The notes under the pieces are model-generated. The model was given only the letters and a program-made list of their open reading frames with translations, made no database searches and was not told the origin of the DNA. The position numbers and the translations under genes were made by a program. 62,304 nucleotides of DNA from a virus (taxonomy: Duplodnaviria > Caudoviricetes), in the IMG/VR virus record IMGVR_UViG_3300035682_000035, positions 1 to 62,304 of that record, one strand, 5' to 3'. Positions 1 to 62,304 of the stretch are shown here, in pieces; the first letter of the stretch is position 1; the number at the start of each line of letters is the position of its first letter.

Positions 1-2
1 TG

Positions 3-31
3 TTGACTTACCTGTTTTTGGACGTTAGGTT
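3..31 (+). promoter_or_regulatory. Putative sigma70 promoter TTGACT-N17-TAGGTT
   Basis: -35 at 3-8, -10 at 26-31, 17-nt spacer; the -10 lies inside a 24-bp palindrome. Confidence 0.4.
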
Positions 32-46
32 GAGCTCAACCTAACG
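23..46. repeat. Perfect 24-bp palindrome CGTTAGGTTGAGCTCAACCTAACG
   Basis: Equals its own reverse complement. Confidence 0.95.
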
Positions 47-53
47 GTCGAGG

Positions 54-99
54 CGCTCACCCAACCAGTTAGCTCAGACGCTCACCCAACCAGTTAGCT
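54..99. repeat. Two identical 21-bp direct repeats CGCTCACCCAACCAGTTAGCT
   Basis: Copies at 54-74 and 79-99. Confidence 0.95.
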
Positions 100-102
100 T
101 CT

Positions 103-214
103 ACTATCACCGCAAACTATCATGACTACTATCAAGGGTAGACAACTATCACTGGTAAAAGGACTATCATGGTTAAGTGACTATCATTGGTAATGACTAT
201 CATCTCTTCTATCA
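103..214. repeat. Array of ACTATCA heptamers (7 perfect, 1 CTATCA)
   Basis: Copies start at 103, 116, 128, 145, 163, 180, 196; CTATCA at 209; unique linkers. Confidence 0.9.
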
Positions 215-311
215 TAGATTAATTATGACAATCTTCGATTGACGTTTGATTTGTTTGTTTGTCCCCTTCGGGGACAAAGGGCGCGGAAAAATCCGCACCC
301 GAGCGGAGGCG

Positions 312-343
312 AAAAAAAACCCCGCGACCCGAAGGCCGCGAGG
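312..343 (-). terminator. Intrinsic terminator of the isolated early gene
   Basis: Minus RNA CCUCGCGGCC-UUCG-GGUCGCGGGG then U8; downstream of ORF ending at 400. Confidence 0.85.
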
Positions 344-399
344 CGGAGGCGGCGGAGCCGCGAGGCGGGAAGGCGGGAGCCGAAACCCCCGCCCGTTTA

Positions 400-1275
400 T
401 CATGCCGAGAAATAGGCAGCAATCTTTTCAGCTAGCTTGTGTAGCTTGTCCTCAACCGCAGTCGATGGAGCGAACGAAGCCTCATCAGTATCAGTCAAGA
501 TTTCATCGACGCACTTAATGACGTAATCAAGAGACTCGCCAAATTTTTCACCGTTGGCAGCTTTGGTGCGGTTGACCTTAGCTTGCATATAACCGCCAGC
601 AATCGCAGCAGGAGCCAGCTTGTTAGCTATGTCAGTAGCAGACGGAACCTTGCCGAAGATAGGATTGTTGCCGCCTACGCACTTAACCTTGAGCGCCTTT
701 GCTTGTTCCAACAGCACATCATCAGCAGGAACAGGCAGACCTTGCAATTCAAGATTGCCCCGAACCCGCTCGACCAGACCGCGAGCCAATTCATTCGGAG
801 CACCAGCATCATCGACCAAATCATAAGCCAGCGAAGCAGGAACCTCGACAGCTTGAACCTTGACCGACTTGCCCTTGCGCTGGACTGTGGCAGTGACAAC
901 ATCGACAGGCGAACCAGACCAGCCAGCAGACGCAATCGTGAACGCACGTTGATAAGCCATTTTATCAGCCGAGGATAAGCCACCTTCGATACCGAAGTTG
1001 TCAGCTAGGGCGCGATACAAGGCAGGCAGATATTTACCATCGACCGAACCATCCTCATGACGCCGAGCCGTGAACATATCTTCAACCAAGCAGACACCAG
1101 ACGTTTCATTATCGCCAACGCCGTAAGACCAGCGCATTGAATACTTGCGTGCAGTGTTGATACCTTCAACCATAGTGGCGATACCAGCTTGCGCTTGAGC
1201 AGTACCTTCGCGGTACATATCGAGGCCCGTTGAAATCGTGGATGCATTCGTGAGAAGCTTTGCAGTAGTAGTCAT
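400..1275 (-). CDS. Hypothetical early protein in a stand-alone transcription unit (likely start MTTTAK; ORF track start is TTG at 1287)
   Basis: Long ORF with own promoter (1332-1360) and terminator (312-343); no recognisable motif. Confidence 0.8.
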   Translation of the reverse strand: MTTTAKLLTNASTISTGLDMYREGTAQAQAGIATMVEGINTARKYSMRWSYGVGDNETSGVCLVEDMFTARRHEDGSVDGKYLPALYRALADNFGIEGGLSSADKMAYQRAFTIASAGWSGSPVDVVTATVQRKGKSVKVQAVEVPASLAYDLVDDAGAPNELARGLVERVRGNLELQGLPVPADDVLLEQAKALKVKCVGGNNPIFGKVPSATDIANKLAPAAIAGGYMQAKVNRTKAANGEKFGESLDYVIKCVDEILTDTDEASFAPSTAVEDKLHKLAEKIAAYFSA

Positions 1276-1331
1276 TTGATATTCCAATCATTTGTTTGTG
1301 TTGCTGGGGAGTTTCTCCCCCCAGTTATTAA

Positions 1332-1360
1332 TATATAGCCTATATACTTGCTTAGACCAA
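1332..1360 (-). promoter_or_regulatory. Putative sigma70 promoter TTGGTC-N17-TATATA
   Basis: 17-nt spacing; shares TTTGGTCTAAGCAA with promoter at 58686-58714. Confidence 0.65.
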
Positions 1361-1387
1361 ATGGACTTGGAGAATTAAAACCAAGAG

Positions 1388-1430
1388 CTTAACGCCAGTT
1401 AAGACATCGCAAAGCATAACCACAGTTAAG
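1388..1430. promoter_or_regulatory. Two operator-like palindromes CTTAAC-N4-GTTAAG
   Basis: 1388-1403 perfect, 1415-1430 one mismatch; motif recurs at 58614, 61076, 61716. Confidence 0.7.
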
Positions 1431-1801
1431 CAAAGCGCACTACGCACGCAGCATAGCTAGAAAATAAAATCGGTCTGCTACGCAGACTTGATTAGGTTTA
1501 AGTAGTAGTTGAGTGGAGTGTAGAATTACTAGGGGTGGGTGTGGACGGATTGACTATACCGTTACCCCACCATACCCCGACCCCCCAACTGTGGCATAGT
1601 GTTACCCCACCACTACATACATACTATTTTGCACATTCAGGGACCACATTTCAAAAAACATACCCCCCACCCCCTCTTTTTCTACCCACCGGTTTCCCAG
1701 CGCCTAGTACAGCCAGACCCCCCGTCACTGTTTCAAATGCAACACCCCCCCCCCCCCATTTTCCTTGCTTTATCCACAGCCTACCCCTATTCAGCCCACC
1801 C

Positions 1802-2158
1802 ATGCCTTTCAAAGACCGCGAGAAGCAGAGGGAAGCGAGCCGTAGGCACTACGCGAAGCATCGAGATCAAGTTATTGCCAAGGCTAAAGAGTACAGCGTC
1901 AAAGCCCGCGTGCGCATCCGTGCGTATATAAGCAACTACCTCAAGACTAGCCCCTGCGTAGACTGCGGGGAAACAGACGCCATCGTGCTAGAATTTGACC
2001 ACCTCAAAGATAAAGACTTCAACTTGTCAGACGCTGCGCGCAAAGGTGTCAGCATGAAAAAGTTAAACGCCGAGATCGCTAAGTGTGAGGTGCGCTGCGC
2101 TAACTGCCACCGCAAGAAGACCTACGAGCGTAGTGGTTGGACGCACAAAGATAATTAA
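1802..2158 (+). CDS. HNH endonuclease (terminase-adjacent); likely start MPFKD
   Basis: CxxC...LEFDH...KCEVRCANCH Zn-HNH pattern; upstream extension to 1535 is C-run low complexity. Confidence 0.85.
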   Translation: MPFKDREKQREASRRHYAKHRDQVIAKAKEYSVKARVRIRAYISNYLKTSPCVDCGETDAIVLEFDHLKDKDFNLSDAARKGVSMKKLNAEIAKCEVRCANCHRKKTYERSGWTHKDN

Positions 2159-2230
2159 CCCTTTTCTTTTTCCCACTAGGTTGTTACACAACCTCGCAAC
2201 CCCGGCCTCCTACAAGCGGAGCTTAACTAC

Positions 2231-2836
2231 GTGACTATAGTCAAAATAGAACCAAGCACGGAATACCCAGTGCCGTTTGACCTGTCCGACGAGGACTTCG
2301 ACAGCTTCGCGGATAAACTAGCTTCCATAGGAAACACAGCCGAGCTGCTTGAGCAGCTGGGTGCCCCGGTCGAGTCTTCTAAAGAAAACCTTGAAGACGA
2401 GGTGGCGTTACTTGATGCAGCCATCGACAAACAAAAAGTTGGCCCACTAACCCAGAGCCTGCCTGCTGCCCTCGGCGCTGCGGCTTTCTTACGTGCTTAT
2501 GGCCAAGGCCGAGCACTCGACGTGGACCAAGTGCGCACCGCGCTTACTAATAAGTTGATGGAGATAGCTGACTGCGGGGACATTAAGTTCGAGCTCAAGG
2601 CCATCGAACTACTTGGTAAGCACAGCGACATCGGGCTGTTCACCGAGCGTAGTGAGATAAATGTCAACTATACCTCATCAGAGAGTCTGGAGAAGGCCAT
2701 TACGGAACGTGTCAAGCGCCTGCTGAATGCAGACGTTATAGATATGAAGCCACTGGGCATGGACCTAGATGAAGAACTAGGCATACTTGATGCGGACTTC
2801 GAAGAGATACTGGCGGAAGAGGATGATATCGGATGA
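2231..2836 (+). CDS. terS: Putative terminase small subunit
   Basis: Overlaps start of terL; KAIELLGKH...GLF TerS-like motif. Confidence 0.65.
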   Translation: MTIVKIEPSTEYPVPFDLSDEDFDSFADKLASIGNTAELLEQLGAPVESSKENLEDEVALLDAAIDKQKVGPLTQSLPAALGAAAFLRAYGQGRALDVDQVRTALTNKLMEIADCGDIKFELKAIELLGKHSDIGLFTERSEINVNYTSSESLEKAITERVKRLLNADVIDMKPLGMDLDEELGILDADFEEILAEEDDIG

Positions 2837-4350
2837 CGATATCGCTCAAAGACATACCCAAGATACTGCCCAAGCTGTCCCCAGCCGAACAAGAACAACT
2901 ACTTGCAGAGTTAGAAAAGCTTGACAAGCTCAAGACGCGTGACGCGTCGCGTAAGCGATTCTTAAAGTTTGTAGAGCAGGTTTGGCCGTCATTCATAGGG
3001 GGACGACATCATGCAAAAATGGCAGACGCCTTCGAACGCGTTGCTCGTGGTGAGTGCAAACGGCTCATTATTAATATGCCACCGCGACACACGAAGTCGG
3101 AGTTCGCGTCTTACCTGCTCCCTGCATGGTTCCTCGGGCTTAATCCGGGAAAGAAAATCATTCAGTGCTCGCACACCGGCGAACTAGCTGTAGGCTTTGG
3201 TCGTAAGGTTCGTAACCTTGTTGACACAGAAGTATACCACGAGACATTTCCTGACTTAAAACTAGCCGCAGACTCAAAAGCTGCTGGCCGGTGGAATACG
3301 TCAAAAGGGGGTGATTACTTCGCTATCGGTGTGGGCGGTGCAGTGACTGGTAAAGGTGCCGACGTGCTCATCATTGATGACCCGCACTCAGAGCAAGAAG
3401 CTGCTATCGCGGAAATAAACCCCGACATCTACGACAAGGCATATGAGTGGTATACATCTGGTCCGCGTCAGCGTCTCCAGCCGGGTGGTGCCATTATAGT
3501 TGTGATGACGCGTTGGTCGAAGCGCGACCTGACCGGGCAGATACTTAAAGATGCAGCTGCTAACGGCAGCTTAGACGAGTGGGAAGTTATTGAGTTTCCC
3601 GCCATTCTACCTAGCGGCAACCCGCTGTGGCCTGAGTTCTGGGAGCTTGAAGAGCTTGAGAAGGTAAAACGCGACGTTCCTAACTCTAAGTGGCAGGCGC
3701 AGTACCAGCAGAACCCGGTGTCCGAGTCTGCGGCTATCGTCAAGCGAGAGTGGTGGCAGGAGTGGGAAGGCGATGACGCGCCAAGCTGTGACTTTGTCCT
3801 GCAGGTGTGGGATACGGCGTTCGAGAAGACGAGCCGAGCCGACTATAGTGCATGCACTACTTGGGGTGTGTTTTACCACCCCGACAACAACGGCATCACA
3901 CAAGCTAACATTATCCTGCTGAATGCGTTCCGTGACCGTATGGAGTTTCCAGAGCTTAAGCGTGTGGCTGTCGAAGAGTATAAAGAGTGGGAACCAGACG
4001 GCGTCATCATAGAAAAGAAGGCGTCAGGTGCACCGCTCATCTACGAGATGCGGGCTATGGGCATACCAGTGCAAGAGTTCACCCCGACACGAGGTAACGA
4101 CAAGATAAGCAGGCTTAATGGTGTAGCAGATATATTTGCATCAGGGCGTGTGTGGGCTCCGGGGACGCGCTGGGCAGAAGAAGTTATTGATGAAGTAGCT
4201 GAATTTCCTGCCGGAGCTAACGATGACTACGTCGATACTGTGTCTATGGCACTACACAGGTTTAGGCGTGGTGGCTACGTGACTACGAACCTAGACGAGC
4301 CCGAAGATATCGTGTACTTTAAATCAAATCGCAATCAGGGGTACTACTAA
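2833..4350 (+). CDS. terL: Terminase large subunit
   Basis: Walker A-like MPPRHTKS, Walker B LIIDD, nuclease motifs WDTA and DDYVD. Confidence 0.95.
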   Translation: MTISLKDIPKILPKLSPAEQEQLLAELEKLDKLKTRDASRKRFLKFVEQVWPSFIGGRHHAKMADAFERVARGECKRLIINMPPRHTKSEFASYLLPAWFLGLNPGKKIIQCSHTGELAVGFGRKVRNLVDTEVYHETFPDLKLAADSKAAGRWNTSKGGDYFAIGVGGAVTGKGADVLIIDDPHSEQEAAIAEINPDIYDKAYEWYTSGPRQRLQPGGAIIVVMTRWSKRDLTGQILKDAAANGSLDEWEVIEFPAILPSGNPLWPEFWELEELEKVKRDVPNSKWQAQYQQNPVSESAAIVKREWWQEWEGDDAPSCDFVLQVWDTAFEKTSRADYSACTTWGVFYHPDNNGITQANIILLNAFRDRMEFPELKRVAVEEYKEWEPDGVIIEKKASGAPLIYEMRAMGIPVQEFTPTRGNDKISRLNGVADIFASGRVWAPGTRWAEEVIDEVAEFPAGANDDYVDTVSMALHRFRRGGYVTTNLDEPEDIVYFKSNRNQGYY

Positions 4351-4616
4351 TGGCAGATGTTAAGGCACTTTTTCCTATCGGCAAAACTCAATGGGCTAAG
4401 TGGTCTAATGACCAGCGTACAGCTTTTAACGAAGCACGCGCAGCAGGCGTGCCATACGGCGATGCCGTAGTAGGCGCGAACCAAACCCAGACCAAAAAGA
4501 AAAAGAACGTGTTCGATATTATCGAAGATGTAGCTGAAGCAGCCGCAGTGATATCACCAGCGGTATCAATAGTTAAAACCGTAGTTAAAGCTGCGACCCA
4601 GAAGAAAGCCAAGTAA
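4350..4616 (+). CDS. Small hypothetical protein
   Basis: Translationally coupled between terL and portal. Confidence 0.7.
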   Translation: MADVKALFPIGKTQWAKWSNDQRTAFNEARAAGVPYGDAVVGANQTQTKKKKNVFDIIEDVAEAAAVISPAVSIVKTVVKAATQKKAK

Positions 4617-7100
4617 ATGGATATCGACAAGTCGCTCAACCAAGCCCCGCTAGGTATGTCCCCGATGATGTCGGAGATGGACGAAGGTCCAGACATCGAG
4701 ATTGAGATCGAAGACCCTGAGAGTGTTCGTATTGGCATGGATGGTCTAGAAATCGAGATCGACCCAGATGATGACGAGGGCGACTTTAACGATAACCTAG
4801 CTGAAGACTTGGACGAGAGCGTGCTTACAGAGCTTGCTGGCGACCTGCTTGGTGAGTTTGACGAAGATATCAGCAGCCGCAAGGACTGGATACAGACTTA
4901 TGTAGACGGTCTTGAGTTGTTGGGTATGAAGGTCGAAGACCGTACGGAACCTTGGCCCGGTGCATGTGGTGTACATCACCCACTGCTGGCCGAAGCGGTA
5001 GTTAAATTCCAAGCCGAGACTATGAGCGAGACATTCCCAGCCCAAGGGCCGGTGCGTACGCAGATAATCGGTAAAGAGACTATAGAGAAGAAGGACGCCG
5101 CTGCACGCGTCCAAGAAGATATGAATTACCAGTTGACCGATGTGATGGTCGAGTATCGTCCTGAGCACGAGCGCATGTTGTGGGGGTTGGGCCTTGCAGG
5201 TAACGCGTTCAAGAAGGTGTACTACGACCCATCACTCGGTCGTCAGGTTGCAATGTATGTAACTGCGGAAGACGTAGTTGTGCCTTATGGCGCGTCCAGC
5301 TTGGAAGTCGCTGAACGCGTCACCCACGTGATGCGGAAGACCCCGAACGAGCTTAAAAAGCTCCAAGCAAATGGGTTTTACCGTGATGTAGACCTACCAG
5401 AGCCCGTCAATTCGATGGATGAGGTAGAGCAGAAGATTTCGGAACAGCTTGGCTTCCGTGCAGAGACCGATGACCGGTACAAACTGCTAGAAATGCACGT
5501 AGATTTGGTCATTGAAGACGATGACTACCGTGACGAAGAGGAAAACAAGCTTGAAATAGCACTCCCATACGTTGTTACCATAGATAAAGAGACCGAGACG
5601 GTCCTATCTATTCGCCGGAATTGGAACCCCGATGATAAAAAGAAACTTAAACGCAATCACTTCGTACATTACTCGTACGTCCCGGGCTTTGGCTTCTACG
5701 CTTTTGGCCTTATTCACCTTATTGGTGCTTTTGCTAAGTCTGGTACCAGTCTTATTCGTCAGCTTGTCGATGCTGGTACTCTATCTAATCTCCCGGGCGG
5801 GTTCAAAACTAAAGGCTTGCGTGTCAAGGGTGATGACACCCCGATAAGTCCTGCTGAATGGCGCGATGTAGACGTCGCTAGTGGTACAATGCGTGATAAT
5901 ATCATGCCACTACCCTACAAGGAACCTTCACAGGTTCTTTACTCCCTTCTTGGTACTATTGTAGACGAAGGTCGTCGCTTCGCTGGTATGGCGGACATGA
6001 AGGTGTCTGACATGTCTGCACAGGCTCCTGTGGGCACCACACTAGCTATTCTTGAGCGTACGTTGAAGATGATGAGTGCCGTGCAGGCACGTGTCCACTA
6101 TGCGATGAAGCGCGAGTTCCAGCTTCTTAAGGGCATCATACGCGACTACACACCAGATGCGTACAGCTTTGAGCCAGAAGAAGGCGGTCGTAGGGCCAAG
6201 AAGTCTGACTACGACAACGTAGATGTTATTCCTGTATCTGATCCTAACGCTGCCACTATGGCGCAGAAGATTGTACAGTATCAGGCTGTTATCCAGTTGG
6301 CACAGGGCGCGCCGCAAATCTACGACCTGCCCTATCTACACCGTCAGATGCTTGAGGTGCTAGGTATCAAGAACGCGCAGAAGCTCGTACCACTCAAAGA
6401 TGGTGACGACATGAAGCCGCGTGACCCTGTGTCAGAAAATATGGACATCATTAACGGTAAGCCCGTTAAGGCGTTTATCTACCAAGACCACGAAGCACAT
6501 ATCATGGTGCACACTACCGCAATGCAAGACCCTAAGATTATGCAGCTTCTGGGCCAGAACCCTAATGCACAGTCTATGATGAGTGCAATGCAAGCGCATA
6601 TAGCTGAACACCTTGCGTTCGAATACCGTAAGCAAGTCGAAGCACAGGCCGGTGTACCGCTGCCACCACCAGAGGCAGAGATGGACAAAGACACCGAACT
6701 GGCTGTCTCCCGTCTAGCTGCACAGGCAGCGCAACAACTGCTCCAGAAGAACCAAGCCGAAGCTGCACAGCAGCAGGCACAGCAGACAGCGCAAGACCCA
6801 ATCGTCCAGATGCAGATGCAAGAGCTGGAGATTAAGAAGGGTGAACTCGAACTCAAGCGGCAGAAGATGCAGATTGACGCCGCAGAGAAGAACGACCGAC
6901 TCGAGCTAGAGATGGCGCGTATCGAGTCGCAAGAAGAGATAGCTGGCCTAAACGTCGGCGCAAAACTTGCCACTTCCAAAAGTCAAATGGAAGCTAAGCA
7001 GGAAGCAGAAGGACTCCGCATGGGTATCGAAATTGCCCGTGAAGCCCTCCAAAGTGAACAACCCGTTCCCAACCAAGCAACGCCCAAGGAGAATGAATGA
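4617..7100 (+). CDS. Portal protein (podovirus type, Q-rich coiled-coil C-terminus)
   Basis: 827 aa after terL; FKKVYYD and GFYAFGL motifs; long helical C-terminus. Confidence 0.85.
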   Translation: MDIDKSLNQAPLGMSPMMSEMDEGPDIEIEIEDPESVRIGMDGLEIEIDPDDDEGDFNDNLAEDLDESVLTELAGDLLGEFDEDISSRKDWIQTYVDGLELLGMKVEDRTEPWPGACGVHHPLLAEAVVKFQAETMSETFPAQGPVRTQIIGKETIEKKDAAARVQEDMNYQLTDVMVEYRPEHERMLWGLGLAGNAFKKVYYDPSLGRQVAMYVTAEDVVVPYGASSLEVAERVTHVMRKTPNELKKLQANGFYRDVDLPEPVNSMDEVEQKISEQLGFRAETDDRYKLLEMHVDLVIEDDDYRDEEENKLEIALPYVVTIDKETETVLSIRRNWNPDDKKKLKRNHFVHYSYVPGFGFYAFGLIHLIGAFAKSGTSLIRQLVDAGTLSNLPGGFKTKGLRVKGDDTPISPAEWRDVDVASGTMRDNIMPLPYKEPSQVLYSLLGTIVDEGRRFAGMADMKVSDMSAQAPVGTTLAILERTLKMMSAVQARVHYAMKREFQLLKGIIRDYTPDAYSFEPEEGGRRAKKSDYDNVDVIPVSDPNAATMAQKIVQYQAVIQLAQGAPQIYDLPYLHRQMLEVLGIKNAQKLVPLKDGDDMKPRDPVSENMDIINGKPVKAFIYQDHEAHIMVHTTAMQDPKIMQLLGQNPNAQSMMSAMQAHIAEHLAFEYRKQVEAQAGVPLPPPEAEMDKDTELAVSRLAAQAAQQLLQKNQAEAAQQQAQQTAQDPIVQMQMQELEIKKGELELKRQKMQIDAAEKNDRLELEMARIESQEEIAGLNVGAKLATSKSQMEAKQEAEGLRMGIEIAREALQSEQPVPNQATPKENE

Positions 7101-7291
7101 CAAATGAGTTACTGATGTACCTGTCAAAAAAGGTACAAGATGAGATTGACGTAATTAGCGGCGACCTCGCCCGTGGCACTGCAAAGGACCATGGGGAATA
7201 TAAATATGCCTGCGGAATTATTCGCGGACTTATGATGTCAAACGGTTTCATCGCTGAAACCGCACAAAGAATGGAACATGACGATGACTGA
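7097..7291 (+). CDS. Small head-region protein
   Basis: Coupled to portal; EYKYACGIIRGL; SD AAGGAG. Confidence 0.7.
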   Translation: MTNELLMYLSKKVQDEIDVISGDLARGTAKDHGEYKYACGIIRGLMMSNGFIAETAQRMEHDDD

Positions 7292-7724
7292 AGAGGACAA
7301 TACTCTCCCCGTACTACCAGAGATTTTTCTGGCTACGGACGTAAATAACATCGAGGACGCAACAGTCCTACCCGACACTGACGATAAGAAAGCCAAGCAG
7401 CTTCCAGACCCATCAGGCTATCGCATATTGTGTGCTATCCCTGAAGTCGAAGACAAGACCGCTGGCGGTATCTTCAAGGCCGACTCTACCAAGCAGTATG
7501 AAGAACTCACTACCCCAGTGCTTATGGTGCTTAAGATGGGTCCAGATTGCTACAAGGACGAGAAACGTTTCCCGTCTGGCCCATGGTGCCAAGAAGGTGA
7601 CTTCATTCTGACCCGCCCAATGGCAGGTAGCCGTGTGAAAATTCACGGTCGTGAGTTCCGCCTAATCAACGACGACAGTGTAGAAGGTGTTGTTGAAGAC
7701 CCACGGGGTATTTCCCGCGCTTAA
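7278..7724 (+). CDS. GroES/Cpn10-like co-chaperonin
   Basis: PSGYRIL, KTAGGI mobile loop, GD, and C-terminal FRLINDDSVEGVV. Confidence 0.85.
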   Translation: MTMTEEDNTLPVLPEIFLATDVNNIEDATVLPDTDDKKAKQLPDPSGYRILCAIPEVEDKTAGGIFKADSTKQYEELTTPVLMVLKMGPDCYKDEKRFPSGPWCQEGDFILTRPMAGSRVKIHGREFRLINDDSVEGVVEDPRGISRA

Positions 7725-7753
7725 CGGACGTAACCCGTACAAGGAGAAGTAAA

Positions 7754-8704
7754 ATGACCATGCAGAATGATGACTTCGAGGATTTTTCCTACGAAGTCGA
7801 AGACGAAACCCCCGTTTCTGAGGCTAATACGCCCGAAATTGAAATTGAAGATGATACCCCTGAAGCAGATCGTGGCCGTGAGCCAATGCCGAAGGAACTT
7901 GTTGAAGAACTGGAAGCTGATGAGCTCGAAGACTATTCCGACAAGGTAAAGACACGTCTGAAGCAGATGAAGAAAGTCTGGCATGACGAGCGTCGTGAAA
8001 AAGAACGCGAGATGCGTGAAAAGACAGAAGCTCTTTCTGTTGCGCAACGTATTCTTGAAGAGAACCGCAGGTTAAAAAATACACTAGCACAGGGCGAACA
8101 GTCGCTAATTGGTAGCTATAAACAAACTGCGGAGTTTGAGGCTGCTGCAGCCAAACGTGAGTTTAAAGAAGCCTACGAGTCAGGTGATGCAGACCGTCTA
8201 GCAGACGCTCAAGAGAAGCTTGCTGAAGTTAACTACCGGATGCAGCAAATAAATAATTATCGTCCTACTTTACAGGAGGAAGATAAGGAGGTAGAAATAC
8301 CTCAACAGCAGGTGCAAATTCCGCAGCCTGACCAGAAAACTATGGCGTGGCAAGAGCGCAATACGTGGTATGGTACAGACCCGGAAATGACCGCAACTGC
8401 TCTTGGGCTTCACCAGAGGCTCATAAATGAACGTGGCCCGCAGTTTGCAGGCACCGACGAATATTGGGGCGTTGTAGACAAAACTATGCGCCGTCGCTTC
8501 TCCGATTACTTCGGAGATGAAATGGATTACGGTGACACCAAGCCCGCTGCACGCGAACAAAAAGCGTCATCGGTCGTTGCTCCAGCCTCACGAACACGGT
8601 CCCCCAAAAAGATTGTGTTGAAACAGTCCCAGTTGGCAATCGCAAAACGTCTAGGCTTAACAGCTGAACAGTATGCCCGTGAACTAGTGAAGATGGAGAA
8701 TTAA
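7754..8704 (+). CDS. Putative scaffolding protein
   Basis: Acidic coiled coil with C-terminal IAKRLGLTAEQYA, upstream of capsid genes. Confidence 0.6.
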   Translation: MTMQNDDFEDFSYEVEDETPVSEANTPEIEIEDDTPEADRGREPMPKELVEELEADELEDYSDKVKTRLKQMKKVWHDERREKEREMREKTEALSVAQRILEENRRLKNTLAQGEQSLIGSYKQTAEFEAAAAKREFKEAYESGDADRLADAQEKLAEVNYRMQQINNYRPTLQEEDKEVEIPQQQVQIPQPDQKTMAWQERNTWYGTDPEMTATALGLHQRLINERGPQFAGTDEYWGVVDKTMRRRFSDYFGDEMDYGDTKPAAREQKASSVVAPASRTRSPKKIVLKQSQLAIAKRLGLTAEQYARELVKMEN

Positions 8705-8705
8705 A

Positions 8706-9182
8706 ATGACTGATATTATTGACGCCCTAGAAGGTAAATCGGGTTTGACCCGCGCCCCTCGTGAAACTCGTGCAGAAGCTGAACGTCCTAAAGTATGGCA
8801 ACCGGCATCGACCCTGCCAGAACCGGACAAGCAAGCTGGTTATGCGTATCGTTGGATACGTGTAGCATCAATGGGCCAAAACGACCCTCGCAATATCTCG
8901 TCCAAACTACGGGAAGGTTGGGAGCCAGTTAGCATCAAGGAACAACCTCAGTTCCAGATGTTGGTAGACCCTGATAGCCGTTTCAAAGACAACATCGAAG
9001 TCGCAGGACTGTTGTTGTGCAAGGCACCGGAAGAACTGATGCGTCAGCGTAAGGAATACTTTGCTGCTAAAAATCAGTCTCAGATGGACTCCGTGGACAA
9101 TAACTTCATGCGTGAGAACGACGCTCGTATGCCACTCTTTAGGGAAAAACGGTCTACGACGTCATTTGGCAAAGGCAAATAG
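8706..9182 (+). CDS. Head-region hypothetical protein
   Basis: YRWIR...REGWEPV; between scaffold and capsid. Confidence 0.75.
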   Translation: MTDIIDALEGKSGLTRAPRETRAEAERPKVWQPASTLPEPDKQAGYAYRWIRVASMGQNDPRNISSKLREGWEPVSIKEQPQFQMLVDPDSRFKDNIEVAGLLLCKAPEELMRQRKEYFAAKNQSQMDSVDNNFMRENDARMPLFREKRSTTSFGKGK

Positions 9183-9198
9183 CTAAAGGAGCTATAAA

Positions 9199-9816
9199 AT
9201 GGCATACCCTTCTGTTACCAGCCCTTACGGGCTAATCCCGATCAATTTGATCGGCGGACAGGTTTTTGCTGGTGCTACTCGTCAACTTCCAATCGCGGTT
9301 AACTCCTCGACTGCCATCTTCTATGGTGACGTCGTTAAGTTGCTCGCAGGCGGTACTGTTGGCAAGGACACTGGTACAGACTCGGCCACCCCTGTCGGTG
9401 TTTTCCTCGGTTGTACCTATACGGACCCAACCTTTGGTTTGACATTCCGTCAGTACTACCCCGGCACCACGAGCATCAGCGACATCACAGCATACGTTCA
9501 GGAAGACCCTGATGCGTTGTTTAAGGTTGCTGTATGCGCTGGTACCAACTCGAACACCGTTAGCTACCTCACTCAAGCCGCTGTTGGCTCGAACGTGAAG
9601 TTGGCAAATGGTGCGAACAACGTAGGTTCAACTGCGACTGGTAACTCTAAGGTCGGTGTTGACTCGACTGAAGGTACTACTTCGACGTGGCCTATCCGCG
9701 TTGTGGACGTTGTCCCTGAAACTGCTTTGGCAGGTAGCCCCGGTTCTTACACCGAAGTTATCGTCAAGTGGAACCAAGGCACCCACAGCTACCTCAACCC
9801 AACCGGTCTGGCATAA
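9199..9816 (+). CDS. Putative capsid decoration / minor capsid protein
   Basis: Beta-rich, IFYGDVV and GVFLGC motifs; directly before MCP. Confidence 0.6.
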   Translation: MAYPSVTSPYGLIPINLIGGQVFAGATRQLPIAVNSSTAIFYGDVVKLLAGGTVGKDTGTDSATPVGVFLGCTYTDPTFGLTFRQYYPGTTSISDITAYVQEDPDALFKVAVCAGTNSNTVSYLTQAAVGSNVKLANGANNVGSTATGNSKVGVDSTEGTTSTWPIRVVDVVPETALAGSPGSYTEVIVKWNQGTHSYLNPTGLA

Positions 9817-9828
9817 GGAGACTGAACA

Positions 9829-10740
9829 ATGGCAATTTCACGCGCACAACTTCTTAAAGAACTGTTGCCCGGACTGAACGCTTTGTTCGGCCTTGAGTAT
9901 GCACGTTACGGCGAAGAGCACAAAGAAATCTACGAAACAGAGACTTCTGAGCGTTCTTTCGAAGAAGAAACCAAGCTGTCGGGCTTCTCGGCTGCTCCGG
10001 TTAAGAACGAAGGTTCGGCCATCGCGTATGACAACGCACAGGAAGTCTTCACCGCTCGCTACAACCACGAAACGATTGCCCTCGGGTTCTCGCTGACGGA
10101 AGAAGCGATTGAAGATAACTTGTACGACTCCTTGTCGTCGCGTTACACGAAGGCACTGGCTCGCGCCATGGCTTACACCAAGCAGACCAAGGCTGCTGCA
10201 ACCCTGAACAATGGCTTCGACACCGATTATCCCGGTGGCGACGGCGTTCCATTGTTCTCGGCTTCACACCCATTGGTTTCTGGTGGCACGAACTCGAACA
10301 TCCCAAGCACTCCTGCTGATTTGAACGAAACGTCGCTTGAAGCGGCTGTAATTCAGATTGCAGCGTGGACGGATGAACGTGGCCTGCTCATCGCGGCTAA
10401 ACCGCGTAAGCTCGTCGTACCACCAAGCCTGATGTTTGTTGCTACTCGCTTGCTCGAAACCGAACTTCGCGTTTCGACTGCGGACAACGACATCAACGCA
10501 CTGAAGTCAAACGGCTCGATCCCAGAAGGATACGCTGTAAACCACTTCTTGACCGACACGGATGCTTGGTTCTTGACCACAGACGTGCCAAACGGTCTGA
10601 AGCACTTTGTTCGTACGCCAATGGCGACGGGCATGGACGGTGACTTCGATACTGGTAACGTACGTTACAAGGCTCGTGAGCGTTATTCGTTCGGCTGGTC
10701 AGACCCTCTGGGTATGTACGGCAGCGAAGGCGCAGCCTAA
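9829..10740 (+). CDS. Major capsid protein
   Basis: 303 aa; EEAIEDNLY, KLVVPP, YKARERYSFGWSD; strong SD; terminator follows. Confidence 0.9.
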   Translation: MAISRAQLLKELLPGLNALFGLEYARYGEEHKEIYETETSERSFEEETKLSGFSAAPVKNEGSAIAYDNAQEVFTARYNHETIALGFSLTEEAIEDNLYDSLSSRYTKALARAMAYTKQTKAAATLNNGFDTDYPGGDGVPLFSASHPLVSGGTNSNIPSTPADLNETSLEAAVIQIAAWTDERGLLIAAKPRKLVVPPSLMFVATRLLETELRVSTADNDINALKSNGSIPEGYAVNHFLTDTDAWFLTTDVPNGLKHFVRTPMATGMDGDFDTGNVRYKARERYSFGWSDPLGMYGSEGAA

Positions 10741-10777
10741 TAAGTTTCCCCGAGAGCGTAGCTCAAGGGAACGGGGG

Positions 10778-10811
10778 GAAGGGAGGAGAGAAATCTCTTC
10801 CCTTCTTTTTT
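10778..10811 (+). terminator. Intrinsic terminator after MCP
   Basis: 12-bp stem GAAGGGAGGAGA-GAAA-TCTCTTCCCTTC then T6. Confidence 0.9.
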
Positions 10812-10814
10812 ATA

Positions 10815-10915
10815 TGTGCTATATCTACGCTACTAGGGAACAATATTCGTACCGACCGGCCCAGCGGACTTAGTAGAGACGGTACGTACGAGTGCTACTA
10901 CACAGGAGATAAATC
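10815..10915 (+). promoter_or_regulatory. Extended -10 (TGCTATATC) followed by structured 5' leader
   Basis: Stem 10848-54/10880-86; TAGTAG 10871-76 complementary to CTACTA at 10830-35 and 10895-900. Confidence 0.45.
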
Positions 10916-11284
10916 ATGGCTAATACCACATTTAACGGTCCAGTTCGTTCTGAGAACGGCTTCCAAACAATTTCAATCGACGGCTCGACCGGCACTGTAA
11001 CAGTCACCGGCACTTTCGGTGCAGCTACTTCGGTAACTTCTTTGGCTGCAACGAGCACGGTTACCGCTCGTAGCGCTTCGGGCCTCACCGCTGGCGGTGC
11101 TTCTGCATTCATCGGCACTAACGTCGCCGCTGGTATGGGCATCTATATGGGTTCAGGCGCTCCGACTGTTGCAGCAGCTAAGGGTTCGCTCTACCTGCGT
11201 AGCGATGGTTCGGGTGTAGGCGACCGTGCATACATCAACACCAACGGCACGACCGGCTGGGCTGCAATTACTACTGCTTCGTAA
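10916..11284 (+). CDS. Small S/T/G-rich virion protein (head fibre-like)
   Basis: N-terminal TTFNGPVRSENGF; GAP...GSLYLR...YIN motif. Confidence 0.7.
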   Translation: MANTTFNGPVRSENGFQTISIDGSTGTVTVTGTFGAATSVTSLAATSTVTARSASGLTAGGASAFIGTNVAAGMGIYMGSGAPTVAAAKGSLYLRSDGSGVGDRAYINTNGTTGWAAITTAS

Positions 11285-11315
11285 TCGGTAACAACCTCTA
11301 AGAAGGAGAATACTG

Positions 11316-11792
11316 ATGGGTATGCAATATGATGTCAAATCCAAACATTTGGGCGCTTCAGGCGTTGCGTATGGCTCCCGTACGCGCCTGAAGGGGGCTA
11401 TTATCTCTGCAAATGCGGCTGCGGCACAGAGGAACGTCCTCTTTATGGAGAACGACCCGCAAGCAGGTACGTACAGCATCACCTCAACCACGCTGACCGT
11501 CACAGTAGCAAATAATCTTGTTGCCGGTGATAGGGTATTTCTAGATTTTACTAGTGGTACCGCTGTGGACGGTTCGTATACGGTGCTTACTGCTAATGCC
11601 ACCACCTTTACGGTTACTACGGCAGCCTCGGGTACAGGTAACGTGACGGTTTATATGACCTTGCTGTTAGAAGCCGATACCTACAATCCTACGGCGTACT
11701 CTATACTCGTTCCCGGCGAAGGCATCCTTGCGGAAAACGGGATTTATGTAGGTTTGCCTGCAAACGTAACCGCTACAACCTTTTACGGGTGA
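11316..11792 (+). CDS. Putative virion structural protein
   Basis: PGEGIL.ENGIYV...FYG C-terminus; Thr-rich insert. Confidence 0.7.
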   Translation: MGMQYDVKSKHLGASGVAYGSRTRLKGAIISANAAAAQRNVLFMENDPQAGTYSITSTTLTVTVANNLVAGDRVFLDFTSGTAVDGSYTVLTANATTFTVTTAASGTGNVTVYMTLLLEADTYNPTAYSILVPGEGILAENGIYVGLPANVTATTFYG

Positions 11793-11795
11793 TAT

Positions 11796-12533
11796 ATGCA
11801 ACAGGAACAAAGCTACGACTTAGCTGGTAAGAGCATCTTCATTGCTCTTCCAGCGTACGACTTCAAGGTATCCTTGAAGCTAGCTGTTTCTCTTGCTCGT
11901 TTCGCGCAACAGGCTGCGCAGCACGGGGTTGATATTCAGATTGGCAGCATTTGCGGCTGTTCTGTTGTCTCCCGTGCGCGCAACTTGCTGGCGCAAGACC
12001 TGCTTGAGTCGAACTGCGACTTCCTAATGTTCATCGACTCGGACATTAACTTCGAGCCAGAAGATGTATTCCGCCTTATGGCGTGGGGTACAGACCCTAA
12101 GAAGGGTATTGTAGCTGCGGTGCCCCGTACGCGCAGCGAAACCAAAACTTACATCGCTACGCTTGACCATGACGAAAATGGCGAACTCACCATGAACGGT
12201 ATGGGCCTCGTACGTGCGAAGCGCGTGGCGACTGCCTTTATGCTGGTTCGTCGTGAAGTCTTTGAGCAGATGGCTGAAGCCCATCCAGAATGGAGATACT
12301 ATGACACTCGCTCAGATCGCACGCTTACCGCGATGTTTGATTTCCAAGTTACGGAAGAAGGTTACATGGGGGAAGACTTCCTCTTCTGCGACCGTGCACG
12401 TGAACTCGGTTTCGACGTCTGGATCGACCCATCAATCTCGTTAGGTCATATGGGCGTACAGGAATATATCGGTAACTACGGTCAAGACATCCTCTATCCG
12501 ATGGTTGTCCCCGCACAGAAGGACGCAGCATAA
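11796..12533 (+). CDS. GT-A fold glycosyltransferase-like protein (late)
   Basis: SVVSRARN, FIDSD (DxD), FMLVRR, GEDFLFC, LGHMG. Confidence 0.75.
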   Translation: MQQEQSYDLAGKSIFIALPAYDFKVSLKLAVSLARFAQQAAQHGVDIQIGSICGCSVVSRARNLLAQDLLESNCDFLMFIDSDINFEPEDVFRLMAWGTDPKKGIVAAVPRTRSETKTYIATLDHDENGELTMNGMGLVRAKRVATAFMLVRREVFEQMAEAHPEWRYYDTRSDRTLTAMFDFQVTEEGYMGEDFLFCDRARELGFDVWIDPSISLGHMGVQEYIGNYGQDILYPMVVPAQKDAA

Positions 12534-12973
12534 TGGGTATTAAGCTTGGAGATATTTCACCGTTCGCAGGCGCTGTAACGGGTAAGGGTATATTTGGTAA
12601 GGGACTCGGTGCAATGAATAAGGCACTTGGCCCTATGGCGGGTATAGCGCCTCGTATGGCTGGAGCGGCACAGAAGAAGACCGCTCGACGCGCAGCGACA
12701 GCCGCAGAAGTTGCGGCTATGCAAAGGGCTGACTTCGACGCCAAGCGCGCTGCTGCATCCGGTATGCGTGCTCGTCCGATGATAGAAGAAGTTATGGTAG
12801 CTGAACAAGCCCCCGCTATGGGCGGTCGCTTCGGAGTTACAGACCGTGGCGAGAATACCAAGCAGTTTAAAAAGGGCGGCAAGGTTAAAAAGATGGCCAA
12901 AGGCGGATCAACTGCTTCTAAGCGTGGTGATGGTATCGCTACCCAAGGCAAAACCAAAGGACGTTTTATCTGA
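12533..12973 (+). CDS. Basic low-complexity protein with FKKGG/MAKGG motifs
   Basis: Coupled ORF; K/G/A-rich. Confidence 0.75.
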   Translation: MGIKLGDISPFAGAVTGKGIFGKGLGAMNKALGPMAGIAPRMAGAAQKKTARRAATAAEVAAMQRADFDAKRAAASGMRARPMIEEVMVAEQAPAMGGRFGVTDRGENTKQFKKGGKVKKMAKGGSTASKRGDGIATQGKTKGRFI

Positions 12974-13227
12974 TGGCCAAGACGCCTGCTTGGACACGCA
13001 AAGAAGGCAAAGCGAAGTCTGGCGGGCTGAACGCCAAGGGTCGTGCGTCTTACAATAAGGCTAATCCGGGTAAGCCCGGGTTGAAGGCTCCGCAGCCTGA
13101 AGGTGGTCCGCGCAAGAAGTCATTCTGCGCACGGATGTCGGGAATGAAGAAGAAACTCACATCGAAGAAGACCGCTAATGATCCTAACAGCCGTATCAAC
13201 AAATCCCTCCGTGCTTGGAAGTGCTGA
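12973..13227 (+). CDS. Small basic protein (resembles DUF6321)
   Basis: GGLNAKGRASY...RKKSFCARM. Confidence 0.75.
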   Translation: MAKTPAWTRKEGKAKSGGLNAKGRASYNKANPGKPGLKAPQPEGGPRKKSFCARMSGMKKKLTSKKTANDPNSRINKSLRAWKC

Positions 13228-13228
13228 C

Positions 13229-13471
13229 ATGGAAATGATGATCTGGAACATCATACTGAGCGCAGTGGTGGGCATCATGGGCTTCCTGTTTAAAGGTAAG
13301 TTCGACGACCTCACCCGTATAAGTATACTGCTTAACAAGACACGGGAAGAAATGGCTCGGGAACATGTGACCCGTGCGGAGATGAACACATTGGTTGATA
13401 AGCTAGGGGATCGGTTTGACCGGGCCTTCGAGCGCCTTGAGGCCAAGGTTGATGAGATGAGAAAGGTATAA
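13229..13471 (+). CDS. Small membrane protein (TM plus coiled coil); likely start MEMMIW
   Basis: Hydrophobic IWNIILSAVVGIMGFLF then heptads. Confidence 0.7.
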   Translation: MEMMIWNIILSAVVGIMGFLFKGKFDDLTRISILLNKTREEMAREHVTRAEMNTLVDKLGDRFDRAFERLEAKVDEMRKV

Positions 13472-13473
13472 TT

Positions 13474-14553
13474 ATGGCACGTACGATGAAAAAGTTCTCA
13501 GCCGGTGGCGCACAAGGTCGTTACGACCGTCGTATGGCAGATATCGAAAAAGACTACGCAAATGCTATGAAGCGTAAGACGGGTAAGGCTGCTGAAGTAG
13601 CTGATGCAAAGCGCCAGCAGCGCATTGCTGACGCCAAGGATGATCTTGCCAAGCGCACAGGTGCTGATCGTACAGCTACTCGCGCCGCAGAGCGTACCGC
13701 AGAAAGCAACCTCACAAAGACCCGCAAGTACGGCGCACCACAGTCGGTAACTAAAGATACCGCTGGGCCTACAGGGAAAGTCACAGACACCCTAGGTGCG
13801 TTAACTGCGCCTAAGTCGGACCTCGCTACCGCTGCTAAGAAGCCTGTACAGAAGCCCGTACAGAAGCCTGTACAGAAACCAAATATCGACAACCCGTCTA
13901 TGTCTAGCACTCGGGCACGGCTGGAAGCAGGGCGCGCCGATTTCCGTAAGCAGCAGCAAAACCGTCGTAAAATAGCAGCAGCAGCTGAAAAAGAGCCTGT
14001 TACTAGGATGGACAGGAAGGCTTTCGACGACTTGAAAACCGGTAAAAACAGCTATGGAGCTGCTAACCTCGGAAAGTCACGCGCACCTGCCGCTTCATCG
14101 GCGTTGATGGCACCAAAGGGTTCTACGTCACGTAGCGGCTCTTTAGGCGACATATTCAAAACATCTGACGCCTACAGAAAGTCACAGGAAGCTAAATACG
14201 GTAAAGCCAAAGGAGGCAAAATTATGAAATACGCTAAAGGTGGTTCGGCATCTTCGCAACCAATGCCGCCGAAGAAAAAACCAAAAGAGCCGATTACGGG
14301 TGGTGCAAACACCGTGCCGTTGACCCCAGAGCGTAAAGAGTTTCTTAAGGAACTGGCAAAGCGCAATGCTAAGCCGGGTATGGCGAAAGGCGGTAAGGCA
14401 ACTAAGTTCGGCGCTGCTATGAAGAAGAAGTCAGCCGACACTAAGGGTCGTGCAATGATGAAGTTCGCCAAGGGCGGCTCCATCGACGGTTGTGCTGTCA
14501 AAGGCAAGACCAAGACTTCGATGGTCAAGATGAAAAACGGCGGCTCCTGCTAA
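13474..14553 (+). CDS. Lys-rich disordered protein with six xAxGG-type motifs
   Basis: FSAGG, KAKGG, YAKGG, MAKGG, FAKGG, MKNGG; KPVQ x3. Confidence 0.8.
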   Translation: MARTMKKFSAGGAQGRYDRRMADIEKDYANAMKRKTGKAAEVADAKRQQRIADAKDDLAKRTGADRTATRAAERTAESNLTKTRKYGAPQSVTKDTAGPTGKVTDTLGALTAPKSDLATAAKKPVQKPVQKPVQKPNIDNPSMSSTRARLEAGRADFRKQQQNRRKIAAAAEKEPVTRMDRKAFDDLKTGKNSYGAANLGKSRAPAASSALMAPKGSTSRSGSLGDIFKTSDAYRKSQEAKYGKAKGGKIMKYAKGGSASSQPMPPKKKPKEPITGGANTVPLTPERKEFLKELAKRNAKPGMAKGGKATKFGAAMKKKSADTKGRAMMKFAKGGSIDGCAVKGKTKTSMVKMKNGGSC

Positions 14554-14846
14554 TGCGCGCTTGTCGGGGTATGGGGGCTATAAACCCTTCTAAAATGCCG
14601 GGGGCGAAGACAATTCGTCGTAAGGATAACCCCGACGAAGTGACTATGTATGCTAAAGGCGGCGAGGCGAAGCTCGATATTTCGAAGGCCATTAAGAAGC
14701 CCGGTGCATTGCGCTCGGCTTTAGGCACCAAGAAAGGGCAGAAAATCCCAGCCGGTAAGCTTGCTAAGGCCGCTAAGGCTCCCGGTAAGTTAGGCCAACG
14801 TGCACGGTTTGCGCAGTTGCTAAAGGGCTTCAATAAAGGTAAGTGA
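14553..14846 (+). CDS. Small basic protein; likely start MRACRG
   Basis: TAATG coupling; YAKGG; AIKKPGALR...GKLGQRARFA. Confidence 0.75.
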   Translation: MRACRGMGAINPSKMPGAKTIRRKDNPDEVTMYAKGGEAKLDISKAIKKPGALRSALGTKKGQKIPAGKLAKAAKAPGKLGQRARFAQLLKGFNKGK

Positions 14847-14847
14847 T

Positions 14848-15429
14848 ATGATTCCTGCAGGTAATTTTGGCAATCAACAGGGCGGCTTCGGTGGTCAGCA
14901 ACAGCAGGGCTTCGGTGGTTTTGGCGGTGGCTTCGGTGGTCAGCAACAGCAGGGCTTCGGTGGTTTTGGCGGTGGCTTCGGTATGCCTCAGCAACAGCAG
15001 GGCTTCGGCGGTTTCGGTGGTTTCGGTATGCCTCAGCAACAGCAGGGCTTCGGCGGCTTCGGCGGATTTAACGGCTTTGGTGGTGGGTTTGGTATGCCCC
15101 AGCAGCGTTTCGGCGGCTTCGATATGCTTCGGCAACGCATATTGTCAGCGCGGCAGCGACAACAACAACAACCTATGACTTTCCCTCCGGCTCCGCAGCA
15201 GCCCCAACCCCAGCCCCAACCCCAGCCCCAACCGCAAGTCTCTGGTGGGCGCGGGTCCGACTTTGGTTTCGACCCGACGCAACCTAGGATTTCAGGTGGC
15301 CCCGTCAGTGATCCAATGCAGCCGCAAATGATGACTCAACCCCCAGCGCCTAACCCCTATTCTCAGCAGGTCGGCCAAGAAGACCCACGTATGCAAGCCA
15401 TGCGTAATATGAGCATGATGAGGTTTTAA
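14848..15429 (+). CDS. FG/G/Q-rich low-complexity protein
   Basis: Repeated QQQQGFGGFGG; PQ tract; fills the gap between flanking genes. Confidence 0.7.
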   Translation: MIPAGNFGNQQGGFGGQQQQGFGGFGGGFGGQQQQGFGGFGGGFGMPQQQQGFGGFGGFGMPQQQQGFGGFGGFNGFGGGFGMPQQRFGGFDMLRQRILSARQRQQQQPMTFPPAPQQPQPQPQPQPQPQVSGGRGSDFGFDPTQPRISGGPVSDPMQPQMMTQPPAPNPYSQQVGQEDPRMQAMRNMSMMRF

Positions 15430-15431
15430 TC

Positions 15432-15827
15432 ATGGCTCGGTCGGACGAACCTAAATGGAAACGCATTGTCGCTAGTGTAAAAGCTGGCGACAAAGGTGGA
15501 AACGCAGGTCAATGGTCCGCACGCAAAGCCCAGCTTGCTACGCAGCGGTACAAGAAGTCCGGCGGCAGCTACAGCGGCCCGAAGACAGAAGCGCAGAAAT
15601 CTTTGTCCAAATGGGGTAAGGAAGACTGGGGAACCAAGTCAGGCAAGCCGTCTACTCAAGGGCCGAAAGCTACGGGTGAGCGCTACTTACCTAAGAAAGC
15701 ACGTGAGGCTTTGAGTTCGCAGGAATACTCTGCTACAAGCAAGGCGAAACGCGCAGGCATTAAGGCGGGCAAACAGTTCGTTAAGCAGCCAAAGGCCATA
15801 GCAAAGAAGGCAGCTAAGTACCGATGA
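15432..15827 (+). CDS. Small basic protein (resembles DUF5872)
   Basis: GQWSARKAQL...SLSKW...W...GERYLP. Confidence 0.75.
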   Translation: MARSDEPKWKRIVASVKAGDKGGNAGQWSARKAQLATQRYKKSGGSYSGPKTEAQKSLSKWGKEDWGTKSGKPSTQGPKATGERYLPKKAREALSSQEYSATSKAKRAGIKAGKQFVKQPKAIAKKAAKYR

Positions 15828-16531
15828 CTACCTCTGGCACCACCACATTTAACCTCAACCTCAACGACCTAGTCGAAGAGGCTTTTGAGCGTTGTGGGGC
15901 TGAGCTTCGCACGGGTTATGACTTACGCACTGCACGCCGCAGTTTGAACCTGCTCACTATTGAGTGGGCTAACCGTGGCATTAACTTGTGGACCATTGAG
16001 CAGGGTTCGATCCCCATGGTGCAGGGACAGATCGTCTATGACCTGCCGGTAGATACCATAGACCTACTTGAGCATGTCGTGCGCACCCAGACTGGGCAGC
16101 AGCAGACTGATATCACTATTAACCGTATCAGTATCGACACATACTCGACTATTCCAAATAAGAACGCGCAGGGTCGGCCTATCCAAGTGTGGATTAACCG
16201 CCAATCTGGTGCGCAAAACCCCTCCGGTATCCAGTACCCGAGCATCAACGTGTGGCCTGCGCCTGACCAGAACAGCTATTATACATTTGTTTACTGGCGC
16301 TTGCGCCGCTTACAGGATGCTGGTGAAGGTGTTACTACGCAAGATATACCGTTTAGGTTCCTCCCTTGTCTGGTGGCTGGTCTCGCGTATCACCTATCCC
16401 TAAAGGTTCCCGGCGCGCTTGAGCGTTCTGCGGGGCTGAAGATGCAGTATGAAGAACTCTGGCAGCAGGCTGCTGATGAGGACCGTGAGAAAGCGCCTTT
16501 GCGCATCGCACCTCGTCAGTATTTCCGGTGA
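15824..16531 (+). CDS. Putative head-tail adaptor/connector
   Basis: ARRSLNLL..EWANRG, GRP, WPAPD, GLAYHLS. Confidence 0.6.
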   Translation: MTTSGTTTFNLNLNDLVEEAFERCGAELRTGYDLRTARRSLNLLTIEWANRGINLWTIEQGSIPMVQGQIVYDLPVDTIDLLEHVVRTQTGQQQTDITINRISIDTYSTIPNKNAQGRPIQVWINRQSGAQNPSGIQYPSINVWPAPDQNSYYTFVYWRLRRLQDAGEGVTTQDIPFRFLPCLVAGLAYHLSLKVPGALERSAGLKMQYEELWQQAADEDREKAPLRIAPRQYFR

Positions 16532-16534
16532 TAC

Positions 16535-16927
16535 GTGCCTAATCGGTTCGCCTCTGGTAAGTGGGCAATCGCCCAGTGTGACCGCTGTAACTTCCGCTAC
16601 AAGCTTAAGGAGCTTAAGCGGCTTGTCATTAAGACCAAGAACATCAACATTCTCGTGTGCCCCACTTGCTGGGAACCAGATCAGCCCCAGCTTCAGTTGG
16701 GTATGTACCCCGTGGATGACCCACAAGCGCTGCGCGACCCACGCCCAGACAATAGCTATGGACAAGCGGGCCTGAACGTGGACAATAACCCAACCGATGG
16801 TAGCCGCATAATTCAGTGGGGTTGGGCCCCTGTAGGGTTAAATAATCCTTTGGGTTTATTTGGTCTTCCAAATACGCTATTAGGTGTTGGTCAAATAGGG
16901 ACCGTAACAGTCGAGACGGAGAATTAG
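16535..16927 (+). CDS. Zn-finger-containing late protein
   Basis: CDRC...CPTC.EP.QPQL. Confidence 0.7.
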   Translation: MPNRFASGKWAIAQCDRCNFRYKLKELKRLVIKTKNINILVCPTCWEPDQPQLQLGMYPVDDPQALRDPRPDNSYGQAGLNVDNNPTDGSRIIQWGWAPVGLNNPLGLFGLPNTLLGVGQIGTVTVETEN

Positions 16928-17121
16928 TGATGGATAAGAAAGACATGAAGCAGGATAAGGCTACCGCAGCGAAGGCCGTGCACAAGCACGAGCGCGCAAT
17001 GCACAAGGGTAAGCCTCTGACTAAGATGGCCAAGGGCGGCAAGACCAACGCACAGATGGGTGCAATGGGCCGTAACCTAGCCAAGATCGCCAATCAGAAG
17101 TCATCTTCGCGGGGTAAATAA
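16927..17121 (+). CDS. Small basic protein with MAKGG
   Basis: Coupled ORF; VHKHERAMH. Confidence 0.7.
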   Translation: MMDKKDMKQDKATAAKAVHKHERAMHKGKPLTKMAKGGKTNAQMGAMGRNLAKIANQKSSSRGK

Positions 17122-17122
17122 T

Positions 17123-17263
17123 ATGGACTATAAACCAAAAACGGTGCCTATTGTGAAGAACAACTCAGGCTATCCTAACAACGTAGCTAACACTCAGACT
17201 GTGAAGACTCGCGGTACGGGTGCGGCTACCAAGGGTACACACAGCAGCAAGAAGCTTGGCTAA
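17123..17263 (+). CDS. 46-aa basic protein missed by ORF track (MDYKPK...RGTGAATKG...)
   Basis: ATG 17123, TAA 17261-63 overlapping next ATG; fills the gap. Confidence 0.7.
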   Translation: MDYKPKTVPIVKNNSGYPNNVANTQTVKTRGTGAATKGTHSSKKLG

Positions 17264-17925
17264 TGAATTACGCTGAACTCGTCGAAGCAATTAAGGGTTA
17301 CACCGAAAACGACTTTCCGGATACGGTAGGGTCGGGTGGACTCACTTCGACTGAGCAAATTGATATTTTCATCGTTAACGCCGAAGAGCGCATCTTCAAC
17401 TCAGTCCAACTTCTGGACTTACGGAAGAACGTCACCGGCAGCGTGACCGCCAACAACAAATATCTTTCTGTTCCTTCGGATTGGCTTGCTACGTTTTCAA
17501 TCGCGTTGATTGACGCAAATACTGGGTCGTACGAGTTCCTGCTGAATAAAGATGTGAGCTTTATTCGTTCGTCCTTCCCTAATCCAAATGTGACGGGACC
17601 GCCAACTCACTACGCTTTCTTTGATGTGAACTCCTTCATCCTTGGACCTACCCCAGACCAAAATTACGGCGCAGAACTTCACTATTTCTACTACCCGCCG
17701 TCGATTACGGTTGCAGGTTCGACGTGGTTAGGTGATAACTTTGAGAGCGTTTTACTTTACGGCGCGCTATTAGAAGCGTATACGTTCATGAAAGGCGAAG
17801 CTGACGTTATTGCTGAATACCAAAAGCGCTACAACGAAGCGATGGGTATGCTGAAGCAACTGGGCGAAGGCAAGAACCGTCAAGATATGTATCGGACTCC
17901 GCAAGTACGGTACCCAGTGAGGTAG
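17263..17925 (+). CDS. Putative tail adaptor (tubular protein A-like)
   Basis: FIVNAEERI, LGPTPD, LLYGALLEA motifs; position. Confidence 0.65.
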   Translation: MNYAELVEAIKGYTENDFPDTVGSGGLTSTEQIDIFIVNAEERIFNSVQLLDLRKNVTGSVTANNKYLSVPSDWLATFSIALIDANTGSYEFLLNKDVSFIRSSFPNPNVTGPPTHYAFFDVNSFILGPTPDQNYGAELHYFYYPPSITVAGSTWLGDNFESVLLYGALLEAYTFMKGEADVIAEYQKRYNEAMGMLKQLGEGKNRQDMYRTPQVRYPVR

Positions 17926-17930
17926 TATAG

Positions 17931-18215
17931 ATGTTTGATTTAGCAGCAGGTAATATCGGAAACGTTATGGTAATGACCTCGGATAACCGTGGGTTTACGC
18001 CTGAAGAAATTGCTGACCGCGCATTAGACAAGATCATGTACGTAGGTAGTCAGACACACCCAGCTATCCGCGATCAGGCCGAAGCTTTCCGAGAAAATAT
18101 ACGGGAAGTAATTGTGTTTTATATGCACGAAGCAATTCGGTCTCATAATGTAACTCTGGTAAGTAAATTTAAACAGGCGGGGCATCCAGAGCTAACCGCC
18201 ATACTCGATATATAA
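17931..18215 (+). CDS. Small late protein
   Basis: SD GAGG; HPAIRDQAEAF. Confidence 0.7.
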   Translation: MFDLAAGNIGNVMVMTSDNRGFTPEEIADRALDKIMYVGSQTHPAIRDQAEAFRENIREVIVFYMHEAIRSHNVTLVSKFKQAGHPELTAILDI

Positions 18216-18227
18216 GGAGGCCTTAAC

Positions 18228-18707
18228 ATGCCAATTACCCAAGCAATGTGCACTAGTTTCAAAGCTGAACTTATGCTCGCCGTACACGACTTTCGTGTAA
18301 CAGGTGGCGACACTTTCAAGTTAGCCATGTACACTTCTTCAGCTACGATTGATGCAAACACGACGGCTTATTCGGCTACCAACGAAGTGACCGGCACAAA
18401 CTACACGGCTGGTGGCGGCACGCTGACGCGTACCGGTGTCGGTACAACTAACTCAACGACTACCAATGGTACGGGTTTCACTGACTTTACCGACCTTACG
18501 TTCACCAATGCGACCGTTACGGCTCGCGGCGCTCTTATTTATAATACCACGCCGTCTGCTAACTCGAACGCGAACACCACGCTGACGAACGCTGCGGTAT
18601 GTGTACTGGACTTTGGTTCGGATAAGACTTCGACGGCAGGCGATTTCACCATCGTTTTCCCAGCATTTGATGCTGCGAACGCAATTATTCGTATTGGTCA
18701 AGCTTAA
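18228..18707 (+). CDS. Tail-associated structural protein
   Basis: TQAMCTSFK, FKLAMY, YTAGG, VLDFG; strong SD. Confidence 0.7.
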   Translation: MPITQAMCTSFKAELMLAVHDFRVTGGDTFKLAMYTSSATIDANTTAYSATNEVTGTNYTAGGGTLTRTGVGTTNSTTTNGTGFTDFTDLTFTNATVTARGALIYNTTPSANSNANTTLTNAAVCVLDFGSDKTSTAGDFTIVFPAFDAANAIIRIGQA

Positions 18708-18764
18708 TAACATTAGTAGCGTAGCCGATAGCCAGCCATAATATAAACTACGGAACCCTATGTA

Positions 18765-20609
18765 ATGCCACTTATTCTCGCAGACCGTGTCAAGGACACA
18801 ACTACGACAACTGGTACGGGCACGATCACGCTTAGTGGTACGGCCCCTATCGGGTATGTTTCGTTTGGCACGGCTATCGGTAACGGCAATACTACGTATT
18901 ATACTATTACGGCAGGTTCGGAGTGGGAAGTTGGTATCGGCACTTACACGGCTTCGGGTACAACACTATCCCGCGATACGGTGCTCGCATCAAGTGCAGG
19001 TGGTACGACCAAGGTTACCTTCTCCGCAGGTACCAAGGATGTCTTTGTAACCTATCCTGCTGGTAAGGCTATTTCGGATGGCTACGGCACACTGCCTGCC
19101 GCTAATGGCGGCACTGGGTTAACTTCACCCGGCACAGCAGGTAACGTCCTTACTAGCAATGGCACGGCATGGACGAGTGCAGCAGGCGGCCCCGCGTTTC
19201 AAGCTGTCGCTTCTGGAACGCTGGCAGACGGCTCAACGGTTATCGTTAATACTGACGGAACAGTGAGCGTGGCAGGCATAGTCGTTTTTTCAAGCCCGAC
19301 CTTCGGTACTGCGACTGTGTTTGAGAGCGCAAATACCACATACATTTCCGCCACTTACGACAGCGTTTCTCAAAAAGTAGTCATAGCTTATCGGGACGTA
19401 GCCAACTCCAACTACGGTACTGCTATCGTTGGTACGGTGAGCGGCACCAGCATCAGTTTTGGTACTGCGGTTGTGTTCGAAAGCGCGGCCACCATTGACA
19501 TTTCCGCCACTTACGACAGCAACGCTCAGAGAGTAGTTATTGCTTATCAAGACTCCGGCAACTCCAACTACGGTACTGCTATCGTCGGAACAGTCAGTGG
19601 CACCAGCATCAGTTTTGGTACTGCGGTTGTGTTTAGGAGCGCGGCCACTTTCTACAGTTCCGCCACATACCACAGCGTTTCTCAAAAAGTAGTTATCGCT
19701 TATCGGGACAACGGCAACAGCGCCTTTGGTACTGCTATCGTCGGAACAGTCAGTGGCACCAGCATCAGTTTCGGTACTGCGACTGTGTTTGAGAGCGCGG
19801 CCACCCTTGACATTTCCGCTACCTACGACAGCGTTTCTCAAAAAGTAGTTATCGCTTATCAAGACGTTGGCAACTCCAGCTTTGGTACGGCTATCGTCGG
19901 AACAGTCAGTGGCACCAGCATCAGTTTCGGTACTGCTACTGTGTTTGAGAGCGCAAGTACCGCATACATTTCCGCTACCTACGACAGCAACGCTCAGAGA
20001 GTAGTCATCGCTTATCGGGACGTAGCCAACTCCAACTACGGTACTGCTATCGTCGGAACAGTCAGTGGCACCAGCATCAGTTTTGGTACTGCGGTTGTGT
20101 TTGAGAGCGCAAGTACCGCATACATTTCCGCCACCTACGACAGCTTTAGTCAACGAGTAGTCATCGCTTATCAAGACGTTGGCAATTCCAGCTTTGGTAC
20201 TGCTATCGTCGGAACAGTCAGTGGCACCAGCATCAGTTTTGGTACTGTGGTTGTGTTTGAGAGCGCAACTACCCCATACATTTCCGCCACTTACGACAGC
20301 GTTTCTCAAAAAGTAGTCATAGCTTATCAAGACGCCGGCAACTCCAGCTTTGGTACTGCTATCGTCGGAACAGTCAAGGGCACCAACCTCACCGCTGAAA
20401 ACTTTATCGGCTTCAGTAACGGTGCCTATACGAACGGCCAAACGGCTACTGTCCAAGTAGTGGGCGCTGTCGATGATGCGCAGACTGGCCTCACACCGGG
20501 ACAGTCTTATTTCGTACAAACTACCGGAGCGCTAGGCTTGACGGCGGATAGCCCATCCGTGTTTGCTGGCACAGCTGTTGCAGCAAGCAAGATTATTGTA
20601 AAAGGATAA
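18765..20609 (+). CDS. Tail fibre / receptor-binding protein with seven 52-aa repeats (predicted beta-propeller)
   Basis: N-terminal LADRVKDTTTTTGTG; 7 x 156-bp repeats at 19302-20393. Confidence 0.8.
   Translation: MPLILADRVKDTTTTTGTGTITLSGTAPIGYVSFGTAIGNGNTTYYTITAGSEWEVGIGTYTASGTTLSRDTVLASSAGGTTKVTFSAGTKDVFVTYPAGKAISDGYGTLPAANGGTGLTSPGTAGNVLTSNGTAWTSAAGGPAFQAVASGTLADGSTVIVNTDGTVSVAGIVVFSSPTFGTATVFESANTTYISATYDSVSQKVVIAYRDVANSNYGTAIVGTVSGTSISFGTAVVFESAATIDISATYDSNAQRVVIAYQDSGNSNYGTAIVGTVSGTSISFGTAVVFRSAATFYSSATYHSVSQKVVIAYRDNGNSAFGTAIVGTVSGTSISFGTATVFESAATLDISATYDSVSQKVVIAYQDVGNSSFGTAIVGTVSGTSISFGTATVFESASTAYISATYDSNAQRVVIAYRDVANSNYGTAIVGTVSGTSISFGTAVVFESASTAYISATYDSFSQRVVIAYQDVGNSSFGTAIVGTVSGTSISFGTVVVFESATTPYISATYDSVSQKVVIAYQDAGNSSFGTAIVGTVKGTNLTAENFIGFSNGAYTNGQTATVQVVGAVDDAQTGLTPGQSYFVQTTGALGLTADSPSVFAGTAVAASKIIVKG
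19302..20393 (+). repeat. Seven tandem 156-bp coding repeats
   Basis: FGTAxVFESA...GTAIVGTVSGTSIS unit x7. Confidence 0.95.
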
Positions 20610-20613
20610 GCCC

Positions 20614-20868
20614 ATGCAAACCATCGTTGAAAATTCTACTAACCTCTCTAAGTATCTGCTCGATGATACAGAAGTCGTTGTATTGAATGAGGACACCATC
20701 GTCGTTGGCGATCCGGCTGAGTTCATAATCGCTGACCTTAACGCCAGCACTGCAACCATATACGAAGGTATTACTGCCCCCGACGATTGGGTTGGTAACA
20801 AGTATACCTTCGACGGTACTGATTGGGCGCTGAACCCAGATTGGGTTGAGCCACAAGCTGCTGAGTGA
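20614..20868 (+). CDS. Small acidic protein, possible fibre chaperone
   Basis: Follows fibre gene; PDDW.GNKY.FDG..W..NPDW. Confidence 0.65.
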   Translation: MQTIVENSTNLSKYLLDDTEVVVLNEDTIVVGDPAEFIIADLNASTATIYEGITAPDDWVGNKYTFDGTDWALNPDWVEPQAAE

Positions 20869-21296
20869 TGGCAAAACTAGGTCCTGTCAAATATCTCACG
20901 ATCCACTGCGCGGCTACGCCAGAAGGGCGTCATGTTACGCATGAGCAGGTTACAGAGTGGGACAAGGCTAAGTTCGGCCAGACTAGCTACCACTGGGTTA
21001 TTGAGGTTGATGGCTCTATGCACCGTACGCTGCGCGATGACCAAAAAGGTGCGCATGTAGGCAACGCAAACACAGGCAACATTGGCATCTGCTACATTGG
21101 TGGTATGGATAAGGGTATGAAACAACCTAAAGATACCCGTACAGATGCACAAAAGAAGTCGCTCCTTACACTCATTAGGACGTATAAGGGACGCTATCCG
21201 GGCATTATCATTCGCGGTCACCGCGACTGGCCCGGTACTAGAAAAGCCTGCCCATCATTTGATGTGGCGGCATGGCTTAAAGAAACGGGAGAATGA
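20865..21296 (+). CDS. N-acetylmuramoyl-L-alanine amidase (T7 lysozyme-like endolysin)
   Basis: IHCAAT, YHWVI, GAHV, GICYIGG, GHRD, KACPSF. Confidence 0.9.
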   Translation: MMAKLGPVKYLTIHCAATPEGRHVTHEQVTEWDKAKFGQTSYHWVIEVDGSMHRTLRDDQKGAHVGNANTGNIGICYIGGMDKGMKQPKDTRTDAQKKSLLTLIRTYKGRYPGIIIRGHRDWPGTRKACPSFDVAAWLKETGE

Positions 21297-21472
21297 TTAT
21301 GGGTAAGTTTAAAGGTAAAAAGACTTATATCGTCGGTGCCCTTGGCGTCATTGGCGCTATTGCCAGCTTTCTTGTTGGTGATGCCTCTGCTATAGAAGCA
21401 AGTCAGATAGCTATTACGGCTATCCTCGGCATGACGATGCGTAACGCAATCGGCAGCGCAACTAACGGGTAA
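21293..21472 (+). CDS. Putative holin, 57-59 aa, missed by ORF track
   Basis: MIMGKFKGKKTY plus two hydrophobic stretches; overlaps amidase stop; starts at 21293 or 21299. Confidence 0.65.
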   Translation: MIMGKFKGKKTYIVGALGVIGAIASFLVGDASAIEASQIAITAILGMTMRNAIGSATNG

Positions 21473-21526
21473 TTTACCACCCTGTATGGTATTTACCTAA
21501 CCGCAGCTTAGGGAGGGAGCTATAGT

Positions 21527-24415
21527 ATGTTTGGCTTTACTCCCCTCTCTACTACACCGTTTAGTACTCTACCTAATGTATCTGTAAGCGTATCCGCCAC
21601 AGGCGTAGCAGCCAATGGGTTTATTGGCACAGTTGCGTTTAGGTTCAGCTACCGAGTAACAGGCGTAGCAGCCAACGGGTTCGTCGGTACATCTACGGTA
21701 TCGGCCAAAGCCAGAACTACTTTAACAGGCGTAGCAGCCGGTGGCTTCATTGGCGCAGTTACGATTAAGTTTGGTTACCTAGTCACAGGCGTAGCAGCCA
21801 ATGGGTTCGTTGGTAATGAAGCAGTCTTAGCTAAAGCCCGAGTATCCGTCACAGGCATAGCAGCCAATGGGTTCATCGGTAACGAAACAGTTCTAGCCAA
21901 AGCCAACGTGCCTGTCACAGGCGTTTCAGCTACTGGGTTCATCGGTAACGAAACAGTTCTAGCCAAAGCCAACGTGCCTGTCACAGGCGTTTCAGCTACT
22001 GGGTTCATCGGTAACGAAACAGTTCTAGCCAAAGCCAACGTGCCTGTCACAGGCGTAGCAGCCAACGGCTTCGTTGGCACAGTTGCGTTTAGGTTTAGCT
22101 ACCGAGTAACAGGCGTTTCAGCCAACGGGTTTATCGGCACATCTACGGTCTCAGCTAAGGCCCGCACTGCCCTAACAGGCGTCTCAACCAACGGGTTCAT
22201 CGGTAACGAAACAGTTCTAGCCAAAGCCAACGCCCTACCTACGGGTGTTTCAGCTAACGGCTTTATTGGTACAACTGCGGTCTTAGCTAAAGCTAGCACT
22301 ACCCTAACTGGCGTAGCAGCCAATGGTTTCATTGGCACCGCTACAATCTCGACTAAAGTAAGCACTACCCTAACTGGCGTAGCAGCTAATGGGTTTATCG
22401 GCACATCTACGGTCTCAGCTAAAGCCCGCACTACCCTAACTGGCGTAGCAGCCGGTGGCTTCATTGGCACGTCTGCGGTCTCAGCTAAAGCTAACGCACT
22501 GCCTACGGGTGTTTTAGCCAACGGCTTCATTGGCACATCTGCGGTCTCGGCTAAAGCTAACGCACTGCCTACGGGTGTTTCAGCCGAAGGCTTCATTGGC
22601 ACAGCCACGATCTCGGCCAAAGGCATCACTACCCTAACTGGCGTAGCAGCCAATGGCTTCATTGGCACATCTACGGTCTCAGCTAAAGCCAACGCACTAC
22701 TCACAGGCATAACAACCAACGGCTTCATTGGCACATCTACGGTCTTTGCTAAAGCCAACGTACCACTCACAGGTGTTGTAGCCGAGGGCTTCATTGGGGA
22801 TGTCAGCGAAACCTTAGGCAATATAGATAACACGGCCCTCTTAGGTTTCTCGGGCTTCTCAGTCGTGCCCTTCTCAGGGGTGGAAACCGACCAACGATTC
22901 AACACAAACGTAGATGTCACAGACGTTTCGGCTAATGGCTTTATTGGCACATCTACGGTCTTAGCTAAAGCCAACGTGCCTGTCACAGGCATAGCAGCCG
23001 ATGGTTTCATTGGCACACCTGCATTTAAACTGGGAACTAGTTTCTCAGTCACAGGCGTAGCAACCGAAGGTTTCGTCGGTACATCTACGATCTCAATTAA
23101 AGCTAACGCACTACTCACAGGCGTAGTAGCCAACGGCTTCATTGGCACCGCTACGATCTCGGCTAAAGCCAACTTGCCTATCACAGGCGTAGCAACCGAT
23201 GGTTTCATTGGCACATCTGCGGTCTTAGCTAAAGCCAACGCACTACCCACAGGCGTAGCAGCCAATGGTTTCATCGGCACATCTACGGTCTCAGCTAAAG
23301 CCAGCACTACCCTAACTGGCGTAGCAGCCGAAGGCTTCGTTGGCACACCTACATTTAAACTAGGAATTAGTTTCTCAGTTACAGGCGTAGCATCCAACGG
23401 CTTTGTTGGCACCGCTACGATCTCGGCTAAAGGCCGCACTACCATAACAGGCATAGCAGCCAACGGCTTCGTCGGCACGGTTGCGTTTAGGTTCAGCTAC
23501 CAAGTAACAGGCGTAACAGCCGACGGCTTCATTGGCACATCTGCGGTCTTGGCTAAAGCCAACGTGCCTGTCACAGGCGTAGCAGCCGACGGCTTCGTCG
23601 GTACATCTGCGGTCTTAGCTAAAGCTAACGTACCGGTAACAGGCGTAGCAGCCAATGGGTTAATCGGTACATCTGCGGTCTCAGCTAAAGCTAACGCCCT
23701 GCCTACGGGTGTTTCAGCCAATGAGTTTATCGGCATATCTACGGTTTCGGGTAAAGCCAGCACTACCCTAACAGGCGTAGCAACCGACGGCTTCATTGGT
23801 GATGTTAGTGAGGCCGTAGGCAACGTAGACAACACGGCCCTCTTAGGTTTCTCAGGCTTCTCAGTCGTGCCCTTCTCAGGGGTGGAAACCGACCAGCGGT
23901 TCAATACAAACGTAGATGTTACAGACGTCTTAGCCGAAGGCTTCGTTGGCACATCTGAGGTCTTAGCTAAAGCCGACGTGCCTGTCACAGGCATAGCAGC
24001 CGACGGCTTCGTCGGCACAATTGAGATTAAACTAGGAACTGGTTTCTCAGTCACAGGCATAGCAGCCGACGGCTTCGTCGGTACAACTACGGTTTCAGGT
24101 AAAGCCAACGCACTGCCTACGGGTGTTTCAGCCGACGGCTTCATCGGCACAACTACAACCCGTTCTAGCTACTCAGTAACTGGTGTTTCAGCCAATGGCT
24201 CTATCGGTACTGTAGAAGTACCTAGCTGGAACCCAATCGTTCCAGTACAAGACCCAGACTGGGTGCCTATAGATGACTCTCAGGCGGGTGTTTGGGTTAC
24301 GATTGATGACACACAGGACCCAAGTTGGCAGGTTGTTATTAGCTCGCAAAGTACAGATTGGTCTGCTATACCCGATACGCAAATACCAAACTGGCAGGTG
24401 GTTGATGACACCTAA
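21527..24415 (+). CDS. Long repetitive virion protein (20-22-aa TGVAANGFIG repeats, Trp-repeat tail)
   Basis: About 40 degenerate units; N-terminal MFGFTPLSTTPFS; periodic Trp C-terminus. Confidence 0.8.
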   Translation: MFGFTPLSTTPFSTLPNVSVSVSATGVAANGFIGTVAFRFSYRVTGVAANGFVGTSTVSAKARTTLTGVAAGGFIGAVTIKFGYLVTGVAANGFVGNEAVLAKARVSVTGIAANGFIGNETVLAKANVPVTGVSATGFIGNETVLAKANVPVTGVSATGFIGNETVLAKANVPVTGVAANGFVGTVAFRFSYRVTGVSANGFIGTSTVSAKARTALTGVSTNGFIGNETVLAKANALPTGVSANGFIGTTAVLAKASTTLTGVAANGFIGTATISTKVSTTLTGVAANGFIGTSTVSAKARTTLTGVAAGGFIGTSAVSAKANALPTGVLANGFIGTSAVSAKANALPTGVSAEGFIGTATISAKGITTLTGVAANGFIGTSTVSAKANALLTGITTNGFIGTSTVFAKANVPLTGVVAEGFIGDVSETLGNIDNTALLGFSGFSVVPFSGVETDQRFNTNVDVTDVSANGFIGTSTVLAKANVPVTGIAADGFIGTPAFKLGTSFSVTGVATEGFVGTSTISIKANALLTGVVANGFIGTATISAKANLPITGVATDGFIGTSAVLAKANALPTGVAANGFIGTSTVSAKASTTLTGVAAEGFVGTPTFKLGISFSVTGVASNGFVGTATISAKGRTTITGIAANGFVGTVAFRFSYQVTGVTADGFIGTSAVLAKANVPVTGVAADGFVGTSAVLAKANVPVTGVAANGLIGTSAVSAKANALPTGVSANEFIGISTVSGKASTTLTGVATDGFIGDVSEAVGNVDNTALLGFSGFSVVPFSGVETDQRFNTNVDVTDVLAEGFVGTSEVLAKADVPVTGIAADGFVGTIEIKLGTGFSVTGIAADGFVGTTTVSGKANALPTGVSADGFIGTTTTRSSYSVTGVSANGSIGTVEVPSWNPIVPVQDPDWVPIDDSQAGVWVTIDDTQDPSWQVVISSQSTDWSAIPDTQIPNWQVVDDT

Positions 24416-24487
24416 GCAGGTACACAGATGCAGGTCAGTGGTGGTAACACAGTAATCTGGACTCAGATACCGACGTAAGGAAAGAAG

Positions 24488-25411
24488 ATGTCAAGCACAT
24501 ATAGCAATCTCAAAATCCAGTTAATGACCACTGGCGAGAACCTCGCCACGTGGGGTAACGTCACAAATGTCAACCTTGGGACTGCGCTTGAAGAAGCTAT
24601 TGTCGGTTCAGCGGATGTTACCTTTGCTAGTGGCAACGTCACACTTACTCTTTCCAATGCAAACACGACGCAGACCGCACGTAACCTGCGCTTGAACTTG
24701 ATCGGCACCACTGGCGGCTCGACACGCAATCTGGTCGTACCCAGCATTGAGAAGGTCTACATCGTCAACAACACCTGTGCAGACAGCGTGGTGGTTAAGA
24801 CGACTGCGGGCACTGGCATCACGGTGCCTACTGGCAAGACTATGTGGGTTTACAATGACGGCGTGAATGTGGTGGACGCTACGACGCACCTGACATCGCT
24901 TACACTTGGAACGCCTCTTGCCCTTACCTCTGGCGGCGTAGGATCAAACACGGCTGCGGGTGCACGGTCTAACCTGAGCGCAGCTAAGTCTGGGACTAAC
25001 ACGGACATTACGTCGCTCCAGCCGCTGGCTTATGCTATTGAAACCGCCACAGTTGTAGGTTCGGGTCTGAGTGGCACTTTGACTATCGACGCGATTACGC
25101 AGTCGGTACTATACTATACCGGTAACGCATCGGCTAACTGGACGGTTAATGTACGTGGTAATAGCGGTACGACCATCAACTCACTGCTTTCTACGGGGCA
25201 GGCGATCACTATTGCGGTCTTTGCTACCATCAGCACCGTAGGGTATTACAATAATGTCTTTCAAGTTGACGGTGTGACCGTCACCCCCAAATGGCAGAAT
25301 AGTGCGCCTGTCGTAGGCAACACCTCGAGTGTTGACGCTTATACATATACCATTGTGAAGACGGGTAGCGCAGCCTATACGGTCTTTGCATCGCTGACTA
25401 AGTTCGTCTAA
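24488..25411 (+). CDS. Tail fibre-associated protein
   Basis: STYS.LKIQL..TGEN..TWG..TN.NL N-terminus; T/G-rich. Confidence 0.7.
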   Translation: MSSTYSNLKIQLMTTGENLATWGNVTNVNLGTALEEAIVGSADVTFASGNVTLTLSNANTTQTARNLRLNLIGTTGGSTRNLVVPSIEKVYIVNNTCADSVVVKTTAGTGITVPTGKTMWVYNDGVNVVDATTHLTSLTLGTPLALTSGGVGSNTAAGARSNLSAAKSGTNTDITSLQPLAYAIETATVVGSGLSGTLTIDAITQSVLYYTGNASANWTVNVRGNSGTTINSLLSTGQAITIAVFATISTVGYYNNVFQVDGVTVTPKWQNSAPVVGNTSSVDAYTYTIVKTGSAAYTVFASLTKFV

Positions 25412-25421
25412 GGAGCGCACA

Positions 25422-26189
25422 GTGCCGACAATCGTCACACGTGGAGTAGCAAGCGCACGAGGGGCTGGTACCTTTTCGGCTGCTCCTCCGCCTCCTCCGC
25501 CGACCCCGACTCCACCACCTCCGGGACCGCCTCCTGTTTTTCAAACGGTTACGTTTGGCGCTGGTACCAGTAGCATATGGACTGCGCCTACTGGCGTGTC
25601 TACGATTCTTAACCTTCAGGTTGCTGGTGGTCTGTATTCCGAGGTCCCCGGAGATTATGTGTACAATACTGTTTACGGAGCTGCCTACGTACCCAGCTCC
25701 GATCAACCGGGCTCACCCGGTGCGTTCTACACTTATGCGCAGGCAGGGGCGTATGCAGACGGCGTCCTAGCGGCAGCTAACTCAGGGGGTACCGGAGACC
25801 GGTACATAACTCTTGACCCGCTATTGCTAAGTTGGAATTCTTCTACGGGTGGTTATTTTACGCAGCCGAGTAACCCCCAAACTTACCTCGCTAATGGTGT
25901 AGCTGAACGCGTTCTCGGCCCGTGGGATAATCGTAGCAGTAGCCCAGTAGGTGGCCCGGGCCAACCTCCCGTTGAATGGGGTATCGGCTTTTTCGTTTAT
26001 ACCCCCGGCGGCGAGTTTCCCGGCACCCCATCCTCCGCCTTTGGGCGCACCGCAGCAGGCACGACGTCGGCAGGGCAACCGCAAATTATAACTAGTGCTT
26101 CTTCTGTTTCGGTTACGCCGGGACAAGCGTACCAGATAATCGCTGGTGGTGCGAGCGGCTACGTCACTTTCCAGTTTAGTCAGCAGTAG
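25422..26189 (+). CDS. Fibre tip-like protein with polyproline linker
   Basis: SD AAGGAG; TRGVASARG N-terminus; PPPPPPTPTPPPPGPPP. Confidence 0.7.
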   Translation: MPTIVTRGVASARGAGTFSAAPPPPPPTPTPPPPGPPPVFQTVTFGAGTSSIWTAPTGVSTILNLQVAGGLYSEVPGDYVYNTVYGAAYVPSSDQPGSPGAFYTYAQAGAYADGVLAAANSGGTGDRYITLDPLLLSWNSSTGGYFTQPSNPQTYLANGVAERVLGPWDNRSSSPVGGPGQPPVEWGIGFFVYTPGGEFPGTPSSAFGRTAAGTTSAGQPQIITSASSVSVTPGQAYQIIAGGASGYVTFQFSQQ

Positions 26190-26199
26190 GAGCTAATAG

Positions 26200-28152
26200 A
26201 TGCCATTCATCAAGCTCCAGTTTAAGCCCGGTGTAAACCGCGACCAGACCGACTACTCGAACGAGGGCGGTTGGCGCGAGTGCGACAAAATACGTTTCCG
26301 CTCTGGATATCCAGAGAAGATTGGTGGCTGGCAGAAAGCTACGTCTGCTCAATTCCAAGGCGTGTGCCGTCAGATGTGGAACTGGGTCACGACCTATTCC
26401 GATAACCTCATGGCGCTTGGTACGCATCAGAAGGTTTTCATCGAGAATGGTGGCTACTACAATAACATCACCCCACTGCGTCTGGTTGACCCTACGCTTG
26501 ACACACCGGACACTGACAACTGCGTCTACACAGATACCACTGCGCCTAATGTGGTAACCATCCAGTTACCGGTGGCACACCTTGCCGAAACAGGTGACTT
26601 CGTAGAAATCTCAGGTGTAACCGGCACTATTGGTGGTGTGCCTGCGGACGAGATTAACGGCAACCACGAGATTACTGTGGTTACTGGCCTGACTTTCACG
26701 ATCCCTGTTACAAGTCCGGTCACCTCAAACGTCTCTGGTGGAGGCGGTACTGTTATTATCATCGACTTCGAAATCCGCCCCGGATATCCAATTACCACAG
26801 AAGGTTATGGTTGGGGTACAGGCACGTGGTCGCGTGGGGCTTGGGGTCTTGGTTCGACTGAGCCGGTCTTCTTCCCGCAGCGCGACTGGTGGTTCGATAA
26901 CTTCGATAACGACCTCGTCATGAATATCCGCAATGGGGCTGGTTACTGGTGGGTTCGCGGTGCTACTCCCGATCCGGGCACGGCGCTTGCCACGCGGGCT
27001 ATTACGCTACAGAAGTATGCGTTTGACTGGGCTACGGCGACCAGCGCGCCTGTCTATACCCCTACGGAATATGCAGAAGCAGTACCAGTTAAGATTATGC
27101 AGTTGCTCGTGTCTCAGCAAGACCGGCATCTTATTGCCTTTGGCGCTGTGCCGTTTGGCTCAACGAACCCTGACGATTTCGACCCGATGCTTATCCGTTG
27201 GGCTGACCAAGACACTCCTGAAGACTGGATTCCGCAGCCGACCAATACCGCAGGGGACATCCGGGTATCGCGTGGCTCGCGCATCGTACGCGCTATGCCA
27301 TCACGTCAGGAAATCTTGGTCTGGACGGATAGCCACCTGTTCACGCTCCAATTCCTCGGCACGACAGACGTGTTCGGCTTGCAGGAATATGCTGACAATA
27401 TCTCCATCATCTCATCACGTGCGGTGACAACGGCAGCTAACATTACCTACTGGATGGGCCAAGATAAGTTCTATGCCTATACCGGGCGCGTCGAAACGCT
27501 ACCATGCACACTGCGCAATCACGTGTTCCAGAACATTAACATCTCTCAGTCCGATCAGGTTATCTGCGGCACCAACGAGCAATGGAACGAAGTCTGGTGG
27601 TTCTACCCAGCAGGTGATAGCGACTATAACAATGCCTATGTGGTCTATAACCACCTTGAGCGCATCTGGTACTATGGAACAATAGAGCGCACCGCTTGGT
27701 TAGATACAGCACTGCGCCGCTACCCACAGGCCGCAAACACACCACTCTCTGATTTCTCAGCGGGGCAGACTTACAACCACGAGGACGGCATCGACGATGA
27801 TGCTGATCCAATGCTATCCTATATCCAGTCGTCGGACTTCGACTTGGCTGATGGCGACCAGTTTATGCTTTGCAGACGCATTATTCCTGACGTTGGGTTT
27901 AGCGGGTCCATAGCTAATGATGCTAGTGTCACCATGCAAATCCGCTCGCGTAACTTCCCCGGTTCTGCGCTTTCTAACAACGTGGCGGACTCAAAGCCTG
28001 TCATCGAGACTTCGGTAGACCAGTACACCGATCAGGTCTTCCTGCGTGCCCGTGCGCGCCAGATGGCGCTTAAAATCCAGTCTGAAAATCTTGGTGTGCA
28101 GTGGCAGTTGGGTGCCCCGCGCTTGGATGCCCGTGAAGATGGTAAACGCTAA
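26200..28152 (+). CDS. Putative tail nozzle (tubular protein B-like)
   Basis: 650 aa, beta-rich; IRWADQ, YWMGQDKFY, EVWWFYP. Confidence 0.7.
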   Translation: MPFIKLQFKPGVNRDQTDYSNEGGWRECDKIRFRSGYPEKIGGWQKATSAQFQGVCRQMWNWVTTYSDNLMALGTHQKVFIENGGYYNNITPLRLVDPTLDTPDTDNCVYTDTTAPNVVTIQLPVAHLAETGDFVEISGVTGTIGGVPADEINGNHEITVVTGLTFTIPVTSPVTSNVSGGGGTVIIIDFEIRPGYPITTEGYGWGTGTWSRGAWGLGSTEPVFFPQRDWWFDNFDNDLVMNIRNGAGYWWVRGATPDPGTALATRAITLQKYAFDWATATSAPVYTPTEYAEAVPVKIMQLLVSQQDRHLIAFGAVPFGSTNPDDFDPMLIRWADQDTPEDWIPQPTNTAGDIRVSRGSRIVRAMPSRQEILVWTDSHLFTLQFLGTTDVFGLQEYADNISIISSRAVTTAANITYWMGQDKFYAYTGRVETLPCTLRNHVFQNINISQSDQVICGTNEQWNEVWWFYPAGDSDYNNAYVVYNHLERIWYYGTIERTAWLDTALRRYPQAANTPLSDFSAGQTYNHEDGIDDDADPMLSYIQSSDFDLADGDQFMLCRRIIPDVGFSGSIANDASVTMQIRSRNFPGSALSNNVADSKPVIETSVDQYTDQVFLRARARQMALKIQSENLGVQWQLGAPRLDAREDGKR

Positions 28153-28844
28153 TGGCACTAGATAGATTCAAAGCCGCTCCACTACCTAACCCACCGTCAC
28201 ATTACGACCCGCAGTATATACGGCAGGTTATTCGCGTTATAGAAAACTACTTCTCGCAGTTAGACTCGCGCACCCCAAACAATGCGCAGAAATACACAGC
28301 GGACTTCTTCTACGGAAGCGGCATCGGTCTGACGTTCCCACATAATCAGTTTACTAGTTTAGTTGACCAGTCAGCAGCAGCCGTTGATGTGGCTTACCCA
28401 GTTAAGTTAGAAGTGACGTCGTTTACCGATGATATATCTATAACAGGCGTTAATAACACGCGGATCACCTTTGCCGCCCCCGGCATCTATATGCTGATAT
28501 ATAGCTTGGCGTTTAAGAACACGACGAATGACACCCAAGAAGTAGACGTATGGTTCCGGTACAACAACGGCACCACCACAACGGATGTCGCTAACTCAAA
28601 CAGCCGGTTTACAATACCGCCCCGCAAATCTTCAGGCACACCCTCTTACCTTATCGCGGTTACACCATTTAGTGGTTATGCAGAGGCAGCGGGCGTATGG
28701 GTCGAAGTTATGTGGCACACAACCAGCACAAGCGTAGTTATGGAGCATCTTCCAGCAGTTGCGTACTCAGCAGGTGTAACACCTGCACATCCGGGTACAC
28801 CTTCGGCTATTGTCGAAGCGTTCTTTGTATCGAAGGCCACGTAA
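28152..28844 (+). CDS. Tail-associated protein (N-terminal helix, beta-sandwich C-terminus)
   Basis: Coupled to nozzle; PGIY...SL.F, VWFR..G. Confidence 0.65.
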   Translation: MALDRFKAAPLPNPPSHYDPQYIRQVIRVIENYFSQLDSRTPNNAQKYTADFFYGSGIGLTFPHNQFTSLVDQSAAAVDVAYPVKLEVTSFTDDISITGVNNTRITFAAPGIYMLIYSLAFKNTTNDTQEVDVWFRYNNGTTTTDVANSNSRFTIPPRKSSGTPSYLIAVTPFSGYAEAAGVWVEVMWHTTSTSVVMEHLPAVAYSAGVTPAHPGTPSAIVEAFFVSKAT

Positions 28845-28909
28845 GAATGGTGTTTAGTTTTGAACAGATTGCCGCTATAAGCGTAGTGATAAGGTAGGGA
28901 TAAGGGATA

Positions 28910-30517
28910 ATGGACTACAACGCAGCTTCACCTATGGGCAACCCCCCACAGCTAGGCACACCCATACCCGGCACTACGGGTGGTCTTCCTACGCAGGGTG
29001 GGCTGAATGTGGCTCAAAACCCTATGGCGCAGCAGTTGCAGTCGCAAGGTCGCGGCGAAGACTCTATGCTTATCCACATGACACCAGACGAGGTTAACAG
29101 CCTTCAAGGTCTGGCTATGGCACATGGCGGCTCACTTACTATTAACCCGCAAACAGGTCTGCCTGAAGCTGGCTGGCTTGGCAAACTTCTCCCAACTATT
29201 CTTGGCGCAGCCCTAGCGGCTACTGGCGTCGGTGCTCCCCTTGCTGCTGGTATCGTAGGCGCAGGTCAGTTCGCACGTACTGGTAGCTTGAAGAAGGGCT
29301 TGATGGCTGGCCTCGGTGCCTTTGGTGGTGCTGGTATGGCTGGTATGGCTGGTGTTGGTGGTTCTATCTCACACAACGCAGCTGGGTTACTTGGCGACAA
29401 AGCTGGTTTCTTTGGTGCTAATATGGGTCTTGGTGCTGCTGTACCGGCAGCGCAGCTTGCGCCAGTCGCCGTCACTCCTGATACTCTTGGTAATCTTGCT
29501 AATACACCAGTAACACCAACAGTAAACATCCCAGCATCCGGCATTGCTGGTGGTCCGGGGGCTACTACATTAACTGCACCGACCGTAGCGCCTACGGCGG
29601 TTAACCCTATGCAGGCAGCTATAAACAGCCCAGAGTTTGCTCGGCAGTTCGCTAACTCTGTAGGCAATATGCCACCTCCGGTAATGAAAGGCGCAGAGTT
29701 CACAGGCGGCTTAGGTTCGCGCTTCGCTCAAGCTACACGTGCAGGTCTACCTGCTGGTACTCCGGGCATTATCTCTAAAGCTGCTCCTATGTTGGGTGTT
29801 TCAGGCATTACGAGTGGTATCTCCGGTGCAATGGCCCCAAAACAAGGCACTATGGGTGATGACGGCGTCATAGATAATTCCTATGCTGGTCCGTACACTG
29901 CGCAGAAGCGCAATGCTACTTTCGCAGACAACACCGAAGACCTTCTTAAGTCGTCCAAGGAGCGTCGCTACTTCGACGTAGGTATGCCTGAAGTTTATAA
30001 CATGCAGGGCCAAGTCGTACAGCCGGGTTCCAGCACTGCGCGGGGCACACCCATACTACAAAATGTCCTGAACCCTAACGCTAAGAAGGGCCAGAACCGC
30101 TACAACCAGATACTCACTCCGTATATGGTAGACCCCCAACAAGACATGGGCTACGCCGATGGCGGTGAAGTAGATATGAAGAACGGCTCTTTTGTCGTTG
30201 ATGCTCGCACTGTATCAGAGCTTGGTAACGGCAGCAGCAATGCAGGTATGGAGCTTCTGTCTCGTATGGGCGGACGCCCCCTGCAAGGGCCCGGTGACGG
30301 GGTAAGCGACTCCATTAAAGCACGTATCGGTGGTAAGCAGGAAGCACGTGTCGCCCGCGACGAAGTGTTATTCCCGCCAGAGGCAGTTAAGCGCTTAGGC
30401 GGCGGCAACCCGAAGAAGGGCACTGCCAAGCTGTACTCACTTATGAACAAGGCGCACAAAGCCCGCAAGAAAGCGGACCGTGGAGAAGATACTAAAGTGC
30501 GGCGTGGGCTTGCATAA
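28910..30517 (+). CDS. Putative ejection protein
   Basis: LTINPQTGLPE; hydrophobic G/A stretch; YADGG...GPGDGVSDSIKA motif also seen in tape measures. Confidence 0.6.
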   Translation: MDYNAASPMGNPPQLGTPIPGTTGGLPTQGGLNVAQNPMAQQLQSQGRGEDSMLIHMTPDEVNSLQGLAMAHGGSLTINPQTGLPEAGWLGKLLPTILGAALAATGVGAPLAAGIVGAGQFARTGSLKKGLMAGLGAFGGAGMAGMAGVGGSISHNAAGLLGDKAGFFGANMGLGAAVPAAQLAPVAVTPDTLGNLANTPVTPTVNIPASGIAGGPGATTLTAPTVAPTAVNPMQAAINSPEFARQFANSVGNMPPPVMKGAEFTGGLGSRFAQATRAGLPAGTPGIISKAAPMLGVSGITSGISGAMAPKQGTMGDDGVIDNSYAGPYTAQKRNATFADNTEDLLKSSKERRYFDVGMPEVYNMQGQVVQPGSSTARGTPILQNVLNPNAKKGQNRYNQILTPYMVDPQQDMGYADGGEVDMKNGSFVVDARTVSELGNGSSNAGMELLSRMGGRPLQGPGDGVSDSIKARIGGKQEARVARDEVLFPPEAVKRLGGGNPKKGTAKLYSLMNKAHKARKKADRGEDTKVRRGLA

Positions 30518-30948
30518 TGCAAGTTACTTTAATTCCTACCGAACATGTGAGTGAGTTATGGCCTCGCATCTTCCCACACTTGAGTAAAGCTGCGGAGTAT
30601 ACGTTTGGTCGGTATGAGCCTGAAGATATCCTCGACTCGGTTACGCAGTATGACCATCATCTCTGGGTTGCATTTACAGGCGAAGAGATAAAAGGTATTA
30701 CAATAACCTGCTTTAAGCAGTACCCACGTATGTTATGCCTTGATATGGTATTTTGCGCAGGTGATGAAGGTATGGAATGGAAAACTCCTATGCTTAAAAT
30801 GTTGCAGCACTGGGCGCACGATAATGACTGTGAACGGATCGAATCTTCTGGTAGGATCGGTTGGTCAAAGATTTTTAAAGACGATGGATATAAAGCACTT
30901 TGGCAGGTATATGAATTGCCGGTCGCAGATGCAGGACTAGGAGCGTAA
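30517..30948 (+). CDS. GNAT-like small protein of the ejection cluster
   Basis: LW.A, GRIGWSK; position between ejection genes. Confidence 0.55.
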   Translation: MQVTLIPTEHVSELWPRIFPHLSKAAEYTFGRYEPEDILDSVTQYDHHLWVAFTGEEIKGITITCFKQYPRMLCLDMVFCAGDEGMEWKTPMLKMLQHWAHDNDCERIESSGRIGWSKIFKDDGYKALWQVYELPVADAGLGA

Positions 30949-30949
30949 T

Positions 30950-32233
30950 ATGGGCGGTGGTGGCGGTAGCAATCAAGTACAAAAGTCGGAGGTTACTCAG
31001 TCAACCCTCCCCGAATACGCACGCCCCTATTTCGAAGGGCTGATGCAGCGGGCAGGCACGACGCTAACAACTGACTACCAACCCTACGGTCAAGAGCGCA
31101 TAGCTGATTTCACGCAGCAGCAGCGTGGAGTCCAACAGAATATCCTAGGTATGCAGACACCGGGACAGTTCGGCAATGCTAGCACGCTTGCTACCGCTGC
31201 GGGTCTTGGTTCTTTGGAGGCGGGGAAGTATACTCCCGGCCAATTTGGTTTCCAACAGGTGAATGCACAGCAGGTTAATGCGCCCAGTATGCAAGCGGCG
31301 CAGACTAACTACAACCCCAATCTGACGACGTTCCAGATGCAAGCTCCCGACCAGTTCGGACAGCAGCAAACCAACCAGTACATGTCGCCGTACATGCAGA
31401 ACGTAGTAGATACCCAGAAGCGCGAAGCCGTCCGCGATGCGCGGCAGGGGCAGATTGTGCAAGACCTCGGCGCTGCTCGTCAGGGCACATATGGTGGTAG
31501 CCGCCAGCTTCTTGCTGGTCTCGAGCGTGAGCGTAATCTAGGTACGCAGTTAGGTGACATCCAAGCACGTGGTTCGCAATCGGCGTTTGAAAACGCACAG
31601 GCTCAGTTTGAGCGTGATCGTGGCGCGACTATGACAGCGCAGCAGCAGAACTTGGCGGCTCAACTTGGCGTCCAGCAACTTGGCACTGACGTCGGTTTGA
31701 AAACCGCTCTTGCTAACCTTGATGCTAAGTCACAGGCTAACGTGCAAAACCTCGCAGCCCAACTTCAGACGCAAGGACTTAACTCAGAGCAAGCGATGCG
31801 CGCTGCACTGGCTAACCAGCAGGCAGGGCTTGATACTCAACGTATGGGTGAGCAGTCTCGTCAGTTTGGTTCGCAGCAGGGGCTTGCAGGGCTGGCGCAA
31901 GCCGGTCAGATGGGTCAGACACTTGCTAATATTGGTTCGGCGCAGTCGCAAGCCGACCAAGCCCGCTTGGGTATGCAGCAGGGTACAGCTGCGCAGCAGC
32001 AAGCGATGAACCAGCAGTACCTAGACACGGCGTATCAAGACTTCCTGCGCCAGCGTGATTATCCGATGGAGCAGATGCAGCAGTACAGCAGCTTGCTACG
32101 CGGTGTGCCAGTAACACCGAATACAACTAGCACAACTTACGCTCCCAATGCTTCGCTAGGCTCGCAGCTAGTTAGTGGCGGTCTCGGCGCAGCTGCTCTC
32201 TACAATACTGCTAACAGGGCGGGAGTAATTTAA
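30950..32233 (+). CDS. Q-rich ejection/pilot protein
   Basis: MGGGGG start; YMSPYMQNVV; GTYGGSR; hydrophobic C-terminus. Confidence 0.65.
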   Translation: MGGGGGSNQVQKSEVTQSTLPEYARPYFEGLMQRAGTTLTTDYQPYGQERIADFTQQQRGVQQNILGMQTPGQFGNASTLATAAGLGSLEAGKYTPGQFGFQQVNAQQVNAPSMQAAQTNYNPNLTTFQMQAPDQFGQQQTNQYMSPYMQNVVDTQKREAVRDARQGQIVQDLGAARQGTYGGSRQLLAGLERERNLGTQLGDIQARGSQSAFENAQAQFERDRGATMTAQQQNLAAQLGVQQLGTDVGLKTALANLDAKSQANVQNLAAQLQTQGLNSEQAMRAALANQQAGLDTQRMGEQSRQFGSQQGLAGLAQAGQMGQTLANIGSAQSQADQARLGMQQGTAAQQQAMNQQYLDTAYQDFLRQRDYPMEQMQQYSSLLRGVPVTPNTTSTTYAPNASLGSQLVSGGLGAAALYNTANRAGVI

Positions 32234-32234
32234 A

Positions 32235-33926
32235 GTGGAAACTAAACCGTTTACCATACAGTCTCCTGAAGCGATAGCCAAGGACTACGGCGGCAACAAA
32301 CAGAAGATAGCTGAAGCTATGCAGATGGGTATTCTTGACCCTACTGCGGGCACGCTAGCAGGTATGTTTATTGACCGTATGCGGTCGGCTGCGCAGACTG
32401 AAGCTACACCCCAGCAGACTGTGGCCCAACAGGTCTTTGCTCCCCCTGCTCCCCCTGCGCCACCTATGGGTGCCCCTATGGGTGCCCCTGCAGGTCTTGG
32501 TGCTACTCCAGAAGCTGCGGCTATGCCGCCTCAAGAAATGGGTCCCCCGCCACAGGAAATGCCGCCTCAAGAAATGGCTGCGCCTCAAGAAATGGGTATG
32601 CCGCAAGAGATGCCTAGTATGGCTGAAGGTGGCATGGTGCCTCCATATATGGCTGGCGGTGGTCTTTCTGAACTACCTGTACCTGACACTATGTTTGATG
32701 AGCCCAGTAGCGGTGGCTTTGACGAGGGCTATGCAGGTGGCGGTATGGTTGCATTTGGCCGAGGTGGCGGTATCGACCTTGAACGCTTCCGCAAAGCCAT
32801 CATAGCCCAAGAAAGCGGTGGCGACTACGGTGTAGCTAATGCTGAAGGTAGTGGCGCACTAGGTGCGTATCAGTTCATGCCACCAACTGCTCGCGCTTTA
32901 GCCGAACGACTCGGTCTCCCCTATCGCCCCGACCTACTGCAAGGTAATAAGGGTCGAAGCAAAGAAGGCCGTGCCTACCAAGACGCGCTAGGAACAGCGC
33001 AGCTACAAGACGCAATTGAATTTGGTGGTGGTGATATCGGCAAAGCCGGAGCATTCCACTTTGCTGGGCCTAACACAAAGGGGCATGGAGCTAAGACACG
33101 CAAGTATGAGCAGGATATCTTACGCCGGTACTCAGGGTCGAAAGACGCTGGGGGCGAAGAACTTGTAGATGCTGCGCAGGGAGACGACACCGTCTACGGC
33201 CTACCTACGAACCTACGTGGTAATATCGACCTAATTAAAAGCTTGATGCCAGCAGAGTCTGAAGAGGACATTGAACTTCGTAAGGAACTTGCGGAAAAAT
33301 TGTCTCCTGAGAGCCGTGCACAGGGCAAAAAAGATGCGTTCTTCGCAGGTCTAGGTGATCTTTCAGAGCGTATTGCTAATGCAAAGGACAAGAGCACTTT
33401 TGGTAGTATATTTGGAAGTCTTGGTGGTGGTGCCGGAGACATTTCAAAGAGACTAGATGCAGAGGAAAAGAGTATACGCGAAATGCAGCGTGAACGCTCT
33501 GCACTAGCAAACCTTAGCCGTAAAGAGCAAATAGAAGCCATGCAGATGGGCGTGGACGTTAACAAGTCCGCCGCTGTTCTTAATGAAGGTATCGCAGCCC
33601 GTCAGGAAGACGTTGCATATAAGAGAGCTATGCTCGACATCGAAAGGTCAAAGATAGGTGCCGACCTAGCCAAGATAATGGCTGACAGCAAAGATAAGGA
33701 AAATACCAAAGACCGGTTTATAGAAACGTTCTATAACGTGCTAATAAGAAAAGGGTATTCAGAAAACCAAGCTAGGCAGTTTGCATATATAGCTGCAGAA
33801 AAGCAGCTTGCTAAGGTTAAAGAAGAGTTTGGGGGCACTGGCGATATGGGAACCCTATTCCCACAGGGCGCTACCGGTGCTACAGGAGGCACAGCAGATA
33901 CTCTGGACTACGGTTCACTAAAGTAA
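32235..33926 (+). CDS. Ejection protein with lytic transglycosylase-like domain
   Basis: AIIAQESGG...ALGAYQFMPPT; PQEM repeats; four xAxGG-type motifs. Confidence 0.75.
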   Translation: METKPFTIQSPEAIAKDYGGNKQKIAEAMQMGILDPTAGTLAGMFIDRMRSAAQTEATPQQTVAQQVFAPPAPPAPPMGAPMGAPAGLGATPEAAAMPPQEMGPPPQEMPPQEMAAPQEMGMPQEMPSMAEGGMVPPYMAGGGLSELPVPDTMFDEPSSGGFDEGYAGGGMVAFGRGGGIDLERFRKAIIAQESGGDYGVANAEGSGALGAYQFMPPTARALAERLGLPYRPDLLQGNKGRSKEGRAYQDALGTAQLQDAIEFGGGDIGKAGAFHFAGPNTKGHGAKTRKYEQDILRRYSGSKDAGGEELVDAAQGDDTVYGLPTNLRGNIDLIKSLMPAESEEDIELRKELAEKLSPESRAQGKKDAFFAGLGDLSERIANAKDKSTFGSIFGSLGGGAGDISKRLDAEEKSIREMQRERSALANLSRKEQIEAMQMGVDVNKSAAVLNEGIAARQEDVAYKRAMLDIERSKIGADLAKIMADSKDKENTKDRFIETFYNVLIRKGYSENQARQFAYIAAEKQLAKVKEEFGGTGDMGTLFPQGATGATGGTADTLDYGSLK

Positions 33927-33935
33927 GGTTGATAT

Positions 33936-36900
33936 ATGCCTGATGTACGCATGCCCGACGGTACAGTTATAAGAAACGTACCAGCAGGAATTACTAAGGC
34001 ACAGCTTAATGCTAAGCTAACGAAGAACGGGTTTGACCTCAACAGGCTGACCACGCCTAAGCAGAAGCCAAGCGCAATTGAAAATATCCCGCTAGTAGGC
34101 GGATTGCTTGCGCCTATTGCAGACATACCCTTGAGTGCGGTCGAAGGTTTAAGCGGCACTACCAAGTCAATCGCAGATGTGTTTGGTGCCGACAATGTTG
34201 TATCCGATGCGGCTGACTATGTAGCTAAAGCAGCGGCTGCTTTGAAATCTGCTGGGTCTCGTGAAGATGCTGAAATCGCCAGTAAAATCCAGAAAGACGC
34301 TGAAGGCAAAGGTGTCTGGGAAGAAGTAAAGGCTGCAGCTAGGGCGTTCACTTACTCTCCACTAGAGAGCATTGCCAGCGTGGCAGGTTCGGCGGCACCG
34401 TTTATCGCAGCGGGTGTTGCCACCGGAGGTACAGGAGCCGTACCCCTAGCTACTATGGCTGGGCTTGGCGCAGCGTCAGGCGCAGGTACTATAAAAGGTT
34501 CCGTGTACGATGCGGTATACAGCGAGTTCGTAAAGAACGGTGCATCTGAAGAAGACGCCGCTGCCGCCGCCGAGAAGGCGCAGGAGTATAGCGGCAAGAA
34601 TATAGACCAGATTGCACTTGGTGGTGCCATAGGCGCACTTGCTTCGGCTACTGGCTTTGGCCCGCAGTTCGCTCGCAGCATAGGTAATAACGTAGTCAAG
34701 AAGGTTGCCGCCGAGGTAGCCGAGCGTGAAGCTGTAGAGGCCGTAAAGGTCGGTGCCAGAAAGAGCGTGCTGGGTGGTGTTGCCAAAAGTGCAGTTGTAG
34801 AAGCTGTACCAGAATCTGTACAAGGTGGGCAGGAAAAACTGTCCCAGAACCTAGCACTGCAGCGCGAGGGCTTCGATGTAGATACGTTTAGGGGTGTAGC
34901 TGGACAGGCTGCGTCCGAAGGCATCGCGTCCCTGTTTCTGGGTGGTTATGGTGGTGCACGTGCAGCAAAGGCGGAAAACCGTCAGATACTCACAGAAGAG
35001 ATTGCCCAAGAACTTGACGCCCTGCCTGCAGATGCAGACGAGCAAACTATATCTGAAGCAGAAGCTAGATTCGTCAAGCGCGGGTTTCCCTTGGAGAAGG
35101 CAACGCAAGTTGTCGAGAACTTAAAATCCGCCAAAGAAGCTATTGACAAGCAAGCTGCAGAACTAGAGCGGGCACGTGCCGAACGGATGGCACAAGGAGA
35201 AGCTGAAGCAGCAGCCGAAGAAGGCACAGGCTCTAACTTTACTGGCCCGCCTCCGGTTGATACCGAAGAAGAAGCTGCCATGCAGCGCATGCGTGAGGCC
35301 GAGTTTGCAGGTGCAGGTGCACCACAGCAACGTAAACCATCTACTATAGAGCAAGCAGCTATTGATCTTGTTTCTGCCGTTGACGCTGGCGGTGTGCCGT
35401 TCAACACACCTAGAATAAATGCGATTGGACGCGGACTAGGGCTTGATATCGGTAAAAATGATAAACCCGAAGCCACTATCGACCGCATCCGTGCAGCGGT
35501 TGGTCGGTTTGATTTTACTCCCCCAATCTCTGAAACACAGGATACTAACGCTCCCCCTACTGGTGGCGTCAACGCCCAGTACCGCCGTAACACAACCCAA
35601 CCCACTATTACGCCAGCATTTGCTGCGACTGCAAACGAAGATGAAGTTCGTGCATTTGCTGACCAATACGGTATCGACGAAGCAGAAGCCGTTGAGCGCC
35701 TAAGTGCGGCGGCTTCGTCACCTTCAGGCATTGTATACTCACGTAGAGGACGTCCACCCAGTGCGAGCACGGTAGAAGCTGCGGGCCAAGAAGGTCTATT
35801 CGGCGCACTGCCTACACAGGAAGAAAACCGCCTCGACAAGTTTGAGGAAATCCAGCAGCGCAAACTGGAGCAAGGTGCGCTTGCACCTGAAGACCGCGAA
35901 GCGGAAAATCAGGCACGTGCCGATGAGTTTGATAGGCTGCAGCAAGAACGCGCAGCGAAAGACGAGCAGTACACGGCTGACTTTGTAAAAAACATCGAAG
36001 ATGCCATTCGTCGCGCTAACCCTGCTAACGAAGCCTATAGTGTGCAGGTTGATGCAACCAGCCCGAAGCCTTACAGGGTTGTAGGTCCAGACGGAGAGTT
36101 GTTTGCAGCCGCAGATAACCTGCAGGACTTTGAAGCACAGGCGATGGACCTTCTTCCATACGTTGCTCCCCCTACATCTATTCAAGAGACGGACTCCGCG
36201 AACCCCACCGTGGCTACATCCATGGTGCAGGAACTTACCCGTGATATTGATGCTGCGCGTGAGCGTGGCGAGATAGACAACAACCAGCGCACCGAGCTTA
36301 TTCGTCAGATAGAACGCCCCGACGCATACGATAAGTATGGTCGTCCGCAGGACAACATTGCCAAGGCTGAAGAAGAAGCCCGTGCAGCAATGTCCAAGTT
36401 CCGCAACACCACAGGTGTTGAAGCCAAGGCAGCGGAAGCAGAGCTAGCCGTCGCCAACGAGAAGCTGACTAAGCTAGTAAACAACCGCATGCTGAACCCG
36501 ATCAGGTCTAAGCTGCGCTCCATGGCAGAGAACCGTCAGCTTGAGCGCGAAGGCGCTACATCCCGTGTGGGCAGCGCTAAGGTGCAGCAGAAGCTAGGCG
36601 AGATGGAAGGTGCAGACACCAGTGCCGAGCAGCGCGAACAACGCGAAGCCAAAATCGACATAGCCGAAGGCCGTGTATCTAAGTACCGTAGGGGTGAAGC
36701 GCAACCGGGCCAAGTTAAGACAGACGTATCTAAGGTACGTGCAGCGGTAGATGCCATCGTGTCAGTATGGAAGGGGCCACCTGTAGTTACGGTAGTCCAG
36801 TCTGTTAACGACATAGCTGACGCTAAGGTACGTCGGGCTGTGATGCAAGATAACGCTACCAATGCAGAAGGCTTCGTGGCCCCTGATGGTACAGTGTATC

Positions 36901-39900
36901 TAATTGCCGACAACCTTGAGTCCGTAGAGCGTGCTAAGGCGGTGCTGTTCCATGAAGCTCTTGGCCACGTTGGCCTTGAGAAGCTGTTCCGTGGCGAGCT
37001 AGATAGCGCTCTGACTGCACTGTATAAAAGCAACGGTAACATACGGGCCAATACCGATGCGTGGCTAGCTGCTAACCCAGATGCCTATGCGCAGGATACC
37101 AACCGTACCGCCCGCGCAGTAGAAGAAATCCTAGCCGAGATGTCCGAGAATGGGCAGCTTAGGCCGACAATGCTAAAGCGCATTGCAGCTATTATCCGTA
37201 ACTTTGCACGTAGGCTGGGTATCAATCTGGCAATCAGCGATGCGGACGTAGAAGCTATACTGGCTGCAGGCCACGAGCGTGTCGTAAACGGTGCGCAGGA
37301 AAGCACACTCGTCAAGGGCATGCGGTATATTAACGGCTGGCGTGGTGGTGCTGCACCTACCACAAAATACTCACGGCCCAAGACCACTAAGCAGAACAAA
37401 GAGAAAATAGGAACTGCTGAAGCTAGTATAAGTCCCGGTATGCGCCGTACCCAGAAGTCTACCTCCACTAACGGCATAGCTGAAGGTGTAGAGCAGGTTG
37501 TTAAGGGGCATAGCTGGAAAGACTGGGGCGGTGGGCTAAAGGATAACCTAGAGGCCATGGCACCACCTACCTTGGTGGCCACGCTAAAGACTATACCGAC
37601 GTCTGGCATCTTAAACTGGTTCGGCCCAGATATACCCACCATACGTGAGATTGACACGTTGGTGCAGAAGATGGTTGCCATGAAGGCCAACATACTCAAA
37701 GCTGCAGAGCAAATTGGTATGGAGTTAGACGAGTTCCTTCTGTCTGATAAAGACCAACTACTGGCCCAGACGCAGAGCACTGCCCGTATAAATGAAATGG
37801 CACCCGACGATTTCAAGTCTGCTGACGATGCACTGGCTAATCACCCTGCCATGAAGGAGGTCGAAGCTCGCATACTGAAGAACGCCAACGATAAGGTGTT
37901 AGCTGCCCGTATAATAGCCGAGGTAAAAGCCTTGGTTATGCAGAGCAAAGACGCAATCACCGTAAAGGGTGACAAGGTAGCTATGTCTACCGCTATGAAG
38001 AAGTTGGTAGCGAACCTATCTAAGACAGCCATAGATAGCAAAAATACCAGTGACCAGATGAAGCAGATAGCGGAACTTACCCGTCGTATCCGCGATACAC
38101 ATGCTTTGTGGGACAAGCTAGGTGAGCTTAAGAACGGGCACAAGCTATACAAGGAAATACGTTCCTACTACAAAGATATGTTCGAAGCCGAGCTTGCACT
38201 ACTAGACGGTCGGATTGCGTCTATCGCCGGTACTAAAGAAGCCAAGCGTTTGCGTGACCTACGTGCAGATATGATGCGGGAAGTTATGAACCCCGATGAA
38301 TCCAAGAAGGGCGGCGACATATTCTACAATCTTGACTCAAGCTTGTTCACCAAAGACTACTTTCCGTTTATGCGGGCAGGTAAATACTACATACGTGTAT
38401 CCGCTGCCAAGGACGGCTCGCGGGAGCGTGAGTTCTACCAGTTCGAAACTGCCAAGCAGCAAATAGCTGCGAAGAAAGCGATAGCTAAGCGCTTAGGTAT
38501 AGACCCTGAGAAGAACGATGGGGTACTTACTATAGGGTACGACGTCGCACAGTTGCAGGAAGAATTAAAAACTGACGACCAGATGATGAAGAAGATATTT
38601 GACCTAGTGGGTAAAGCCAAGGCCGAGTTTGCTTCAAGTGGTGTACTAGGTGCCAGCGACTTCAAAGACCTGACGGACAGCATCTACCAGACATGGTTGC
38701 TATCTACCCCCGAACGGTCAGTACGCCGCCGGTTCATGCATGCTCAAGAGGTAGTCGGGTTCCAGCAGGATATCCTACAGAACTTTGCATCGCAAGCGAG
38801 CAGCTATGCTAACCAACTAAGCAAGCTGGCATACGCCGGGGACATACGCTTAAAAACCGAGGAGGCACGTGACAACGTGTCGGACCGCCCAACTACAGAG
38901 CAGGCTAGACTTAAAGCCGCTATATATGAATTAGAACAGCGTGCCGAAGACGAGATAAACCCAAGCCCGCAGAGTTCGTTTATTAACGCCCTTAACCGTG
39001 CGTCTTACTTCTACTACCTGACAGCGCCAGCGACAGCGATGCTGCAGCTTACTTCCATACCGATACGTGTGGTGCCACGCCTGTGGCGGGATTACGGGTA
39101 TGCGGAAGGCACCCGCATGTGGCTGAAGTATATGAAGATATGGAACACTCTAGGTAAAGCTAAGGTGCAGAGCACTCGCACAGGGATAGCCGGTGTGGGT
39201 GACTCGCTTGATGTCCTGATGCCCAACATACTAAGCTCTAAATTGGTTAGTGCTGACACCAAAGAAGGTAAACTTCTACGTAGGGCACTGGCGGCAGGTA
39301 TGGAGCGCAACGTGCTTGAGACCGTGCAGGATACACTAATCCAGAACGAGCGGGAAACAGGACAGAAGCACCGTACGGGTGCAGCGCGCACCGTTGCCGA
39401 AACTGCTGCGGTAACAGGTAAAGCCATGGGCGTCATGTTCCAAGGGTTGGAAAACATCTCACGCCAAGCAGCCTACTTCATGGCGTTTGAGTTAGCGTAC
39501 AAGGCAGAGACTGCTAAAAACCCCGGCGCACCTGAGAAGGTAGTGTTTGATAAGGCAGTCACCACTGCCCTAGATACTGTGCGCGATACTCTTGGTGACT
39601 ACTCCAACTGGGAACGTTCACGCATAATGAAGAACGATGTGTCTCGTGCACTGTTCCTCTTCAAGATGCATCCCATTCTGCAGACTAAGTTCCTAGTAGG
39701 CGCGATGCGAGATATCGGGCGTGGGTTGTACCCCGGAGCTTCACCAGAAGCAAAGGCCGCACGTGCGGGCGCTATGAAGGAACTAGGCGGCGTCTTGATG
39801 ATGGCTGGCGTATTTGGTGGCCTTCTAGGTATGCCCCTGTACTCGGTCATGGCACTGGCGCTATCTGAAAGCTTTGACGAAGAAGATGATGAGGATGTGC

Positions 39901-40718
39901 GCAAGCTTATGGGTCTTGACCCACGTGTCGCCTACGACTCCGACATTATGTTCCGTGCATGGTTGATGGATAAGTTCGGAGAGCCGATGGTTGGCGACGT
40001 GTCGTTGGCAGACATTCTTATACACGGCCCGCTTGGCGCTTTATCGAACACTGAACTGTCTAGCCGTACATCACTCGACCTCAAGAATATGTGGTTCCGC
40101 GAAGCAGTTGCAGGTGACTCCACTGGTGACAGCATAATAAAAACACTGCTGGCTAACGTAGCAGGTGGGCAGATGCTTATTCAGGCGTTCAATGCAAAGG
40201 ATAACTTTGCTGAAGGCGATATGTATGGTGGTATCAAGAAGATGGCACCTGCGTTTGTTCGGTCATGGGTAGCAGCGGAGCAAGGGGAAGCCGAAGGTGT
40301 GGTTACCCGCAAGGGTGATGTCATTATAGATAAGAACGATATCACTGGGTTGGATACGTTCCGCACGATATCTGGCTTCCGACCACTGCGTCTTGCTAGA
40401 TGGCAGGACTACTACATCACTCGTAGTAAGAACGACAAAAAGATAAAGGCGGAGAAGACCCAGCTGCTATCCACCTTGGATAGGAAGCTACGTGAGGGTG
40501 ATATTACTTCTAAGGAGCAACTACAGGAGTTCATCACCGACGAGGTTATTCCGTTCAACCGCACGTACCCAGACCCAAGCTTCATAATTACCGAAGAGAC
40601 CATCATGCGGTCACTCAAGGGTCGTGCGGATGTACGGGGCCGCACAGTGCAGGGCATGCGGCTTGAGAAGAAGACTGCAGAGAAAGATATCGGTATGGCA
40701 GATAAGTTCCGCCCATAA
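33936..40718 (+). CDS. Large (2260 aa) ejection/polyvalent protein with zincin-like peptidase domain
   Basis: LFHEALGHVGL plus downstream EEILA; hydrophobic G/A segments; last late gene. Confidence 0.7.
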   Translation: MPDVRMPDGTVIRNVPAGITKAQLNAKLTKNGFDLNRLTTPKQKPSAIENIPLVGGLLAPIADIPLSAVEGLSGTTKSIADVFGADNVVSDAADYVAKAAAALKSAGSREDAEIASKIQKDAEGKGVWEEVKAAARAFTYSPLESIASVAGSAAPFIAAGVATGGTGAVPLATMAGLGAASGAGTIKGSVYDAVYSEFVKNGASEEDAAAAAEKAQEYSGKNIDQIALGGAIGALASATGFGPQFARSIGNNVVKKVAAEVAEREAVEAVKVGARKSVLGGVAKSAVVEAVPESVQGGQEKLSQNLALQREGFDVDTFRGVAGQAASEGIASLFLGGYGGARAAKAENRQILTEEIAQELDALPADADEQTISEAEARFVKRGFPLEKATQVVENLKSAKEAIDKQAAELERARAERMAQGEAEAAAEEGTGSNFTGPPPVDTEEEAAMQRMREAEFAGAGAPQQRKPSTIEQAAIDLVSAVDAGGVPFNTPRINAIGRGLGLDIGKNDKPEATIDRIRAAVGRFDFTPPISETQDTNAPPTGGVNAQYRRNTTQPTITPAFAATANEDEVRAFADQYGIDEAEAVERLSAAASSPSGIVYSRRGRPPSASTVEAAGQEGLFGALPTQEENRLDKFEEIQQRKLEQGALAPEDREAENQARADEFDRLQQERAAKDEQYTADFVKNIEDAIRRANPANEAYSVQVDATSPKPYRVVGPDGELFAAADNLQDFEAQAMDLLPYVAPPTSIQETDSANPTVATSMVQELTRDIDAARERGEIDNNQRTELIRQIERPDAYDKYGRPQDNIAKAEEEARAAMSKFRNTTGVEAKAAEAELAVANEKLTKLVNNRMLNPIRSKLRSMAENRQLEREGATSRVGSAKVQQKLGEMEGADTSAEQREQREAKIDIAEGRVSKYRRGEAQPGQVKTDVSKVRAAVDAIVSVWKGPPVVTVVQSVNDIADAKVRRAVMQDNATNAEGFVAPDGTVYLIADNLESVERAKAVLFHEALGHVGLEKLFRGELDSALTALYKSNGNIRANTDAWLAANPDAYAQDTNRTARAVEEILAEMSENGQLRPTMLKRIAAIIRNFARRLGINLAISDADVEAILAAGHERVVNGAQESTLVKGMRYINGWRGGAAPTTKYSRPKTTKQNKEKIGTAEASISPGMRRTQKSTSTNGIAEGVEQVVKGHSWKDWGGGLKDNLEAMAPPTLVATLKTIPTSGILNWFGPDIPTIREIDTLVQKMVAMKANILKAAEQIGMELDEFLLSDKDQLLAQTQSTARINEMAPDDFKSADDALANHPAMKEVEARILKNANDKVLAARIIAEVKALVMQSKDAITVKGDKVAMSTAMKKLVANLSKTAIDSKNTSDQMKQIAELTRRIRDTHALWDKLGELKNGHKLYKEIRSYYKDMFEAELALLDGRIASIAGTKEAKRLRDLRADMMREVMNPDESKKGGDIFYNLDSSLFTKDYFPFMRAGKYYIRVSAAKDGSREREFYQFETAKQQIAAKKAIAKRLGIDPEKNDGVLTIGYDVAQLQEELKTDDQMMKKIFDLVGKAKAEFASSGVLGASDFKDLTDSIYQTWLLSTPERSVRRRFMHAQEVVGFQQDILQNFASQASSYANQLSKLAYAGDIRLKTEEARDNVSDRPTTEQARLKAAIYELEQRAEDEINPSPQSSFINALNRASYFYYLTAPATAMLQLTSIPIRVVPRLWRDYGYAEGTRMWLKYMKIWNTLGKAKVQSTRTGIAGVGDSLDVLMPNILSSKLVSADTKEGKLLRRALAAGMERNVLETVQDTLIQNERETGQKHRTGAARTVAETAAVTGKAMGVMFQGLENISRQAAYFMAFELAYKAETAKNPGAPEKVVFDKAVTTALDTVRDTLGDYSNWERSRIMKNDVSRALFLFKMHPILQTKFLVGAMRDIGRGLYPGASPEAKAARAGAMKELGGVLMMAGVFGGLLGMPLYSVMALALSESFDEEDDEDVRKLMGLDPRVAYDSDIMFRAWLMDKFGEPMVGDVSLADILIHGPLGALSNTELSSRTSLDLKNMWFREAVAGDSTGDSIIKTLLANVAGGQMLIQAFNAKDNFAEGDMYGGIKKMAPAFVRSWVAAEQGEAEGVVTRKGDVIIDKNDITGLDTFRTISGFRPLRLARWQDYYITRSKNDKKIKAEKTQLLSTLDRKLREGDITSKEQLQEFITDEVIPFNRTYPDPSFIITEETIMRSLKGRADVRGRTVQGMRLEKKTAEKDIGMADKFRP

Positions 40719-40751
40719 AAAACCCCCGCTGGGGAGTAGGCCAGCGGGGGT
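40717..40751 (-). terminator. Intrinsic terminator at the early/late convergence
   Basis: 11-bp perfect stem ACCCCCGCTGG/CCAGCGGGGGT; U6 on minus strand. Confidence 0.9.
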
Positions 40752-40781
40752 AGTATCAACCAACGGAAGGAGCATCTTCCG
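40717..40781 (-). ncRNA. Candidate ~65-nt two-hairpin anti-SD small RNA
   Basis: Promoter at 40788-40816; hairpin CGGAAG-AUGCUC-CUUCCG; terminator hairpin with loop CCUACUCC and U6. Confidence 0.55.
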
Positions 40782-40787
40782 AGGACG

Positions 40788-40816
40788 TTTATAATCACAT
40801 CCTCCAGATACGTAAA
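40788..40816 (-). promoter_or_regulatory. Putative sigma70 promoter TTTACG-N17-TATAAA
   Basis: 17-nt spacer; predicted +1 (40781/40780) coincides with the hairpin start. Confidence 0.6.
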
Positions 40817-40995
40817 CCCCTAATACCAGATTTGGTATCCACCACGCTCCGGTACACTACCTTTAGCTTCAGTCTGCGTAGCACGGGGCGTATTTCCTTC
40901 TTAGCGGCTTTTGGGTCTAGGCACGGGAAGAACAGTGACGCGCCCTTGGTGAAGGCGCGCCAGTTTATATCGTAGCTGACCCCAGCTACCTTCAC
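40795..40995 (-). CDS. Small basic hypothetical protein
   Basis: Coupled to primase-helicase; SLFFPC...GLRIWR. Confidence 0.7.
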   Translation of the reverse strand: MKVAGVSYDINWRAFTKGASLFFPCLDPKAAKKEIRPVLRRLKLKVVYRSVVDTKSGIRGLRIWRM

Positions 40996-43826
40996 TCTTC
41001 GTCGGCGTCCGGCTTCACAGCCGTGATTGCGTTATTGAACAGGTCCGTAATGCCACTAAAGTCAGGGTGGTTAGCGTCGAAGATTAGCGACTGCACCGGC
41101 ACCGTGTTGACCTTCATGCCCTTTGACATGCGCTTGTTCTCTGCGTCAAGGTACAGGCCCTTGGCTTTCATAGCGTTAATGGTCGAGCGGTAAGCAATGT
41201 TACGTGCCCCACAATACTCACGGAACGAGCTAGCAGTTATGTATACCTTAGCAGTATCCGGTTCGTAGCGTATCATAAGCTCTCGCAACGGCTCTAACTG
41301 CGGTACTTCCACCATCTTGCTGCGACGGTCTACCCCGTCATTAACTATGAGAATGTTACCCAGACGGGCGTTCATAAACTCACCAAGTATCTGCTGGTCA
41401 CCTTCGGGTGGCGGTGTCATCGTGTTGCGTAGGTTGAGTATCATCTTGCACGTCCACTTAAAGATGGCAGCAATGTCCCAGTTACACAGGCCAAGATGCA
41501 GGGCGATGTAGATACCCGTTATGTTAGCTGCTGCTGTTGCCGACCAGAACCGCTCACGCTGTGTTAGCTTAAGCTTGGAGTCGATGCGCTGTTGAACCGT
41601 AGCATAAAGCGCCTTCACCTCGTCATAGTGCGTAATCAGGTACCGTGCGTAGATGTCACCTGCATGCCCGTAGTTTTCAAGCAACTGGTGGTCGAACATC
41701 TTCTTGCCATACTCGATGTCAATCGCGTCAGAATAGTCGATGCTGTATTCGATGATGCGCATGGTTTCACCATCAGGCGACCCCTTGGCAATCTCAAGCT
41801 TCTCGTAGAACGAGTGGTTAGACGAGCACAGTGCTATGGTCTGCCATGACGTCAGGTTTGCCCGAAGCTCGTTTGAAGACGCCTTCATGCGATCCTTGCC
41901 TGTACCCTGTGTAATCAAGTAGGCGAGTTCACTTAGTTGCTTGGGCTCTGTGTTCGACATTTCGTCGAAGCTGATATGCAGGTTACAGAAAACCCCTATC
42001 TTAAATACCTTCGAGTTGAACGTGTCGTCCTTCTTGGCACATAGCGCCGCTGGGTCGCCGTATACACTGTTAGCCATAAGCAGGGCTGTAGTCTTACCTG
42101 TACCTGACTTGGGGTGCACCACGTTAATGATTGCCCCACGTTGACCGGAGAAACGCAAGAGAGGCGCACCGAAGGCGGTGGCTGCTGCGAACGCATGCCC
42201 TTCAAGGCCCGGACGTCCGTACAGGTTAAACACCTCTGTCCACTTCTCCAACGTACCCTTAGCTGTCATGTGTTCGGCTAGTGCCTTGGTGACTGACGAC
42301 GGGGGGCTATGGTATGTCCCCTCGGCACTTATCTCACGGTCGCCTATAATAAACTTACTGTCGTTATCGACCCATCCAAATTGATTGCGCATTTGTTCTA
42401 CCTTTGTGTTGTGAAAATATTGAGCTACTGATTTTACTATGAAGTCCACCAAGTACGCATAATCGACCTTGGAGCTAAGCATCACGTGCTTAGAGGCGAG
42501 GAACTTGCGTAGCTCGTTACCGTCCATCACCTTTGAATTGTGCACCGTGAACTCTTTGACGCCATCCTGTGGGCTGTGCAGACGAATAAGTGCTACACCC
42601 CCCTCGACTGGGTCATCCATACGCTTGGCTACATATATGTCGTACGGATACACCAATACAACGTCCTCGACGCCTTCTTCCTCGTCTTTGGGTGTAACCT
42701 TGCGCCATACGCCACCGTGCTTGCCCCGTACGTAGGGGAAGGGAAACTCGGGTATATGGTACTTCACTGCCCCAAGCTGGGTTTCCTCTATAACTACGTT
42801 GTCCTCTGGAGTTGCCTCCTTCAGTTCTTTACCTAGTGTAATAGGGGAGCGTATCTTGCCAATGTGCGGGCACCCTGCACATCCGCCGGGATTGTGTTTC
42901 TCGAACTCCGCACATGTGTGCGGCCCGACTATGTGTGTTACCTTCTGCTCAACCTTGTCAGGGTCATAGTCAGGATGGTCTGCGGATAACTTGTGTATAG
43001 CCTTATCACGGTCCTTACAGAACTTGGCGATTGACAACGCAGCAAACCATCGTGGCTCAGATATTTCCCTGCGGTCTGCGTAACTAGCGTTAAGCTGCTT
43101 GCACCCGTTCTGACCACGGTTCATAATCTTGGTGAAGCTCGACTCCATGTTGGCACGTATAAGCTTAGCTAACGGGCTAGGTGCGAATGTAGGCATGTCA
43201 CCAAACAGTGTCGCCTTCGTCTCCTTTACCCCCAACAGGTCACGTATGTCCTGCATGGGTGTCGGCTTACCAATCGTTATGACTTCTACACGTAGGGGGT
43301 CCGTACCCTTAAAGTTAAACGTGCCGGGAATACGCAGGATACGCGCTGCTTCGAAGCAGCTGTTATCGACACGTAGCTCCTTAGTGGTGCAGACTTCCTT
43401 CAGCCTTAGACACACAGGCTCCCATTCTTCACGTGTAACTTCTTCAGTCAACGTCCAGTATACGTGCAGACCGCGCCCAGAATTAACTATGGTGGGCTTA
43501 GGCATACCGACTGTCTTGCAGAACTTACGAAGGGCATCTAACCCTTCTTCCTGTGTATCGTAGTCCTTCTCTGGCCCACAATCTATGTCGAGCCAAAGTG
43601 ACTTAAGTGACTTGACGTTTTCTTTCTTCCTGCTCTTACCGTCTGTATACTTAGCTACACCAAAAAATACATTCTTCCCTTGGTTGAGGAACGTCTTGGC
43701 CCATGCGTCGGCCTCTTCACGGGTCTCTACTAGCTCCTGTTGCTTGCTGTCGGGGCTTAGCCCGACGATAGCGTACCAACCCTCTTGGGGCTGCACCGCT
43801 GATAAAAGGTCAAAATCCTCTGCCAC
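40992..43826 (-). CDS. Primase-helicase (AEP/RepB-like primase, Cys cluster, DUF927-type helicase)
   Basis: WLDID, SGRGLHVYW, RILRIPGTFN; PHTC...CAGCPH; Walker A SGTGKTT; FDE. Confidence 0.85.
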   Translation of the reverse strand: MAEDFDLLSAVQPQEGWYAIVGLSPDSKQQELVETREEADAWAKTFLNQGKNVFFGVAKYTDGKSRKKENVKSLKSLWLDIDCGPEKDYDTQEEGLDALRKFCKTVGMPKPTIVNSGRGLHVYWTLTEEVTREEWEPVCLRLKEVCTTKELRVDNSCFEAARILRIPGTFNFKGTDPLRVEVITIGKPTPMQDIRDLLGVKETKATLFGDMPTFAPSPLAKLIRANMESSFTKIMNRGQNGCKQLNASYADRREISEPRWFAALSIAKFCKDRDKAIHKLSADHPDYDPDKVEQKVTHIVGPHTCAEFEKHNPGGCAGCPHIGKIRSPITLGKELKEATPEDNVVIEETQLGAVKYHIPEFPFPYVRGKHGGVWRKVTPKDEEEGVEDVVLVYPYDIYVAKRMDDPVEGGVALIRLHSPQDGVKEFTVHNSKVMDGNELRKFLASKHVMLSSKVDYAYLVDFIVKSVAQYFHNTKVEQMRNQFGWVDNDSKFIIGDREISAEGTYHSPPSSVTKALAEHMTAKGTLEKWTEVFNLYGRPGLEGHAFAAATAFGAPLLRFSGQRGAIINVVHPKSGTGKTTALLMANSVYGDPAALCAKKDDTFNSKVFKIGVFCNLHISFDEMSNTEPKQLSELAYLITQGTGKDRMKASSNELRANLTSWQTIALCSSNHSFYEKLEIAKGSPDGETMRIIEYSIDYSDAIDIEYGKKMFDHQLLENYGHAGDIYARYLITHYDEVKALYATVQQRIDSKLKLTQRERFWSATAAANITGIYIALHLGLCNWDIAAIFKWTCKMILNLRNTMTPPPEGDQQILGEFMNARLGNILIVNDGVDRRSKMVEVPQLEPLRELMIRYEPDTAKVYITASSFREYCGARNIAYRSTINAMKAKGLYLDAENKRMSKGMKVNTVPVQSLIFDANHPDFSGITDLFNNAITAVKPDADEE

Positions 43827-43889
43827 GCAGACACCACTCCATAGGGCAAGTCACAAGCCCACTCCTAAAAGAAAAAACTCTCTACCCCG

Positions 43890-44132
43890 TTAGGAAGTAG
43901 AGCTCTCCAGACTAGCCATGTATGAAGCTATAAGCGCCGTGGCACTGCCCTGCGGGACCGAAGTCCCGCAGAACCAGTTGTATACTGTTTGCCTCGTTAC
44001 ACCTGTACACTTGGCTACCACAGCTACGGGTATGTCCTGCGCGATACAGAGCCTACCCAGACGAACACCCAACTTGTGTTTGCTCGCCTTGGCATTTGCT
44101 TCCTGTATACGTAGACTATAACCGCCGCTCAT
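43890..44132 (-). CDS. Cro-like HTH regulator
   Basis: VAVVAKCTGVTRQTVYNWFCG. Confidence 0.8.
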   Translation of the reverse strand: MSGGYSLRIQEANAKASKHKLGVRLGRLCIAQDIPVAVVAKCTGVTRQTVYNWFCGTSVPQGSATALIASYMASLESSTS

Positions 44133-45079
44133 CAGTCGTCTTCTTCTTCGTCGTCGGCCCAGTCACTAACCACAGCGGCAAGTGTGCCGGTAGGTGCATC
44201 AACAGCGGCAGCGGTAGTAGCCTTTTTAGAAGGGCGCTTCACTGGTTCGGCCAATGCTTCTTCTTCATCGTCCTCACCATCGTCGTCATCCAAGAAGGAT
44301 GGCTTCTTAGCCTTTGGTTCTGGCTCCGGCTGTGCTGTAAGCTTGACAGGTTCTTCCGTAGTTGTGGCCTTCGCCATGTCGAAGCTAATCAAGCGCATAG
44401 TGGCAGGGTTGTTCTGCGCCTCGTTGACACGCGCTAACTCATCTAGGTCAATAAACCGGTCAGCAGTGAAGTTAAGCTCCATAGTTTCTGCGTCAAGGTT
44501 GTACGCAACCGTAGTAACCACGCGGTCAGGCGCTGCATTGTTTGACACCAGATGGCGGCAGTACTGCTCAAACGGAAGGACGTTACCAGTAGCCTTACCG
44601 AATAGCGACTTAGCTGGGATGTTGAACTGATATACATCACCGGACTCATCGCCGTCCAAGAACAGTGCTACCTTGCGGCTGAAGCGACAGGCTTTACCCT
44701 TACCGTTCTTACCCGAACCATCTATGTTCTTAGGGCAGCTAGCGCAATTAGCGGACTGACGGTTGGCGGCGGATGCTTCTGGCTTGTCACCTAGGTTAGA
44801 GAAGCAGTCAGGTGCACTGCCCTTGGCGTCGGGGTCATAGTCGTTAGCGTAGAAGCTACGGCTAGGCTTATCCAGCATAGCAAGGATGATGGCGTTAAAC
44901 TCACCACGGATGGCCTTGCCAACCTGCTCACCGTTTACGATGCGCTTGAACGTGCCGTTGGTGTTGGTGGCGATGCGGTTGTAGCCGCCCATGCCCGAAG
45001 CAATCTGCGTACCCATCTTGGATGGTGGCAACGCCACTGCGACAGCATTGGGGTTTTTGAAGATAGTCAAATTGGTCAT
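44132..45079 (-). CDS. Putative ssDNA-binding protein; likely start MTNLTI
   Basis: PDC...CASCP...KAC; very acidic C-terminus; replication module. Confidence 0.6.
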   Translation of the reverse strand: MTNLTIFKNPNAVAVALPPSKMGTQIASGMGGYNRIATNTNGTFKRIVNGEQVGKAIRGEFNAIILAMLDKPSRSFYANDYDPDAKGSAPDCFSNLGDKPEASAANRQSANCASCPKNIDGSGKNGKGKACRFSRKVALFLDGDESGDVYQFNIPAKSLFGKATGNVLPFEQYCRHLVSNNAAPDRVVTTVAYNLDAETMELNFTADRFIDLDELARVNEAQNNPATMRLISFDMAKATTTEEPVKLTAQPEPEPKAKKPSFLDDDDGEDDEEEALAEPVKRPSKKATTAAAVDAPTGTLAAVVSDWADDEEEDD

Positions 45080-45087
45080 TGTTTCTC

Positions 45088-45489
45088 TCACTTGGTTGTT
45101 GGTTTACGAACCGAAAGCACATACTTAGTATCTGCATTGAGGCCGATAGGTAGGCTATCGGGGTTCTCCTCTAGGTAATTACGCATGTTGCCATTGTGGA
45201 TGCGCTGTTCGAGAAGATGCATAACATCATTCTCCTTAAGAAACTTGTACATGGACTCCCAATCGCTCGTCCAGTATCGGGTAGCAGCGCGTCTCGTTAT
45301 CGTACCTTCTTTGGTACGTAGGCTATCGACGTTCTGTGCGTTGCAGACTTCTAGAAGCTTGGCGCTAATCATGTCCATCTGCCCCCTAAGCTCCGCTATC
45401 TCGGCTTTGTGGGCGTCTTCCTTTTCTTGCACGGCATCGCGTATCTTGCGGTAGACACGTACAAGCTTGTCTACGGGTAAGTCTTCCAT
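45088..45489 (-). CDS. Replication-module hypothetical protein
   Basis: Coiled coil then SLRTKEGT, DWES; SD AAGGAGCA. Confidence 0.75.
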   Translation of the reverse strand: MEDLPVDKLVRVYRKIRDAVQEKEDAHKAEIAELRGQMDMISAKLLEVCNAQNVDSLRTKEGTITRRAATRYWTSDWESMYKFLKENDVMHLLEQRIHNGNMRNYLEENPDSLPIGLNADTKYVLSVRKPTTK

Positions 45490-45526
45490 ATTTGTGCTCC
45501 TTCGTTGTAGTGGTACGTTATATTGT

Positions 45527-45556
45527 TAGTTACCACTTAGCTTTGACAATGTCAAA
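45527..45556 (-). promoter_or_regulatory. Promoter TTGACA-N17-TAACTA overlapped by palindrome TTTGACA-A-TGTCAAA
   Basis: Palindrome at 45542-45556 in intergenic gap. Confidence 0.5.
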
Positions 45557-45558
45557 TA

Positions 45559-47103
45559 CTATATTTCCATAACTTCCTTGTACAAGTCAATAAGTTTCTG
45601 GTGGTTGGTGATATTATTTTTTAGCATGCTGTACAGCCGCTCCTCCACCGGACTGCCTTTGATGTGCACCACGGTCATGGCGTTCTTCTGGCCGGGACGG
45701 TCGATACGTGCGTTAGCTTGCAGGTAGGTTTCCACGCTGGTTACCGGCGCATACCAGATGATAGTATCTGCCTCTGTTAGCGTAAGACCATGGCTGGCAG
45801 CTTGTGGCTGGATTATTAGCACATGCGGGTCTTTCTGCGTCTGGAACCGCTCGATTATGTCGCTGCGCTTATTCAGTGACACCTTGCCGTTGATGACGCC
45901 GCACGGTATGCCTTCCTTCTCCAGCTTGGCCCGTAGTATCTCTATGGTGTGCGTGAACGGCACGAAGACCAGCACCTTGTGGCTGGCTTCTTCTATGACT
46001 TCGAGCACCACGTTGATGCGGTTAGACACATCGAACTCTAGCACCTCGCCAGTATCCGTGTAGACCGCGCCTCCGCTTATCTGCAGTAGCTTGTTTATCT
46101 GCGTAGCTGCGTTGACTGCGCTGACTTCTTCGCCCGCTGTCTCAATCAGCAACTGCTCTTTTAGCATCTTGTAGTACTTGTTCTGCTGCGTCGTTAGCGG
46201 AGCGTCCCGCGACACGTGCGTCACTTCGGGCAAGTCAAGGCAGTCTTTCTTCTCAAACCGTATGGCTGGCTGAAGTATGTTATGTACATACTCGGACGCA
46301 TGGGGCTTCGGGGCCCACTTAAAGTGCGTAACCTTGTGCATGATTGCTGCGCGGAACTCGGTAAAGTATTTAGGGCAACCCTGTGGGTTAACCAGCTTAG
46401 CTAGCCCGTAAGCATCTATGGGAGACTGGGCAGCAGGTGTACCCGTCATCATCCAAAGCCGTGGGTCTGTAGCGTGGACAATCTTATCAAACATCTTCCA
46501 GCGGTTAGTCTGCACGTTCTTATATGCGTTTGCCTCGTCCACTACGATAAGGTCAAAGCCCCCTGCAATTATCTCGTCCTTGACGATAGCCAGCCCGTCG
46601 AAGTTGATAATGACGAACTCTGCCCCTGCTTCGATAATCTTCTTGCGTTGGGGGGCTGCGCCATGTGCTACGCTACACGAGCGGTGCATAGCAAAGGTAA
46701 ACAAGTCTCGTTGCCAAGCCGACTTCATGATCGACAATGGGCATAGCACCAGTACGCGCTTAATCAGGCCCTTCTTCATCAAGTAGTCAGCAGTCCATAT
46801 AACGCTGGCGGTCTTGCCTGTACCCTGCTCGTTGAAGCAGAATGCGCGTTTGCGGATTGACAAGAATGAAGCTGTCTCTTTCTGGTGGTCGAACGGCGCG
46901 TACTTACCTGTCCACTTATAGTCGCGTAACATCGGGGACGGCACGCCGTCGAACCCAAGCTTAGCTAGCTGCGTAGCCTCGGGTAGCCCCCAGTGTACGG
47001 CTACGGCTCCGCCTTCAACTATAGCGCTCTTTGTTATGTGGTTAGGTATAGTATGTGCGTTCGGCGCTGTGATTAGCAGCGCCTTGTTATCAATTATCTG
47101 CAC
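45559..47103 (-). CDS. SNF2-family helicase; likely GTG start at 47103
   Basis: QGTGKT, VDEAN, MTGTP, GLTLT, QANARIDRPGQ. Confidence 0.9.
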   Translation of the reverse strand: MQIIDNKALLITAPNAHTIPNHITKSAIVEGGAVAVHWGLPEATQLAKLGFDGVPSPMLRDYKWTGKYAPFDHQKETASFLSIRKRAFCFNEQGTGKTASVIWTADYLMKKGLIKRVLVLCPLSIMKSAWQRDLFTFAMHRSCSVAHGAAPQRKKIIEAGAEFVIINFDGLAIVKDEIIAGGFDLIVVDEANAYKNVQTNRWKMFDKIVHATDPRLWMMTGTPAAQSPIDAYGLAKLVNPQGCPKYFTEFRAAIMHKVTHFKWAPKPHASEYVHNILQPAIRFEKKDCLDLPEVTHVSRDAPLTTQQNKYYKMLKEQLLIETAGEEVSAVNAATQINKLLQISGGAVYTDTGEVLEFDVSNRINVVLEVIEEASHKVLVFVPFTHTIEILRAKLEKEGIPCGVINGKVSLNKRSDIIERFQTQKDPHVLIIQPQAASHGLTLTEADTIIWYAPVTSVETYLQANARIDRPGQKNAMTVVHIKGSPVEERLYSMLKNNITNHQKLIDLYKEVMEI

Positions 47104-47119
47104 GACTGCTCCTTCGTGG

Positions 47120-47401
47120 TTACTTCTTACGTTCCCGTTTGCTGCGCTCCGACACGAGGTTACCCTTCTTATCACGGAGGAAAGACCGGTTAGTGGTCTT
47201 GCTTTCTACACGCAGCCCTGTCTTGTTAGTGCCGCCTTTGTCAAATGCTTTTGTGTGGGCAACGTCCTTGCCATCACCTTTGTGTACCTTACCAGCCTTC
47301 GTCATCTTAGCACGGGCAGCGTTGCGCGCAGCGCGGTTCTTCTTCTGCACCGCTGTGCCTTGGTACTTATCGTACTCCGCCCTGTAATCCCGTGCCATCA
47401 A
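47120..47401 (-). CDS. Small basic HNH-like protein
   Basis: GDGKDVAH...GGTN...NRS. Confidence 0.65.
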   Translation of the reverse strand: MMARDYRAEYDKYQGTAVQKKNRAARNAARAKMTKAGKVHKGDGKDVAHTKAFDKGGTNKTGLRVESKTTNRSFLRDKKGNLVSERSKRERKK

Positions 47402-48069
47402 TATCTCCTAGGCTTCCAATGTTCGCAGCTTTTAACTGGACACCATCCACATAGTGGGCTGGTCTTTGCGTTCCATACACCATTTCGCATGCTGTCCTCA
47501 AGCTGTTCTAGCTGATTATTAAACACGGTTAGGTACGTATCCAAGTGCTCACGGGTGTGCGTCTTCTTAGGAAACTCGTTCGATACCACAAACGCCAGCC
47601 CTGACTTAACCTTAGTTATCTCTGGGTAGTGCACAAACACCGCGCCAGCCATAAGGTCTAGCTGCTTCATGTCCGCATACTTGGCGTTCTTGCCTGTCTT
47701 GTAATCTACCATGTGGGCAGTCTTGCCGTTCACTATAAGCAAATCGACTATGCCGCGCCACCATACGTCCTTATCAAAGAAGCCGCATGGCTCGTAGCCA
47801 GTATCCGTCTTCCTGACGCCTAGCTTTAACTCGGTGTGCTTCTCGCCCTTAAACTGAGCCAGCACTTCCACCACGGGACGCATGACTGCAAACTTCTCTG
47901 GTATCGGTGTGCCATTCTTAATGTAATGTTCGGCTGCTTCGTGCGCGTTGGTCCCATAGATAGCTGCTTCGCCGGGGTCGTCCTTTACGTCCTTAACCAC
48001 CTTGAGGTGGAAGTACTTCTTCGGACACTGGTCGAAGGTCTTGATGCTACTATAGGACCACGCTGTCAT
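47398..48069 (-). CDS. PD-(D/E)XK (Cas4/RecB-like) exonuclease
   Basis: SYSSIKTFDQCP, GIVDL, VDYKTG, CGWCPVKSC. Confidence 0.85.
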   Translation of the reverse strand: MTAWSYSSIKTFDQCPKKYFHLKVVKDVKDDPGEAAIYGTNAHEAAEHYIKNGTPIPEKFAVMRPVVEVLAQFKGEKHTELKLGVRKTDTGYEPCGFFDKDVWWRGIVDLLIVNGKTAHMVDYKTGKNAKYADMKQLDLMAGAVFVHYPEITKVKSGLAFVVSNEFPKKTHTREHLDTYLTVFNNQLEQLEDSMRNGVWNAKTSPLCGWCPVKSCEHWKPRRY

Positions 48070-48070
48070 G

Positions 48071-48658
48071 TTATCTGGATTTCCCTTGGATACGGTCAGC
48101 CACTAACGTAGCATACCCCGCTATATCAAGCCAGCTATCTGTGTGGTGTGGGTCACCAATGATGATACGCGCAATCTTACTCGCTATCATATCAAGGGCT
48201 TCTTGATGGTCTGCTTGTAGTCCTGCATTTTGTTCGTCTAGGGCGCTACGGATGAGTTCTTTCATTTCCTGTGCAAAAAGCGCTACGCTAATGAAGCTAC
48301 CGTAAGTGGTTGCACGTTCGTCGAGGATTGTGTCTACGTCATCGACTTCCGGCTCAGACAAGCACTCTCTGGTGCAGGGTATACCAAGCACTGCTTCCGC
48401 CTCTGCCTCTGCCCTCCAGCCTTCGACCATCTCTTTGACCTTGTTGTTGTGCTCTGCGGCGGTCTGCCGCACCGTTTCCACCACTTCACCTGCCGCTTCC
48501 CTAAGCTTCTTCTTGGCTAAGTAGATGTAGCTGTCACTAACTAACATGCGCTCTTTAATCTGCTTCACAGTCTCACCGCCTTTGAGCATGTCTGCGACTG
48601 CATCAAACTTAGTTTTGTACTGGGATGGTTGGTATTTGGGTACGTTAATCTTTCTCAT
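48071..48658 (-). CDS. HTH plus DUF6378-like protein
   Basis: ER...YGSF...KIARI..GDP.H.DSWLDIAGY. Confidence 0.7.
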   Translation of the reverse strand: MRKINVPKYQPSQYKTKFDAVADMLKGGETVKQIKERMLVSDSYIYLAKKKLREAAGEVVETVRQTAAEHNNKVKEMVEGWRAEAEAEAVLGIPCTRECLSEPEVDDVDTILDERATTYGSFISVALFAQEMKELIRSALDEQNAGLQADHQEALDMIASKIARIIIGDPHHTDSWLDIAGYATLVADRIQGKSR

Positions 48659-48671
48659 TTAACTTGCTCCT

Positions 48672-49433
48672 TCACTTGAGGTTGCCGCCGCTCTTCAGGA
48701 TGTCACCACCAAACACATACGTGCCTACATGATGTAACTGGATGAACGGGTGGGCGTGTATTTTGCCACCGTGTTTACGCCACAGTTCGCAAAAATGGTA
48801 ATCTTCGCTTAGCAGTGCACCGGTCTCGTCGATGCTGGTAGCGAAAAACTCATGGGTCAAAGGCTTGACGTACTCGCCTGTCTCTGGGTCTTTGAACGAG
48901 GATACGCGGTAGGTTGGCACATGAGGTATCAACTCTTCGAATACCCCCCGCTTGATTAACATGAAGCCTGTGCCGCCATGCCGCACTTCGATGCAGCCTG
49001 TCTCATCGGACTCTGCATGGCCTTCCCCTATCATATTAAATACAAAGGCTCCGGCATGGTCCGCAAGGTCCGTTTTGCCTTCAAGGGCAGCGCGGTTGAC
49101 GCTGTCCCAGTTCACTTCCTTCTTAGGGTAGATACCGCATGCGATGTCCTTGTCGGTCAGCAGAAGGTGCGCGATAGCCTCTTGGTCAAAGCCAATGTCA
49201 GCGTCGATGAACATTAGGTAGTCGTGGTCACTCTCAAGGAATACCCGTGCTAAGTCGTTACGTGCCCGTGTGATAAGGCTCTCGTTCATAATCTGGCACC
49301 ATGCTATGTTGACACCAATCTCACGCATCTTAGCCATGGTCATGAGTAGACCTTGCACATAGTGTCCTGTGCACATGCCACCGTACATCGGGGTGGCAAT
49401 CATAATGCTTGGGCGTTTAGTTTCTTCAGTCAT
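48672..49433 (-). CDS. GT-A fold glycosyltransferase-like protein (early)
   Basis: IATPMYGG, ESLITRARN, FIDAD, GTGFMLIKR, SEDYHFC, HVG. Confidence 0.75.
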   Translation of the reverse strand: MTEETKRPSIMIATPMYGGMCTGHYVQGLLMTMAKMREIGVNIAWCQIMNESLITRARNDLARVFLESDHDYLMFIDADIGFDQEAIAHLLLTDKDIACGIYPKKEVNWDSVNRAALEGKTDLADHAGAFVFNMIGEGHAESDETGCIEVRHGGTGFMLIKRGVFEELIPHVPTYRVSSFKDPETGEYVKPLTHEFFATSIDETGALLSEDYHFCELWRKHGGKIHAHPFIQLHHVGTYVFGGDILKSGGNLK

Positions 49434-49602
49434 TTGCTTTCGCTTTCTTTTTAAGTTTTCTGTAGCGGCCCTCTACGGAGGCAATCGTAAGCCCCATTCG
49501 TTCCGCCATATATGCTGGTCTTAGGCCGTGCTGATAATGAGCCAGCAATTCGGCGTCCTTCTCAGGCGTCCATACCATCGTAGACCGTCTTACTATTGGC
49601 AC
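49426..49602 (-). CDS. 58-aa GcrA/Myb-like HTH protein missed by ORF track
   Basis: WTPEKDAELLAHYQHGLRPAYMAERMGLTIASVEGRYRKL; GTG overlaps upstream TAG; SD GGGAG. Confidence 0.7.
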   Translation of the reverse strand: MPIVRRSTMVWTPEKDAELLAHYQHGLRPAYMAERMGLTIASVEGRYRKLKKKAKAND

Positions 49603-50132
49603 TACTTACTCCCTAGTACTTTAACCAAAGCCTGAACTGCTATGGTGTGGTCCCTATTGCCGTTAATATAATTATGTGAAGCCGGTGTGCAATTTTGTCT
49701 TTCTGCTTCCGCAGCTAGCAATGCCCGTGCTTCAAGTAGCAGTGGGTCTACGCCGAGGTCTGGATAGCGAAGTAGTGCAGCCTCTTTCCACTGCTGCAGT
49801 GCAGTAACCTCCGCTTCGAGTGTATTGACAAGCTCACCAAACAAATCAGACTGCGTCGGTAGTTTCTGTGGTGCATCTTTGCTCTTTTCGTATTTTACGG
49901 AGTACGCACGGTGGGTAGTAGTGCGGCCAGATGGGCCCGACTCAGGCTTTTTACCTGTAACAAAAACTATATCCTTAGCTGCCATCGAACTGACAGCATG
50001 TGATATGTCGTCTATTTCCAAGTGTGGCATGAGGGTGGAAAGTTCTTTAGTCGTACTGTTGGGGTTGCGTTTCAACACATTTAAAACTTCTTCCTTCCGA
50101 CTGTTCGGGCGTACTTTAACTGCATAATTCAT
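49602..50132 (-). CDS. Winged-helix DNA-binding protein
   Basis: VLNVLKRNPNSTTKELS...DISHAVSSM. Confidence 0.65.
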   Translation of the reverse strand: MNYAVKVRPNSRKEEVLNVLKRNPNSTTKELSTLMPHLEIDDISHAVSSMAAKDIVFVTGKKPESGPSGRTTTHRAYSVKYEKSKDAPQKLPTQSDLFGELVNTLEAEVTALQQWKEAALLRYPDLGVDPLLLEARALLAAEAERQNCTPASHNYINGNRDHTIAVQALVKVLGSK

Positions 50133-50155
50133 GGTACTTACTCCTTCTCTGGTTG

Positions 50156-50338
50156 TTACTTGGTTTTATTACCTACAAAACGACCACGCTCGTCGCGGTC
50201 AGTAAGGGCCTTTAGTTCCTTGTTCAGCTGCTCGTTCTCGCGTTTGAGGGTGAGAACATTTCCATTTGCGCTCCCCTTACCCAGCATGTAGCTAAAGAAG
50301 ACCAACACAAATATTGCTATTGCTGTTACATAATCCAT
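50156..50338 (-). CDS. Small membrane protein (TM, coiled coil, RDERGRF)
   Basis: Hydrophobic N-terminus; SD AGGAG. Confidence 0.65.
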   Translation of the reverse strand: MDYVTAIAIFVLVFFSYMLGKGSANGNVLTLKRENEQLNKELKALTDRDERGRFVGNKTK

Positions 50339-50340
50339 CT

Positions 50341-51027
50341 CTACTCTCCTTTCTTACGTACAATTAACTGATAGCCGACGTGCACAATATCCACTTCCTC
50401 TGCGAACAGGTTAGTGAAGGCGTCGATGGCTGCTTTGGGGCGGTGCAGGATATCCCGTGCGTTCGGTGTCCATAGGTAATCATCGAATACCATCAGCCCC
50501 TTGGGGTTGAGCAGAGGCCACGCCATACACGCATCGGTCATAACGTCCTTGGCTATGTGGCTACCGTCGATGTAAATAAAGTCGTATAGGTTCTTGCTAT
50601 CGATACAACTAGCCAGCTTTGAACCTAAGTGCTCGGTGGAGGGGTGCTTATATTTATATACCCGCTTGCACTCGCGCTCTGTTGGGGCAGGGGAAGCGTA
50701 GCGAGTATGCACTGGGTATGGGAACTTATACTCTCCATAAGGCTCTTCCACCACCGCGCCGCCCAGTGCTAGGTTTATATTATAATTGAACCGTTCTTCG
50801 ACGGAGTCCATGTCCTCTTCGCTATGTTCTTCGCCGCCTTTCCACGTATCAACACAGTCAATCCAGTCACCGGGGTTCATCATGTTCTCAATGATCCAGA
50901 CAGTGCTGCGGCCCTCAAAGGAACCAATCTCAAGGAAAGCCTTACGCTCTGGCAGCATAGGGGTAAGCTGGTTCCAAACCTCTGGTGCCCAGTTGAACCA
51001 GTCTTTTGTAAATTTATATTCAGTCAT
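50341..51027 (-). CDS. Class I SAM-dependent methyltransferase (Methyltransf_24-like)
   Basis: LEIGSFEGRS, VDTW, FIYIDGSH, GLMVFDDY. Confidence 0.85.
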   Translation of the reverse strand: MTEYKFTKDWFNWAPEVWNQLTPMLPERKAFLEIGSFEGRSTVWIIENMMNPGDWIDCVDTWKGGEEHSEEDMDSVEERFNYNINLALGGAVVEEPYGEYKFPYPVHTRYASPAPTERECKRVYKYKHPSTEHLGSKLASCIDSKNLYDFIYIDGSHIAKDVMTDACMAWPLLNPKGLMVFDDYLWTPNARDILHRPKAAIDAFTNLFAEEVDIVHVGYQLIVRKKGE

Positions 51028-51038
51028 TATTTTGCTCC

Positions 51039-51389
51039 TTAGTTTGTATCAATGTGCTGCATGGCGGTCTGGCTATTCTGTAGTATCTTCTTCTTCCTTG
51101 CTAGTTCCTCCAGCTTACGCTCGTACTCCTGCTCTTCCAGCTCCTTGCGGCGGTTTTCGGGGCCGTTGCAGAGTTCATCCATCACCTGTTCGTGGACTTC
51201 AGCCATACGAATATCGCGTATCTTTGCAGCGAGTGCAGCTTTGTCAGCCTCATTTCCGTGGGCGTGTATCGCGCTCAGGTGGTTATACCACCGGTCATGG
51301 TACGCCCCTTCCTTAAACCTAAACTCTTCGGGGTGGCTCTCCATCCGTGCGAGTAATAGCTTCACTGCGTCATGCGGTTCATCCGCCAT
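51039..51389 (-). CDS. Hypothetical protein
   Basis: SD AAGGAGCA; LLARMESHPEEF. Confidence 0.75.
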   Translation of the reverse strand: MADEPHDAVKLLLARMESHPEEFRFKEGAYHDRWYNHLSAIHAHGNEADKAALAAKIRDIRMAEVHEQVMDELCNGPENRRKELEEQEYERKLEELARKKKILQNSQTAMQHIDTN

Positions 51390-51402
51390 AGCTTGCTCCT
51401 TC

Positions 51403-51693
51403 TTATGGTCTTAAATGTTCTGGCATAAACTCGCAGTAGTATTTGATTTGTCCACCACTACTACCGCGAAAGCCAATTGCACGGGCGCAATCTGCCCAAG
51501 TCTCCCCCTGCTTCCGCATTATAACGACCCTACGTAGCTTAGTACCCGATATCCCTGCATCGGGGTCGTGCATGTTCCCCCTACGCGCTCGGTTCGACGG
51601 TCGGTTCAACCACGCTTCGTACTCTTCGGCTGGTGGTGTCGCCGTAGGCATCATGTGGACATCACGGTATCCTCTTATACCTTTAACCTCCAT
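51403..51693 (-). CDS. Hypothetical protein, possible C-terminal HTH
   Basis: SD AGGAGCA; MRKQGETWADCARAIG. Confidence 0.65.
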   Translation of the reverse strand: MEVKGIRGYRDVHMMPTATPPAEEYEAWLNRPSNRARRGNMHDPDAGISGTKLRRVVIMRKQGETWADCARAIGFRGSSGGQIKYYCEFMPEHLRP

Positions 51694-53551
51694 AGCTTGC
51701 TCCTATCTTGCTTTCACAATTCAATGGTAACGTTGGTGCCCACTTGGGGCGCATGCGCATGCATGCTTCGACAAACGCACGGGCCTTGTCGGCCTCTTCT
51801 ACGGGGGCAATCACCCCCACGGCATCGTGCACGGTCATCACTACACGGTACTTACGTGCGACCATCAGCATCTGCTCACCTATAATAATACGGGCAAGTG
51901 CCTGACACACGTTCTCTATAAGCTTACCGCCGTATATATACGTAGGTAGCGTAGCCCGACCCCTCTTGACGTCGTAGACAAACTGGTCACGGCCCGACTT
52001 CTGGTCCCGCTGCTTGCGTAGGTTATCGTACCTCAAGTACATGCCGTTAGGCAGACGCACACCAAACATATCAATAAGCACGGCTTCATGCTTGCCTAGA
52101 GGTGCGGTCCGAGCGGACATAAGCGCGTCGAGAGCCTTGTCACCCTCCGCCCACAAGAGCGGTATGCGTTCGAACTGGTCCCTATACTTATACACGATGC
52201 TGGCGCACTCTGACGACGACAGCGATACGCCCATGGTCTCCAGCTGTACCTTAAACTTAGCCGCACCCATGCCATACCCAGCCCCAAGGATGGTCATCTT
52301 ACCTATGAAGCGCTCGGGGTGCTCGTTTATCTCGTTTACCGGCTTGTTATATATCTCCGACGCCATGATTTTGTACGGGTCGTACTGCATGTCCATCTTC
52401 TCTACACCCGCTGCGACTTCCGCATTGTTCTTATCAAAGAACTCCACAAGGTCTTCCTGCCCAGCTAGCCACGCCAAGGTGCGCGCTTCAATCTGCGACG
52501 AGTCACAGTCGATAAACACATAGCCTTTTGGTGCTAGCATGGACTTCTTGAGTGGTGACTTGCGTGGTAGGTTCTGGAGGTTCACCTTGTCGTCGCCACC
52601 CCACCTACCTGTGTGGGCTGCATAGTAACGTAGTGGGACTGGTAATGTCCCCCGGTCGGCAATAGCTATAAACCTCTCGGTGCGCGTTTCCTCAAGTGTA
52701 GACTTCACACCTAGTCGCGCAGCTACTACCGCCTGCACTGTCGGGTTGGGGTGCTCAAGCAGTGCCTTGAACCCCTCGTCACTCTTGGCGAAGGCAAATG
52801 CTTCCTTGCCTGTCTTCGGACTTACCTTCGTAGGTGGGACTACACCCATGTCACGTAGCAGCAAAGCTAGCTTCGGGTTGGACATCAGTGCGTCTTTGTC
52901 CGCCTCGACTGCTTCCATAAGCTCGGCTTTTTTGCTCCTCACATTAGACACGTGTTTTGTGAGGACTTGTTTGTCTAAGACCAGCACCGGCTCCGTAAAC
53001 ATTCTGATAGTAAGGTCGATAAGCCGCAGTTCAGACACAGGCATGAGTGGTGCCGTGACCTCAAACAACTTGTGCGTTAGCTCTACGTCATTGATGCAGT
53101 ACTCACCGTACCGCTCTAGGTCCTCGTCAGTAAAGTCCAGCCGCCGCTTACCCAGCGCGTTGATAACCTCTGTGCCCTTCTCGCCCAGACCATAGCGCTC
53201 GACTGCTTTAGCTAGGCTGTTACCAGCATGCGGCCCGTCGATAGCACGAAGCATAGACAGGGTATCTGCAATTCGCTTGGGTCGAATGTCATAACACCAG
53301 TTAAGGATTGCCATGTCGAACATAGCGTTGTGAGCCACAGCTACGCTGTTAGCCCAGTCCCACTTATCTAGCCACCGCTTGGTTTGCGCCTTGGTCCCGC
53401 TGAACCATTCAGTTGGTTCATTGTTACGCTTGACTGCAACACCGATGGTCTCGAACTGTGAGTCGCGGACATACTCCTCCGTTGTCAGCTTAGATAAGCT
53501 AAACTTCTGGCTGTAGTAGGTTTCGAAGTCGATGTTCAGAATGTCCATCAT
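51683..53551 (-). CDS. polA: Family A DNA polymerase with 3'-5' exonuclease
   Basis: IDFETY, AHNAMFD, YCIND; HTGRW, DSSQIEAR, KMTILGAGYG, VHDA. Confidence 0.93.
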   Translation of the reverse strand: MMDILNIDFETYYSQKFSLSKLTTEEYVRDSQFETIGVAVKRNNEPTEWFSGTKAQTKRWLDKWDWANSVAVAHNAMFDMAILNWCYDIRPKRIADTLSMLRAIDGPHAGNSLAKAVERYGLGEKGTEVINALGKRRLDFTDEDLERYGEYCINDVELTHKLFEVTAPLMPVSELRLIDLTIRMFTEPVLVLDKQVLTKHVSNVRSKKAELMEAVEADKDALMSNPKLALLLRDMGVVPPTKVSPKTGKEAFAFAKSDEGFKALLEHPNPTVQAVVAARLGVKSTLEETRTERFIAIADRGTLPVPLRYYAAHTGRWGGDDKVNLQNLPRKSPLKKSMLAPKGYVFIDCDSSQIEARTLAWLAGQEDLVEFFDKNNAEVAAGVEKMDMQYDPYKIMASEIYNKPVNEINEHPERFIGKMTILGAGYGMGAAKFKVQLETMGVSLSSSECASIVYKYRDQFERIPLLWAEGDKALDALMSARTAPLGKHEAVLIDMFGVRLPNGMYLRYDNLRKQRDQKSGRDQFVYDVKRGRATLPTYIYGGKLIENVCQALARIIIGEQMLMVARKYRVVMTVHDAVGVIAPVEEADKARAFVEACMRMRPKWAPTLPLNCESKIGASYGG

Positions 53552-53748
53552 CTTATCCTAGTTACGTGAATAGTGGTGCCTATGGCGCGGGTTATGTAGT
53601 AGCGCTCTGACCGTTCGTTCTGGTTGTGTGCAGCGCGGCGGATTAACCTCTTGGAATGGTCGGTAGGCGTGTCGAATATGCGTACCTCACCTACCCCCAT
53701 CGCGTTAATGCCGTACTTAGACTTCCTTATGTCCGTACCAAACGTCAT
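53548..53748 (-). CDS. Small hypothetical protein
   Basis: ATGA overlaps on both sides. Confidence 0.7.
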   Translation of the reverse strand: MTFGTDIRKSKYGINAMGVGEVRIFDTPTDHSKRLIRRAAHNQNERSERYYITRAIGTTIHVTRIR

Positions 53749-54101
53749 GCGTTTTGTTCCCGCTCCGCTATGTGCATATCCAGCAGTCGCTTCTCAAAGA
53801 ATTTGTTTAGTGCCTTAAGTAATGCAGCCGAGCCTTCCTTGGCGTTCTTATTCCACTTGCGTTCCGAGTCGCTGTTCAAGCCGGTTGAGTTAGCGTTGGG
53901 TTTTGCGGTTGTTGCATGCTCTACCTTTGGTCGCACCACTTCTACCTTCTTCTCTGTGCCCTTCTTCATCTTGTCGCGCAGTTGAAGAACGCGCCTCACA
54001 TCCACACCGTAATATGATGCAATGTATTTCATGTCAGTTATGTACCCAATCGCACGGATGATATCTTGGTCGGTCTGGCCTAACCCTTTATACTTTGTCA
54101 T
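53745..54101 (-). CDS. Hypothetical protein with HTH-like segment
   Basis: IASYYGVDVRRV; coupled. Confidence 0.65.
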   Translation of the reverse strand: MTKYKGLGQTDQDIIRAIGYITDMKYIASYYGVDVRRVLQLRDKMKKGTEKKVEVVRPKVEHATTAKPNANSTGLNSDSERKWNKNAKEGSAALLKALNKFFEKRLLDMHIAEREQNA

Positions 54102-54402
54102 TGGTTCGTTCTTTCATATTGTGCACAAGGCCGCGCACCATGTCCCAGTTCTCATCATTGGCTACCACAGCTACGCCGTTACACCGACGTATGGCCTCAA
54201 GCTCACGCACCTGTAGGGCTGTTGGCTTGTTGGTTCCTGCCTTGACTTCGATGGCTAAGAAGTGTCCATTAACGCAGCATATAATGTCAGGGACGCCACT
54301 ACGACCAAAGCCATGGGTGGCGGGGAAGAAGTAATATACTCCTTCCTCCTTCAACACCTTGACTATTTTTTCTTTGACTCTTTTCTCCGGCGTTGACGCC
54401 AT
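54088..54402 (-). CDS. VRR-NUC domain nuclease (resolvase-like)
   Basis: GVPDII, FLAIEVKA, TALQ. Confidence 0.9.
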   Translation of the reverse strand: MASTPEKRVKEKIVKVLKEEGVYYFFPATHGFGRSGVPDIICCVNGHFLAIEVKAGTNKPTALQVRELEAIRRCNGVAVVANDENWDMVRGLVHNMKERTNDKV

Positions 54403-54424
54403 GTCGTTTGCTCCTTCTTATGAG

Positions 54425-54453
54425 TGTTTATCCCTCTAGGTATTGCTAGTCAA
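54425..54453 (-). promoter_or_regulatory. Putative promoter TTGACT-N17-TAAACA
   Basis: 17-nt spacer upstream of the VRR-NUC/polA genes. Confidence 0.5.
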
Positions 54454-55296
54454 TATATAAAACGTATCGTCTGCGGTGCGGATACCGACACCATCAATTA
54501 TAGTATCCATCTCGGTCATCTTGAGTAGGGCAAGTGACGTCTTTATGTGGTCCGACAGTGCATCTAGGTTGGTTGACTGCGCCGCTCCACCAAAAGGCAT
54601 GGCGACAATGTCCCGTGGACGCTCAATCAACAGTATGTGGTGTGCACTAGCAATGTCCTTAGCTACACGGTCACTCTCGGCTAGACTCTGATACGCTTCC
54701 TTGGCTCGCATAACCTCGGGCTTATCTTGAACAGCTAAGAACTCCGCCCACCTGTCACCTGATGTCAGGTATGCCAGCATCGGTTCATGCAACAGCTCAA
54801 CATTGCGCGTGTGCGCTCGCCTATCTTTGTAGGTGGCTTGCTGCATGGCAGTGAAAGCCTTCTTGTGCTTCTCGTTGGCAAGCTCGTCCAACGTGAGCGG
54901 GTAGCACTCCTTCAAGACTTCAGCGGCAATGACCTTGAAGTGCTTACTCTTCTTGCGCATGCCTACCAGACGCTTTGCGTTTATGCGGTGGCTACTAGCT
55001 GCGTATACAGTTGTGCCCCCGTGGTAGTCTTTCTCTATGTTGCCAATCTTCTCACCGTTATCATATATGTCGAAGTTGTCATGCAGCACATGGTTGACCT
55101 CATCACCAATCCCCCTAGTGCCAAAGCCCCTACCATGAAACTCCCAGTGTGGACGCTTGTGCTGAATGGCCTCGATTAGCGGGACCATGAACGGATGCAC
55201 TATGGAGTCCTTCGCACGTTCTGTGGCGGCGTTATCTACACCCGCAACGGTGTAGTAGGTGTTGTGCAGGTTTAGTTTGTATATGGTTTTAGTCAT
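54436..55296 (-). CDS. Hypothetical protein; likely start MTKTIY
   Basis: SD AAGGAGCA before ATG 55296. Confidence 0.75.
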   Translation of the reverse strand: MTKTIYKLNLHNTYYTVAGVDNAATERAKDSIVHPFMVPLIEAIQHKRPHWEFHGRGFGTRGIGDEVNHVLHDNFDIYDNGEKIGNIEKDYHGGTTVYAASSHRINAKRLVGMRKKSKHFKVIAAEVLKECYPLTLDELANEKHKKAFTAMQQATYKDRRAHTRNVELLHEPMLAYLTSGDRWAEFLAVQDKPEVMRAKEAYQSLAESDRVAKDIASAHHILLIERPRDIVAMPFGGAAQSTNLDALSDHIKTSLALLKMTEMDTIIDGVGIRTADDTFYILTSNT

Positions 55297-55310
55297 CGTC
55301 TTGCTCCTTC

Positions 55311-56162
55311 TTACCAATCAAATTGTCCTAGTACCGAGTCCACATGCGCCTTGAGGTCACTGCGTGTTATCTCGTCCTTACGAATGTCCTCGACGTCTAC
55401 ACCGCTGATAGCCTTCTCCAGTGCTAGCCTAGCTGTCTCAAGCGTCGGGTCCTTAGTGATGTTTAGATGTGACAGGAGTTGGCACATCTCTTGTGCGTTG
55501 GTTACGAACGTAGACCGGAACTGCTTGGTCTCTTCGCCTTGTGGCTCGGTCAGCTTCTCGCTCATGGTCAGCAGTGTCGTATGTAGTTTATCCCATGTAG
55601 TTTTCATAGCATCGCCCACACGGTCGGTGTATGCTGTCTCGTACTGGTTGCGTAGGTGAGCTAGCTCGTCGTTGTTGATGTCAAGACGGAAGTCACCCAC
55701 CTCTGGCACAGGGCTGAACACCATGCGGAACCCGAACTTAGACGCCACTTCCTCTGCGCTTGGGTAGTTGGCACCATCGAACAGGTCACCAAGGCAGGTC
55801 TGTGCGGTCACTATTAGGTCGGGGTACTCTGCTACGAACTTAGACACCTTAGAGTTGAAGTATGCTGCACGTGCGTCCGCCTCTCGCTTATACTCTAGGA
55901 ACATAGACGTAGGCAGCAGCCTCACACCCTTGTCGGACCAAGGCAGTGTGCGTCCGTTGTGCCACGTGCGACAGAGCGCAGCGTAGTCAGCTATGTCCTT
56001 ACGCAAGCTAGTGCCAGCCATAAGGTTCTTTCGAAACTTACCAGCGTCAGCCACAGCATGTGCGTCTAGTGTTACCTTGTCAGTTGTCTTGCGGTCTACG
56101 ATAGCTGCTGTCCATACAGAGATGTTCATCTCCACCAGCATTGCTGAACTTGATATACTCAT
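55311..56162 (-). CDS. DUF3150-like protein; likely start MSISSS
   Basis: TLPWSDKGVRLLP, NYPSAEEV..KF, LN.T.DP; follows VWA gene. Confidence 0.65.
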   Translation of the reverse strand: MSISSSAMLVEMNISVWTAAIVDRKTTDKVTLDAHAVADAGKFRKNLMAGTSLRKDIADYAALCRTWHNGRTLPWSDKGVRLLPTSMFLEYKREADARAAYFNSKVSKFVAEYPDLIVTAQTCLGDLFDGANYPSAEEVASKFGFRMVFSPVPEVGDFRLDINNDELAHLRNQYETAYTDRVGDAMKTTWDKLHTTLLTMSEKLTEPQGEETKQFRSTFVTNAQEMCQLLSHLNITKDPTLETARLALEKAISGVDVEDIRKDEITRSDLKAHVDSVLGQFDW

Positions 56163-56173
56163 GTGCTTGCTCC

Positions 56174-57361
56174 TTAGTTGATATGTATTGTCTTGCCTGT
56201 TGATGCGACCATCTTGCCACCGCCTGTGATTACCCACAGTATCGGTGCGCCATTCCAGTCCGAACCCCAGTTAGGCACGAACCCGTCTGTGAACATGATG
56301 ATGCAGTCGGCCTTGATATCCTGCTCCTTGAGGTATTGCTCCATAGCGCCGGGGTTCGTACCACCCCCACCTACTGGCTTAGTGGAGTTACGGAATGACC
56401 CGCGTGTCGAGTCATCATACACTTCATGCCCTGCCATGGTGTGGTCCCAGTAGATGATGTGTAGCTTGTCAGGCGTAACCACAGATAAGATAGCGTCAGT
56501 CTCCGACAGGTTCCGTGTGTGGTCCTCGTTTGTGATGGACCCAGACGTATCACAGCCAATCACGATGTTTTTCACGCGCTCACCGACGAGGCTGGGCATG
56601 ATAGTATCTGATGATAGAAACCTACGGTTTGGTTTGCGCCACGATGAGTAGTCACGGCCAGCACAGGTAGTGTTGACGAACTCCTGTAACAGCGTACGCC
56701 AGTCTACCTTGGGCTCGAGGATGTCCGACAACTCACGCGACATACCACCAGCACCTTTGCCGTGCATCTTCTGTGCAGCAATCATACCCTGACGGATAGC
56801 TTGGTCTACTTGCTTAGACAGCTCTTCCTTCTCTTCCTTGGTCAGTTCGCTAGCACCTTCCCAGTCATGCTCGTCGAAGCCACCGCTGCCGCCACCGTCA
56901 CCGCCTTCTTGCTTCTCCTTCTTGAGAATGTCGAACACCTGCTTGGTATTCATACCTGCGAACCTGCGGTCTATAAGACCTGCTGGCTTACCATCCTTCT
57001 GCGGCATAGCTACCACCGTGCCACTCGGGTCACGGGTGATAATCTCTAGGTTGATGACGTAGTCACAGGCCATGTTAGTTAGCTGTGCGTCCTCCTGCCA
57101 TAGCTTCTGCCATGTAGTTAGGTGGCGATACATCTTGTGGAATGACTCATGCACCACGACGAAAGCTACCTCTGGTATGGATAGCGCGTCGATGAAGGCG
57201 CGTCCGTATATCTCGTCACGCCCGTTAGTAGCTGCGGTTGGTGTGGTCTCACACACCTCCTTCGTGCCCATCATGAAGATGCCGGACATGTCTGCGAACA
57301 ACGGGTTACGCATGAGGTCGATTACCACACGTGTTAGTTTACGCTCGGCTGTTAGTGCCAT
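56174..57361 (-). CDS. HExxH metallopeptidase plus VWA protein (DUF2201-like)
   Basis: PTAATNG, HESFH, ACDYVIN; MIDAS DTSGS, GGGGT, FTDG. Confidence 0.85.
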   Translation of the reverse strand: MALTAERKLTRVVIDLMRNPLFADMSGIFMMGTKEVCETTPTAATNGRDEIYGRAFIDALSIPEVAFVVVHESFHKMYRHLTTWQKLWQEDAQLTNMACDYVINLEIITRDPSGTVVAMPQKDGKPAGLIDRRFAGMNTKQVFDILKKEKQEGGDGGGSGGFDEHDWEGASELTKEEKEELSKQVDQAIRQGMIAAQKMHGKGAGGMSRELSDILEPKVDWRTLLQEFVNTTCAGRDYSSWRKPNRRFLSSDTIMPSLVGERVKNIVIGCDTSGSITNEDHTRNLSETDAILSVVTPDKLHIIYWDHTMAGHEVYDDSTRGSFRNSTKPVGGGGTNPGAMEQYLKEQDIKADCIIMFTDGFVPNWGSDWNGAPILWVITGGGKMVASTGKTIHIN

Positions 57362-57521
57362 TAGCTTGCTCCTTTAGTCTGTTAGTTGCGTATACGTATG
57401 CGCTTAGCTCGTCGGGGTGGTCGAAGAATGAAACGTGCATGACTTTGCGATTGGATAGATTAACCTGCCATATCGACCAAATCTCACTACGCTTCACATC
57501 CACCACGTGAAGCCCATCCAC
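57339..57521 (-). CDS. Small hypothetical protein
   Basis: Fills the gap between AAA and VWA genes. Confidence 0.55.
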   Translation of the reverse strand: MDGLHVVDVKRSEIWSIWQVNLSNRKVMHVSFFDHPDELSAYVYATNRLKEQANGTNSRA

Positions 57522-58594
57522 TAGAGGATGTCCACGTTAGCCAATGCCCAGTCGCGGAACTTAGTAGACGTAAAGCCAATCTGCTTCTTGTCTGGGTTCT
57601 TACACAGGTTGACTGCGAACACAGCTTGCCACTCTGGTGCCATGCGCTCGACATACTCCATGAACGGCGTGATTGTATTGCGGTCAATCTTGGCAATCGC
57701 ACCGAACACCATGACTGCGCATGCGCCGGGACTCTCGGGCAGCTTGGCCTTGGCTGGGTCCTTAGTGATGTCGTCCCACGTAGGTAGCTGGTCTTGATAC
57801 TCTACGAAGGCATGCATGTCCCGCGCAGCGGACTCACCGATTGTACCCACCATGGCTGCGAGTAGCGCGTTGGCTGTCAGCTTCTCACGCTGCTTGAGTA
57901 CGTCGTTAGACGCAAGCTGCAACGACCGACCTGATACGAAGCTACCCTGCTGCCGCTTGGGGTTGAAGATATACGGATTACTCTCTTGGTCACCGTCCAT
58001 GTATGATGCCATGGCATGCGGGAACTGATTAACCCAAGCCATGACAACGGGGTCGATGTCGTTAGTAACTGCCCATGCCAACCACTCGTCTGCGTCTGGC
58101 TTGCGCACCGTAACCGTAGTTACGCGGTTGCGTGTATGTGGCTTGACTGTATCGCCAAGACCTTCGCCTGCCATGTTGCCAGTCATAAGCACGATGGAAC
58201 CATCGCGCAGCACGTTGTTACCTAGCCGTGGCTTGCGCGACTCCAGCAGAGGGTGAAGCATATTCTGCACAGGCTGCGGTGCCTTGGTGAACTCGTCTAG
58301 CATGATAACCACAGGCTTGCCGGACTGTATCTGGAAGATAGCGTTAGCGAAGTACTCGGTTATCTGCTTGTCACGGTTGATACTCGGCATGGCGATGTCG
58401 CCAAGGTCGGCTTGTGCGCAGTCAAAGTATGCGTAGGCGTATGCGTCACCGAAGTGCCGCTCCAGTGCGCCCATGATGGATGACTTGCCAATCCCAGGCT
58501 CACCTTGAAGGAAGAACCGATTGTTAGGGCAGTTGATGATAAGGCTTGCAGCTTCTGCAAGTGACACAGTTGTGCCGAAGTTTAATGCACTCAT
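57521..58594 (-). CDS. MoxR-like AAA+ ATPase
   Basis: GEPGIGKS, IMLDE, MTGN, RNR, SGRS. Confidence 0.88.
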   Translation of the reverse strand: MSALNFGTTVSLAEAASLIINCPNNRFFLQGEPGIGKSSIMGALERHFGDAYAYAYFDCAQADLGDIAMPSINRDKQITEYFANAIFQIQSGKPVVIMLDEFTKAPQPVQNMLHPLLESRKPRLGNNVLRDGSIVLMTGNMAGEGLGDTVKPHTRNRVTTVTVRKPDADEWLAWAVTNDIDPVVMAWVNQFPHAMASYMDGDQESNPYIFNPKRQQGSFVSGRSLQLASNDVLKQREKLTANALLAAMVGTIGESAARDMHAFVEYQDQLPTWDDITKDPAKAKLPESPGACAVMVFGAIAKIDRNTITPFMEYVERMAPEWQAVFAVNLCKNPDKKQIGFTSTKFRDWALANVDIL

Positions 58595-58613
58595 GATATG
58601 CTCCTTGTTATTG

Positions 58614-58629
58614 CTTAACTACAGTTAAG
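58614..58629. promoter_or_regulatory. Operator-like palindrome CTTAAC-TACA-GTTAAG
   Basis: Between promoter 58686-58714 and AAA gene RBS. Confidence 0.7.
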
Positions 58630-58685
58630 ACTTTGCTTGGTTGTTGTGGTTGTCGTCCGCTTGTGCGGCTCTTTATTGTCCTATG

Positions 58686-58714
58686 GTTATACCACAGGTA
58701 TTTGCTTAGACCAA
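58686..58714 (-). promoter_or_regulatory. Promoter TTGGTC-N17-TATAAC with extended -10 TG
   Basis: 17-nt spacer; 14-bp identity to promoter at 1332-1360. Confidence 0.7.
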
Positions 58715-58716
58715 AC

Positions 58717-59634
58717 TCACCTGAAGTATCGGCCATAGCGGTCGTGTACGCACTTACCTGCTTCCACCCGTTCTTTGGTAAACAACTCGTCACGGTAGTG
58801 TTTATGCATAGTGTGCGTCAATTCTAGTCTGGCCTCGTTCAACAGCATGCGCCAGCGACCAGCGGTTAGCCATGCCATAGCTTTGTACCAGCTCTCGGTA
58901 TCACCGCTCTCTACTAAGCTAATCAACTGTGGCGGACCCTCGGGTGACCAGCTCAAGCCACCATGTGCTGGCAGACCCATCTCCCTACGCTCTTCGGGGG
59001 GAATAGACGGTAACCGTGGGTTATCTCTGCTCTCCTTGTCCCACGGACTATACTGCTTATCGTCCGCGCTTAGTTTAGCCATGACCTCGACATACTGCAT
59101 GAACGGTTTGTATTGCTTGGTTAGCTTGGCCTTCTCTTGCTTGTTCATGATGTGCTTATACGTAGGTGTCGGGTTGAGGTAGATGGGTGTATCGTGTTCG
59201 CGCAGTATGAACACTGCTTTGCGTGGGTTATTGTATCGTAGCTGTAGCGGATACTGCCCGATAACTTCTTCACCATCGACATGCGATACCGCATGCACCC
59301 AGTCCTCGTTATACTTACGCTGGATGTTAAGCACTGCTATGCGCTGTATACGCTCACGACACGCCGCACTTAAGTTCTGCTCAATAGTCACGCGCCCGTC
59401 AGGGTGGTAGGCCAGCAGTGCTTTGTTCTGGTCCTTCTGCCACGTGTTACCTATGCACACCGCTTTGTCCGTGTCGCGTATGTAGATAGCCAACCACTTC
59501 TGGTCGCGCCTACCCGCTGGCTTGGTTCCGTCCTTGTCACCTCTGATTGGTTCGACCTTGTTGAAGTGTGCGAGTGCAGCTGTGTAGCTGCGTAGTACGG
59601 GTAGTGCCCCGTATGTGTTCCAATTCAATGCCAT
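58717..59634 (-). CDS. Hypothetical early protein
   Basis: 305-aa ORF with SD AAGGAG. Confidence 0.8.
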   Translation of the reverse strand: MALNWNTYGALPVLRSYTAALAHFNKVEPIRGDKDGTKPAGRRDQKWLAIYIRDTDKAVCIGNTWQKDQNKALLAYHPDGRVTIEQNLSAACRERIQRIAVLNIQRKYNEDWVHAVSHVDGEEVIGQYPLQLRYNNPRKAVFILREHDTPIYLNPTPTYKHIMNKQEKAKLTKQYKPFMQYVEVMAKLSADDKQYSPWDKESRDNPRLPSIPPEERREMGLPAHGGLSWSPEGPPQLISLVESGDTESWYKAMAWLTAGRWRMLLNEARLELTHTMHKHYRDELFTKERVEAGKCVHDRYGRYFR

Positions 59635-59635
59635 C

Positions 59636-59914
59636 TCACTTCTCCTTGTATGCTTGAGCGTTCAGCTCGTTGCGTAGGTAGAACTCGCGGTAACCGCTCT
59701 GTCCACGGCGTAAGCCAAAGTCTGTTATCATCTTGCTAAGCTGCGGTTCGAGTGCGCGTAGTTGGTTACGTATTTCGATAACGTCAGTTAGGAGCTTGAT
59801 AGTAGCTATATCCGCTGCGTCATCTTCACGCCCGGGCAGCACTGTGCCTATGCCTACGCTGTTAGTGGAGTTTGTGTTTGTTGGTGTTATGTGGCGTATT
59901 GCTATTTGTGTCAT
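59636..59914 (-). CDS. Hypothetical protein; likely start MTQIAI
   Basis: In-frame ATG 59914 after GAGAG; removes most overlap. Confidence 0.6.
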   Translation of the reverse strand: MTQIAIRHITPTNTNSTNSVGIGTVLPGREDDAADIATIKLLTDVIEIRNQLRALEPQLSKMITDFGLRRGQSGYREFYLRNELNAQAYKEK

Positions 59915-60110
59915 TGGTTTCTCTTTCGTTATTATAGTCGTAGTCATGCTCTTGCTCGAGCCGCATGGCGTCACGTAGTGCTTCTTCGAAGCTGTCCCTA
60001 TATTTAGCCAGCACAGCCACCTCACATAGACGCATGAATAACTCGCCGTGCAGCCTGTTTGCTATCTGGACTAGCTTGAACGCAAGCCAACGTCTGACGG
60101 ACTCCATCAC
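59862..60110 (-). CDS. Hypothetical protein
   Basis: Coupled to upstream 59-aa ORF. Confidence 0.55.
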   Translation of the reverse strand: MMESVRRWLAFKLVQIANRLHGELFMRLCEVAVLAKYRDSFEEALRDAMRLEQEHDYDYNNERETNDTNSNTPHNTNKHKLH

Positions 60111-60286
60111 TCGTCCCCTTTGGTCTTGGACTCGGCGTCGATGGCCTTTGCAAACACCCGTATCGCTGCCAGCTTGCGCTCGACGTCGTAGATATAGTTG
60201 AGTGCTTTCTTAAGCAGGCTCTTGTCGTGCTCGTCTACCATGTCGTCGCGCATCTCGCGCAGTGCTTGTTTCTCTTCGAATGTCAT
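60107..60286 (-). CDS. 59-aa helical protein missed by ORF track (MTFEEKQALRE...)
   Basis: Start and stop overlap both neighbours; fills the gap. Confidence 0.7.
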   Translation of the reverse strand: MTFEEKQALREMRDDMVDEHDKSLLKKALNYIYDVERKLAAIRVFAKAIDAESKTKGDE

Positions 60287-60741
60287 GTTGTTACTTTCTT
60301 GGTTGGTAGTGTGAATGTTATGTCTAGTGCACGGTTTACCGTCGTTACGCAGTCTGCGTTGGTGCTCATGTTTATATCTATGTCTTGATACTCCTCTCCT
60401 ATACGCACGTACTCATATGCTATCTCGAACGGTGTGACGTTCGGGTCTTGGCTGACGCCATCCTTAACTGTGGTTACGGGCTCGGCATCTAGCAGTGCAT
60501 CAATCTCAGCGAACGCCTTGTCCACTTCTCTCGGATGCTCGTAGGCTTCGTACCACTTGACGTCCTCGTATGAGACGACGATTGCTCGGTTCTCCTCTTC
60601 GTAGTCGATGGTGGCGCACCATTCGCCCTTCGCTTCAGTATGCGGATAGTTTGCATCAAACCACAGCTTGAGCAGCGGATACGCCGTGTCGCTGTCACTA
60701 GGCACGTAGATAACTACAGTTACTTCTGAACGATAACCCAT
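60283..60741 (-). CDS. Hypothetical early protein
   Basis: MGYRSEV...VKWY...RIGEE..D; SD GGGGAG. Confidence 0.8.
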   Translation of the reverse strand: MGYRSEVTVVIYVPSDSDTAYPLLKLWFDANYPHTEAKGEWCATIDYEEENRAIVVSYEDVKWYEAYEHPREVDKAFAEIDALLDAEPVTTVKDGVSQDPNVTPFEIAYEYVRIGEEYQDIDINMSTNADCVTTVNRALDITFTLPTKKVTT

Positions 60742-60742
60742 C

Positions 60743-60838
60743 TCACTCCCCCTTCAATGTTGCGTGGATAGCCCAGACTGCGAAGATGCCTGCGCTTATA
60801 AAGAATATCTCGGCTGCTACGTGTAGTAGGGTGTTCAT
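60743..60838 (-). CDS. 31-aa single-TM peptide missed by ORF track
   Basis: MNTLLHVAAEIFFISAGIFAVWAIHATLKGE; SD AAGGAGCA; ATGA coupling. Confidence 0.65.
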   Translation of the reverse strand: MNTLLHVAAEIFFISAGIFAVWAIHATLKGE

Positions 60839-61065
60839 TGGTCTTGCTCCTTATCATTCCATTCTTCGCAGCTGCTGCACTGCCATTGCTTTGGCATAGC
60901 TGCCATTGGGTCACAGCCTTCACCGCAGTAGCTGCATGGTGCGTAGCTACAGTCGTATTCTATAAAGGCGGGGCTTAGTGGTATGTCGTAGAACTGATAC
61001 CCTTCGGCTTCCAGCTGCGCACGTAGTGCGGTGCCCTTGGCGAATAGTGCTGACTTGCTATACAT
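60835..61065 (-). CDS. Small Zn-ribbon protein
   Basis: CSYC...CSSC; SD AAGGAGCA. Confidence 0.65.
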   Translation of the reverse strand: MYSKSALFAKGTALRAQLEAEGYQFYDIPLSPAFIEYDCSYAPCSYCGEGCDPMAAMPKQWQCSSCEEWNDKEQDQ

Positions 61066-61291
61066 CTGCTTGCTCCTTAACTGTGGTTAAGCTTGGGAAC
61101 TTGTAGCCAAAGTCCTTGATTAATATGTCGCGTACATTTTCGCGGTCCACGCTGTCACCTTCGAACTCTATGTTTGTCCGGTGCTTGTGTATCTTAGTAG
61201 CTGACTTAACGTCGGTTAGCGTTACGCCCATCGGATACAGACCGCCCTTGCCATAGAAGCTAAGCACGTAGGTATAGAACTCATCCATCAT
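61058..61291 (-). CDS. Hypothetical protein; likely start MMDEFY
   Basis: FYG..GLYP...FEGDSVDRE.VRD; SD AAGGAGCA. Confidence 0.75.
   Translation of the reverse strand: MMDEFYTYVLSFYGKGGLYPMGVTLTDVKSATKIHKHRTNIEFEGDSVDRENVRDILIKDFGYKFPSLTTVKEQADV
61076..61091. promoter_or_regulatory. Operator-like palindrome CTTAAC-TGTG-GTTAAG
   Basis: Overlaps RBS of gene starting 61065. Confidence 0.6.
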
Positions 61292-61515
61292 TGGTCTTGC
61301 TCCTTCAGTTTCTCGTATATCTGCGCCATGCTCATGCCTTTGAGTTCTTCTGGCACTTCGACGTATTCGTCGATGGTTTCGTTGTTTTGACGCGCCCATT
61401 CTAAGATAGCTGCTAGCTTCTCCTCTGGTGTACGCTTGGCGTAGTTAGCCCATGCGTAGTGCTGCTTGCGTGACGCCATGAACGCATCAAACTTTTTCTT
61501 CCAATCACTCATCAT
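61288..61515 (-). CDS. Hypothetical protein
   Basis: Coupled ORF; SD GAGG. Confidence 0.7.
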   Translation of the reverse strand: MMSDWKKKFDAFMASRKQHYAWANYAKRTPEEKLAAILEWARQNNETIDEYVEVPEELKGMSMAQIYEKLKEQDQ

Positions 61516-61712
61516 GATGTCCTCTTCGGGTTGAGTTGAGCGAGCTCGGTTACGTTAGTAATCAGCATGTAGTTGCTCTTGTTGATTGGGGCGCTGCAGT
61601 ATGTGACTGCGTGGGCTTGCTTGTCGCCGCATGCTAAGCATGTATGGTAGCCCAGTCGGAACCGTTCGACAGAGAACGGCGTGTAGCAGTCTTTGCATAA
61701 GACCTGTGTCAT
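61512..61712 (-). CDS. C4 zinc-finger protein (DksA/TraR-like finger); likely start MTQVLC
   Basis: CKDC....SVER...G...CLACG; first gene after promoter. Confidence 0.65.
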   Translation of the reverse strand: MTQVLCKDCYTPFSVERFRLGYHTCLACGDKQAHAVTYCSAPINKSNYMLITNVTELAQLNPKRTS

Positions 61713-61715
61713 TTC

Positions 61716-61731
61716 CTTAACTCCAGTTAAG
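61716..61731. promoter_or_regulatory. Operator-like palindrome CTTAAC-TCCA-GTTAAG
   Basis: Overlaps the SD of the first early gene. Confidence 0.7.
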
Positions 61732-61782
61732 CGTTTTGTGTGCGCTTGGTTTTTCATTGTATCGACGTTCTGCCGATTATTT

Positions 61783-61811
61783 AAAGTAGCACAAAGTCCC
61801 TCTTATGTCAA
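61783..61811 (-). promoter_or_regulatory. Main early promoter TTGACA-N17-TACTTT with extended -10 TG
   Basis: Consensus -35, 17-nt spacer, heads the early operon. Confidence 0.8.
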
Positions 61812-61819
61812 ATGGGGCT

Positions 61820-62177
61820 CGGAATTGGTAATGTAGGGTTTTGTGGAATGTTTAAATACCCTCATTTGTTTTCTAACTTTATTGGGCGGCTGGAGAGGCC
61901 CAGAAATGTGGGGTTTTTTGGGGGTAGTAGTATAGTATAGTTTTAAAGTTAATAAGTTATAAGGAAAATAGTGAACGCTGCCCTTTTCGCCTTTTGCATA
62001 GCGTGAAGGGGCGACCCGAACAGCGACTGCTCAGAAATCAAAATCCCCGCTCATTACCCAATAACTTTCCTACTTCCTACAATAGGGGGTTAAAGCGTTG
62101 AAATATAAGGGAAACTAAAGTTATCGTTTTAAACCCGCCAAATAACTTTGCACTATTTAGCCTACTTTGCATTTTCT
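61820..62177. other. AT-rich non-coding region, candidate replication origin
   Basis: No ORF of 60 aa or more; inverted AAGTTAT/ATAACTT repeats; G-rich left, C-rich right. Confidence 0.45.
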
Positions 62178-62304
62178 TGTTGACTTACCTGTTTTTGGAC
62201 GTTAGGTTGAGCTCAACCTAACGGTCGAGGCGCTCACCCAACCAGTTAGCTCAGACGCTCACCCAACCAGTTAGCTTCTACTATCACCGCAAACTATCAT
62301 GACT
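62178..62304. repeat. Terminal direct repeat (copy of 1-127)
   Basis: Exact identity. Confidence 0.95.

Follow-up and report, generated by a model that had tools for sequence, protein, structure and literature searches.

We propose that a phage encodes a small RNA, which is also the 3' end of its early mRNA, and that this RNA quite probably pairs with the translation-initiation regions of early genes and represses them. The DNA analyzed, hereafter the window, is a stretch of 62,304 nt corresponding to a complete 62.3-kb phage genome, in which the early (− strand) and late (+ strand) gene blocks converge on a 76-nt gap. Accumulation of the RNA, a 5' end near 40781, pairing with the targets in cells and repression as the outcome are what we infer from the sequence evidence.

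A predicted structured RNA between the early and late genes

The − strand of the gap encodes a predicted structured RNA of about 65 nt, at the 3' end of the mRNA of the early, replication-gene operon. The original prediction had described a −35-like box, a hairpin, a spacer, a terminator and a U-run on this strand, and we recovered all of them with the same sequence and at the same coordinates. The parts of the RNA itself are as follows.

40717..40781, − strand: predicted small RNA of about 65 nt, made of a 5' hairpin, a spacer and a terminator (sequence, fold)
40781-40764, − strand: hairpin 1, CGGAAG-AUGCUC-CUUCCG, with a 6-bp stem CGGAAG/CUUCCG (sequence, fold, covariation)
40775-40770, − strand: loop of hairpin 1, AUGCUC (sequence)
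40774-40766, − strand: anti-ribosome-site stretch UGCUCCUUC in hairpin 1 (sequence)
40763-40752, − strand: single-stranded G/U-rich spacer UUGGUUGAUACU, 12 nt (sequence)
40717..40751, − strand: intrinsic terminator, hairpin 40751-40722 and then a U-run to 40717 (sequence)

The 66-nt RNA folded at −31.7 kcal/mol (z = −5.2), a stability that none of 200 shuffles equaled, and the loop of hairpin 1 was unpaired in both the minimum-energy and the centroid folds. The terminator, the strongest within 36-46 kb, has an 11-bp G+C-rich stem, an 8-nt loop CCUACUCC and a U-run, and it directly adjoins the stop codon TAA (40716-40718) of the + strand. Across relatives, the terminator stem covaries and shows G.U pairs on the − strand, and an intrinsic terminator with a U-run was kept in all the element-bearing relatives seen; the sequence of the terminator loop varies among them and is not conserved. 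Most relatives in the window's clade and in the UUUG-loop clade retain GGUUG in the spacer, and cofold models pair the spacer with CAACC-like sequences that precede the ribosome sites of some early genes.

The phage family is known only from metagenomic contigs, and the window had no DNA match among 50,697 phage records. Three contigs found in MAGs, phage-sized or partial, were binned to three different phyla, so that no host was indicated. Among the sequencing runs searched, none of RNA kind held the sequence, and two runs of unspecified kind from one study held 0.20-0.24 of its words. The best protein relatives of the primase were those of Pseudomonas phage Rollin (29%) and of Rhizobium phages RHph_TM27A and relatives (25%). 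In Rollin and RHph_TM27A, the primase, the small ORF and the convergent layout are present, and the anti-ribosome-site hairpin is absent.

Early genes share an extended ribosome site complementary to hairpin 1

The claimed complementarity of hairpin 1 to a ribosome site common to 14 early genes was borne out: UGCUCCUUC complements ribosome-binding sites of the AGGAGCA type, which 14 early genes have and no late gene has. AGGAGCA occurs 20 times in the window, as compared with 8.85 ± 3.05 expected, and 0 of 100 shuffles reached 20. Sixteen copies lie on the − strand between 45.4 and 61.3 kb, and 14 of these stand 5-8 nt before a start codon, namely those of 13 ORFs of at least 76 aa and one of 31 aa.

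45495..45501, − strand: GAAGGAGCA, 7 nt before ATG 45489 (133 aa, Pam3 gp33-like)
47107..47113, − strand: GAAGGAGCA, 5 nt before GTG 47103 (SNF2-type helicase, 514 aa)
48665..48671, − strand: GAAGGAGCA before ATG 48658 (195 aa, DUF6378)
51033..51039, − strand: AAGGAGCA before ATG 51027 (228 aa, methyltransferase domain)
51394..51400, − strand: GAAGGAGCA before ATG 51389 (116 aa)
51698..51704, − strand: AGGAGCA before ATG 51693 (96 aa)
54409..54415, − strand: GAAGGAGCA before ATG 54402 (104 aa, Hjc/VRR-NUC-like nuclease)
55302..55308, − strand: GAAGGAGCA before ATG 55296 (286 aa)
56168..56174, − strand: AAGGAGCA before ATG 56162 (283 aa)
57367..57373, − strand: AAGGAGCA before ATG 57361 (395 aa, DUF2201 metallopeptidase/VWA-like)
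58599..58605, − strand: AAGGAGCAU before ATG 58594 (357 aa, AAA ATPase)
60845..60851, − strand: AAGGAGCA before ATG 60838 (ORF of only 31 aa)
61071..61077, − strand: AAGGAGCA before ATG 61065 (76 aa)
61298..61304, − strand: GAAGGAGCA before ATG 61291 (77 aa)

GAAGGAGCA was found eight times (0.46 expected), as seven ribosome sites and the reverse complement of the hairpin itself. That late sites read differently after AGGAG, as had been proposed, also held: CA follows in 13 of 17 early sites and in none of 10 late ones (Fisher p = 1.2e-4), the gene starts and early/late counts coming from a heuristic gene caller made for this analysis. Perfect complements of at least 9 nt to hairpin 1 were present in 8/35 early and 0/45 late start regions (p = 8e-4); when each of ten genomes was compared with its own hairpin, the figures were 56/386 early and 0/221 late, these genomes not being independent. 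In the window's clade, the loop is shortened to AUGCUC, the complementarity ends at GGAGCA with a maximum of 9 nt, and 5 of the 9 anti-ribosome-site bases of the window hairpin are buried in the stem. The UUUG-type hairpin of other clades matched the window's sites better than the window's own did, with 11 versus 8 matches of at least 9 nt and 6 versus 0 of at least 10 nt.

Energy models gave a less sharp picture. In cofold predictions that allowed for the energy needed to open the hairpin, the nine best early targets came to −10 to −14 kcal/mol net, with gene 50132 at −20.0. Values of −10 kcal/mol or lower were predicted for 9/36 early versus 3/45 late regions, and of −12 or lower for 5/36 versus 0/45. 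Whole-RNA models separated early from late modestly (mean −6.9 versus −5.0 kcal/mol, p = 0.03), and in two of the six genomes modeled the separation fell short of significance. Whole-UTR RNAduplex energies are dominated by the G+C-rich terminator; they were dropped, and cofold and exact-complement counts were used instead.

The terminator loop (loop 2) had been put forward as a second seed. Its matches do exist, among them GGGAGTA before 49602, but they are at chance level: matches of at least 6 nt were seen in 3/35 called early start regions (4 with 49602) versus 2/45 late ones. As this loop is, moreover, not conserved, we rejected it as a seed. Because loop 2 fails, the number of targets is 14 rather than the approximately 18 first suggested.

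Loop and ribosome sites change together in relatives

The check that the original prediction had named as decisive was whether the loop varies together with the early ribosome-site motif in relatives; among IMG/VR relatives, we found that it does in several lineages. The loop UUUGCUC goes with the early ribosome-site extension GGAGCAAA, UUAGCUC with GGAGCUAA, UUCGCUC with GGAGCGAA and the loop state UUUUCCUU with AAGGAAAA. These loop classes were read off the same data as the co-variation, which represents roughly three to five independent lineage events on the tree. Further pairs were UUUUCCUUGAAG alongside an AAGGAA(AA) ribosome-site family in type H relatives, GGUUGCUCC alongside GGAGCAACC in L173, and CUCCUCCUUUC plus GUCGCUCC alongside AGGAGGAG plus GGAGCGAC in L047.

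The base at N in GGAGC[N]A illustrates the pattern. In four UUUG-loop genomes, N was A in 4, 6, 9 and 12 called early genes, any other base occurring in 0-1. In the UUAG-loop genome G007, N was U in two genes and A in none (raw counts 4 vs 1), and in the UUCG-loop genome G008, it was G in six genes and A in one (raw counts 10 vs 1, 3, 1). Three genomes without the element showed each base in 0-1 genes; relatives without the hairpin have no common ribosome-site extension, and the TTTACG box is also missing from them. Over 88 loci, the distinct ribosome-site contexts were A 49 and others 0 for UUUG loops, U 5 and A 1 for UUAG loops, and G 2 and A 2 for UUCG loops. For each of the 12 genomes with a GCUCC-containing element, we ranked the 8-mer that complements the loop of that genome among all GGAGCNNN: it came first in six genomes, second in two and third in one, and had a count of 0 in the window, G005 and G009.

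With matches of at least 10 nt, the G008 hairpin matched 4/32 of its own early genes and the G007 hairpin 2/30. Outside their own genomes, these two hairpins matched just one gene each in G001 and G009, and UUUG hairpins had no matches in G007, G008 or G001. In the window's clade, the loop base that precedes UGCUC, either A or C, shows no correspondence with the ribosome-site base after GGAGCA.

Hairpin 1 itself bears marks of constraint. GCUCC was invariant in 25/25 distinct aligned hairpins. Among 17 distinct hairpins with a 7-nt loop, the five inner pairs were 100% paired, and three pairs had changed on both sides. The stem variants GGAAG/CUUCC, GAGAG/CUCUC, GGAUG/CAUCC and GGAAAG/CUUUCC all left GCUCC unchanged. 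The stem covariation score was 0.447, as compared with 0.199 when shuffled (0/500), and no slid register kept the pairs. On this comparative evidence, hairpin 1 is a selected structure. With its terminator, its conserved exposed seed and a seed that changes together with its targets, the predicted RNA shares three characters with trans-acting base-pairing small RNAs.

A plausible promoter within the upstream small ORF

The elements upstream of the RNA lie in and next to the last gene of the early operon.

40795..40995, − strand: conserved small ORF of 66 aa, ending in GIRGLRIWRM and a stop codon; last early-operon gene, holds the box (coding-type conservation)
40813..40833, − strand: frozen synonymous sites, 21 nt (AAA TCT GGT ATT AGG GGT TTA), extending upstream of the box
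40816-40811, − strand: −35-like box TTTACG within the last codons of the small ORF (frozen codons; tied to the element)
40793-40788, − strand: −10-like hexamer TATAAA, 17 nt after the TTTACG box

TATAAA begins 1 nt past the stop codon of the small ORF (base 40794 lies between) and ends 6 nt before hairpin 1. The codons AGG, GGT and TTA were invariant (33/33, 36/36 and 36/36), whereas the other Arg, Leu and Gly codons of the ORF vary. Of 53 distinct sequences, 52 have a hexamer beginning with TA at 16-19 nt downstream of the box. In the two main clades, 5-7 nt separate the end of this hexamer from hairpin 1, and in the outer clades it comes close to the consensus (TAAAAT, TAGAAT, TATACT, TAGACT); its final base is T in 13/53 distinct sequences, the TATAAA of the window being among the 40 without T. 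The box was missing from 11/11 loci that lack the RNA element.

The TTTACG-N17-TATAAA promoter of the original prediction thus stood in part. The two elements are present as described, and the box is linked to the RNA element; but the pair was not listed by a consensus scan, because its −10 ends in A, and TTTACG-N16-18-TA occurs 7 times in the window versus 5.5 expected, so that the pair is not above chance inside this genome alone. An internal promoter at the frozen box is nevertheless plausible, since the box sits on frozen synonymous sites and is followed by a TA-start hexamer 16-19 nt downstream.

The small ORF had no family in Pfam or PHROG. Its product was considered as an RNA-binding partner: the AlphaFold model (pLDDT 87.7) predicts a strand-helix-strand-strand fold, and a Foldseek comparison with PDB gave a best match at E = 0.29 and no call. 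When RNAalifold was run on a longer stretch, the invariant AGGGGU within the ORF paired with GCUCCU. Because both sides are invariant, nothing speaks for or against this alternative fold, which might be a second reason for the frozen codons.

Possible mechanism and alternative explanations

In the proposed mechanism, the exposed loop would act as the Watson-Crick complement of an extended ribosome-site 'address', (A)AGGAGCA.., carried by 14 replication-module, presumed early, genes. The loop would nucleate pairing with the GGAGC-plus-spacer part of early start regions, and the duplex would grow from there along the 3' arm (CUUCC with GGAAG). This would block ribosome binding and possibly open the mRNA to RNases, and the net outcome would be a joint lowering of the translation of many early genes. 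Every full-length early transcript includes the RNA, and a separate RNA is probably also made from the putative promoter in the closing codons of the small ORF; with its own promoter, the RNA could outnumber its targets. Supplied by the operon 3' end only, the RNA would be present at one copy per transcript versus 14 sites. Of the original interpretation, the match between hairpin 1 and the shared early sites thus has comparative support; the specific roles suggested with it (early-to-late switch, carrier state, superinfection immunity) have none from these data.

A more speculative extension, which we think unlikely, is that loop/site pairs form an RNA 'address code' of specificity types, each a lineage-private tag with one small RNA reader, by which an established infection would shut down early genes in a superinfecting relative that shares its type. 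Four types were seen: UUUG:CAAA, UUAG:CUAA, UUCG:CGAA and UUCC:GGAA. This reading would also include the phage's own early-to-late timing, and escape from cross-silencing would make the loop and a dozen sites drift in step. It would amount to a heteroimmunity like that of P1 versus P7, but in an apparently lytic phage and for a whole gene module.

Other explanations bear on whether a separate RNA exists and on what pairing would do. A possibility is that there is none, and that the 3' untranslated end folds back on one start region of its own transcript, for feedback, stability or RNase III processing. Pairing between the 3' and 5' UTRs of the Staphylococcus aureus icaR mRNA would offer an analogue. 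In favor of this, the early operon physically ends in the element, the window's clade has a weak −10-like hexamer, and cis pairing fits the complementarity and the co-variation equally well. Yet the frozen −35-like box, the fixed spacing of the TA hexamer, the loss of box and hexamer where the element is lost and the near-consensus −10s of the outer clades point to an internal promoter, and a single 3' end cannot fill 14 sites of its own transcript; we hold such a cis-only role to be improbable. The effect might also be of the opposite sign. Were the extension the site of a RegB-like nuclease or a RegA-like repressor, the RNA could mask it or compete, stabilizing or timing early expression. 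Extended ribosome-site motifs of T4 early genes are indeed protein recognition sites, according to the parts of the T4 study consulted (PMC3014915), and our data support pairing but not the sign of its effect. We give this reading a rather small chance, for pairing over GGAG would itself keep out the 30S subunit, and Pfam and PHROG scans, which covered part of the genes, returned no RegA- or RegB-like protein.

On DNA, co-variation by itself fits an antisense loop on the − strand and a copy of the ribosome-site motif on the + strand alike. Late read-through could thus produce a + strand hairpin that shows the early motif (GGAAGGAGCAUCUUCC) as a decoy for a ribosome-site-binding factor, or the site could be bound by a protein as DNA; loop and sites, being one motif, would then co-vary. 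The symmetry of co-variation on DNA agrees with this, as does the terminator, which has no U-run on the + strand, so that late transcripts may enter the hairpin. But the promoter-like elements, the U-run and the G.U pairs of the terminator all belong to the − strand, internal hairpin G.U pairs of L022 and L173 become A.C mismatches on the + strand, and no candidate binding protein is known, which leaves this mimicry very unlikely. We regard as least probable an ordinary 3' end, that is, a stabilizing hairpin and a bidirectional terminator between convergent operons, with an incidental likeness to ribosome sites. The position between convergent genes and the strong terminator are what one would expect of it, Shine-Dalgarno complementarity is expected of any CUCC-containing hairpin, and the distant phage RHph_TM27A, of the same layout, has a plain terminator. 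A stabilizer would, however, need no invariant loop; the complement runs 2-5 nt past the Shine-Dalgarno core and tracks its own ribosome-site family in at least four states, and genomes without the hairpin have no shared extension. Co-variation already disfavors this explanation. A repressing small RNA is thus the reading that we prefer.

Comparison with known systems

Rfam 15 gave no match over the 62,304 bases at gathering thresholds. Sub-threshold matches to small RNA families covered exactly 40715-40781 on the − strand. The best score was that of NsiR1 (RF02399), a cyanobacterial 60-nt small RNA, at 32.9 bits (gathering score 39); the whole model was spanned, the hairpin-spacer-terminator layout is alike, and AGAUGC is shared. 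In relatives L025 and L036, the score was 21.9-23.8 bits over the terminator part only, and no NsiR1 match was listed in L083, L130 or L090. Homology to NsiR1 was rejected, the likeness being sub-threshold, not kept across relatives and local to the window sequence. The ar14 family (RF02344) scored 25.6 bits in the window and 29.9 bits in L025, with a threshold of 58.8. Other families (C4 antisense RNA, sX13, anti-hemB, betaproteobacterial toxic sRNA) gave nothing at gathering score; at E up to 10, the others scored 9-18 bits against thresholds of 40-60, and for C4 no match was listed even below threshold.

Bacterial small RNAs with anti-Shine-Dalgarno activity include AbcR1 (PMC4152367) and RsaE of Firmicutes (PMC6158497). 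Like these and ar14/'cuckoo', as far as the consulted parts of the sources describe them, the predicted RNA is short, with a pyrimidine-rich loop, many ribosome-binding regions as targets and an intrinsic terminator, and the ar14 model aligns its CUCCUCCC loops with both loops of the phage element. Unlike them, it is phage-encoded, its predicted targets are the phage's own genes, and these targets bear a private ribosome-site extension that co-evolves with the loop.

P4 CI RNA and c4 are grouped as phage immunity RNAs that pair at a ribosome-binding site. The loops of P1/P7 c4 antisense RNA pair around a phage ribosome-binding site and block translation, loop/target variants set the P1 versus P7 specificity types, and c4, whose one target region lies within its own operon, serves to maintain lysogenic immunity, in the portion of the source consulted (PMC12197685). 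In contrast, the RNA described here would have 14 dispersed target start regions at 45.4-61.3 kb, not the leader of its own operon; Pfam and PHROG scans of part of the genes returned no integrase or repressor family.

For T4 RegB, the consulted parts of the source report that strong sites share GG*AGRAYARAA, that middle and late mRNAs escape and that a role as an aid to the early-to-late transition was proposed (PMC3014915). By that partial account, RegB and RegA are like the present case in that one phage factor inactivates many early mRNAs through a motif in translation-initiation regions; they are proteins, whereas the recognizer here would be an RNA acting by base pairing. In the plasmid antisense RNAs R1 CopA and ColE1 RNA I, a 6-7-nt loop starts pairing, and single-base changes in loop and target make new specificity groups. 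Those RNAs are cis-encoded and fully complementary to one target, whereas the phage RNA would be trans-encoded, with a short seed and many targets.

Proteins (T4 RegA, RegB) are known to serve in the shut-off of phage early genes, and antisense RNAs (c4, sar, OOP) to act on single targets. The literature searched, which took in the consulted parts of a 2025 review on small RNAs in phages and of a transcriptome study on Pseudomonas phages, described no phage RNA directed against a ribosome site that its own early genes have in common, and supplementary tables may list candidates. If confirmed, the present RNA would be the first for module-wide early shut-off found in that literature: one 65-nt RNA matched to a private tag on about a dozen own genes, tag and reader co-evolving over a widespread metagenomic phage family. 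Ribosome-binding sites would then carry regulatory addresses past the Shine-Dalgarno core, and the natural, mutually orthogonal RNA/ribosome-site pairs, one base apart, would be usable as synthetic-biology parts. A shared early extension together with its reverse complement in a hairpin loop would offer a sequence-only route to such regulators in uncultured phages.

Layout of the genome around the element and relatives used

The record is a complete phage genome with direct terminal repeats. Genes on the + strand span 1535-40718, including terminase and a last gene of 2260 aa, and are presumed from gene content to be late. Those on the - strand (61757-40795) encode DNA polymerase A, an SNF2-type helicase, nucleases, a methyltransferase and a DUF927 primase/helicase, and are presumed on the same ground to be early. 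The element occupies the 76-nt gap between the stops of a 66-aa ORF and of the last + strand gene, as follows.

40992-43826, - strand: DUF927 primase/helicase gene
40795-40995, - strand: small ORF of 66 aa
40816-40811, - strand: TTTACG, the -35-like box
40781-40717, - strand: predicted RNA (hairpin 1, spacer, terminator)
40716-40718, + strand: stop codon of the last + strand gene

A promoter-like TTGACA-N17-TACTTT, noticed by eye, lies at 61783-61811 (-), upstream of the first - strand genes, and a second such site, TTTAAA-N18-TACAAT, lies at 61785-61756 (-). Both are candidate promoters of the early operon, and they suggest that the host uses promoters of the sigma-70 type. In the 63-nt gap just 5' of the primase gene, at 43880-43902 (-), a hairpin that resembles a terminator and has a U-run may be an internal attenuator of this operon.

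No close annotated phage was found. A first scan of IMG/VR yielded 59 loci with primase identities from 99% to 46%, and a second scan, with primase alignment, yielded 298 relatives, the top 80 being retained. The 88 loci whose sequence continues for 300 nt or more beyond the primase stop were typed; loci lacking that sequence, or duplicating contigs already in the set, were left untyped. Genome-wide counts used all or most of the sequence of 15 contigs, 17-61 kb long. Three contigs of the phage family (L173, L174 and L175; 64,095, 8,257 and 61,705 nt) lie inside MAGs labeled Caulobacteraceae, Actinomycetota and Sericytochromatia, respectively. Labels from three different phyla within a single phage family suggest binning artefacts and give no indication of the host. 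Incidentally, in the contig of locus L130 (G007, C1:7210-9564), the match to DNA polymerase A is split: query residues 2-424 and 417-621 align to stretches separated by about 520 nt within one 800-aa open frame. The split marks an in-frame insertion, which may be an intein or inserted domain.

Hairpin 1 is a conserved structure with a fixed loop core

Every part of the element was found where the original prediction had placed it. A 66-nt RNA starting at 40781 is predicted to form a hairpin of 6 bp (loop AUGCUC) and an 11-bp terminator with a U-run, separated by 12 nt of spacer, with an energy of -31.7 kcal/mol (z = -5.2; none of 200 shuffles equally stable). The region 3' of the primase gene could be aligned across clades. 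GCUCC was unchanged in all 25 distinct hairpins, and the stem varied by paired substitutions. Among 17 distinct hairpins with a 7-nt loop, the five inner pairs stayed paired in all, three stem pairs showed two-sided changes (in 7, 6 and 2 sequences), and the covariation score was 0.447 versus 0.199 in shuffled alignments, a value that none of 500 shuffles attained. None of the slid stem registers tried on these 17 hairpins retained the pairs. As judged from these alignments, hairpin 1 is under selection as a structure, the core of its loop being fixed. This combination of a conserved loop and a covarying stem is what an element making base-specific contacts looks like; a plain stabilizer would have no need of it. 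The G/U-rich spacer GUUGGUUG at 40752-40763 (-), 3' of hairpin 1, was retained in most relatives.

Hairpin 1 is complementary to the ribosome sites of early genes

AGGAGCA occurs 20 times in the window versus 8.85 expected, a count reached in none of 100 shuffles, and 14 of the 16 - strand copies in the early block stand 5-8 nt before a start codon; GAAGGAGCA occurs 8 times versus 0.46 expected. With gene starts from a heuristic caller made for this analysis, AGGAG continued with CA at 13/17 early versus 0/10 late sites (p = 1.2e-4), and perfect complements to hairpin 1 of at least 9 nt were present in 8/35 early versus 0/45 late start regions (p = 8e-4). Two AGGAGCA copies on the - strand, at 52933-52939 in the DNA polymerase gene and 56322-56328 in a DUF2201 gene, are intragenic with no start codon following; if the RNA acts, they would be internal sites for it.

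Cofolding showed a modest early preference (mean -6.9 versus -5.0 kcal/mol for late genes, p = 0.03), with 9/36 early versus 3/45 late regions at -10 or below and 5/36 versus 0/45 at -12 or below; the difference was not significant in 2 of 6 genomes tested. The strongest predicted target was gene 50132 (net -20 kcal/mol), whose start region CAACCAGAGAAGGAGUA is complementary to spacer and seed over a long, nearly continuous stretch. CAACC-like stretches were seen 5' of the ribosome site in several early start regions. In the window's clade, two 5' U residues of the loop have been lost, so that the match ends at GGAGCA, and 5 of the 9 complementary bases of the window's hairpin sit in the stem. 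A hairpin with a UUUG-type loop, found in relatives, would match a larger number of sites in the window than the window's hairpin does.

The terminator loop had also been proposed as a second seed, for other early ribosome sites. Its matches, 3/35 early (4 with the start at 49602) versus 2/45 late, were at chance level, and we rejected these targets.

Loop and ribosome site co-vary among relatives

The original prediction had named co-variation of the loop with the early ribosome-site motif as its decisive test, and the result was positive. The loop base 5' of GCUC predicts the base 3' of GGAGC in the early ribosome sites of the same genome (see table; loop types are named by their bases up to the G of GCUC). 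The natural variants UUUG, UUAG and UUCG go with the ribosome sites GGAGCAAA, GGAGCUAA and GGAGCGAA.

Table. Base N in GGAGC[N]A at early ribosome sites, by loop type
UUUG (G002, G003, G004, G014): N = A in 4, 6, 9 and 12 called early genes; other bases 0-1
UUAG (G007): N = U in 2 called early genes, A in 0; early-strand raw counts 4 versus 1
UUCG (G008): N = G in 6 called early genes, A in 1; raw counts 10 versus 1, 3, 1
Without element (G011-G013): each base in 0-1 genes, no dominant extension

The 8-mer complementary to a genome's own loop ranked top among all GGAGCNNN in 6 of the 12 genomes whose element contains GCUCC, second in 2 and third in 1, and was absent from 3 (the window, G005 and G009). 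Over the 88 loci, counting each distinct context once and using only the few kb upstream of the primase, UUUG loops went with A 49 times and with other bases never, UUAG loops with U 5 times and A once, and UUCG loops with G and A twice each; the 11 loci without the element had 2 such sites in total. At perfect complements of at least 10 nt the hairpins were type-specific. Ten genomes pooled gave complements of at least 9 nt to the own hairpin in 0/221 late versus 56/386 early genes, these genomes being non-independent. Three further states agree with the correspondence: a group of relatives (type H) with UUUUCCUUGAAG and the ribosome-site family AAGGAA(AA); L173, with GGUUGCUCC and the site GGAGCAACC; and L047, with two loops, CUCCUCCUUUC and GUCGCUCC, and sites containing AGGAGGAG and GGAGCGAC.

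When primases were placed on a tree, with identical ones merged to leave 74 rows, UUUG occurred throughout the large clade, within which the window's 6-nt-loop type is nested beside L036. A second 6-nt-loop lineage (L114, L119) has a separate origin, UUCG forms one clade, and UUAG occupies two lineages of the other deep branch. This distribution indicates that independent co-variation events are few, roughly three to five.

Of L121-L123 and L126, which are relatives without the element, L121 carries a repeated ribosome-site cassette of its own, ACAGGAGATA, at three sites, with one similar site in L123. No obvious complementary hairpin follows the small ORF in L121. Thus, a shared ribosome-site extension can exist without the element, or its partner lies elsewhere in the genome.

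A separate RNA or the end of the early mRNA

The DNA co-variation fits equally an antisense loop and a + strand copy of the ribosome-site motif. We assigned the element to the - strand because of the promoter-like elements, the U-run, the G.U pairs of the terminator and two internal G.U pairs (in L022 and L173).

The small ORF overlapping the box encodes a conserved protein of about 64 aa, with W10, P22, C23, R39, G55 and W62 invariant in 18 sequences, and is present also in relatives without the RNA element. It had no Pfam or PHROG family and its best Foldseek match in the PDB had E = 0.29; the AlphaFold model (pLDDT 87.7) shows a strand-helix-strand-strand fold.

As for the promoter, TTTACG-N17-TATAAA is present where predicted, and the pair is not above chance within this single genome. 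TTTACG lies within the last codons of the small ORF, where AGG, GGT and TTA are invariant (33/33, 36/36 and 36/36), and other Arg, Leu and Gly codons of this ORF vary freely (synonymous entropy 1.4-2.2 bits). The box is missing in all 11 loci without the element, which have GGCATTCGG or GGCATCCG instead. A hexamer starting with TA follows the box by 16-19 nt in 52 of 53 distinct sequences (chance about one fifth, with a picker that favors TA). T is the final base in just 13 of the 53. In the two main clades the hexamer ends 5-7 nt 5' of hairpin 1, and the outer clades have versions close to consensus (TAAAAT, TAGAAT, TATACT, TAGACT). Alternatively, the element might act solely as the 3' end of the early mRNA. 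On the sequence evidence we lean, with some reserve, towards box and hexamer forming an internal promoter. The frozen synonymous sites reach about 15 nt further upstream than a -35 element needs (40817-40833, -, AAA TCT GGT ATT AGG). This stretch might serve as an UP-like or activator site, or it might pair at the RNA level with GCUCCU; since both sequences are invariant, such pairing leaves no covariation signal.

Comparison with known systems

Rfam 15 gave no match at curated thresholds. The best matches at loose thresholds were similarly built small RNAs that aligned to the element's own strand and interval: NsiR1 (32.9 bits, threshold 39), ar14 ("cuckoo", with anti-Shine-Dalgarno loops; 25.6 bits, threshold 58.8), and anti-hemB, sX13 and a betaproteobacterial toxic sRNA (13-18 bits). 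The NsiR1 score dropped to 22-24 bits in relatives, where only the terminator contributed. We rejected membership of the NsiR1 or ar14 family, these scores being sub-threshold and the likeness one of architecture only.

The core of the original prediction, an RNA pairing with shared early ribosome sites, has real comparative support in the loop/site co-variation and the covarying stem. In the literature covered, which included a 2025 review of phage small RNAs, we found no phage RNA that targets a ribosome site common to the phage's own early genes. The three functionally closest systems are the bacterial anti-Shine-Dalgarno small RNAs AbcR1 (PMC4152367) and RsaE (PMC6158497), the c4 RNA of P1/P7 (PMC12197685), and RegA and RegB of T4, which inactivate many early mRNAs via their start regions, RegB recognizing the extended motif GG*AGRAYARAA (PMC3014915). 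We rate the element as a probable case of base-pairing control of translation initiation, a known kind of regulation; its interest lies in the module-wide, co-evolving ribosome-site "address".
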